Shown here: one piece after another, positions 1-64,000 of the stretch
How the letters are laid out: each line of letters starts with the position of its first letter
How positions within the stretch are numbered: the first letter of the stretch is position 1
DNA from: Eledone cirrhosa
Taxonomy: Eukaryota
Reading direction: 5' to 3'
NCBI GenBank assembly: GCA_964016885.1
Contig: OZ024749.1
Span: forward strand, 14,260,001 to 14,324,000
Length of the DNA stretch: 64,000 bases
Program-made: the position numbers and the translations under genes
The notes under the pieces: generated by a model
Databases searched by the model: none
Told to the model about the DNA's origin: nothing
Seen by the model: only the letters and a program-made list of their open reading frames with translations

Positions 1-52
1 AAGGTGAGAGAATTCTGGCCGGATATGGTAAGTTTGAATGCTAAAGGGTTAA
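1..52. mobile_element. Right end of a probable piggyBac-like MITE (…GAATGCTAAAGGG followed by TTAA)
   Basis: Terminus reads AGGG|TTAA (GGG at 46-48, TTAA at 49-52), the reverse complement of TTAA|CCCT, which is the piggyBac-type end plus target site. The other end is outside the window. Confidence 0.45.
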
Positions 53-437
53 ACCAATCTCTAGAGCAATCACCCTGTCCCAGTTGTCCTACTCCAGTCA
101 ACAGGTGGACACTCTGTGTGGGCCCATTAACTCAGGCCAATAATAATGGGTTTTTTTATTAACCGCACAGGGCTTACATTAAGAGGACAATGAAGATGGT
201 ATGGGATAGTTTAGTGTGTGGGGGGGGGGGGGTTGTGTGTGAAAGAAAGGTTTATAACAAAGTCTAGAAAAATAAACATTTGAAAAAACATAGCAAATTC
301 CCGAGGGTCACTAGTGGAGAAAGCCCACAAAAAGCTTTGGTAATATAATAATAATAATTATTATTTCTTTTATTGGCCGCCAAGGTATATGACTTTGGGG
401 GACAATGCAAGTATGAAAATCAATACAGGGTGGGGTT

Positions 438-787
438 TGCGAGGGTTGACTGGAAAGTTCATAGGCTGACCAAGATACTCTCATGAAATGACCAAATGAG
501 GTTTATTTTTCCAACAGAGTCTCTAGAAAGGAACAATGCAGTAAGTTATTAATGGGAAGAGTTGAAATGAATCCATGCAAGATTTCACAGCTCTAGCATA
601 GCTCCTTCATAGGCTGATCAAGATACTCTCATGGAATGACCAAATGAGGTTTATTTTTCAAAATAGTCCTTGGAATGGAAAAATGCAGTTAATAATAAGA
701 AGAGTTGAAATTAATCCATGCAAGATTTCACAGCTCTAGCAACACTCCTTCATAGTCAGCCTATGAACTTTTCAGTGCACCTTCATA
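438..787. mobile_element. Tc1/mariner-like MITE with ~33-bp TIRs and an internal ~148-bp tandem duplication
   Basis: Left TIR tgCGAGGGTTGACTGGAAAGTTCATAGGCTGAC (438-470) matches the reverse complement of the right TIR GTCAGCCTATGAACTTTTCAGTGCACCTTCAta (755-787). TA flanks the right end; the left flank is TG. The body 460-607 is repeated at 608-754. Confidence 0.8.
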
Positions 788-856
788 CATTGAATAAAGG
801 TGAGAGATAGATCAACAAAGGGAAAACTTTAGATACAAGAATAACAATAATTGTAA

Positions 857-919
857 TATAATAATGATGATAATGGTGATGGTGATGATAATGGTGGTGA
901 TGATGATGATGATGATAAT
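857..919. repeat. (TGA/TGG/TAA)n trinucleotide microsatellite
   Basis: Directly visible. It is the source of the spurious poly-His ORF 783-998. Confidence 0.85.
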
Positions 920-1151
920 CCCTAAATTGAGCCACAAAATAAATAAATAAAATATATATAAAATATTTGCTATTATATATACAATAAAACAATCTCAAAC
1001 GTCAAATTTAAAAAAAATAAAATTTTAATTTTCAATTTGACGAATACTTCCAGTGTTGATGAAATATATATTTTTTTACTAATGTTTTTTTTGTGTTTTT
1101 TTTTCTTGCCAATTTTAATGTTTGTTGAAAAGATGATTTTTGTTTTTTAAA

Positions 1152-1666
1152 TCAACATGAACTTGGTGTGTAAAGAAGATCTTGGTGTGTAAACACAACA
1201 CAATGTGTAAACAAGAACATGATGTGTAAGCATGATGTGTATACATGAATATGGTGTGTAAAAAAGAACATGTATAAACATGAACATGATGTGTAAACAA
1301 GAACATGGTGTGTAAACATGTGTGAACAAGAACATGTGCAGACAAGAACATGATGTGTAAACATGTGTACACAGGATGTTTACACATGATGTGTAAGCAT
1401 GCGTGTATACACGAACATGGTGTGTAAACATGAAAATGGTGTGTAAACATGAACATGATGTGTAAACAAGAACATGATGTGTAAACATGTGTAAACAAGA
1501 GCATGATGTGTAAACAAGAACATGGTGTGAAAACATATGTAAACAAGAGCATGATGTGTAAACATGTGTAAACAAGAACATGATGTGTAAACATGTGTAA
1601 ACACGAACATGATGTGTAAACATGTGTAAACAAGAAAATGATGTGTAAACATGATGTGTAAACACA
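1152..1666. repeat. Degenerate minisatellite built from AACATG(AT)GTGTAAAC(AAG) units of ~10-19 bp
   Basis: Recurrent aacatgatgtgtaaacaag and acatgtgtaa motifs. Confidence 0.9.
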
Positions 1667-1779
1667 AAGTTCTGTTGGTAAATGTTTTGTTTCTTGGTTT
1701 ATGAAAACTCCAGAAAAAAAAGACAAGATTTTTTTTCTTTTTTCTTTTTCATCTGGTTTAAAATGCTCTGTAAAATAAT

Positions 1780-1814
<35 letters not shown>

Positions 1815-2457
1815 GTGTGTGTGTGTATACATATTTATATATTGCTTCAACTCAGTCTCAGATCATGTCACTTGCCAGACATATATGACTCCCTTGTATA
1901 TATGTGTATATATATATATATATGAAATGAAATGAAGATGATATGTGTGTGTGTGTGTATGTATGAAAAAAGTAAACAGAAAGAACAAAGCAAATGACAC
2001 AGTAAAATGAAGAAATATATTAGTTTAACACTTGGTGTAGTTAATGAGGAGTCCTTTATCAGAATATAGAATGAGAAATCAAAGATGAAATAGAGAGTGA
2101 GAAGAGGAAGAAATGAAAAAAAAACATGTGTATTCAGTCAGTCATTTTGGAGAAATATATAAATATATATATATTTCACAGGATAACTGGATATTAAATG
2201 ATGGTTATTTATATCATAGATTGAGTTATAAACTCAAAATAGTCTTTTACAATTAAGTAGCTCAAAGAAGGGAATCTTTCCGAGCCGTGTAATATAATTG
2301 GATATATGAGAGGGATGAACACAGATATAAGTATACATGTGTTCCAATTACAAATGACCAAGTTAGCTAGGTTGAAAAAATACTAATTTAAAACAATATG
2401 GTTTGCCTCACTTGATTTAAAGAAATAAATCAATAAAAATAACAAACCTATATATAC

Positions 2458-2544
2458 CCAGTTTAATATAGAACTGTTTCATTGATGGTTTCTTTTGAAT
2501 GAAACAATTTTAGTCCTGTAGAAGCCATTTCTATATTAAACTGG
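2458..2544. mobile_element. Small fold-back remnant of the hammerhead-bearing pLTR family seen at 7491-9269
   Basis: 16-bp inverted ends CCAGTTTAATATAGAA…TTCTATATTAAACTGG enclose TTGATGG…GAATGAAACAATTTTAGTCCTGTAGAA, homologous to 7931-7972. TA runs flank it. Confidence 0.65.
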
Positions 2545-2556
2545 ATTTATATATAT

Positions 2557-3113
2557 ATCATCATCATCATCATCATCATCATTTTACGTCCGCTTTTCCC
2601 TGCTTGCAAGGGTGGGACGGGTCTTATTCAGCACAGCATCTCTCCACTCGTCACGGTCCCTCGTCATCTCCACCGTGAGCTTCAATGATCTGAGGTCTGT
2701 TCTCACCACCTCCGCCCATGTTTTTCGTGGTCTACCTCTACCACGTCTTCCTTCAACTGGCATTTCCTGGCACTTCTTCACCCATCGGTCATCCTCCATG
2801 CGCATCACATGTCCATACCACCTCAGTCTCCTCTCCCGTACACTACATTCTATCCCTCTCAGACACAGTTTCTCTCTCAACACATTTATGCTGGGTCGTT
2901 CACGCACATTTACACTGCACATCCAACGGAGCATGCTTGCCTCATTTCTCTCCAGCCGTCGCATATCTTCTGCGGTTGCTGCCCATGTCTCACTACCATG
3001 CAGCATCGCGCTCCTCACACAGGCATCATACAACCGGCCTTTCGTACGCAGGGAGAAACCCTTCTTCGTCAACAGAGGAAGCAGCTCCCTAAACTTCTTC
3101 CAACCCGTCCTTA
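2557..3113 (-). mobile_element. 5'-truncated RTE-clade non-LTR retrotransposon (3' end of the ORF plus (GAT)n tail)
   Basis: The minus ORF encodes RTGWKKFRELLPLL…LYDACVRSAMLHGSETWA…RRLRWYGHVMRM…GRGRPRKTW, the typical RTE C-terminal region. The stop codon is followed immediately by a (GAT)n tail. Both ends abut (TA)n. Confidence 0.92.
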
Positions 3114-3126
3114 TATATATATATAA

Positions 3127-3333
3127 GGGAAAATTTGAACAGGGACAAAACAGAGAGGCAGTACAATAAATGTTTATTAATTTCACGCTCAGGAGAGTGG
3201 GGGGTAGGTGGGGGACGACGTTTCGGGCATAAGTCCTTCCTCAGGTGAGAAGTGTGTGGGAACAGAGTTCAAAAGGTGTGTAGGGGAGTGGTGGAGAGAC
3301 ATATAGCGAAAGGAAACGGTGCGAATGAAAAAT
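3127..3333 (-). mobile_element. Penelope-like pLTR fragment with an incomplete hammerhead-like core
   Basis: The minus strand at 3244-3214 reads CTGAGGA-aggacttatgccc-GAAA-CGTCGTC, with AATAAA further downstream. It is flanked by (TA)n. Stem I cannot be formed. Confidence 0.55.
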
Positions 3334-3350
3334 TATATATATATATATAT

Positions 3351-3903
3351 GTAGATAAATCTACCAAAAGTTTACGGTAGTGTCCAATCCGTATGAAGAA
3401 CTCAATGTAATCCGGATATCATGGAAAGAAGAGATGCATTCAAAAATCACTTTCGGTGAAAGATAAACGGAATACAGAGACAAGATAAAATATTAAAAAA
3501 ATAATGAATAAAACAATGAAACAGTTCCTTATATTAAACAAAAAAAGTTCATTATTTAACGATCGTTTCTAGGACATATATGTGTTAGAATTGGTATGCA
3601 TATTCAAAAGATCTATGTACAAAATTATACAAAATTATACAAACTATCAAATATAATATACATACCAACACATACATATGCCGTCTTCAGAAATAATGAT
3701 TATTTCTGAAGACGGCATATGTATGTGTTGGTATGTATATTATATTTGATAGTTTGTATAATTTTGTATAATTTTGTACATAGATCTTTTGAATATGCAT
3801 ACCAATTCTAACACATATATGTCCTAGAAACGATCGTTAAATAATGAACTTTTTTTGTTTAATATAAGGAACTGTTTCATTGTTTTATTCATTATTTTTT
3901 TTA

Positions 3904-3912
<9 letters not shown>
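3351..3912. mobile_element. Fold-back Penelope-like pLTR: ~213-bp near-perfect palindrome (3485-3912, centre 3698) with a one-sided extension (3351-3484)
   Basis: The arms are reverse complements around AAATAAT-G-ATTATTT and differ by one nt in a homopolymer. Both sides are flanked by (TA)n. Each arm contains a hammerhead motif. Confidence 0.85.
3699..3845 (+). ncRNA. Type I hammerhead ribozyme motif with a long stem II (mirror copy on the minus strand at 3551-3697)
   Basis: Stem I ATTATTT(3699-3705)/AAATAAT(3839-3845); core CTGAAGA (3706-3712); extended stem II; GAAA (3827-3830); palindromic stem III ACGATCGT; predicted cleavage after GTT at 3838. The base of stem II is imperfect. Confidence 0.7.
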
Positions 3913-3939
<27 letters not shown>

Positions 3940-3942
<3 letters not shown>

Positions 3943-4215
3943 TCATTGTTTTACGCCCATTCTTCCACGCTAGCATGGGTTAGACGGGTTGTCCTGCTGT
4001 GGGCAGTGTCCAGTCGGCTGACCATGTCTTGCTCATACAGGAACTGATTCTGGCTTGATTTCTACAGCTGGATGCCCTTCCTAACGCCAACCTCATTTAC
4101 AGTGAGTGCTGGGTGCTTTTTTTCTGTGACGCCTACACATCCCCTTTACAGTGTGGGCTGGGTGCTTTTTTTGCCGTGGCACCTCCACGACCACTTTGCA
4201 GTGGGAGGGTGTGGG
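3940..4215 (-). mobile_element. Non-autonomous RTE-tailed retroelement (SINE-like)
   Basis: Its end CATCATTGTTTTACGCCCATTCTTCCACGCTAGCATGGGTTAGACGGG is homologous to the RTE 3' end at 2575-2622. It contains CTGGATGCCCTTCCTAACGCCAACC, a motif recalled from RTE-associated repeats. Confidence 0.65.
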
Positions 4216-4251
4216 GCCATATTGTCTATATGCCTCAGCTTCGGCTTGTTC

Positions 4252-4282
<31 letters not shown>

Positions 4283-4368
4283 ATAAAAATAAAAAGGACA
4301 ATTTGTTATGTCTTCATTAGGTTTATTGAGTGGTCAACCTACAGTAACTGGACATTATATTCCCTAGC

Positions 4369-4625
4369 TATATATATATATATATATGTGTATATATATA
4401 TATATATATGTGTATATATATGTATATATATATATATGTGTATATATATGTATATATATATATGTGTATATATATGTATATATATATATATGTGTATATA
4501 TATGTATGTATATATATATGTGTATATATATGTATGTATATATATATATATATGTATATATAATATATATGTATATATATATATATGTATATATGTATAT
4601 ATATATATATGTATATATATATATG

Positions 4626-4716
<91 letters not shown>

Positions 4717-4721
4717 GTGTA

Positions 4722-4752
<31 letters not shown>

Positions 4753-4913
4753 ATATGTATATGTATATATGTATATATATGTATATGTATATATGTATAT
4801 ATATGTATATATATATGTATATATGTATATATATATGTATATATATATGTATATATATATGTATATATGTATATATATATGTATATATATATGTATATAT
4901 GTATATATATATG

Positions 4914-4950
<37 letters not shown>

Positions 4951-5035
4951 GCATATGTATATATATATATATATGTATATATGTATATATATATGTGTAT
5001 ATATATATATATGTATATATGTATATATATATGTG

Positions 5036-5080
<45 letters not shown>

Positions 5081-5081
5081 G

Positions 5082-5116
<35 letters not shown>

Positions 5117-5337
5117 GTATATATATATGTATATATATATATGTATATATATGTATATGTATATATGTATATATATGTATATGTATATATGTATATATAT
5201 ATATGTATATGTATATATGTATATATATATATGTATATGTATATATGTATATGTATATATGTATATATATATATGTATATATATATGTATATATATATAC
5301 ATGTATATATATATACATGTCTATATATATACATGTG

Positions 5338-5368
<31 letters not shown>

Positions 5369-5644
5369 GTATATATATATACATGTCTATATATATACAT
5401 GTGTATATATATACATGTGTATATATATACATGTGTATATATATATACATGTGTATATATATATACATGTGTATATATATATATACATGTATATATACGA
5501 AATTGAGCGTGGAATGGATAGAGAAAAATTTGTACTTTATATATATATATATATATGTATATGTATGTACTTTATACATATATATATATATGTATATGTA
5601 TGTGTGTGTGTGTATGTATGTATGTGTGTGCGTGTGTCTGTGTG

Positions 5645-5679
<35 letters not shown>

Positions 5680-5808
5680 ATATATATATATATATATATG
5701 TATATAGTTGTGTGGGCAGGTGTGTATATATATATATATATGAGTGTGTGTGTGTATTTGTATGTATATATATATATATATATATGTGTATGTATGTGTG
5801 TGTGTATA

Positions 5809-5845
<37 letters not shown>

Positions 5846-5898
5846 ATATGTATGTATATATATATATATATATATATGTGTGTATATGTATATGTATG

Positions 5899-5931
<33 letters not shown>

Positions 5932-5994
5932 ATGTGTGTATATATGTGTATATATATGTCTGTGTATGTGTGTATGTATGTATGTGTGTGTATG

Positions 5995-6039
<45 letters not shown>

Positions 6040-6144
6040 GTATATATATATATATGTGCGTGAGAGAGAGAGTGTGTATATATATTTGTGTGTGTGTGTG
6101 TGTATGTGTGTATGCGTGTGTGTGTATGTATATATATATATGTA

Positions 6145-6189
<45 letters not shown>

Positions 6190-6305
6190 ATATATGTATA
6201 TGTGTGTGTATATATGCGTCATATGTCTGTGTATATATATGTGTATATTTATGTATAGGTCTGTGTATGTATGTGTATATTTGTATATGTATGGATATGT
6301 GTATG

Positions 6306-6336
<31 letters not shown>

Positions 6337-6443
6337 ATGTATAGATGTTTATACATATGCATGTGTATGTGTGTGTGTGTGTATATATATGTGTGTGTGT
6401 ATATATGTGTGTGCGTGTATATATATATATATATATATATGTG

Positions 6444-6484
<41 letters not shown>

Positions 6485-6708
6485 ATGTATGTATGTGTGT
6501 GTGTGTGTTTGTATGTGTATATATTTGTTTATGTGTGTGTATATATATATATTTATATATATATATATATATGTGTGTATGTGTATGTATGTATATAAGT
6601 ATGTGGTTATATATATGAATGTATATATATATATGTATTTGTGTATATATATATGTGTGTGTGTGTTTGTGTGTATGTGTGTGTATATATATATGTGTGT
6701 GTATGGGG

Positions 6709-6762
<54 letters not shown>

Positions 6763-6805
6763 GTGTGTGTGTGTGTGCATGTGTGTGTGTGTATGTATAT
6801 ATGTG

Positions 6806-6838
<33 letters not shown>

Positions 6839-7159
6839 GTATATGTGTATATGTATATGTATATATATATGTATACGTATGTGTGTGTATATATGTATGT
6901 GTATGTATGTATGTGTGTATGTGTGTATATATATATATATATGTATGTATATGTATATATATATATATATATATGTGTGTGTATATATATGTATGTATGT
7001 ATATATATATATATATATATTTGTGTATGTATATATGTCTATGTGTATTTGTGTGTATATACATGTATATTCGTGTTTGTATGTATGCGTGTGAGTGTAT
7101 TTATTTGTGTATATATATATGTGCGTGTGTGTGTATGTATGTGTATGTGTGTGTGTGTA

Positions 7160-7206
<47 letters not shown>

Positions 7207-7225
7207 ATATATGTGTATATATTTT

Positions 7226-7278
<53 letters not shown>

Positions 7279-7425
7279 TATATATGTATGTGTGTATGTA
7301 TGTCTGTATGTACGTGTGTGTACATGAATATATATTTATATATTTTTATATATATGTGTGTGTGTTTTTATGTGTGTATATGTGTTTGTGTGTGTGTGTG
7401 TTTATGGTTGCGCGTAAGTGTGTGA
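4369..7425. repeat. Compound (TA)n/(TATG)n/(TG)n microsatellite of ~3 kb
   Basis: Directly visible, with a ~40-bp non-repetitive island at 5498-5537. Confidence 0.97.
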
Positions 7426-7490
7426 GTGAGTATGTGTTTTTTTGTTTTTTTGTGAATGTGTCTGTTGATTTTTGGCATATAGTTGATTAG

Positions 7491-7990
7491 TTTAAGAGAA
7501 GTTCGAAGATAATAGTAAGATATGCACTCAGTATTTTGAATCTGTCTGCAGAATTCTCTAGACCTTTGTCACTTAGTAGAACCTTAATGACTTTAGCTTT
7601 TAAAGAATCTCCCTTTTCTTTAATTCTATCGACTATGACTGACCCCCCACTGATTTTATAGACATCTGTTAGCTTAAGAGAAACTTATTGACAAGGATTG
7701 GTAGGCCATCCGGAACCTGTTTATAGAATTCTGTCTGCCCTTGTTACTCTAAAAACATAAATAAATAAAAATAAAAATAAAAATAAAAATAAACTATAGC
7801 TTTGTAGAATTAGCTTTTAATGAATTCCCTTTTCTATCAACCAATGACCTGCACCCATCCCACTCCCCACCCTCTCCTACCACTTGTAGAGACCTATAAA
7901 TACCATATTTATTTTTTGATACCCAGATTCCTGATGATTTCAAATGAATGAAACAGTTCTAGTCCTGTAGAATCTCATCTATATTAAAAC
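7491..7990 (+). mobile_element. Penelope-like pLTR copy A (500 bp, hammerhead near the 3' end)
   Basis: Diverged direct repeat of 8788-9269. It ends ATATTAAAAC and runs into (TA)n. Confidence 0.8.
7925..7975 (+). ncRNA. Type I hammerhead ribozyme (copy A)
   Basis: Stem I AGATTC/GAATCT; core CTGATGA; stem II t-TTC-aaat-GAA-t; GAAA; stem III ACAG/CTGT; predicted cleavage after GTA at 7969. Confidence 0.8.
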
Positions 7991-8222
7991 TATGTATATG
8001 TATATATATATGTATGTATATGTATATATATGTATATGTATATATATGTATATGTATATATATGTATATATATGTATATGTATATATATGTATATATATA
8101 TATATGTATATATATGTATATGTATATATATGTATATGTATATATATGTATATATATATATATGTATGTATATGTATATATATGTATATGTATATATATG
8201 TATATGTATATGTATATATATG

Positions 8223-8291
<69 letters not shown>

Positions 8292-8308
8292 GTATATGTA
8301 TATATATG

Positions 8309-8343
<35 letters not shown>

Positions 8344-8350
8344 GTATATA
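7991..8350. repeat. (TATATG)-type microsatellite
   Basis: Directly visible. Confidence 0.97.
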
Positions 8351-8433
8351 CGTTATTCCGGGTTGAATCGGAGGTAACCACAGTAAGTAAGGTACTCAAT
8401 ACATAGCAGAGTATAACAGTTTTAATATAGATG

Positions 8434-8484
8434 AGATTCTACAGGACTAGAACTGTTTCATTCATTAGAAATCATCAGGAATCT
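8434..8484 (-). ncRNA. Type I hammerhead ribozyme (copy B, antisense)
   Basis: Reverse complement of 9204-9254. Confidence 0.8.
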
Positions 8485-9119
8485 GGGTATCATAAAATAA
8501 ATATGGTATTTATAGGTCTCTACAAGTGGTAGGAGAGGGTGGGGAGTGGGATGGGTGCAGGTCATTGGTTGATAGAGAAGGGAATTCATTAAAAGCTAAT
8601 TCTACATAGCTATAGTTAATTTATATTTATTTATGTTTTTAGAGTAACAAAGGCAGACAGAATTCTATAAACAGGTTCCGGATGGCATACCATTCCTTGT
8701 CAATAAGTTTCTCTTAAGCTAGCAGATGTCTATAAAATCAGTGGGGGGGTCATTCATGCTCAATAGAATTAAAGAAAAGGGAGATTCTTTAAGAGAAGTT
8801 CGAAGATAATAGTAAGATATGCACTCAGTATTTTGAATCTGTCTGCAGAATTCCCTAGACCTTTGTCACTTAGTAGAACCTTAATGACTTTAGCTTTTAA
8901 AGAATCTCCCTTTTCTTTAATTCTATCGAGCATGAATGACCCCCCACTGATTTTATAGACATCTGCTAGCTTAAGAGAAACTTATTGACAAGGAATGGTA
9001 TGCCATCCGGAACCTGTTTATAGAATTCTGTCTGCCTTTGTTACTCTAAAAACATAAATAAATATAAATTAACTATAGCTATGTAGAATTAGCTTTTAAT
9101 GAATTCCCTTCTCTATCAA

Positions 9120-9181
9120 CCAATGACCTGCACCCATCCCACTCCCCACCCTCTCCTACCACTTGTAGAGACCTATAAATA
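9120..9181 (+). promoter_or_regulatory. Putative Pol II promoter in the pLTR (CCAAT, CACCC, TATAAATA)
   Basis: CCAAT at 9120, CCCCACCC at about 9144 and TATAAATA at 9174-9181, which is 30 nt upstream of the hammerhead 5' end (9204). The same motifs occur in copies A and B. Confidence 0.5.
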
Positions 9182-9203
9182 CCATATTTATTTTTTGATA
9201 CCC

Positions 9204-9254
9204 AGATTCCTGATGATTTCTAATGAATGAAACAGTTCTAGTCCTGTAGAATCT
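9204..9254 (+). ncRNA. Type I hammerhead ribozyme (copy C)
   Basis: AGATTC-CTGATGA-tTTCtaatGAAt-GAAA-CAGttctagtcCTG-T-A-GAATCT; predicted cleavage after 9248. Confidence 0.8.
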
Positions 9255-9269
9255 CATCTATATTAAAAC

Positions 9270-11055
<1,786 letters not shown>

Positions 11056-11497
11056 TATTGGTAAACGGAATAGAAAATGCTGACAAATTGTTCACAGTTG
11101 AAAAATGGTTTAATTAGGAATAAAAGAGTATTAGTGATTGTATGGGTTAGTATTCAGTTGTGGTTTTAAGTTTTTAAGTTTTTACCGGTTGCGCATTTCT
11201 TGATTTACCGGTTGCATTTACCGGTTGCGCAATTTTGAGATAGAGTGTCCGTGCTGTTTGCTCTGAGCAAACAGCACGGACACTCTATCTCAAAATTATT
11301 TTTGAAAAGCATTTAGAAATGCGCAACCGGTAAAAACTTAAAAACTTAAAACCACAACTGAATACTAACCCATACAATCACTAATACTCTTTTATTCCTA
11401 ATTAAACCATTTTTCAACTGTGAACAATTTGTCAGCATTTTCTATTCCGTTTACCAATATATAATAACTTGTGTGTTACACCTCTATTCTTTTAACT
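11056..11497. mobile_element. Nested fold-back element (Penelope-like): outer arms ~11056-11200/11315-11459, inner 33-bp hairpin 11231-11297, tail 11460-11497
   Basis: Reverse-complement arms are directly visible and the element is flanked by TA microsatellites. A variant hammerhead-like motif lies at 11299-11335. Confidence 0.75.
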
Positions 11498-13321
<1,824 letters not shown>

Positions 13322-13537
13322 GGTTTGGAGATGTGGGCAATATATGGCCTTGAAAACTTAGGTAGCGCTTTTGTTCTGTGTATGAATAATATATTCGTTC
13401 TTGTGTTTCTTTTGCAAGATTTCTTATCTGAAAACATGTGTTGAAACAGATATTGTTATACTCAGGGAGGGTCATGCTGCCAATAAAAATAAGATAGTGT
13501 AAGACAAAACAAAGAAAAGACACAAAATAATAAATTA

Positions 13538-13580
13538 GTCACTGAGGAGGTCAGAGAATATGTGACAAAAGAGCTTTGAC
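13538..13580 (+). ncRNA. Decayed minimal hammerhead motif (GAAA changed to AAAA)
   Basis: GTCA-CTGAGGA-gGTCA…TGAC-AAAA-gagcT-T-TGAC, followed directly by AATAAA. Confidence 0.5.
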
Positions 13581-13705
13581 AATAAACAAATACACTATCA
13601 TCCAGTTATTAAACCAGCCAACTGGAAATTTGTAATAAATTGAAGTGAAAATCAACAGGTACATATGTCTTTATTCGCAGCATGACCTGGCCAAAGTATA
13701 ACAAT

Positions 13706-13733
13706 CAGGGAAAAGCGAATGTAAAATGATGAT
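13706..13733 (+). mobile_element. Very short RTE 3'-end remnant
   Basis: CAGGGAAAAGCGAATGTAAAATGATGAT resembles the reverse complement of 2576-2602. Confidence 0.55.
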
Positions 13734-13925
13734 ATCTATCAGTGTTGTACTTGTCTGGCAAGTGACTGTGTTGAAACTAAAACAATTACACCTTGGAAGA
13801 GTCATTGTAACCATTTAAAAACATACATAACCTCCATTAACATTACTCTATAAATATATGTATGTATGTATATATATATATATATCCACCTTTAATTTTA
13901 TCGATATATATATATATATATATAT

Positions 13926-13985
13926 GTCCCACCCTTGCAAGCAGGGAAAAGCGGAGGTAAAATGATAATGAAAATGATGATGATA
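13926..13985 (+). mobile_element. Ultra-short RTE insertion (last ~35 nt plus GAT tail) in (TA)n
   Basis: GTCCCACCCTTGCAAGCAGGGAAAAGCGGAGGTAAAATGAT is nearly identical to the reverse complement of 2578-2618. Confidence 0.85.
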
Positions 13986-14106
13986 TAATTTATCAGAAAT
14001 ATAAATTATATATACAAATAAAATAAAATTAAGAGTTACATGTGCTTTGAAACAGAAATGATTCTTCCATGGTGTAATTGCTATATATATATAGAGAGAG
14101 AGAGCA

Positions 14107-14150
<44 letters not shown>

Positions 14151-14324
14151 CAATTTATTTATATATATAGCAATTTATATATATACATATATATAATCGA
14201 TGAAAACAACAATTAAAAATATTATTCATATAAACTTTTACAAGTTTTTTATTAAAAGATATTTCTGTCCAATTTATTGTGTTTTTCTTCTTTGATTTAT
14301 GTTTCTTTTATCATTATTATTAAA

Positions 14325-14520
14325 AGTATCAGTAGAGTGTCAGACACCATGTTTTGTAACATAGAGTTATGACCCTTTACGTTCTGAGTTAAAATCTCAC
14401 TTAGGTTAGCTTATGGCGTCGATAAAATAAAGTACCAGTAATGCGCTGGGGTTGATTTAATCGACTTTCCCTGTAGCAAAAAAATTGCTGGCCTTGTGCC
14501 TAAATCACAAATTATTATTA
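14325..14520 (+). mobile_element. tRNA-derived SINE (Nin-domain-like), 5'-eroded, with a (TTA)n tail
   Basis: …TTTACGTTCTGAGTTAAAATC…GTCGATAAAATAAAGTACCAG…TAATCGACT…AAATTGCTGGCCTTGTGCC; homologous to the copies at 33765-34670. Confidence 0.75.
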
Positions 14521-14620
14521 TTATTATTTATTATTCATAACACTTTTGCTCCAGCAGATGTTATACCAAAAGAGTGAGCCATGGCCAATGGCCAAATGCT
14601 TTTTAGGTCATTCCTTTTCT

Positions 14621-17600
14621 TCAACTTTCCAACACCCTTCTTAGAATTCTGGCTGGTCCCAGTAAGGCTGTTTTCTGCAACAATCCTGTCCTGATGGTAA
14701 TTCCTATCTTCTCAAGCCAGGCACCAACCTTCTACTAACTGATCCCAGTGTACCAAACACAGTCGGTACCACTTCCAGATGTCTAACCTTCTACTAACTT
14801 CTCCCAGTGTACCAACCACAGTCGGTACCACTTCTACATGTCTAACCTTCTACTAACTGCTCCCAGTATACCAACCACAATTGGTACCACTTCTACATGT
14901 CTAACCTTCTACTAACTGCTCCCAGTATACCAACCACAATTGGTACCACTTCTACATGTCTAACCTTCTACTAACTGCTCCCAGTATACCAACCACAATT
15001 GGTACCACTTCTACATGTCTAACCTTCTACTAACTGCTCCCAGTATACCAACCACAATTGGTACCACTTCTACATGTCTAACCTTCTACTAACTGCTCCC
15101 AGTATACCAACCACAATTGGTACCACTTCTACATGTCTAACCTTCTACTAACTGCTCCCAGTGTACCAACCACAGTCGGTACCACTTCTACATGTCTAAC
15201 CTTCTACTAACTGCTCCCAGTGTACCAACCACAATTGGTACCACTTCCAGATGTCTAACCTTCTACTAACTTCTCCCAGTGTACCAACCACAGTCGGTAC
15301 CACTTCTACATGTCTAACCTTCTACTAACTGCTCCCAGTATACCAACCACAATTGGTACCACTTCTACATGTCTAACCTTCTACTAACTGCTCCCAGTAT
15401 ACCAACCACAATTGGTACCACTTCTACATGTCTAACCTTCTACTAACTGCTCCCAGTGTACCAACCACAGTCGGTACCACTTCTACATGTCTAACCTTCT
15501 ACTAACTGCTCCCAGTGTACCAACCATAATCGGTACCACTTCTACATGTCTAACCTTCTACTAACTGCTCCCAGTGTACCAACCACAGTCGGTACCACTT
15601 CTACATGTCTAACCTTCTAACTTCTCCCAGTGTACCAACCACAGTCGGTACCACTTCTAGATGTCTAACCTTCTACTAACTGCTCCCAGTGTACCAACCA
15701 CAGTCGGTACCACTTCTACATGTCTAACCTTCTAACTTCTCCCAGTACACCAACTACAATTGGTACCACTTCTACATGTCTAACCTTCTAACTTCTCCCA
15801 GTGTACCAACCACAGTCGGTACCACTTCTACATGTCTAACCTTCTAACTTCTCCCAGTGTACCAACCACAGTCGGTACCACTTCTACATGTCTAACCTTC
15901 TACTAACTGCTCCCAGTGTACCAACCACAGTCGGTACCACTTCTACATGTCCAACCTTCTAACTTCTCCCAGTGTACCAACCACAGTCGGTACCACTTCT
16001 ACATGTCTAACCTTCTACTAACTGCTCCCAGTACACCAACCACAGTCGGTACCACTTCTACATGTCTAACCTTCTACTAACTGCTCCCAGTACACCAACC
16101 ACAGTCGGTACCACTTCTACATGTCTAACCTTCTATTAACTGCTCCCAGTACACCAACCACAGTCGGTACCACTTCTACACGTCTAACCTTCTAACTTCT
16201 CCCAGTGTACCAACCACAGTCGGTACCACTTCTACATGTCTAACCTTCTACTAACTGCTCCCAGTACACCAACCACAGTCGGTACCACTTCTACATGTCT
16301 AACCTTCTATTAACTGCTCCCAGTACACCAACCACAGTCGGTACCACTTCTACACGTCTAACCTTCTAACTTCTCCCAGTACACCAACCACAGTCGGTAC
16401 CACTTCTACACGTCTAACCTTCTAACTTCTCTCAGTACACCAACCACAATTGGTACCACTTCTACATGTCTAACCTTCTACTAACTTCTCCCAGTGTACC
16501 AACCACAGTCGGTACCACTTCTACATGTCTAACCTTCTACTAACTTCTCCCAGTGTACCTACCACAGTCGCTACCACTTCTACATGTCTAACCTTCTACT
16601 AACTGCTCCCAGTACACCAACCACAGTCGGTACCACTTCTACATGTCTAACCTTCTACTAACTGCTCCCAGTACACCAACCACAGTCAGTACCACTTCTA
16701 CATGTCTAACCTTCTACTAACTGCTCCCAGTGTACCAACTACAATTGGTACCACTTCTACGTGTCTGATTCTCCAGTTTCCTGACTTCTCTCTTCAACTC
16801 CTGGTATTTCTCAACTTTCACATTTCCCCTCTCATCCACCTTGTGGTCCCATGGTGAAGCAATATCCACAATATATACCTTGTTATTCTTCTTTTCTACA
16901 ACAACAATGTCAGGCTTTCTAGCCATGATAAAATGGTCACAGTGGATGGTCATGTCCCACAAGACATATAATGTTCATTTTGAGCCACCCTTTCTGGTTG
17001 GTGTTCATAGCATTTCTACCTTCTGCTCATGTCATACTTATGACAGAGGTTCCAGTGAACCAATCTGACAATGTTGTCGTGCCTTCTCTAGTACTCTTTC
17101 TCAGCAAACATCTTACATTCAGTAATAATGTGGTTTATTGTCTCACCTTTCTCACCAGACAGCCTACAAAGTGGGGAATTCACTGATTTGTCAATATTGA
17201 ACTTAATATAGTTTGTTTTTAGTGCCTGTTCCTGGGCTGCAAAAATAAGGGCCTCGGATTCAACGTTTAAGTCACTTTTCGTAGTCCATTCCCAGTTTCC
17301 ATCTTTGTCAACTGCCTCAGACATTTTACGTATGAATTGACCATACATTTTTCTTCCATCTATTCAATGTGTCATTCTGTCTGTCTTGTTTAAATTCTCC
17401 CTTTTCTTTTGTTTCATCCCTGTTTAGGACCTTTATCTTCTTACTCCTGCCATCAATCTCTCCTTTGAATTCTTTACAAACCATCCCAGATTATATTCCT
17501 CCAACTTCATACATATTTCACAGCTAATGAGACCTCTTCCTCCTTTCTGTTGTGATAGATACAACCTGTCCACGTCACTTTTAGGGTGTAGAGCCCCTTG

Positions 17601-17730
17601 TAGTGTCATCATTTTGCTGGTATTTCTACCAAGCTCCTTAAGTTCATCACATCTCCACTCTATCACACCAGCAATATATAGTAGCACTGCAACAGCCCAT
17701 CTGTTGGATGCCAGTACCTTATTCCTACCA
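14621..17730 (-). pseudogene. Degenerate C-terminal ORF (post-RT region, CCHC knuckle, PD-(D/E)xK endonuclease) of the R4/Dong-like LINE
   Basis: ORF fragments 17433-17687, 17088-17348 and 16717-16962 are separated by stops and frameshifts, and the ORF is interrupted by the 59-bp array. Confidence 0.88.
14726..16766. repeat. 59-bp tandem array (~35 copies, some 55-bp variants) derived from the LINE endonuclease coding region
   Basis: Unit AACCTTCTACTAACTGCTCCCAGTGTACCAACCACAGTCGGTACCACTTCTACATGTCT; its minus strand corresponds to RHVEVVP[I/T]VVGTLGAVSRR. Confidence 0.97.
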
Positions 17731-20700
17731 CTCTATCACACCAGCACTATACTGTAGCACTGCAACAGCCCATGTGTTGGATGCCAGTACCTTATTCCTA
17801 CCACTCTATCACACCAGTGCTATACTGTAGCACTGCAACAGCCCATGTGTTGGATGCCAGTACCTTATTCCTACCACTCTATCACACCAGCACTATACTG
17901 TAGCACTGCAACAGCCCATGTGTTGGATGCCAGTACCTTATTCCTACCACTCTATCACACCAGTGCTATACTGTAGCATTGCAACAGCCCATGTGTTAGA
18001 TGCCAGTACCTTATTCCTACCACTCTATCACACCAGCACTATACTGTAGCACTGCAACAGCCCATGTGTTGGATGCCAGTACCTTATTCCTACCACTCTA
18101 TCACACCAGTGCTATACTGTAGCACTGCAACAGCCCATGTGTTGGATGCCAGTACCTTATTCCTACCACTCTATCACACCAGTGCTATACTGTAGCACTG
18201 CAACAGCCCATGTGTTGGATGCCAGTACCTTATTCCTACCACTCTATCACACCAGCGCTATACTGTAGCACTGCAACAGCCCATGTGTTGGATGCCAGTA
18301 CCTTATTCCTACCACTCTATCACACCAGCACTATACTGTAGCACTGCAACAGCCCATGTGTTGGATGCCAGTACCTTATTCCTACCACTCTATCACACCA
18401 GCACTATACTGTAGCACTGCAACAGCCCATGTGTTGGATGCCAGTACCTTATTCCTACCACTCTATCACACCAGTGCTATACTGTAGCACTGCAACAGCC
18501 CATCTGTTGGATGCCAGTACCTTATTCCTACCACTCTATCACACCAGCACTATACTGTAGCACTGCAACAGCCCATCTGTTGGATGCCAGTACCTTATTC
18601 CTACCACTCTATCACACCAGCACTATACTGTAGCATTGCAACAGCCCATGTGTTGGATGCCAGTACCTTATTCCTACCACTCTATCACACCAGTGCTATA
18701 CTGTAGCACTGCAACAGCCCATCTGTTGGATGCCAGTACCTTATTCCTACCACTCTATCACACCAGCACTATACTGTAGCATTGCAACAGCCCATGTGTT
18801 GGATGCCAGTACCTTATTCCTACCACTCTATCACACCAGTGCTATACTGTAGCACTGCAACAGCCCATCTGTTGGATGCCAGTACCTTATTCCTACCACT
18901 CTATCACACCAGTGCTATACTGTAGCACTGCAACAGCCCATCTGTTGGATGCCAATACCTTATTCCTACCACTCTATCACACCAGCACTATACTGTAGCA
19001 CTGCAACAGCCCATCTGTTGGATGCCAGTACCTTATTCCTACCACTCTATCACACCAGTGCTATACTGTAGCACTGCAACAGCCCATCTGTTGGATGCCA
19101 GTACCTTATTCCTACCACTCTATCACACCAGCGCTATACTGTAGCACTGCAACAGCCCATCTGTTGGATGCCAGTACCTTATTCCTACCACTCTATCACA
19201 CCAGTGCTATACTGTAGCACTGCAACAGCCCATGTGTTGGATGCCAGTACCTTATTCCTACCACTCTATCACACCAGCGCTATACTGTAGCACTGCAACA
19301 GCCCATGTGTTGGATGCCAGTACCTTATTCCTACCACTCTATCACACCAGCACTATACTGTAGCACTGCAACAGCCCATGTGTTGGATGCCAGTACCTTA
19401 TTCCTACCACTCTATCACACCAGCACTATACTGTAGCACTGCAACAGCCCATGTGTTGGATGCCAGTACCTTATTCCTACCACTCTATCACACCAGTGCT
19501 ATACTGTAGCACTGCAACAGCCCATCTGTTGGATGCCAGTACCTTATTCCTACCACTCTATCACACCAGCACTATACTGTAGCACTGCAACAGCCCATCT
19601 GTTGGATGCCAGTACCTTATTCCTACCACTCTATCACACCAGCACTATACTGTAGCATTGCAACAGCCCATGTGTTGGATGCCAGTACCTTATTCCTACC
19701 ACTCTATCACACCAGTGCTATACTGTAGCACTGCAACAGCCCATCTGTTGGATGCCAGTACCTTATTCCTACCACTCTATCACACCAGCACTATACTGTA
19801 GCATTGCAACAGCCCATGTGTTGGATGCCAGTACCTTATTCCTACCACTCTATCACACCAGTGCTATACTGTAGCACTGCAACAGCCCATCTGTTGGATG
19901 CCAGTACCTTATTCCTACCACTCTATCACACCAGTGCTATACTGTAGCACTGCAACAGCCCATCTGTTGGATGCCAATACCTTATTCCTACCACTCTATC
20001 ACACCAGCACTATACTGTAGCACTGCAACAGCCCATCTGTTGGATGCCAGTACCTTATTCCTACCACTCTATCACACCAGTGCTATACTGTAGCACTGCA
20101 ACAGCCCATCTGTTGGATGCCAGTACCTTATTCCTACCACTCTATCACACCAGCGCTATACTGTAGCACTGCAACAGCCCATCTGTTGGATGCCAGTACC
20201 TTATTCCTACCACTCTATCACACCAGTGCTATACTGTAGCACTGCAACAACCCATGTGTTGGATGCCAGTACCTTATTCCTACCACTCTATCACACCAGC
20301 ACTATACTGTAGCACTGCAACAACCCATGTGTTGGATGCCAGTACCTTATTCCTACCACTCTATCACACCAGTGCTATACTGTAGCACTGCAACAGCCCA
20401 TGTGTTGGATGCCAGTACCTTATTCCTACCACTCTATCACACCAGCACTATACTGTAGCACTGCAACAGCCCATCTGTTGGATGCCAGTACCTTATTCCT
20501 ATGACTCTATCACACCAGCACTATACTGTAGCACTGCAACAGCCCATCTGTTGGATGCCAGTACCTTATTCCTACCACTCTATCACACCAGCGCTATACT
20601 GTAGCACTGCAACAGCCCATCTGTTGGATGCCAGTACCTTATTCCTACCTCTCTATCACACCAGCACTATACTGTAGCACTGCAACAGCCCATCTGTTGG

Positions 20701-23700
20701 ATGCCAGTACCTTATTCCTACCACTCTATCACACCAGCACTATACTGTAGTACTGCAACAGCCCATCTGTTGGATGCCAGTACCTTATTCCTACCACTCT
20801 ATCACACCAGCACTATACTGTAGTACTGCAACAGCCCATCTGTTGGATGCCAGTACCTTATTCCTACCACTCTATCACACCAGCACTATACTGTAGTACT
20901 GCAACAACCCATCTGTTGGATGCCAGTACCTTATTCCTACCACTCTATCACACCAGCACTATACTGTAGTACTGCAACAGCCCATCTGTTGGATGCCAGT
21001 ACCTTATTCCTACCACTCTATCACACCAGCGCTATACTGTAGCACTGCAACAGCCCATCTGTTGGATGCCAGTACCTTATTCCTACCACTCTATCACACC
21101 AGCACTATACTGTAGCACTGCAACAACCCATGTGTTGGATGCCAATACCTTATTCCTACCACTCTATCACACCAGCAATATATAGTAGCACTGCAACAGC
21201 CCATCTGTTGGATGCCAGTACCTTATTCCTACCACTCTATCACACCAGCACTATACTGTAGTACTGCAACAGCCCATCTGTTGGATGCCAGTACCTTATT
21301 CCTACCACTCTATCACACCAGCACTATACTGTAGTACTGCAACAGCCCATCTGTTGGATGCCAGTACCTTATTCCTACCACTCTATCACACCAGTGCTAT
21401 ACTGTAGCACTGCAACAGCCCATGTGTTGGATGCCAGTACCTTATTCCTACCACTCTATCACACCAGTGCTATACTGTAGCATTGCAACAGCCCATGTGT
21501 TGGATGCCAGTACCTTATTCCTACCACTCTATCACACCAGTGCTATACTGTAGCACTGCAACAGCCCATGTGTTGGATGCCAGTACCTTATTCCTACCAC
21601 TCTATCACACCAGTGCTATACTGTAGCACTGCAACAGCCCATCTGTTGGATGCCAGTACCTTATTCCTACCACTCTATCACACCAGCGCTATACTGTAGC
21701 ACTGCAACAGCCCATCTGTTGGATGCCAGTACCTTATTCCTACCACTCTATCACACCAGTGCTATACTGTAGCACTGCAACAGCCCATCTGTTGGATGCC
21801 AGTACCTTATTCCTACCACTCTATCACACCAGTGCTATACTGTAGCACTGCAACAGCCCATCTGTTGGATGCCAGTACCTTATTCCTACCACTCTATCAC
21901 ACCAGCACTATACTGTAGCACTGCAACAGCCCATGTGTTGGATGCCAGTACCTTATTCCTACCACTCTATCACACCAGCACTATACTGTAGCACTGCAAC
22001 AGCCCATCTGTTGGATGCCAGTACCTTATTCCTACCACTCTATCACACCAGCACTATACTGTAGCACTGCAACAGCCCATCTGTTGGATGCCAGTACCTT
22101 ATTCCGACCACTCTATCACACCAGCGCTATACTGTAGCACTGCAACAGCCCATCTGTTGGATGCCAGTACCTTATTCCTACCACTCTATCACACCAGCGC
22201 TATACTGTAGCACTGCAACAGCCCATCTGTTGGATGCCAGTACCTTATTCCTACCACTCTATCACACCAGCACTATACTGTAGCACTGCAACAGCCCATG
22301 TGTTGGATGCCAGTACCTTATTCCTACCACTCTATCACACCAGCACTATACTGTAGCACTGCAACAGCCCATCTGTTGGATGCCAGTACCTTATTCCTAC
22401 CACTCTATCACACCAGCACTATACTGTAGCACTGCAACAGCCCATCTGTTGGATGCCAGTACCTTATTCCGACCACTCTATCACACCAGCGCTATACTGT
22501 AGCACTGCAACAGCCCATCTGTTGGATGCCAGTACCTTATTCCTACCACTCTATCACACCAGCGCTATACTGTAGCACTGCAACAGCCCATCTGTTGGAT
22601 GCCAGTACCTTATTCCTACCACTCTATCACACCAGCACTATACTGTAGCACTGCAACAGCCCATCTGTTGGATGCCAGTACCTTATTCCTACCACTCTAT
22701 CACACCAGCGCTATACTGTAGCACTGCAACAGCCCATCTGTTGGATGCCAGTACCTTATTCCTACCACTCTATCACACCAGCGCTATACTGTAGCACTGC
22801 AACAGCCCATGTGTTGGATGCCAGTACCTTATTCCTACCACTCTATCACACCAGCACTATACTGTAGCACTGCAACAGCCCATCTGTTGGATGCCAGTAC
22901 CTTATTCCTACCACTCTATCACACCAGCACTATACTGTAGCACTGCAACAGCCCATCTGTTGGATGCCAGTACCTTATTCCTACCACTCTATCACACCAG
23001 TGCTATACTGTAGCACTGCAACAGCCCATCTGTTGGATGCCAGTAGCTTATTCCTACCACTCTATCACACCAGCACTATACTGTAGCACTGCAACAGCCC
23101 ATCTGTTGGATGCCAGTACCTTATTCCGACCACTCTATCACACCAGCACTATACTGTAGCACTGCAACAGCCCATGTGTTGGATGCCAGTACCTTATTCC
23201 TACCACTCTATCACACCAGCACTATACTGTAGCACTGCAACAGCCCATCTGTTGGATGCCAGTACCTTATTCCGACCACTCTATCACACCAGTGCTATAC
23301 TGTAGCACTGCAACAGCCCATCTGTTGGATGCCAGTACCTTATTCCTACCACTCTATCACACCAGCACTATACTGTAGCACTGCAACAGCCCATCTGTTG
23401 GATGCCAGTACCTTATTCCTACCACTCTATCACACCAGCACTATACTGTAGCACTGCAACAGCCCATCTGTTGGATGCCAGTACCTTATTCCTACCACTC
23501 TATCACACCAGCACTATACTGTAGCACTGCAACAGCCCATCTGTTGGATGCCAGTACCTTATTCCGACCACTCTATCACACCAGCACTATACTGTAGCAC
23601 TGCAACAGCCCATGTGTTGGATGCCAGTACCTTATTCCTACCACTCTATCACACCAGCACTATACTGTAGCACTGCAACAGCCCATCTGTTGGATGCCAG

Positions 23701-26700
23701 TACCTTATTCCGACCACTCTATCACACCAGTGCTATACTGTAGCACTGCAACAGCCCATCTGTTGGATGCCAGTACCTTATTCCTACCACTCTATCACAC
23801 CAGCACTATACTGTAGCACTGCAACAGCCCATCTGTTGGATGCCAGTACCTTATTCCTACCACTCTATCACACCAGCACTATACTGTAGCACTGCAACAG
23901 CCCATCTGTTGGATGCCAGTACCTTATTCCTACCACTCTATCACACCAGCGCTATACTGTAGCACTGCAACAGCCCATGTGTTGGATGCCAGTACCTTAT
24001 TCCTACCACTCTATCACACCAGCGCTATACTGTAGCACTGCAACAGCCCATCTGTTGGATGCCAGTACCTTATTCCTACCACTCTATCACACCAGCGCTA
24101 TACTGTAGCACTGCAACAGCCCATCTGTTGGATGCCAGTACCTTATTCCTACCACTCTATCACACCAGTGCTATACTGTAGCACTGCAACAGCCCATCTG
24201 TTGGATGCCAGTACCTTATTCCGACCACTCTATCACACCAGTGCTATACTGTAGCACTGCAACAGCCCATCTGTTGGATGCCAGTACCTTATTCCTACCA
24301 CTCTATCACACCAGTGCTATACTGTAGCACTGCAACAGCCCATCTGTTGGATGCCAGTACCTTATTCCGACCACTCTATCACACCAGCACTATACTGTAG
24401 CACTGCAACAGCCCATCTGTTGGATGCCAGTACCTTATTCCTACCTCTCTATCACACCAGTGCTATACTGTAGCACTGCAACAGCCCATGTGTTGGATGC
24501 CAGTACCTTATTCCGACCACTCTATCACACCAGTGCTATACTGTAGCACTGCAACAGCCCATCTGTTGGATGCCAGTACCTTATTCCGACCACTCTATCA
24601 CACCAGTGCTATACTGTAGCACTGCAACAGCCCATCTGTTGGATGCCAGTACCTTATTCCTACCACTCTATCACACCAGCACTATACTGTAGCACTGCAA
24701 CAGCCCATCTGTTGGATGCCAGTACCTTATTCCTACCACTCTATCACACCAGCGCTATACTGTAGCACTGCAACAGCCCATGTGTTGGATGCCAGTACCT
24801 TATTCCTACCACTCTATCACACCAGCGCTATACTGTAGCACTGCAACAGCCCATCTGTTGGATGCCAGTACCTTATTCCTACCACTCTATCACACCAGTG
24901 CTATACTGTAGCACTGCAACAGCCCATCTGTTGGATGCCAGTACCTTATTCCGACCACTCTATCACACCAGTGCTATACTGTAGCACTGCAACAGCCCAT
25001 CTGTTGGATGCCAGTACCTTATTCCTACCACTCTATCACACCAGTGCTATACTGTAGCACTGCAACAGCCCATCTGTTGGATGCCAGTACCTTATTCCGA
25101 CCACTCTATCACACCAGCACTATACTGTAGCACTGCAACAGCCCATCTGTTGGATGCCAGTACCTTATTCCTACCTCTCTATCACACCAGTGCTATACTG
25201 TAGCACTGCAACAGCCCATGTGTTGGATGCCAGTACCTTATTCCGACCACTCTATCACACCAGTGCTATACTGTAGCACTGCAACAGCCCATCTGTTGGA
25301 TGCCAGTACCTTATTCCGACCACTCTATCACACCAGTGCTATACTGTAGCACTGCAACAGCCCATCTGTTGGATGCCAGTACCTTATTCCTACCACTCTA
25401 TCACACCAGCACTATACTGTAGCACTGCAACAGCCCATCTGTTGGATGCCAGTACCTTATTCCTACCACTCTATCACACCAGCACTATACTGTAGCACTG
25501 CAACAGCCCATCTGTTGGATGCCAGTACCTTATTCCGACCACTCTATCACACCAGCACTATACTGTAGCACTGCAACAGCCCATCTGTTGGATGCCAGTA
25601 CCTTATTCCTACCACTCTATCACACCAGCACTATACTGTAGCACTGCAACAGCCCATCTGTTGGATGCCAGTACCTTATTCCGACCACTCTATCACACCA
25701 GTGCTATACTGTAGCACTGCAACAGCCCATCTGTTGGATGCCAGTACCTTATTCCTACCACTCTATCACACCAGCACTATACTGTAGCACTGCAACAGCC
25801 CATCTGTTGGATGCCAGTACCTTATTCCTACCACTCTATCACACCAGCACTATACTGTAGCACTGCAACAGCCCATGTGTTGGATGCCAGTACCTTATTC
25901 CTACCACTCTATCACACCAGCACTATACTGTAGCACTGCAACAGCCCATGTGTTGGATGCCAGTACCTTATTCCTACCACTCTATCACACCAGCACTATA
26001 CTGTAGCACTGCAACAGCCCATGTGTTGGATGCCAGTACCTTATTCCTACCACTCTATCACACCAGCACTATACTGTAGCACTGCAACAGCCCATCTGTT
26101 GGATGCCAGTACCTTATTCCTACCACTCTATCACACCAGCACTATACTGTAGCACTGCAACAGCCCATCTGTTGGATGCCAGTACCTTATTCCTACCACT
26201 CTATCACACCAGCGCTATACTGTAGCACTGCAACAACCCATGTGTTGGATGCCAGTACCTTATTCCTACCACTCTATCACACCAGCGCTATACTGTAGCA
26301 CTGCAACAGCCCATCTGTTGGATGCCAGTACCTTATTCCTACCACTCTATCACACCAGCACTATACTGTAGCACTGCAACAGCCCATCTGTTGGATGCCA
26401 GTACCTTATTCCTACCACTCTATCACACCAGCGCTATACTGTAGCACTGCAACAGCCCATCTGTTGGATGCCAGTACCTTATTCCTACCACTCTATCACA
26501 CCAGCACTATACTGTAGCACTGCAACAGCCCATCTGTTGGATGCCAGTACCTTATTCCTACCACTCTATCACACCAGCACTATACTGTAGCACTGCAACA
26601 GCCCATCTGTTGGATGCCAGTACCTTATTCCTACCACTCTATCACACCAGCACTATACTGTAGCACTGCAACAGCCCATCTGTTGGATGCCAGTACCTTA

Positions 26701-29700
26701 TTCCTACCACTCTATCACACCAGCGCTATACTGTAGCACTGCAACAACCCATGTGTTGGATGCCAATACCTTATTCCTACCACTCTATCACACCAGCACT
26801 ATACTGTAGCACTGCAACAGCCCATCTGTTGGATGCCAGTACCTTATTCCTACCACTCTATCACACCAGCGCTATACTGTAGCACTGCAACAGCCCATGT
26901 GTTGGATGCCAGTACCTTATTCCTACCACTCTATCACACCAGCGCTATACTGTAGCACTGCAACAGCCCATGTGTTGGATGCCAGTACCTTATTCCTACC
27001 ACTCTATCACACCAGTGCTATACTGTAGCACTGCAACAGCCCATCTGTTGGATGCCAGTACCTTATTCCTACCTCTCTATCACACCAGTGCTATACTGTA
27101 GCACTGCAACAGCCCATGTGTTGGATGCCAGTACCTTATTCCGACCACTCTATCACACCAGTGCTATACTGTAGCACTGCAACAGCCCATCTGTTGGATG
27201 CCAGTACCTTATTCCTACCACTCTATCACACCAGTGCTATACTGTAGCACTGCAACAGCCCATCTGTTGGATGCCAGTACCTTATTCCTACCACTCTATC
27301 ACACCAGCACTATACTGTAGCACTGCAACAGCCCATCTGTTGGATGCCAGTACCTTATTCCTACCACTCTATCACACCAGCACTATACTGTAGCACTGCA
27401 ACAGCCCATCTGTTGGATGCCAGTACCTTATTCCTACCACTCTATCACACCAGCACTATACTGTAGCACTGCAACAGCCCATCTGTTGGATGCCAGTACC
27501 TTATTCCGACCACTCTATCACACCAGCACTATACTGTAGCACTGCAACAGCCCATGTGTTGGATGCCAGTACCTTATTCCTACCACTCTATCACACCAGC
27601 ACTATACTGTAGCACTGCAACAGCCCATCTGTTGGATGCCAGTACCTTATTCCGACCACTCTATCACACCAGTGCTATACTGTAGCACTGCAACAGCCCA
27701 TCTGTTGGATGCCAGTACCTTATTCCTACCACTCTATCACACCAGCACTATACTGTAGCACTGCAACAGCCCATCTGTTGGATGCCAGTACCTTATTCCT
27801 ACCACTCTATCACACCAGCACTATACTGTAGCACTGCAACAGCCCATCTGTTGGATGCCAGTACCTTATTCCTACCACTCTATCACACCAGCGCTATACT
27901 GTAGCACTGCAACAGCCCATGTGTTGGATGCCAGTACCTTATTCCTACCACTCTATCACACCAGCGCTATACTGTAGCACTGCAACAGCCCATCTGTTGG
28001 ATGCCAGTACCTTATTCCTACCACTCTATCACACCAGCGCTATACTGTAGCACTGCAACAGCCCATCTGTTGGATGCCAGTACCTTATTCCTACCACTCT
28101 ATCACACCAGTGCTATACTGTAGCACTGCAACAGCCCATCTGTTGGATGCCAGTACCTTATTCCGACCACTCTATCACACCAGTGCTATACTGTAGCACT
28201 GCAACAGCCCATCTGTTGGATGCCAGTACCTTATTCCTACCACTCTATCACACCAGTGCTATACTGTAGCACTGCAACAGCCCATCTGTTGGATGCCAGT
28301 ACCTTATTCCGACCACTCTATCACACCAGCACTATACTGTAGCACTGCAACAGCCCATCTGTTGGATGCCAGTACCTTATTCCTACCTCTCTATCACACC
28401 AGTGCTATACTGTAGCACTGCAACAGCCCATGTGTTGGATGCCAGTACCTTATTCCGACCACTCTATCACACCAGTGCTATACTGTAGCACTGCAACAGC
28501 CCATCTGTTGGATGCCAGTACCTTATTCCGACCACTCTATCACACCAGTGCTATACTGTAGCACTGCAACAGCCCATCTGTTGGATGCCAGTACCTTATT
28601 CCTACCACTCTATCACACCAGCACTATACTGTAGCACTGCAACAGCCCATCTGTTGGATGCCAGTACCTTATTCCTACCACTCTATCACACCAGCGCTAT
28701 ACTGTAGCACTGCAACAGCCCATGTGTTGGATGCCAGTACCTTATTCCTACCACTCTATCACACCAGCGCTATACTGTAGCACTGCAACAGCCCATCTGT
28801 TGGATGCCAGTACCTTATTCCTACCACTCTATCACACCAGTGCTATACTGTAGCACTGCAACAGCCCATCTGTTGGATGCCAGTACCTTATTCCGACCAC
28901 TCTATCACACCAGTGCTATACTGTAGCACTGCAACAGCCCATCTGTTGGATGCCAGTACCTTATTCCTACCACTCTATCACACCAGTGCTATACTGTAGC
29001 ACTGCAACAGCCCATCTGTTGGATGCCAGTACCTTATTCCGACCACTCTATCACACCAGCACTATACTGTAGCACTGCAACAGCCCATCTGTTGGATGCC
29101 AGTACCTTATTCCTACCTCTCTATCACACCAGTGCTATACTGTAGCACTGCAACAGCCCATGTGTTGGATGCCAGTACCTTATTCCGACCACTCTATCAC
29201 ACCAGTGCTATACTGTAGCACTGCAACAGCCCATCTGTTGGATGCCAGTACCTTATTCCGACCACTCTATCACACCAGTGCTATACTGTAGCACTGCAAC
29301 AGCCCATCTGTTGGATGCCAGTACCTTATTCCGACCACTCTATCACACCAGCACTATACTGTAGCACTGCAACAGCCCATCTGTTGGATGCCAGTACCTT
29401 ATTCCTACCACTCTATCACACCAGCACTATACTGTAGCACTGCAACAGCCCATGTGTTGGATGCCAGTACCTTATTCCGACCACTCTATCACACCAGTGC
29501 TATACTGTAGCACTGCAACAGCCCATCTGTTGGATGCCAGTACCTTATTCCGACCACTCTATCACACCAGTGCTATACTGTAGCACTGCAACAGCCCATC
29601 TGTTGGATGCCAGTACCTTATTCCTACCACTCTATCACACCAGCACTATACTGTAGCACTGCAACAGCCCATGTGTTGGATGCCAGTACCTTATTCCTAC

Positions 29701-32700
29701 CACTCTATCACACCAGCACTATACTGTAGCACTGCAACAGCCCATGTGTTGGATGCCAGTACCTTATTCCTACCACTCTATCACACCAGCACTATACTGT
29801 AGCACTGCAACAGCCCATCTGTTGGATGCCAGTACCTTATTCCTACCACTCTATCACACCAGCACTATACTGTAGCACTGCAACAGCCCATGTGTTGGAT
29901 GCCAGTACCTTATTCCTACCACTCTATCACACCAGCACTATACTGTAGCACTGCAACAGCCCATGTGTTGGATGCCAGTACCTTATTCCTACCACTCTAT
30001 CACACCAGCACTATACTGTAGCACTGCAACAGCCCATCTGTTGGATGCCAGTACCTTATTCCTACCACTCTATCACACCAGCACTATACTGTAGCACTGC
30101 AACAGCCCATCTGTTGGATGCCAGTACCTTATTCCTACCACTCTATCACACCAGCGCTATACTGTAGCACTGCAACAACCCATGTGTTGGATGCCAGTAC
30201 CTTATTCCTACCACTCTATCACACCAGCGCTATACTGTAGCACTGCAACAGCCCATCTGTTGGATGCCAGTACCTTATTCCTACCACTCTATCACACCAG
30301 CACTATACTGTAGCACTGCAACAGCCCATCTGTTGGATGCCAGTACCTTATTCCTACCACTCTATCACACCAGCGCTATACTGTAGCACTGCAACAGCCC
30401 ATCTGTTGGATGCCAGTACCTTATTCCTACCACTCTATCACACCAGCACTATACTGTAGCACTGCAACAGCCCATCTGTTGGATGCCAGTACCTTATTCC
30501 TACCACTCTATCACACCAGCACTATACTGTAGCACTGCAACAGCCCATCTGTTGGATGCCAGTACCTTATTCCTACCACTCTATCACACCAGCACTATAC
30601 TGTAGCACTGCAACAGCCCATCTGTTGGATGCCAGTACCTTATTCCTACCACTCTATCACACCAGCGCTATACTGTAGCACTGCAACAACCCATGTGTTG
30701 GATGCCAATACCTTATTCCTACCACTCTATCACACCAGCACTATACTGTAGCACTGCAACAGCCCATCTGTTGGATGCCAGTACCTTATTCCTACCACTC
30801 TATCACACCAGCGCTATACTGTAGCACTGCAACAGCCCATGTGTTGGATGCCAGTACCTTATTCCTACCACTCTATCACACCAGCGCTATACTGTAGCAC
30901 TGCAACAGCCCATGTGTTGGATGCCAGTACCTTATTCCTACCACTCTATCACACCAGTGCTATACTGTAGCACTGCAACAGCCCATCTGTTGGATGCCAG
31001 TACCTTATTCCTACCTCTCTATCACACCAGTGCTATACTGTAGCACTGCAACAGCCCATGTGTTGGATGCCAGTACCTTATTCCGACCACTCTATCACAC
31101 CAGTGCTATACTGTAGCACTGCAACAGCCCATCTGTTGGATGCCAGTACCTTATTCCGACCACTCTATCACACCAGTGCTATACTGTAGCACTGCAACAG
31201 CCCATCTGTTGGATGCCAGTACCTTATTCCTACCACTCTATCACACCAGCACTATACTGTAGCACTGCAACAGCCCATCTGTTGGATGCCAGTACCTTAT
31301 TCCTACCACTCTATCACACCAGCACTATACTGTAGCACTGCAACAGCCCATCTGTTGGATGCCAGTACCTTATTCCTACCACTCTATCACACCAGCACTA
31401 TACTGTAGCACTGCAACAGCCCATCTGTTGGATGCCAGTACCTTATTCCTACCACTCTATCACACCAGCACTATACTGTAGCACTGCAACAGCCCATCTG
31501 TTGGATGCCAGTACCTTATTCCTACCACTCTATCACACCAGCACTATACTGTAGCACTGCAACAGCCCATCTGTTGGATGCCAGTACCTTATTCCTACCA
31601 CTCTATCACACCAGCACTATACTGTAGCACTGCAACAGCCCATCTGTTGGATGCCAGTACCTTATTCCTACCACTCTATCACACCAGCACTATACTGTAG
31701 CACTGCAACAGCCCATCTGTTGGATGCCAGTACCTTATTCCTACCACTCTATCACACCAGCACTATACTGTAGCACTGCAACAGCCCATCTGTTGGATGC
31801 CAGTACCTTATTCCTACCACTCTATCACACCAGTGCTATACTGTAGCACTGCAACAGCCCATCTGTTGGATGCCAGTACCTTATTCCTACCACTCTATCA
31901 CACCAGCGCTATACTGTAGCACTGCAACAGCCCATCTGTTGGATGCCAGTACCTTATTCCTACCACTCTATCACACCAGTGCTATACTGTAGCACTGCAA
32001 CAGCCCATCTGTTGGATGCCAGTACCTTATTCCTACCTCTCTATCACACCAGTGCTATACTGTAGCACTGCAACAGCCCATCTGTTGGATGCCAGTACCT
32101 TATTCCTACCACTCTATCACACCAGCACTATACTGTAGCACTGCAACAGCCCATCTGTTGGATGCCAGTACCTTATTCCTACCACTCTATCACACCAGTG
32201 CTATACTGTAGCACTGCAACAGCCCATCTGTTGGATGCCAGTACCTTATTCCTACCACTCTATCACACCAGTGCTATACTGTAGCACTGCAACAGCCCAT
32301 CTGTTGGATGCCAGTACCTTATTCCTACCACTCTATCACACCAGCGCTATACTGTAGCACTGCAACAGCCCATCTGTTGGATGCCAGTACCTTATTCCTA
32401 CCACTCTATCACACCAGTGCTATACTGTAGCACTGCAACAGCCCATCTGTTGGATGCCAGTACCTTATTCCTACCACTCTATCACACCAGCGCTATACTG
32501 TAGCACTGCAACAGCCCATCTGTTGGATGCCAGTACCTTATTCCTACCACTCTATCACACCAGCGCTATACTGTAGCACTGCAACAGCCCATGTGTTGGA
32601 TGCCAGTACCTTATTCCTACCTCTCTATCACACCAGTGCTATACTGTAGCACTGCAACAGCCCATCTGTTGGATGCCAGTACCTTATTCCTACCACTCTA

Positions 32701-33575
32701 TCACACCAGTGCTATACTGTAGCACTGCAACAGCCCATCTGTTGGATGCCAGTACCTTATTCCTACCTCTCTATCACACCAGTGCTATACTGTAGCACTG
32801 CAACAGCCCATCTGTTGGATGCCAGTACCTTATTCCTACCACTCTATCACACCAGCACTATACTGTAGCACTGCAACAGCCCATCTGTTGGATGCCAGTA
32901 CCTTATTCCTACCACTCTATCACACCAGCACTATACTGTAGCACTGCAACAGCCCATCTGTTGGATGCCAGTACCTTATTCCTACCACTCTATCACACCA
33001 GCACTATACTGTAGCACTGCAACAGCCCATCTGTTGGATGCCAGTACCTTATTCCTACCACTCTATCACACCAGCACTATACTGTAGCACTGCAACAGCC
33101 CATCTGTTGGATGCCAGTACCTTATTCCTACCACTCTATCACACCAGCACTATACTGTAGCACTGCAACAGCCCATCTGTTGGATGCCAGTACCTTATTC
33201 CTACCACTCTATCACACCAGCACTATACTGTAGCACTGCAACAGCCCATCTGTTGGATGCCAGTACCTTATTCCTACCACTCTATCACACCAGCACTATA
33301 CTGTAGCACTGCAACAGCCCATCTGTTGGATGCCAGTACCTTATTCCTACCACTCTATCACACCAGCACTATACTGTAGCACTGCAACAGCCCATCTGTT
33401 GGATGCCAGTACCTTATTCCTACCACTCTATCACACCAGCACTATACTGTAGCACTGCAACAGCCCATCTGTTGGATGCCAGTACCTTATTCCTACCACT
33501 CTATCACACCAGCACTATACTGTAGCACTGCAACAACCCATCTGTTGGATGCCAGTACCTTTTTCCTACCACTCT
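17655..33575. repeat. 73-bp satellite (~218 copies, 15.9 kb) derived from the 5'-most part of the truncated LINE
   Basis: Unit CCACTCTATCACACCAGCACTATACTGTAGCACTGCAACAGCCCATCTGTTGGATGCCAGTACCTTATTCCTA; its minus strand reads SGRNKVLASNRWAVAVLQYSAGVIEW. Confidence 0.98.
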
Positions 33576-33764
33576 GCTTCTTTCCAAATTATGCCGAGTG
33601 TCAACCCGGCACCCCGAGGCACAATTTGATAATTCATACATTTTACAATCATCACACAAATGATGACAATGGCACAGACAACAGTAAATGACCTTGCAAA
33701 GCTTTTTAATTGATAATGCCCTTCTTAGTACATGGGCAGTACTAATCAGTATTATTTTCCGTAT

Positions 33765-33968
33765 CGGTGAATTGGCAGAGTCATTAGAGCATCAGACATG
33801 ATTCGCAGCATAGAGTTATGGCCCTTTACATCCTGCCAAGTTTAGCTTTAATTTTTATCCTTACAGGATTGATAAAATTAAATACCAGTAATGCACTGTA
33901 GTCGATTTAATCTACTTTCCCCTCCCCCAAAATTGCTGGCCTTGTGCCTATAGTAGAAATTATTGTTA
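33765..33968 (+). mobile_element. tRNA-derived SINE (Nin-domain-like)
   Basis: A-box-like TGGCAGAGTCATTAG, GATAAAATTAAATACCAG and AAATTGCTGGCCTTGTGCC, ending in a TTA tail. Confidence 0.75.
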
Positions 33969-33972
33969 TTAA

Positions 33973-34194
33973 GAGTGGTGGATTGGCAGAATCGGTAGAG
34001 CGTCAGACAACATGCTTTGCGGTATATAACTATGTTTCTTAACGTTGATTTTAAATCTCAGCGAGATTTGCTTTGCCTTTCCTCCTGACAGGATTGATAA
34101 AATAAAGTACCAGTGAAATACTGGGGCTGATTTAATCGACTTTTCCCTCCCCCAAATTGCTGGTCTTGTGCCTATATCACAAATCATTATTATT
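33973..34194 (+). mobile_element. tRNA-derived SINE (Nin-domain-like), tandem neighbour
   Basis: TGGCAGAATCGGTAGAGCG…GCCTTTCCTCC…GATAAAATAAAGTACCAG…AAATTGCTGGTCTTGTGCC, ending in a TTA tail. Confidence 0.8.
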
Positions 34195-34474
34195 GATATC
34201 TCAGTTATTGATGTTATTTAACCAGAGAATTTGCCTTAATGAACATCAAGCAGCCTCAGATATTCAGGACTTATTGGATGGTCCTTGATGTTCCAAAAAA
34301 GGGTGGAGCGGGGCTAATGTTCTTTAACCAGTCTTGGAAACTCTTCAGGATATCTAGAATGTCATTGACCCCCAAGTTTTGTTAATCAGGTCTAACACAG
34401 GACCAAACAACAACCGATATAAGTACATATATTTATGTAGTTGTGAAAAGGTATAGTGGAGCACATTACTGGCT

Positions 34475-34683
34475 GCTAGTATCTAGCTGAACGTTAGGGC
34501 AGTAGATCAAAATGATTTATAGCCTTTTACCTTCTGAGTTCACATCTCTCAAATGTCAACTTTATCTTTCATCATTCTAAGATTGATGAACTAAAATACC
34601 AGTCAAGTTCTGTGGGTGATGTAATCAATCTGTCCATCCTACAAGTTGCTGGCCTTGTGTTTAAATTTAAAAAAAAAAAAAAA
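34475..34683 (+). mobile_element. Older copy of the same SINE family
   Basis: TTTACCTTCTGAGTTCACATC…GTCAACTTTATCTTTCATC…AAATACCAGT…GTTGCTGGCCTTGTG followed by a poly-A run. Confidence 0.65.
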
Positions 34684-34930
34684 TGATGTAGCTGGATGAT
34701 GAGAAAATGATATAGGTAGACTAGAATAAGAGATGGTTGTTAATACCTGTTGGCAAGGAAGAGCCTAGAGTAAAGATTGAGTTTTTTTCTCTTTATATTT
34801 ACAGAAGGTTTGAGCTGTGATGTAAGATTACTTTACAAACAGATGATTGAAGGAATATCCAGGAGAATTAAAATGTCTATGTTTGGAAATTGCTTGGGTG
34901 TTATAAAAAAGAAACAAAAAAAAAACGTTC

Positions 34931-35200
34931 ACAGATCAAACAAAAGAAAAACAATGTTTCCATTGCTGATACTATATGTCAGTTGCACCACTTGGCAGAA
35001 GAAAGGAGCTGATTATCAGATCAAACCAAGGAAACAGTGTTTCCATTGGTCTTTCCATTGCTAATTCTCTCTGTCTGTTGGTCGCAGTTCTTGTCAAAAG
35101 AAAGGAGCCATTTGTCAGGTTAGACCAAGGAAACAATGTTTCCATTGGTCTTTCTATTGCTGAGACTATCTGCTGATTGCAATTCCTGGCAGAAGGAGCA
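34931..35200. repeat. Degenerate triple tandem repeat (~86-98 bp units)
   Basis: CAGATCAAAC.AAGGAAACA.TGTTTCCATTG…GAAAGGAGC recurs at about 34931, 35017 and 35116. Confidence 0.7.
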
Positions 35201-35201
35201 A

Positions 35202-35313
35202 TGTGAAATAAGGTATTTTGCTCAAGTACACAACATGCTACCTGGTCTAAGAATCAAAATCATGACTATATGATTATGTGTACAACACCCTAACCATTAG
35301 GCCACACACCTTC
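35202..35313 (-). mobile_element. tRNA-derived SINE head (second family), minus strand
   Basis: The minus strand reads GTGTGGCCTAATGGTTAGGGTGTTG…TTGATTC…TTGTGTACTTGAGCAAAATAC, i.e. an A box, a degenerate B box and a conserved downstream segment. Confidence 0.7.
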
Positions 35314-35391
35314 ATTGGGTGCTATGGTCACATCAAAATAGTAGAAAGGTGAGCTAAAACAGATGGCATAAGAATATGACTTTGAATAAAT

Positions 35392-35621
35392 GTGAGGGCA
35401 CATGGGTGTTGGACTTACGATCCTAATGTTGTGGGTTTGATTCCTGGACGGGGTTGTGTGTTGTATTCTTGAGCAAAAACACTTCATTTCATGATGCTAC
35501 AGTATACTCAACTAAAAATGAGTACCAGCAATAGCTAGGGGTTTAACCCTGTGATGGACTGGCGTCCTATCCAGGGGGGATACTCTCAGTTGCTTCATGC
35601 CATGAAACCAGGATAAGCACC
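35392..35621 (+). mobile_element. tRNA-derived SINE (second family) with a Deu/V-domain-like body
   Basis: B box GGTTTGATTCC, then TTCTTGAGCAAAAACACTT, CCTGTGATGGACTGGCGTCCTATCCAGGGG and GCTTCATGC…GAAACCAGGATAAGC. Confidence 0.65.
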
Positions 35622-35726
35622 AGATCAACACTCTGATTGCAGCACACGAGGGCATGCATGATGAATAAATACTTGCTTCAAGTTAAAGCTTGTATATTCA
35701 CCATTGTCTTATAGCACAGTTGTGCT

Positions 35727-38700
35727 ACATATATGGCACAGGTCTTCCACACATACTATATGGCACAGGTCTTCCACACATACTATATGGCACAGGTCTT
35801 CCACACATACTATATGGCACAGGTCTTCCACACATACTATATGGCACAGGTCTTCCACACATACTATATGGCACAGGTTTCCACACATACTGTATGGCAC
35901 AGGTCTTCCACACATACTATATGGCACAGGTCTTCCACACATACTATATGGCACAGGTCTTCCACACATACTATATGGCACAGGTCTTCCACACATACTA
36001 TATGGCACAGGTCTGCCACACATACTATATGGCACAGGTCTTCCACACATACTATATGGCACAGGTCTTCCACACGTACTATATGGCACAGGTATGTCAC
36101 ACATACTATATAGGACAGGTCTGTCACACATACTATATGGCACAGGTCTTCCACACATACTAGATGGCACAGGTCTTCCACACATACTATATGGCACAGG
36201 TGTCCCACACATACTATATGGCACAGGTCTTCCACACATACTATATGGCACAGGTTTCCACACATACTGTATGGCACAGGTCTTCCACACATACTATATG
36301 GCACAGGTCTTCCACACATACTATATGGCACAGGTCTGCCACACATACTATATGGCACAGTTGTCCCACACATACTATATGGCACAGGTGTCCCACACAT
36401 ACTATATGGCACAGGTCTTCCACACATACTATATGGCACAGGTGTCCCACACATACTATATGGCACAGGTGTCCCACACATACTATATGGCACAGGTATT
36501 CCACACATACTATATGGCACAGGTCTTCCACACATACTATATGGCACAGGTGTCCCACACATACTATATGGCACAGGTCTGTCACACATACTATATGGCA
36601 CAGGTGTACCACACATACTATATGGCACAGGTCTGCCACACATACTATATGGCACAGGTCTTCCACACATACTATATGGCACAGGTCTTCCACACATACT
36701 ATATGGCACAGGTGTCCCACACATACTATATGGCACAGGTCTTCCACACATACTATATGGCACAGGTGTCCCACACATACTATATGGCACAGGTGTCCCA
36801 CACATACTATATGGCACAGGTCTTCCACACATACTATATGGCACAGGTCTGCCACACATACTATATGGCACAGGTCTGTCACACATGCTATATGGCACAG
36901 GTCTTCCACACATACTATATGGCACAGGTGTGCCACACATACTATATGGCACAGGTCTGCCACACATACTATATGGCACAGGTGTGCCACACATACTATA
37001 TGGCACAGGTCTGTCACACATACTATATGGCACAGGTGTCCCACACATACTATATGGCACAGGTCTCCCACACATACTATATGGCACAGGTATGCCACAC
37101 ATACTATATGGCACAGGTCTGTCACACATACTATATGGCACAGGTCTCCCACACATACTATATGGCACAGGTATGCCACACATACTATATGGCACAGGTG
37201 TACCACACATACTATATGGCACAGGTCTTCCACACATACTATATGGCACAGGTGTCCCACACATACTATATGGCACAGGTCTGTCACATATACTATATGG
37301 CACAGGTCTTCCACACATACTATATGGCACAGGTGTACCACACATACTATATAGCACAGGTGTCCCACACATACTATATGGCACAGGTCTGCCACACATA
37401 CTATATGGCACAGGTGTCCCACACATACTATATGGCACTGGTCTTCCACACATACTATATGGCACTGGTCTTCCACACATACTATATGGCACAGGTCTGC
37501 CACACATACTATATGGCACAGGTCTGCCACACATACTATATGGCACAGGTCTTCCACACATACTATATGGCACAGGTCTGCCACACATACTATATGGCAC
37601 AGGTCTGCCACACATACTATATGGCACAGGTCTTCCACACATACTATATGGCACAGGTCTGCCACACATACTATATGGCACAGGTCTGCCACACATACTA
37701 TATGGCACAGGTCTTCCACACATACTATATGGCACAGGTCTTCCACACATACTATATGGCACTGGTCTTCCACACATACTATATGGCACAGGTCTGCCAC
37801 ACATAATATATGGCACAGGTGTGCCAAACATACTATATGGCACAGGTGTGCCACACATACTATATGGCACAGGTCTGTCACACATACTATATGGCACAGG
37901 TGTCCCACACATACTATATGGCACAGGTCTTCCACACATACTATATGGCACAGGTCTGTCACACATACTATATGGCACAGGTCTCCCACACATACTATAT
38001 GGCACAGGTGTCCCACACATACTATATGGCACAGGTATGCCACACATACTATATGGCACAGGTGTACCACACATACTATATGGCACAGGTGTCCCACACA
38101 TACTATATGGCACAGGTCTCCCACACATACTATATGGCACAGGTGTCCCACACATACTATATGGCACAGGTGTACCACACATACTATATGGCACAGGTCT
38201 TCCACACATACTATATGGCACAGGTGTCCCACACATACTATATGGCACAGGTCTGTCACACATACTATATGGCACAGGTGTACCACACATACTATATAGC
38301 ACAGGTGTCCCACACATACTATATGGCACAGGTCTGCCACACATACTATATGGCACAGGTGTCCCACACATACTATATGGCACTGGTCTTCCACACATAC
38401 TATATGGCACAGGTCTGCCACACATACTATATGGCACAGGTCTGCCACACATACTATATGGCACAGGTCTTCCACACATACTATATGGCACATGTCTTCC
38501 ACACATACTATATGGCACAGGTCTGCCACACATACTATATGGCACAGGTCTTCCACACATACTATATGGCACAGGTCTGCCACACATACTATATGGCACA
38601 TGTCTTCCACACATACTATATGGCACAGGTCTTCCACACATACTATATGGCACTGGTCTTCCACACATACTATATGGCACAGGTCTGTCACACATACTAT

Positions 38701-41700
38701 ATGGCACAGGTGTGCCAAACATACTATATGGCACAGGTCTGCCACACATACTATATGGCACAGGTCTGTCACACATACTATATGGCACAGGTGTCGCACA
38801 CGTACTATATGGCACAGGTCTTCCACACATACTATATGGCACAGGTGTCCCACACATACTATATGGCACAGGTCTTCCACACATACTATATGGCACAGGT
38901 GTACCACACATACTATATGGCACAGGTCTGCCACACATACTATATGGCACATGTCTTCCACACATACTATATGGCACAGGTCTGTCACACATACTATATG
39001 GCACAGGTCTGTCACACATGCTATATGGCACAGGTCTTCCACACATACTATATGGCACAGGTGTGCCACACATACTATATGGCACAGGTCTGCCACACAT
39101 ACTATATGGCACAGGTGTGCCACACATACTATAAGGCACAGGTCTGTCACCTATACTATATGGCACAGGTGTCCCACACATACTATATGGCACAGGTCTC
39201 CCACACATACTATATGGCACAGGTCTTCCACACATACTATATGGCACAGGTCTTCCACACATACTATATGGCACAGGCCTTCCACACATACTATATGGCA
39301 CAGGTCTTCCACACGTACTATATGGCACAGGTATGTCACACATACTATATAGGACAGGTCTGTCACACATACTATATGGCACAGGTCTTCCACACATACT
39401 ATATGGCACAGGTCTTCCACACATACTATATGGCACAGGTGTGCCACATACTATATGGCACAGGTCTTCCAAACATACTATATGGCACAGGTCTTCCACA
39501 CATACTATATGGCACAGGTGTGCCACACATACTATATGGCACAGGTCTGTCACACATACTATATGGCACAGGTGTCCCACACATACTATATGGCACAGGT
39601 CTCCCACACATACTATATGGCACAGGTATGCCACACATACTATATGGCACAGGTGTACCACACATACTATATGGCACAGGTCTTCCACACATACTATATG
39701 GCACAGGTGTCCCACACATACTATATGGCACAGGTCTTCCACACATACTATATGGCACAGGTCTGTCACACATACTATATGGCACAGGTCTCCCACACAT
39801 ACTATATGGCATAGGTATGCCACACATACTATATGGCACAGGTGTACCACACATACTATATGGCACAGGTGTACCACACATACTATATGGCACAGGTCTT
39901 CCACACATACTATATGGCACAGGTGTCCCACACATACTATATGGCACCAATCTGTCACATATACTATATGGCACAGGTCTTCCACACATACTATATGGCA
40001 CAGGTGTACCACACATACTATATAGCACAGGTGTCCCACACATACTATATGGCACAGGTCTGCCACACATACTATATGGCACAGGTGTCCCACACATACT
40101 ATATGGCACTGGTCTTCCACACATACTATATGGCACTGGTCTTCCACACATACTATATGGCACAGGTCTGCCACACATACTATATGGCACAGGTCTGCCA
40201 CACATACTATATGGCACAGGTCTTCCACACATACTATATGGCACAGGTCTGCCACACATACTATATGGCACAGGTCTGCCACACATACTATATGGCACAG
40301 GTCTTCCACACATACTATATGGCACAGGTCTGCCACACATACTATATGGCACAGGTCTGCCACACATACTATATGGCACAGGTCTTCCACACATACTATA
40401 TGGCACAGGTCTTCCACACATACTATATGGCACTGGTCTTCCACACATACTATATGGCACAGGTCTGCCACACATAATATATGGCACAGGTGTGCCAAAC
40501 ATACTATATGGCACAGGTGTGCCACACATACTATATGGCACAGGTCTGCCACACATACTATATGGCACAGGTCTGTCACACATACTATATGGCACAGGTG
40601 TCCCACACATACTATATGGCACAGGTCTTCCACACATACTATATGGCACAGGTCTGTCACACATACTATATGGCACAGGTCTCCCACACATACTATATGG
40701 CACAGGTGTCCCACACATACTATATGGCACAGGTATGCCACACATACTATATGGCACAGGTGTACCACACATACTATATGGCACAGGTGTCCCACACATA
40801 CTATATGGCACAGGTGTCCCACACATACTATATGGCACAGGTCTCCCACACATACTATATGGCACAGGTGTTCCACACATACTATATGGCACAGGTGTAC
40901 CACACATACTATATGGCACAGGTCTTCCACACATACTATATGGCACAGGTGTCCCACACATACTATATGGCACAGGTCTGTCACACATACTATATGGCAC
41001 AGGTGTACCACACATACTATATAGCACAGGTGTCCCACACATACTATATGGCACAGGTCTGCCACACATACTATATGGCACAGGTGTCCCACACATACTA
41101 TATGGCACTGGTCTTCCACACATACTATATGGCACAGGTCTGCCACACATACTATATGGCACAGGTCTGCCACACATACTATATGGCACAGGTCTTCCAC
41201 ACATACTATATGGCACATGTCTTCCACACATACTATATGGCACAGGTCTGCCACACATACTATATGGCACAGGTCTTCCACACATACTATATGGCACAGG
41301 TCTGCCACACATACTATATGGCACATGTCTTCCACACATACTATATGGCACAGGTCTTCCACACATACTATATGGCACTGGTCTTCCACACATACTATAT
41401 GGCACAGGTCTGTCACACATACTATATGGCACAGGTGTGCCAAACATACTATATGGCACAGGTCTGCCACACATACTATATGGCACAGGTCTGTCACACA
41501 TACTATATGGCACAGGTGTCGCACACGTACTATATGGCACAGGTCTTCCACACATACTATATTGCACAGGTGTCCCACACATACTATATGGCACAGGTCT
41601 TCCACACATACTATATGGCACAGGTGTACCACACATACTATATGGCACAGGTCTGCCACACATACTATATGGCACATGTCTTCCACACATACTATATGGC

Positions 41701-44700
41701 ACAGGTCTGTCACACATACTATATGGCACAGGTCTGTCACACATGCTATATGGCACAGGTCTTCCACACATACTATATGGCACAGGTGTGCCACACATAC
41801 TATATGGCACAGGTCTGCCACACATACTATATGGCACAGGTGTGCCACACATACTATAAGGCACAGGTCTGTCACCCATACTATATGGCACAGGTGTCCC
41901 ACACATACTATATGGCACAGGTCTCCCACACATACTATATGGCACAGGTCTTCCACACATACTATATGGCACAGGTCTTCCACACATACTATATGGCACA
42001 GGCCTTCCACACATACTATATGGCACAGGTCTTCCACACGTACTATATGGCACAGGTATGTCACACATACTATATAGGACAGGTCTGTCACACATACTAT
42101 ATGGCACAGGTCTTCCACACATACTATATGGCACAGGTCTTCCACACATACTATATGGCACAGGTGTGCCACATACTATATGGCACAGGTCTTCCACACA
42201 TACTATATGGCACAGGTCTTCCACACATACTATATGGCACAGGTCTCCCACACATACTATATGGCACATGTCTTCCACACATACTATATGGCACAGGTCT
42301 TCCACACATACTATATGGCACAGGTCTTCCACACATACTGTATGGCACAGGTGTCCCACACATACTATATGGCACAGGTCTCCCACACATACTATATGGC
42401 ACAGGTGTCCCACACATACTATATGGCACAGGTATGCCACACATACTATATGGCACAGGTGTACCACACATACTATATGGCACAGGTCTTCCACACATAC
42501 TATATGGCACAGGTCTTCCACACATACTATATGGCACAGGTGTCCCACACATACTATATGGCACAGGTCTGTCACACATACTATATGGCACAGGTCTGCC
42601 ACACATACTATATGGCACAGGTCTTCCACACATACTATATGGCACAGGTCTGTCACACATACTATATGGCACAGGTGTCCCACACATACAATATGGCACA
42701 GGTCTACCACACATACTATATGGCACAGGTGTCCCACACATACTATATGGCACAGGTCTGTCACACATACTATATGGCACAGGTCTTCCACACATACTAT
42801 ATGGCACAGGTCTGTCACACATACTATATGGCACAGGTCTGTCACACATGCTATATGGCACAGGTGTGCCACACATACTATATGGCACAGGTGTCCCACA
42901 CATACTATATGGCACAGGTGTGCCACACATACTATATGGCACAGGTCTGTCACACATACTATATGGCACAGGTGTCCCACACATACTATATGGCACAGGT
43001 GTCCCACACATACTATATGGCACAGGTCTTCCACACATACTATATGGCACAGGTCAGTCACACATACTATATGGCACAGGTCTTCCACACATACTATATG
43101 GCACAGGTGTCCCACACATACTATATGGAAGAGGTGTCCCACACATACTATATGGCACAGGTATGCCACATACTATATGGCACAGGTGTACCACACATAC
43201 TATATGGGACAGGTCTTCCACACATACTATATGGCACAGGTGTCCCACACATACTATATGGCACAGGTCTGTCACACATACTATATGGCACAGGTCTTCC
43301 AGACATACTATATGGCACAGGTGTACCACACATACTATATAGCACAGGTGTCCCACACATACTATATGGCACAGGTCTTCCACACATACTATATGGCACA
43401 GGTGTCCCACACATACTATATGGCACTGGTCTTCCACACATACTATATGGCACAGGTATGCCACACATACTATATGGCACAGGTCTGCCACACATACTAT
43501 ATGGCACAGGTCTTCCACACATACTCTATGGCACAGGTCTGCCACACATACTATATGGCACAGGTGTCCCACACATACTATATGGCACAGGTCTTCCACA
43601 CATACTATATGGTACAGGTCTGCCACACATACTATATGGCACAGGTCTTCCACACATACTATATGGCACAGGTCTGTCACACATGCTATATGGCACAGGT
43701 CTTCCACACATACTATATGGCAGAGGTGTGCCACACATACTATATGGCACAGGTCTGCCATACATACTATATGGCACAGGTGTGCCACACATACTATATG
43801 GCACAGGTCTGTCACACATACTATATGGCACAGGTGTCCCACACATACTATATGGCACAGGTGTCCCACACATACTATATGACACAGGTCTTCCACACAT
43901 ACTATATGGCACAGGTCTTCCACACATACTATATGGCACAGGTCTTCCACACATACTATATGGCACAGGTCTTCCACACGTACTATATGGCGCAGGTATG
44001 TCACACATACTATATAGGACAGGTCTGTCACACATACTATATGGCACAGGTATGTTACACATACTATATGGCACAGGTCTGTCACACATACTATATGGCA
44101 CAGGTCTTCCACACATACTATATGGCACAGGTGTCCCACACATACTATATGGCACAGGTCTGTCACACATACTATATGGCACAGGTCTTCCACACATACT
44201 ATATGGCACAGGTCTTCCACACATACTGTATGGCACAGGTGTCCCACACATACTATATGGCACAGGTCTTCCACACATACTATATGGCACAGGTGTCCCA
44301 CACATACTATATGGCACAGGTGTCCCACACATACTATATGGCACAGGTATGCCACACATACTATATGGCACAGGTGTACCACACATACTATATGGCACAG
44401 GTCTTCCACACATACTATATGGCACAGGTCTTCCACACATACTATATGGCACAGGTGTCCCACACATACTATATGGCACAGGTCTGTCACACATACTATA
44501 TGGCACAGGTCTGCCACACATACTATATGGCACAGGTCTTCCACACATACTATATGGCACAGGTCTGTCACACATACTATATGGCACAGGTGTCCCACAC
44601 ATACTATATGGCACAGGTCTACCACACATACTATATGGCACAGGTGTCCCACACATACTATATGGCACAGGTCTGTCACACATACTATATGGCACAGGTC

Positions 44701-47700
44701 TTCCACACATACTATATGGCACAGGTGTACCACACATACTATATGGCACAGGTCTGCCACACATACTATATGGCACATGTCTTCCACACATACTATATGG
44801 CACAGGTCTGTCACACATACTATATGGCACAGGTCTGTCACACATGCTATATGGCACAGGTGTGCCACACATACTATATGGCACAGGTGTCCCACACATA
44901 CTATATGGCACAGGTGTGCCACACATACTATATGGCACAGGTCTGTCACACATACTATATGGCACAGGTGTCCCACACATACTATATGGCACAGGTGTCC
45001 CACACATACTATATGGCACAGGTCTTCCACACATACTATATGGCACAGGTCAGTCACACATACTATATGGCACAGGTCTTCCACACATACTATATGGCAC
45101 AGGTGTCCCACACATACTATATGGAAGAGGTGTCCCACACATACTATATGGCACAGGTATGCCACATACTATATGGCACAGGTGTACCACACATACTATA
45201 TGGCACAGGTCTTCCACACATACTATATGGCACAGTAGTCCCACACATACTATATGGCACAGGTCTGTCACACATACTATATGGCACAGGTCTTCCACAC
45301 ATACTATATGGCACAGGTGTACCACACATACTATATAGCACAGGTGTCCCACACATACTATATGGCACAGGTCTTCCACACATACTATATGGCACAGGTG
45401 TCCCACACATACTATATGGCACTGGTCTTCCACACATACTATATGGCACAGGTATGCCACACATACTATATGGCACAGGTCTGCCACACATACTATATGG
45501 CACAGGTCTTCCACACATACTCTATGGCACAGGTCTGCCACACATACTATATGGCACATGTCTTCCACACATACTATATGGCACAGGTCTTCCACACATA
45601 CTATATGGTACAGGTCTGCCACACATACTATATGGCACAGGTCTTCCACACATACTATATGGCACAGGTCTGTCACACATGCTATATGGCACAGGTCTTC
45701 CACACATACTATATGGCAGAGGTGTGCCACACATACTATATGGCACAGGTCTGCCACACATACTATATGGCACAGGTGTGCCACACATACTATATGGCAC
45801 AGGTCTGTCACACATACTATATGGCACAGGTGTCCCACACATACTATATGGCACAGGTGTCCCACACATACTATATGACACAGGTCTTCCACACATACTA
45901 TATGGCACAGGTCTTCCACACATACTATATGGCACAGGTCTTCCACACATACTATATGGCACAGGTCTTCCACACATACTATATGGCACAGGTCTTCCAC
46001 ACGTACTATATGGCGCAGGTATGTCACACATACTATATAGGACAGGTCTGTCACACATACTATATGGCACAGGTCATCCACACATACTATATGGCACAGG
46101 TGTACCACACGTACTATATGGCACAGGTATGTCACACATACTATATGGCACAGGTCTGTCACACATACTATATGGCACAGGTCTTCCACACATACTATAT
46201 GGCACAGGTGTCCCACACATACTATATGGCACAGGTCTGTCACACATACTATATGGCACAGGTCTTCCACACATACTATATGGCACAGGTGTACCACACA
46301 TACTATATGGCACAGGTCTGCCACACATACTATATGGCACATGTCTTCCACACGTACTATATGGCACAGGTCTGTCATACATACTATATGGCACAGGTCT
46401 GTCACACATGCTATATGGCACAGGTCTTCCACACATACTATATGGCACAGGTCTGCCACACATAATATATGGCACAGGTCTGCCACACATACTATATGGC
46501 ACAGGTGTGCCACACATACTATATGCCACAGGTCTGTCACACATACTATATGGCACAGGTGTCCCACACATACTATATGGCACAGGTGTCCCACACATAC
46601 TATATGGCACAGGTCTTCCACACATACTATATGGCACAGGTCAGTCACACATACTATATGGCACAGGTCTGCCACACATACTATATGGCACAGGTGTCCC
46701 ACACATACTATATGGCACAGGTATGCCACACATACTATATGGCACAGGTGTACCACACATACTATATGGCACAGGTCTTCCACACATAATATATGGCACA
46801 GGTGTCCCACACATACTATATGGCACAGGTCTGTCACACATACTATATGGCACAGGTCTTCCATACATACTATATGGCACAGGTGTACCACACATACTAT
46901 ATAGCACAGGTGTCCCACACATACTATATGGCACAGGTCTTCCACACATACTATATGGCACAGGTGTCCCACACATACTATATGGCACTGGTCTTCCACA
47001 CATACTATATGGCACAGGTCTGCTACACATACTATATGGCACAGGTCTGCCACACATACTATATGGCACAGGTCTTCCACACATACTATATCGCACAGGT
47101 CTGCCACACATACTATATGGCACATGTCTTCCACACATACTATATGGCACAGGTCTTCCACACATACTATATGGCACAGGTCTGCCACACATACTATATG
47201 GCACAGGTCTTCCACACATACTATATGGCACAGGTCTGCCACACATACTATATGGCACATGTCTTCCACACATACTATATGGCACAGGTCTTCCACACAT
47301 ACTATATGGCACTGGTGTTCCACACATACTATATGGCACAGGTGTGCCAAACATACTATATGGCACAGGTCTGCCACACATACTATATGGCACAGGTGTG
47401 GCACACATACTATATGGCACAGGTCTGTCACACATACTATATGGCACAGGTGTCCCACACATACTATATGGCACATGTCTTCCACACATACTATATGGCA
47501 CAGGCGTCCCACACATACTATATGGCACAGGTCTGTCACACATACTATATGGCACAGGTCTTCCACACATACTATATGGCACAGGTGTACCACACATACT
47601 ATATGGCACAGGTCTGCCACACATACTATATGGCACATGTCTTCCACACATACTATATGGCACAGGTCTGTCACACATGCTATATGGCACAGGTCTTCCA

Positions 47701-50700
47701 CACATACTATATGGCACAGGTGTGCCACACATACTATATGGCACAGGTCTGCCACACATACTATATGGCACAGGTGTGCCACACATACTATATGGCACAG
47801 GTCTGTCACACATACTATATGGCACAGGTGTTCCACACATACTATATGGCACAGGTGTCCCACACATACTATATGGCACAGGTCTTCCACACATACTATA
47901 TGGCACAGGTCTTCCACACATACTATATGGCACAGGTCTCCCACACATACTATATGGCACAGGTGTGCCACATACTATATGGCACAGGTCTTCCACACAT
48001 ACTATATGGCACAGGTCTTCCACACATACTATATGGCACAGGTCTTCCACACATACTATATGGCACATGTCTTCCACACATACTATATGGCACAGGTCTT
48101 CCACACATACTATATGGCACAGGTCTTCCACACATACTGTATGGCACAGGTGTCCCACACATACTATATGGCACAGGTCTTCCACACATACTATCTGGCA
48201 CAGGTGTTCCACACATACTATATGGCACAGGTGTCCCACACATACTATATGGCACAGGTATGCCACACATACTATATGGCACAGGTGTACCACACATACT
48301 ATATGGCACAGGTCTTCCACACATACTATATGGCACAGGTCTTCCACACATACTATATGGCACAGGTGTCCCACACATACTATATGGCACAGGTCTGTCA
48401 CACATACTATATGGCACAGGTCTGCCACACATACTATATGGCACAGGTCTTCCACACATACTATATGGCACAGGTCTGTCACACATACTATATGGCACAG
48501 GTGTCCCACACATACTATATGGCACAGGTCTACCACACATACTATATGGCACAGGTGTCCCACACATACTATATGGCACAGGTCTGTCACACATACTATA
48601 TGGCACAGGTCTGTCACACATGCTATATGGCACAGGTGTGCCACACATACTATATGGCACAGGTGTCCCACACATACTATATGGCACAGGTGTGCCACAC
48701 ATACTATATGGCACAGGTCTGTCACACATACTATATGGCACAGGTGTCCCACACATACTATATGGCACAGGTGTCCCACACATAATATATGGCACAGGTC
48801 TTCCACACATACTATATGGCACAGGTCAGTCACACATACTATATGGCACAGGTCTTCCACACATACTATATGGCACAGGTGTCCCACACATACTATATGG
48901 AAGAGGTGTCCCACACATACTATATGGCACAGGTATTCCACATACTATATGGCACAGGTGTACCACACATACTATATGGCACAGGTCTTCCACACATACT
49001 ATATGGCACAGGTGTCCCACACATACTATATGGCACAGGTCTGTCACACATACTATATGGCACAGGTCTTCCACACATACTATATGGCACAGGTGTACCA
49101 CACATTCTATATAGCACAGGTGTCCCACACATACTATATGGCACAGGTCTTCCACACATACTATATGGCACAGGTGTCCCACACATACTATATGGCACAG
49201 GTCTCCCACACATACTATATGGCACAGGTGTGCCACATACTATATGGCACAGGTCTTCCACACATACTATATGGCACAGGTCTTCCACACATACTATATG
49301 GCACAGGTCTTCCACACATACTATATGGCACATGTCTTCCACACATACTATATGGCACAGGTCTTCCACACATACTATATGGCACAGGTCTTCCACACAT
49401 ACTGTATGGCACAGGTGTCCCACACATACTATATGGCACAGGTCTGCCACACATACTATATGGCACAGGTCTGCCACACATACTATATGGCACAGGTCTT
49501 CCACACATACTATATGGCACAGGTCTTCCACACATACTATATGGCACATGTCTTCCACACATACTATATGGCACAGGTCTTCCACACATACTATATGGCA
49601 CAGGTCTGCCACACATACTATATGGCACAGGTCTTCCACACATACTATATGGCACAGGTCTGCCACACATACTATATGGCACATGTCTTCCACACATACT
49701 ATATGGCACAGGTCTTCCACACATACTATATGGCACTGGTCTTCCACACATACTATATGGCACAGGTCTGCCACACATACTATATGGCACAGGTGTGCCA
49801 AACATACTATATGGCACAGGTCTGCCACACATACTATATGGCACATGTGTGCCACACATACTATATGGCACAGGTCTGTCACACATACTATATGGCACAG
49901 GTGTCCCACACATACTATATGGCACAGGTCTTCCACACATACTATATGGCACAGGTGTCCCACACATACTATATGGCACAGGTCTGTCACACATACTATA
50001 TGGCACAGGTCTTCCACACATACTATATGGCACAGGTGTACCACACATACTATATGGCACAGGTCTGCCACACATACTATATGGCACATGTCTTCCACAC
50101 ATACTATATGGCACAGGTCTGTCACACATACTATATGGCACAGGTCTGTCACACATGCTATATGGCACAGGTCTTCCACACATACTATATGGCAGAGGTG
50201 TGCCACACATACTATATGGCACAGGTCTGCCACACATACTATATGGCACAGGTGTGCCACACATACTATATGGCACAGGTCTGTCACACATACTATATGG
50301 CACAGGTGTCCCACACATACTATATGGCACAGGTGTCCCACACATACTATATGACACAGGTCTTCCACACATACTATATGGCACAGGTCTTCCACACATA
50401 CTATATGGCACAGGTCTTCCACACATACTATATGGCACAGGTCTTCCAAACATACTATATGGCACAGGTCTTCCACACGTACTATATGGCGCAGGTATGT
50501 CACACATACTATATAGGACAGGTCTGTCACACATACTATATGGCACAGGTCTTCCACACATACTATATGGCACAGGTGTACCACACGTACTATATGGCAC
50601 AGGTATGTCACACATACTATATGGCACAGGTCTGTCACACATACTATATGGCACAGGTGTCCCACACATACTATATGGCACAGGTCTTCCACACATACTA

Positions 50701-53700
50701 TATGGCACAGGTGTCCCACACATACTATATGGCACTGGTCTGTCACACATACTATATGGCACAGGTCTTCCACACATACTATATGGCACAGGTGTACCAC
50801 ACGTACTATATGGCACAGGTATGTCACACATACTATATGGCACAGGTCTGTCACACATACTATATGGCACAGGTGTCCCACAGATACTATATGGCACAGG
50901 TCTTCCACACATACTATATGGCACAGGTGTCCCACACATACTATATGGCACTGGTCTGTCACACATACTATATGGCACAGGTCTTCCACACATACTATAT
51001 GGCACAGGTCTTCCACACTTACTATATGGCACAGGTATGTCACACATACTATATAGGACAGGTCTGTCACACATACTATATGGCACAGGTCTTCCACACA
51101 TACTATATGGCACAGGTCTTCCACACATACTATATGGCACAGGTCTTCCACACATACTATATGGCACAAGTCTTCCACACATACTATATGGCACAGGTCT
51201 GTCACACATACTATATGGCACAGGTCTTCCACACATACTATATGGCACAGGTCTTCCACACATACTATATGGCACAGGTATGCCACACATACTATATGGC
51301 ACAGGTCTTCCACACATACTATATGGCACAGGTATGTCACACATACTATATGGCACAGGTCATCCACACGTAATATATGGCACAGGTCTTCCACACATAC
51401 TATATGGCACAGGTGTCCCACACATACTATATGGCACAGGTGTCCCACACATACTATATGGCACAGGTCTTCCACACATACTATATGGCACAGGTGTCCC
51501 ACACATACTATATGGCACAGGTCTGCCACATACTATATGGCACAGGTCTTCCACACATACTATATGGCACAAGTCTGCCACACATACTATATGGCACAGG
51601 TCTGTCACACATACTATATGGCACAGGTCTGTCACACATACTATATGGCACAGGTGTGCCACACATACTATATGGCACAGGTCTGTCACACATACTATAT
51701 GGCACAGGTGTGCCACACATGCTATATGGCACAGGTCTTCCACACATACTATATGGCACAGGTCTTCCACATATACTATATGGCACAGGTGTGCCACATA
51801 CTATATGGCACAGGTCTTCCACACATACTATATGGCACAGGTCTGCCACACATACAATATGGCACAGGTCTTCCACACATACTATATGGCACATGTCTTC
51901 CACACATACTATATGGCACAGGTCTTCCACACATACTATATGGCACAGGTCTTCCACACATACTGTATGGCACAGGTGTCCCACACATACTATATGGCAC
52001 AGGTGTCCCACACATACTATATGGCACAGGTCTTCCACACATACTATATGGCACAGGTGTCCCACACATACTATATGGCACAGGAATTCCACACATACTA
52101 TATGGCACAGGTGTACCACACATACTATATGGCACAGGTCTTCCACACATACTATATGGCACAGGTCTGCCACACATACTATATGGCACAGGTGTCCCAC
52201 ACATACTATATGGCACAGGTCTGTCACACATACTATATGGCACAGGTCTGCCACACATACTATATGGCACAGGTGTACCACACATACTATATGGCACAGG
52301 TCTTCCACACATACTATATGGCACAGGTGTCCCACACATACTATATGGCACAGGTCTGTCACACATACTATATGGCACAGGTCTTCCACACATACTATAT
52401 GGCACAGGTGTACCACACATACTATATGGCACAGGTCTGCCACACATACTATATGGCACATGTCTTCCACACATACTATATGGCACAGGTCTGTCACACA
52501 TACTATATGGCACAGGTCTGTCACACATGCTATATGGCACAGGTCTTCCACACATACTATATGGCACATGTGTGCCACACATACTATATGGCACAGGTCT
52601 GTCACACATACTATATGGCACAGGTGTCCCACACATACTATATGGCACAGGTCTTCCACACATACTATATGGCACAGGTGTCCCACACATACTATATGGC
52701 ACAGGTCTGTCACACATACTATATGGCACAGGTCTTCCACACATACTATATGGCACAGGTGTACCACACATACTATATGGCACAGGTCTGTCACACATAC
52801 TATATGGCACAGGTCTTCCACACATACTATATGGCACAGGTCTGTCACACATACTATATGGCACAGGTCTGTCACACATGCTATATGGCACAGGTCTTCC
52901 ACACATACTATATGGCAGAGGTGTGCCACACATACTATATGGCACAGGTCTGCCACACATACTATATGGCACAGGTGTGCCACACATACTATATGGCACA
53001 GGTCTGTCACACATACTATATGGCACAGGTGTCCCACACATACTATATGGCACAGGTGTCCCACACATACTATATGACACAGGTCTTCCACACATACTAT
53101 ATGGCACAGGTCTTCCACACATACTATATGGCACAGGTCTTCCACACATACTATATGGCACAGGTCTTCCACACATACTATATGGCACAGGTCTTCCACA
53201 CGTACTATATGGCGCAGGTATGTCACACATACTATATAGGACAGGTCTGTCACACATACTATATGGCACAGGTCTTCCACACATACTATATGGCACAGGT
53301 GTACCACACGTACTATATGGCACAGGTATGTCACACATACTATATGGCACAGGTCTGTCACACATACTATATGGCACAGGTGTCCCACACATACTATATG
53401 GCACAGGTCTTCCACACATACTATATGGCACAGGTGTCCCACACATACTATATGGCACTGGTCTGTCACACATACTATATGGCACAGGTCTTCCACACAT
53501 ACTATATGGCACAGGTGTACCACACGTACTATATGGCACAGGTATGTCACACATACTATATGGCACAGGTCTGTCACACATACTATATGGCACAGGTGTC
53601 CCACAGATACTATATGGCACAGGTCTTCCACACATACTATATGGCACAGGTGTCCCACACATACTATATGGCACTGGTCTGTCACACATACTATATGGCA

Positions 53701-56700
53701 CAGGTCTTCCACACATACTATATGGCACAGGTCTTCCACACTTACTATATGGCACAGGTATGTCACACATACTATATAGGACAGGTCTGTCACACATACT
53801 ATATGGCACAGGTCTTCCACACATACTATATGGCACAGGTCTTCCACACATACTATATGGCACAGGTCTTCCACACATACTATATGGCACAAGTCTTCCA
53901 CACATACTATATGGCACAGGTCTGTCACACATACTATATGGCACAGGTCTTCCACACATACTATATGGCACAGGTCTTCCACACATACTATATGGCACAG
54001 GTATGCCACACATACTATATGGCACAGGTCTTCCACACATACTATATGGCACAGGTATGTCACACATACTATATGGCACAGGTCATCCACACGTAATATA
54101 TGGCACAGGTCTTCCACACATACTATATGGCACAGGTGTCCCACACATACTATATGGCACAGGTGTCCCACACATACTATATGGCACAGGTCTTCCACAC
54201 ATACTATATGGCACAGGTGTCCCACACATACTATATGGCACAGGTCTGCCACATACTATATGGCACAGGTCTTCCACACATACTATATGGCACAAGTCTG
54301 CCACACATACTATATGGCACAGGTCTGTCACACATACTATATGGCACAGGTCTGTCACACATACTATATGGCACAGGTGTGCCACACATACTATATGGCA
54401 CAGGTCTGTCACACATACTATATGGCACAGGTGTGCCACACATGCTATATGGCACAGGTCTTCCACACATACTATATGGCACAGGTCTTCCACATATACT
54501 ATATGGCACAGGTGTGCCACATACTATATGGCACAGGTCTTCCACACATACTATATGGCACAGGTCTGCCACACATACAATATGGCACAGGTCTTCCACA
54601 CATACTATATGGCACATGTCTTCCACACATACTATATGGCACAGGTCTTCCACACATACTATATGGCACAGGTCTTCCACACATACTGTATGGCACAGGT
54701 GTCCCACACATACTATATGGCACAGGTGTCCCACACATACTATATGGCACAGGTCTTCCACACATACTATATGGCACAGGTGTCCCACACATACTATATG
54801 GCACAGGAATTCCACACATACTATATGGCACAGGTGTACCACACATACTATATGGCACAGGTCTTCCACACATACTATATGGCACAGGTCTGCCACACAT
54901 ACTATATGGCACAGGTGTCCCACACATACTATATGGCACAGGTCTGTCACACATACTATATGGCACAGGTCTGCCACACATACTATATGGCACAGGTGTA
55001 CCACACATACTATATGGCACAGGTCTTCCACACATACTATATGGCACAGGTGTCCCACACATACTATATGGCACAGGTCTGTCACACATACTATATGGCA
55101 CAGGTCTTCCACACATACTATATGGCACAGGTGTACCACACATACTATATGGCACAGGTCTGCCACACATACTATATGGCACATGTCTTCCACACATACT
55201 ATATGGCACAGGTCTGTCACACATACTATATGGCACAGGTCTGTCACACATGCTATATGGCACAGGTCTTCCACACATACTATATGGCACATGTGTGCCA
55301 CACATACTATATGGCACAGGTCTGTCACACATACTATATGGCACAGGTGTCCCACACATACTATATGGCACAGGTCTTCCACACATACTATATGGCACAG
55401 GTGTCCCACACATACTATATGGCACAGGTCTGTCACACATACTATATGGCACAGGTCTTCCACACATACTATATGGCACAGGTGTACCACACATACTATA
55501 TGGCACAGGTCTGTCACACATACTATATGGCACAGGTCTTCCACACATACTATATGGCACAGGTCTGTCACACATACTATATGGCACAGGTCTGTCACAC
55601 ATGCTATATGGCACAGGTCTTCCACACATACTATATGGCAGAGGTGTGCCACACATACTATATGGCACAGGTCTGCCACACATACTATATGGCACAGGTG
55701 TGCCACACATACTATATGGCACAGGTCTGTCACACATACTATATGGCACAGGTGTCCCACACATACTATATGGCACAGGTGTCCCACACATACTATATGA
55801 CACAGGTCTTCCACACATACTATATGGCACAGGTCTTCCACACATACTATATGGCACAGGTCTTCCACACATACTATATGGCACAGGTCTTCCACACATA
55901 CTATATGGCACAGGTCTTCCACACGTACTATATGGCGCAGGTATGTCACACATACTATATAGGACAGGTCTGTCACACATACTATATGGCACAGGTCTTC
56001 CACACATACTATATGGCACAGGTGTACCACACGTACTATATGGCACAGGTATGTCACACATACTATATGGCACAGGTCTGTCACACATACTATATGGCAC
56101 AGGTGTCCCACACATACTATATGGCACAGGTCTTCCACACATACTATATGGCACAGGTGTCCCACACATACTATATGGCACTGGTCTGTCACACATACTA
56201 TATGGCACAGGTCTTCCACACATACTATATGGCACAGGTGTACCACACGTACTATATGGCACAGGTATGTCACACATACTATATGGCACAGGTCTGTCAC
56301 ACATACTATATGGCACAGGTGTCCCACAGATACTATATGGCACAGGTCTTCCACACATACTATATGGCACAGGTGTCCCACACATACTATATGGCACTGG
56401 TCTGTCACACATACTATATGGCACAGGTCTTCCACACATACTATATGGCACAGGTCTTCCACACTTACTATATGGCACAGGTATGTCACACATACTATAT
56501 AGGACAGGTCTGTCACACATACTATATGGCACAGGTCTTCCACACATACTATATGGCACAGGTCTTCCACACATACTATATGGCACAGGTCTTCCACACA
56601 TACTATATGGCACAAGTCTTCCACACATACTATATGGCACAGGTCTGTCACACATACTATATGGCACAGGTCTTCCACACATACTATATGGCACAGGTCT

Positions 56701-59700
56701 TCCACACATACTATATGGCACAGGTATGCCACACATACTATATGGCACAGGTCTTCCACACATACTATATGGCACAGGTATGTCACACATACTATATGGC
56801 ACAGGTCATCCACACGTAATATATGGCACAGGTCTTCCACACATACTATATGGCACAGGTGTCCCACACATACTATATGGCACAGGTGTCCCACACATGC
56901 TATATGGCACAGGTCTTCCACACATACTATATGGCACAGGTGTCCCACACATACTATATGGCACAGGTCTGCCACATACTATATGGCACAGGTCTTCCAC
57001 ACATACTATATGGCACAAGTCTGCCACACATACTATATGGCACAGGTCTGTCACACATACTATATGGCACAGGTCTGTCACACATACTATATGGCACAGG
57101 TGTGCCACACATACTATATGGCACAGGTCTGTCACACATACTATATGGCACAGGTGTGCCACACATGCTATATGGCACAGGTCTTCCACACATACTATAT
57201 GGCACAGGTCTTCCACATATACTATATGGCACAGGTGTGCCACATACTATATGGCACAGGTCTTCCACACATACTATATGGCACAGGTCTTCCACACATA
57301 CAATATGGCACAGGTCTTCCACACATACTATATGGCACATGTCTTCCACACATACTATATGGCACAGGTCTTCCACACATACTATATGGCACAGGTCTTC
57401 CACACATACTGTATGGCACAGGTGTCCCACACATACTATATGGCACAGGTGTCCCACACATACTATATGGCACAGGTCTTCCACACATACTATATGGCAC
57501 AGGTGTCCCACACATACTATATGGCACAGGAATTCCACACATACTATATGGCACAGGTGTACCACACATACTATATGGCACAGGTCTTCCACACATACTA
57601 TATGGCACAGGTCTGCCACACATACTATATGGCACAGGTGTCCCACACATACTATATGGCACAGGTCTGTCACACATACTATATGGCACAGGTCTGCCAC
57701 ACATACTATATGGCACAGGTGTACCACACATACTATATGGCACAGGTCTTCCACACATACTATATGGCACAGGTGTCCCACACATACTATATGGCACAGG
57801 TCTGTCACACATACTATATGGCACAGGTCTTCCACACATACTATATGGCACAGGTGTACCACACATACTATATGGCACAGGTCTGCCACACATACTATAT
57901 GGCACATGTCTTCCACACATACTATATGGCACAGGTCTTCCACACATACTATATGGCACAGGTGTGCCACACATACTATATGGCACAGGTCTGCCACACA
58001 TACTATATGGCACAGGTGTGCCACACATACTATATGGCACAGGTCTGTCACACATAATATATGGCACAGGTGTCCCACACATACTATAAGGCACAGGTGT
58101 CCCACACATACTATATGGCACAGGTCTTCCACACATACTATATGGCCCAGGTCTGTCACACATACTATATGGCACAGGTCTGCCACACATACTATATGGC
58201 ACAGGTGTCCCACACATACTATATGGCACAGGTCTGTCACACATACTATATGGCACAGGTCTGCCACACATACTATATGGCACAGGTGTACCACACATAC
58301 TATATAGCACAGGTGTCCCACACATACTATATGGCACAGGTCTGCCACACATACTATATGGCACAGGTGTCCCACACATACTATATGGCACTGGTCTTCC
58401 ACACATACTATATGGCACAGGTCTGCCACACATACTATATGGCACAGGTCTGCCACACATACTATATGGCACAGGTCTTCCACACATACTATATGGCACA
58501 GGTCTGTCACACATACTATATGGCACATGTCTTCCACACATACTATATGGCACAGGTCTTCCACACATACTATATGGCACAGGTCTGCCACACATACTAT
58601 ATGGCACAGGTCTGCCACACATACTATATGGCACAGGTCTTCCACACATACTATATGGCACAGGTCTGCACACATACTATATGGCACATGTCTTCCACAC
58701 ATACTATATGGCACAGGTCTTCCACACATACTATATGGCACTGGTCTTCCACACATACTATATGGCACAGGTCTGCCACACATACTATATGGCACAGGTG
58801 TGCCAAACATACTATATGGCACACGTGTGCCACACATACTATATGGCACAGGTGTGCCACACATACTATATGGCACAGGTCTTCCACACATACTATATGG
58901 CACAGGTGTCCCACACATACTATATGGCACAGGTCTGTCACACATACTATATGGCACAGGTCTGCCACACATACTATATGGCACAGGTGTACCACACATA
59001 CTATATGGCACAGGTCTTCCACACATACTATATGGCACAGGTGTCCCACACATACTATATGGCACAGGTCTGTCACACATACTATATGGCACAGGTCTTC
59101 CACACATACTATATGGCACAGGTGTACCACACATACTATATGGCACAGGTCTGCCACACATACTATATGGCACATGTCTTCCACACATACTATATGGCAC
59201 AGGTCTGTCACACATACTATATGGCACAGGTCTGTCACACATGCTATATGGCACAGGTCTTCCACACATACTATATGGCACAGGTCTGCCACACATACTA
59301 TATGGCACAGGTCTGCCACACATACTATATGGCACAGGTGTGCCACACATACTATATGGCACAGGTCTGTCACACATAATATATGGCACAGGTGTCCCAC
59401 ACATACTATACGGCACAGGTGTCCCACACATACTATATGGCACAGGTCTTCCACACATACTATATGGCCCAGGTCTGTCACACATACTATATGGCACAGG
59501 TCTGCCATACATACTATATGGCACAGGTGTCCCACACATACTATATGGCACAGGTCTGTCACACATACTATATGGCACAGGTCTGCCACACATACTATAT
59601 GGCACAGGTGTACCACACATACTATATAGCACAGGTGTCCCACACATACTATATGGCACAGGTCTGCCACACATACTATATGGCACAGGTGTCCCACACA

Positions 59701-62700
59701 TACTATATGGCACTGGTCTTCCACACATACTATATGGCACAGGTCTGCCACACATACTATATGGCACAGGTCTGCCACACATACTATATGGCACAGGTCT
59801 TCCACACATACTATATGGCACAGGTCTGTCACACATACTATATGGCACATGTCTTCCACACATACTATATGGCACAGGTCTTCCACATATACTATATGGC
59901 ACAGGTCTGCCACACATACTATATGGCACAGGTCTGCCACACATACTATATGGCACAGGTCTTCCACACATACTATATGGCACAGGTCTGCCACACATAC
60001 TATATGGCACATGTCTTCCACACATACTATATGGCACAGGTCTTCCACACATACTATATGGCACTGGTCTTCCACACATACTATATGGCACAGGTCTGCC
60101 ACACATACTATATGGCACAGGTGTGCCAAACATACTATATGGCACAGGTGTGCCACACATACTATATGGCACAGGTGTGCCACACATACTATATGGCACA
60201 GGTCTGTCACACATACTATATGGCACAGGTGTCCCACACATACTATATGGCACAGGTCTTCCACACATACTATATGGCACAGGTGTCCCACACAAACTAT
60301 ATGGCACAGGTCTGTCACACATACTATATGGCACAGGTCTTCCACACATACTATATGGCACAGGTGTACCACACATACTATATGGCACAGGTCTGCTCAC
60401 ACATACTATATGGCACATGTCTTCCACACTATACTATATGGCACAGGTCTGTCACACATACTATATGGCACAGGTCTGTCACACATGCTATATGGCACAG
60501 GTCTTCCACACATACTATATGGCACAGGTGTGCCACACATACTATATGGCACAGGTCTGCCACACATACTATATGGCACAGGTGTGCCACACATACTATA
60601 TGGCACAGGTCTGTCACACATACTATATGGCACAGGTGTCCCACACATACTATATGGCACAGGTGTCCCACACATACTATATGGCACAGGTGTTCCACAC
60701 ATACTATATGGCACAGGTCTGTCACACATACTATATGGCACAGGTCTGCCACACATACTATATGGCACATGTGTGCCACACATACTATATGGCACAGGTC
60801 TGTCACACATACTATATGGCACAGGTCTGCCACATATACTATATGGCACATGTGTGCCACACATACTATATGGCACAGGTCTGTCACACATACTATATGG
60901 CACAGGTCTGCCACACATACTATATGGCACAGGTGTCCCACATACTATATGGCACAGGTCTGCCACACATACTATATGGCACATGTCTTCCACACATACT
61001 ATATGGCACAGGTCTTCCACACATACTATATGGCACAGGTGTACCACATATACTATATGGCACAGGTCTTCAACATATACTATATGGTACAGATCTGCCA
61101 CACATACTATATGGCACAGGTGTGCCACACATACTATATGGTACAGATCTGCCACACATACTATATGGCACAGGTCTGCCACACATACTATATGGCACAG
61201 GTCTTCCAGACATACTATATGGCACAGGTCTGCCACACATACTATATGGCACAGGTCTTCCACACATACTATATGGCACAGGTCTGCCACACACACTATA
61301 TGGCACATGTCTTCCACACATACTATATGGCACAGGTCTGCCACACATACTATATGGCACAGGTGTGCCAAATATACTATATGGCACAGGTCTGCCACAC
61401 ATACTACATGGCACATGTGTGCCACACATACTATATGGCACAGGTCTGTCACACATACTTTATGGCACAGGTGTCCCACACATACTATATGGCACAGGTC
61501 TTCCACACATACTATATGGCACAGGTGTCCCACACATACTATATGGCACAGGTCTGTCACACATACTATATGGCACAGGTCTTCCACACATACTATATGG
61601 CACAGGTGTACCACACATACTATATGGCACAGGTCTGCCACACATACTATATGGCACAGGTGTGCCACACATACTATATGGCACAGGTCTGTCACACATA
61701 CTATATGGCACAGGTGTGCCACACATGCTATATGGCACAGGTCTGTCACACATACTATATGGCACAGGTGTCCCACACATACTATATGGCACAGGTGTCC
61801 CACACATACTATATGGCACAGGTCTTCCACACATACTATATGGCACAGGTATGTCACACATACTATATGGCACAGGTCTGCCACACATACTATATGGCAC
61901 AGGTGTCCCACATACTATATGGCACAGGTCTGCCACACATACTATATGGCACATGTCTTCCACACATACTATATGGCACAGGTCTTCCACACATACTATA
62001 TGGCACAGGTGTACCACATATACTATATGGCACAGGTCTGCCACACATACTATATGGCACAGGTCTGTCACACATACTATATGGCACAGGTGTACCACAT
62101 ATACGATATGGCACAGGTGTACCACACATACTATATGGCACAGGTCTTCAACATATACTATATGGCACAGGTCTTCCACACATACTATATGGCACAGGTG
62201 TACCACATATACTATATGGCACATGTGTACCACACATACTATATGGCACAGGTGTACCACACATACTATATGGCACAGGTCTTCCACACATACTATATGG
62301 CACAGGTGTACCACACATACTATATGGCACAGGTCTGTCACACATGCTATATGGCACAGGTCTGCCACACATACTATATGGCACAGGTCTGCCACACATA
62401 CTATATGGCACAGGTGTCCCACACATACTATATGGCACAGGTCTTCCACACATACAATATGGCACAGGTCTGTCACACATACTATATGGCACAGGTGTGC
62501 CACACATACTATATGGTACAGATCTGCCACACATACTATATGGCACAGGTCTGCCACACATACTATATGGCACAGGTCTTCCAGACATACTATATGGCAC
62601 AGGTCTGCCACACATACTATATGGCACAGGTCTTCCACACATACTATATGGCACAGGTCTGCCACACACACTATATGGCACATGTCTTCCACACATACTA

Positions 62701-64000
62701 TATGGCACAGGTCTGCCACACATACTATATGGCACAGGTGTGCCAAACATACTATATGGCACAGGTCTGCCACACATACTACATGGCACATGTGTGCCAC
62801 ACATACTATATGGCACAGGTCTGTCACACATACTTTATGGCACAGGTGTCCCACACATACTATATGGCACAGGTCTTCCACACATACTATATGGCACAGG
62901 TGTCCCACACATACTATATGGCACAGGTCTGTCACACATACTATATGGCACAGGTCTTCCACACATACTATATGGCACAGGTCTTCCACACATACTATAT
63001 GGCACAGGTCTGCCACACATACTATATGGCACATGTCTTCCACACATACTATATGGCACAGGTCTGTCACACATACTATATGGCACAGGTCTGTCACACA
63101 TGCTATATGGCACAGGTCTTCCACACATACTATATGGCACAGGTGTGCCACACATACTATATGGCACAGGTCTGTCACACATACTATATGGCACAGGTGT
63201 GCCACACATGCTATATGGCACAGGTCTGTCACACATACTATATGGCACAGGTGTCCCACACATACTATATGGCACAGGTGTCCCACACATACTATATGGC
63301 ACAGGTCTTCCACACATACTATATGGCACAGGTATGTCACACATACTATATGGCACAGGTCTGCCACACATACTATATGGCACAGGTGTCCCACACATAC
63401 TATATGGCACAGGTGTCCCACACATACTATATGGCACAGGTATTCCACACATACTATATGGCACAGGTGTACCACACATACTATATGGCACAGGTCTTCC
63501 ACACATACTATATGGCACAGGTCTTCCACACATACTATATGGCACAGGTGTCCCACACATACTATATGGCACAGGTCTGTCACACATACTATATGGCACA
63601 GGTCTGCCACACATACTATATGGCACAGGTGTACCACACATACTATATAGCACAGGTGTCCCACACATACTATATGGCACAGGTCTGCCACACATACTAT
63701 ATGGCACAGGTCTGTCACACATACTATAAGGCACAGGTGTCCCACACATACTATATGGCACAGGTGTCCCACACATACTATATGGCACAGGTCTTCCACA
63801 CATACTATATGGCACAGGTCTGTCACACATACTATATGGCACAGGTCTGTCACACATGCTATATGGCACAGGTCTTCCACACATACTATATGGCACAGGT
63901 GTGCCACACATACTATATGGCACAGGTCTGCCACACATACTATATGGCACAGGTGTGCCACACATACTATATGGCACAGGTCTGTCACACATACTATATG
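35727..64000. repeat. 27-bp minisatellite (>1040 copies, continues past the window end) with higher-order repeats
   Basis: Consensus ATATGGCACAGGT[C/G/A]T[T/G/C/A][C/T]CACACATACT, with occasional 25- or 26-bp units. Confidence 0.99.

Follow-up and report, generated by a model that had tools for sequence, protein, structure and literature searches.

Among described systems, the closest to the repeat analysed here are Penelope-like elements (PLEs) of the Hydra clade, as defined by Craig et al. 2021 (PMC8557442). The Poseidon PLE of Anolis (PAc; Frangieh et al. 2024, PMC11167929) is a second point of reference, for which two start sites of reverse transcription and nicking of both target strands have been demonstrated in vitro. 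Non-LTR retrozymes, with a unit length of 170–400 nt (PMC7229834), likewise carry a type I hammerhead ribozyme of PLE origin; a recent survey (bioRxiv 10.64898/2026.07.22.740005) reports units of 51–972 bp in at most 300 repeats, and argues for this origin from trees. Opposite-strand hammerheads 100–700 bp apart have already been noted in PLE-rich genomes (PMC4209133). How the inverted ends of PLEs are formed and what role the hammerhead plays are stated as open in the accounts of both the Hydra clade (PMC8557442) and PAc (PMC11167929).

We analysed a stretch of 64,000 nucleotides from Eledone cirrhosa, hereafter the window, in which three hammerhead motifs lie within one locus. These motifs are very probably the ends of a Hydra-clade PLE, likely left when the element inserted twice, separately, into a TA microsatellite, first as a truncated copy, A, and more recently as a fold-back, B+C. 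The locus itself is ordinary, holding three of more than 16,000 element ends of a known kind of element. Its features, in window coordinates, are as follows.

2462–2541, no strand: decayed mini fold-back belonging to an older sister family that has GAAGCC as the 3′ strand of stem I; 83–85% identical to the unit's end.
6056–7490, plus strand: microsatellite-like 3′ UTR of copy A, with four landmark words in the order seen in the 3′ UTR of loci L037 and L190; its start lies at or left of 6056.
7491–7990, plus strand: copy A, a pLTR end of the loop-II AAAT subfamily, sharing substitutions with copy L056; short outer end, then (TA)n.
7895–7902, plus strand: TATAAATA box, 30 nt before stem I of A, a likely promoter.
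7925–7975, plus strand: hammerhead motif (type I) of copy A, with the putative RNA start at 7925 and cleavage predicted after 7969.
7991–8350, no strand: (TA)n/(TATG)n tract of 360 bp separating the two insertions.
8349–8417, minus strand: tail of arm B, ~69 nt, with which the element's 5′ UTR begins; this long outer end is followed by (TA)n.
8418–8795, minus strand: arm B, an inverted part of the pLTR; TATA box 8514–8507, hammerhead 8484–8434, predicted cut after 8440.
8788–8792, no strand: TTTAA microhomology joining arms B and C, five nucleotides common to both parental sequences.
8788–9269, plus strand: arm C, part of the pLTR, of the young TAAT subfamily (40 scored matches at 99–100%); short outer end; TATA box 9174–9181, hammerhead 9204–9254, predicted cut after 9248.
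9270–13321, no strand: long (TA)n-type tract flanking C, from trf.

Pairwise alignment located the three pLTR copies, in a +/−/+ arrangement, where the first-pass annotation of this DNA had placed them. B is 98.9% identical to C over 378 nt and corresponds to positions 107–482 of the unit, and A is 93.7% identical to C, one 16-nt indel included. The same annotation had described a unit of ~500 bp, which is indeed repeated sequence but no natural unit, its left edge being the point at which C is truncated. Since A runs on upstream of 7491 as the 3′ UTR of the element, reaching at least 6056, 500 bp is simply the truncation length of C. B runs on at its outer end into the element tail, which is identical over 70 of 70 nt to the stretch between pLTR and ORF in L037.

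Elsewhere in the window, a near-perfect palindrome of 428 bp (3485–3912; 99%) has ends that resemble the end word of the Penelope-like family but point inward, and its arm recurs in at least six other examined loci; it is probably a fold-back of a different family. A 50-nt unique island within the TA tract (5496–5545), near the presumed left edge of A, has no match among the other examined loci. Satellites with periods of 59, 73 and 27 bp occupy 14726–16766, 17655–33575 and 35730–64000, respectively, and the first two interrupt what appears by eye to be a decayed LINE on the minus strand at 14.5–17.7 kb.

All three copies carry AGATTC-CTGATGA-T-TTC-(4)-GAA-T-GAA-ACAG-(8)-CTGT-A-GAATCT, with stem I starting at 7925 in A, 9204 in C and 8484(−) in B, and H17 at 7969, 9248 and 8440(−), respectively. 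The motif comprises a 6-bp stem I, CUGAUGA, a U·U pair, a 3-bp stem II, GAAA and a 4-bp stem III with an 8-nt loop, the predicted cleavage triplet being GUA. This is the CUGANGA, GAAA and UH core of a type I hammerhead together with its three stems, and the earlier description of three complete motifs, with cuts predicted after 7969 and 9248, is borne out by the sequence. An exact search of the genome with a 30-mer from the ribozyme gives 16,662 matches, against none for its reversed control; because of these counts, and because stem I changes on both sides between families, we do not regard the motif as a chance occurrence. The Rfam check proposed in the first-pass annotation gave no hammerhead: a search with 7450–7995 returned two weak, unrelated matches, and there is no hammerhead among the 150 of 187 matches listed for the whole window.

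Like the published Hydra-clade elements (PMC8557442), the family has a type I hammerhead near the 3′ end with ACAG/CUGU as stem III and, as is often the case in that clade, a U·U pair closing stem II. This pair had been called non-canonical, yet a count by eye finds the same U·U in 14 of the 26 Hydra-clade rows of the published table. The 8-nt loop III with its central CUAG, in contrast, differs from the loops of 1–3 nt that can be read by eye in those 26 rows. Judged from the sequences compared, the U·U pair is common in the clade and the long loop III is a variant of this family. The G10.1–C11.1 pair is absent, stem II being closed by U·U and then U-A, and no tertiary motif between loops I and II was recognised. 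In A and C, stem I can also be folded in a longer form (UUUUGAUA/UAUUAAAA), yet we do not claim it, since its 5′ strand differs in sister families and lies upstream of the putative RNA start.

Sister families in the same genome (6,344 matches) keep the core, with variation in loop II and N7, and across families the stem I pairs are AGATTC/GAATCT, AGCTTC/GAAGCT and GGCTTC/GAAGCC. In eight aligned copies from three families, 104 of 104 cells are paired and two of the six stem I pairs have changed on both sides; the covariation among genomic copies on which the earlier reading had been staked is thus seen in stem I, in eight hand-picked, related rows that represent few independent events. Stems II and III are invariant in these rows, stem III being fixed by the search pattern. 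At eight of 30 loci (L257–L261, L265, L270 and L281; C1, 0.35–19 Mb), a sister-family half-hammerhead with identical flanks is carried inside another, amplified repeat. Furthermore, at least two other repeat families (L227–L256) have CUGANGA-U...U-GAAAC cores with other stems, and one of them may cut at a site outside the search pattern used.

The family is a young and very abundant Penelope-like retrotransposon with more than 16,000 ends in a genome of 3.0 Gb, and C alone has 40 full-length matches at 99–100% identity among the 40 scored of 1290 candidates. Among 20 flanking stretches examined around family copies, L037 holds a whole element, consisting of an inverted arm with tail, a pLTR, an ORF of 712 aa, a microsatellite-like 3′ UTR of ~2 kb (L037:4925–6980), a second pLTR and (TA)n. 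The pLTR with hammerhead, the inverted truncated copy and the tail at one end are all present in it, the latter two as in the Hydra clade, and for most of the 100 listed arms the outer end adjoins TA repeats, resembling the (TA)n targets of that clade (PMC8557442). The pLTR hammerheads hence belong, as the first-pass annotation had surmised, to a Penelope-like element, and the autonomous parent that it had called for, with reverse transcriptase (RT) and a putative GIY-YIG nuclease, was found in L037.

The single ORF encodes a telomerase-like RT by motif (YRDD) and by predicted structure, the model having a pLDDT of 92.5 and, as its top five Foldseek matches, telomerase RTs (TERT; E 3e-9 to 8e-8). 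It has 595 homologues at E ≤ 1e-10, and an RT 30-mer has 241 matches in the genome. Applying the motif definition of PMC8557442, we located RWR at 37, DKT at 115, CNCLNKEAC (CxCx5C) at 565, CDLC (CxxC) at 665 and CMH (CxH) at 693, with key residues kept in 99–100 of 100 aligned sequences. The C-terminus shows Y...YIG at 583–603, in which Y and G are invariant, and no CCHH. Pfam and PDB sequence searches with the ORF returned no match, and Pfam on 11 homologues a single GIY-YIG match (1/11), below threshold; motif and clade together point to a C-terminal domain of GIY-YIG type. Naiad, our first guess, was rejected, as the nuclease motifs lie at the C-terminus and those of the Hydra clade fit.

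Judged by its motifs, the parent is very probably a Hydra-clade PLE, sharing with the published members a single ORF of RT and putative C-terminal endonuclease with RW[K/R], DKT, CxCx5C and CxxC/CxH and without CCHH (PMC8557442). It differs from them, as far as they are described, in its length of ~4.8 kb in L037, owing to the repeat-rich 2-kb UTR, where published elements are generally shorter than ~3 kb, a descriptive and not a diagnostic trait. Further differences are its more than 16,000 ends, mostly in ~200-bp fold-backs, a TATA box at −30, and a tail of 69 nt where 30–40 nt have been published for PLEs.

Within the window, A and C differ by 13 substitutions, 11 of which A shares with copy L056 on another chromosome (C1), and B, which covers 12 of these sites, equals C at every one. 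The loop II variant of A, AAAT, occurs in ~200 copies genome-wide (217 matches of the variant pattern), often in inverted pairs of its own kind, while the B–C junction has one match in the whole genome. By these sequence differences, A and B/C belong to different subfamilies. The first-pass annotation had taken A–B–C for one cassette, the RNA of which would be cut at A and C, circularised and propagated as a retrozyme-like circle of 1279 nt (7970–9248). A and C do form direct repeats at exactly this distance, each with its motif intact, and A's own TATA box could start such a transcript. However, a 1279-nt retrozyme is unlikely because A is of another subfamily, the B–C junction is unique and B would block C by pairing: in a plus-strand RNA, B precedes C, and in the predicted fold the hammerhead of C is fully paired with this antisense copy. 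The 360-bp TA tract between A and B also speaks against a single cassette. Moreover, retrozymes are head-to-tail repeats of ~170–400 nt (PMC7229834), whereas the window locus runs +/−/+ with 1279 nt from A to C, is not head-to-tail and, with one genome match for B–C, is not a unit copied elsewhere; +/−/+ trios occur at two places in the first 100 C1 matches, with arms that differ in length or subfamily. We consider the cassette highly improbable. A long hairpin RNA from B–C is possible if the locus is transcribed.

It is just as improbable that A, B and C arose together, in one complex insertion or local duplication. They do lie within 1.8 kb, and a search of the window and of the 20 kb upstream revealed no partner arm for A, which leaves the left half of A unaccounted for. 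Such a common origin is, however, opposed by the differences that A shares with a copy on another chromosome, by the match of B to C, and by loop II, which is identical in both arms of close pairs with both loops intact.

Taken as one of two separate insertions, B+C is a standard insertion of the family in (TA)n, with B tailed to 8349 and C short-ended, back to back and joined over five nucleotides. In a census of the first 100 exact 30-mer matches on C1, 56 arms had a short outer end, 38 a long one with the 69-nt tail, three ran into the ORF and three ended otherwise, the two fixed outer ends lying at +67 and +136, counted from where stem I begins. Close inverted pairs among these matches consisted of one long and one short arm in 21 of 24 cases and never of two long arms; in the remaining three, one arm resembles, by eye, a tail with an internal deletion. 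All of a further 20 inverted pairs (20/20) were long plus short. At L035:3638–6719, two 5′-truncated ORFs stand back to back with overlapping starts, a fold-back geometry with 4-kb arms.

Our analysis makes it fairly likely that such insertions arise from two cDNAs primed at opposite nicks in (TA)n. The RT-endonuclease would nick both strands of the target, and each nick would prime reverse transcription from one of two internal sites on the element RNA; both cDNAs would copy through the uncut ribozyme, and their 3′ ends would then be joined by microhomology. For B+C, the template RNA would have begun further upstream, with synthesis stopping after ~375 and ~480 nt. In most genomic copies, the cDNAs would stop at the first base of stem I, the likely capped start of the pLTR TATA promoter. 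Twin priming of L1 also yields an inverted insertion by two priming events with a microhomology joint; here, in contrast, a single stretch of RNA would be copied by both primers, starting at two fixed internal sites, and the product would for that reason be a palindrome.

We infer this manner of priming because cutting of both strands and two RT start sites have been shown in another PLE, PAc (PMC11167929). As proposed here, PAc takes uncut RNA as template, cuts and extends both strands of the target, and has its tail set by two RT start sites. PAc differs in belonging to another clade and in its ORF, which begins inside the hammerhead and not, as in the present family, 185 nt after the hammerhead's first base; also, the available account of PAc describes no pile-up of cDNA ends at stem I.

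The position at which the cDNAs stop is sharply defined. Sixty-three of the first 100 arms on C1 end no more than 27 nt upstream of the 30-mer, that is, inside or at the edge of the ribozyme, and 33 end 19–23 nt upstream, stem I beginning at 21, with none at 24–26. One exact junction at stem I is present at 537 loci and in two subfamilies (three and seven of the loci listed), and thus arose on more than one occasion. The unit contains a single TATAWAWR, 30 nt upstream of where stem I begins; the first base of stem I falls within an Inr-like YYANWYY, and the two together occurred in one of 20,000 shuffles. Subfamilies differ in their spacers but keep the TATA box 28–33 nt from stem I, at 30 nt in 90 of 99 arms; the underlying table counts only arms that have a TATA box, and the merging of overlapping loci in it is incomplete. 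Of the arms in which the genomic C ahead of stem I is replaced, 76 among the first 100 of 2,536 matches have G there, in some cases on both arms of a pair. One fold-back in a diverged subfamily, L101, runs 6–7 nt past stem I. From the 33 arms that end where stem I begins, the TATA box 30 nt upstream and the frequent extra G, we place the RNA start at the ribozyme; the first base of stem I is probably the capped transcription start of the pLTR TATA promoter.

The pile-up might also be produced by the cDNA snapping back, or jumping, between the strands of stem I and so ending synthesis, with no transcription start involved. Snap-back letters are found at some junctions (L102, L103 and L185), the sister family shows jumps between the repeats of stem I (L289 and L294), and in the present family snap-back also adds a G, which makes the extra G ambiguous there. 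For the sister family, however, it predicts T or A before stem I, yet G stands there in 70 of the first 100 of 1,337 matches. Although seven of 16 sampled G's in that family could derive from the partner arm through microhomology, about nine of the 15 sampled cases unexplained by it are G (by eye; p ~0.001 at a background of 20%). Snap-back also leaves the TATA box at −30 and the Inr match unexplained, and we regard it as unlikely. A promoter-driven start at stem I may be specific to this lineage, since Drosophila Penelope is reported to be TATA-less (PMC2377424) and no TATA at −30 is evident by eye in the published Hydra consensi. We found no prior statement of an RNA start at hammerhead stem I in the part of the literature covered by our search.

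With such a start, the ribozyme of the parent would cut 45 nt after the beginning of the RNA and again in the 3′ pLTR, probably as a dimer or with the help of protein. We are inclined to think that it serves the parent in this predicted way, giving a unit-length, possibly circular RNA; at the window locus, the hammerhead motifs are probably passengers. Alternatively, the motif could be kept as a protein-binding or promoter-proximal structure that hardly cleaves in vivo. The cDNAs read through the cut site in all family arms, and the monomer hammerhead is not the minimum-energy fold, with predicted stem pair probabilities of 0.01–0.13. PLE hammerheads have cleaved poorly in vitro (PMC4209133), and for PAc, hammerhead mutants are reported to be without effect on in vitro insertion and no read ends to occur at the hammerhead site (PMC11167929). 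Nevertheless, the core sequence is conserved amid variation in N7, loop II and stem I, with compensatory changes in the latter, part of the core being fixed by the search patterns; and the stem III region, with CUAG at the centre of its loop, is predicted to pair with itself as a dimer at −13.4 kcal/mol, compared to −1.7 kcal/mol as a hairpin. We consider such a barely cleaving structure rather unlikely.

A strand excess (5,821 versus 2,816) led us to C28, where ~30,496,750–30,873,740 is a satellite of ~377 kb made of 78-bp head-to-tail units, each with a whole hammerhead motif of the TAAA subfamily. All 15 stretches at which it was sampled (L193–L194, L199–L207 and L223–L226) hold units, which would number ~4,800 if the array is continuous. 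On the left the array starts at an ordinary fold-back insertion, with tail, in (TA)n, and it breaks off mid-unit. Core and stems are kept in 460 of 885 sampled units; there is no sign of selection on the ribozyme within the array, the core being 2.1% variable compared to 2.2–3.0% for the loops. Of the two runs examined among five, X1, possibly the assembly's own source, has the 78-bp tandem joint in its contigs, a result that bears on presence only.

With complete hammerheads in consecutive tandem units, the C28 array fits the tandem-repeat definition of non-LTR retrozymes, and its ~4,800 units of 78 bp compare to a maximum of 300 units in the survey of 35 genomes (bioRxiv 10.64898/2026.07.22.740005). 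The literature covered, which was partial, yielded no published hammerhead satellite of this kind. Directly after the satellite, at L226:1732–2893, lies a repeat of retrozyme size (422 bp, 2.8 copies) with a different type I hammerhead-like motif, closed by U·U and with a palindromic ACTAGT stem III (by eye).

Taken as a whole, the reading that we propose has, in our judgement, an even chance of being right: the mRNA would start at its own hammerhead, which removes a capped leader of 45 nt; both primers would copy to the cap and the cDNAs be joined, giving the inverted ends of PLEs and thousands of ~200-bp palindromes; and one such event would have seeded the ~4,800-unit satellite. A young family with an intact ORF, in which two fixed start sites leave one long and one short arm per insertion and cDNAs stop sharply at stem I behind a TATA box, provides a genomic record of PLE integration, with exact positions that can be tested in vitro and by CAGE. 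Through its ~2-kb (TA)/(TG) 3′ UTR, the element spreads part of the genome's microsatellite content. The 377-kb hammerhead satellite speaks directly for the origin from PLEs that has been proposed for non-LTR retrozymes and, if our reading holds true, would be a retrozyme-like array caught together with its parent and its birth junction.
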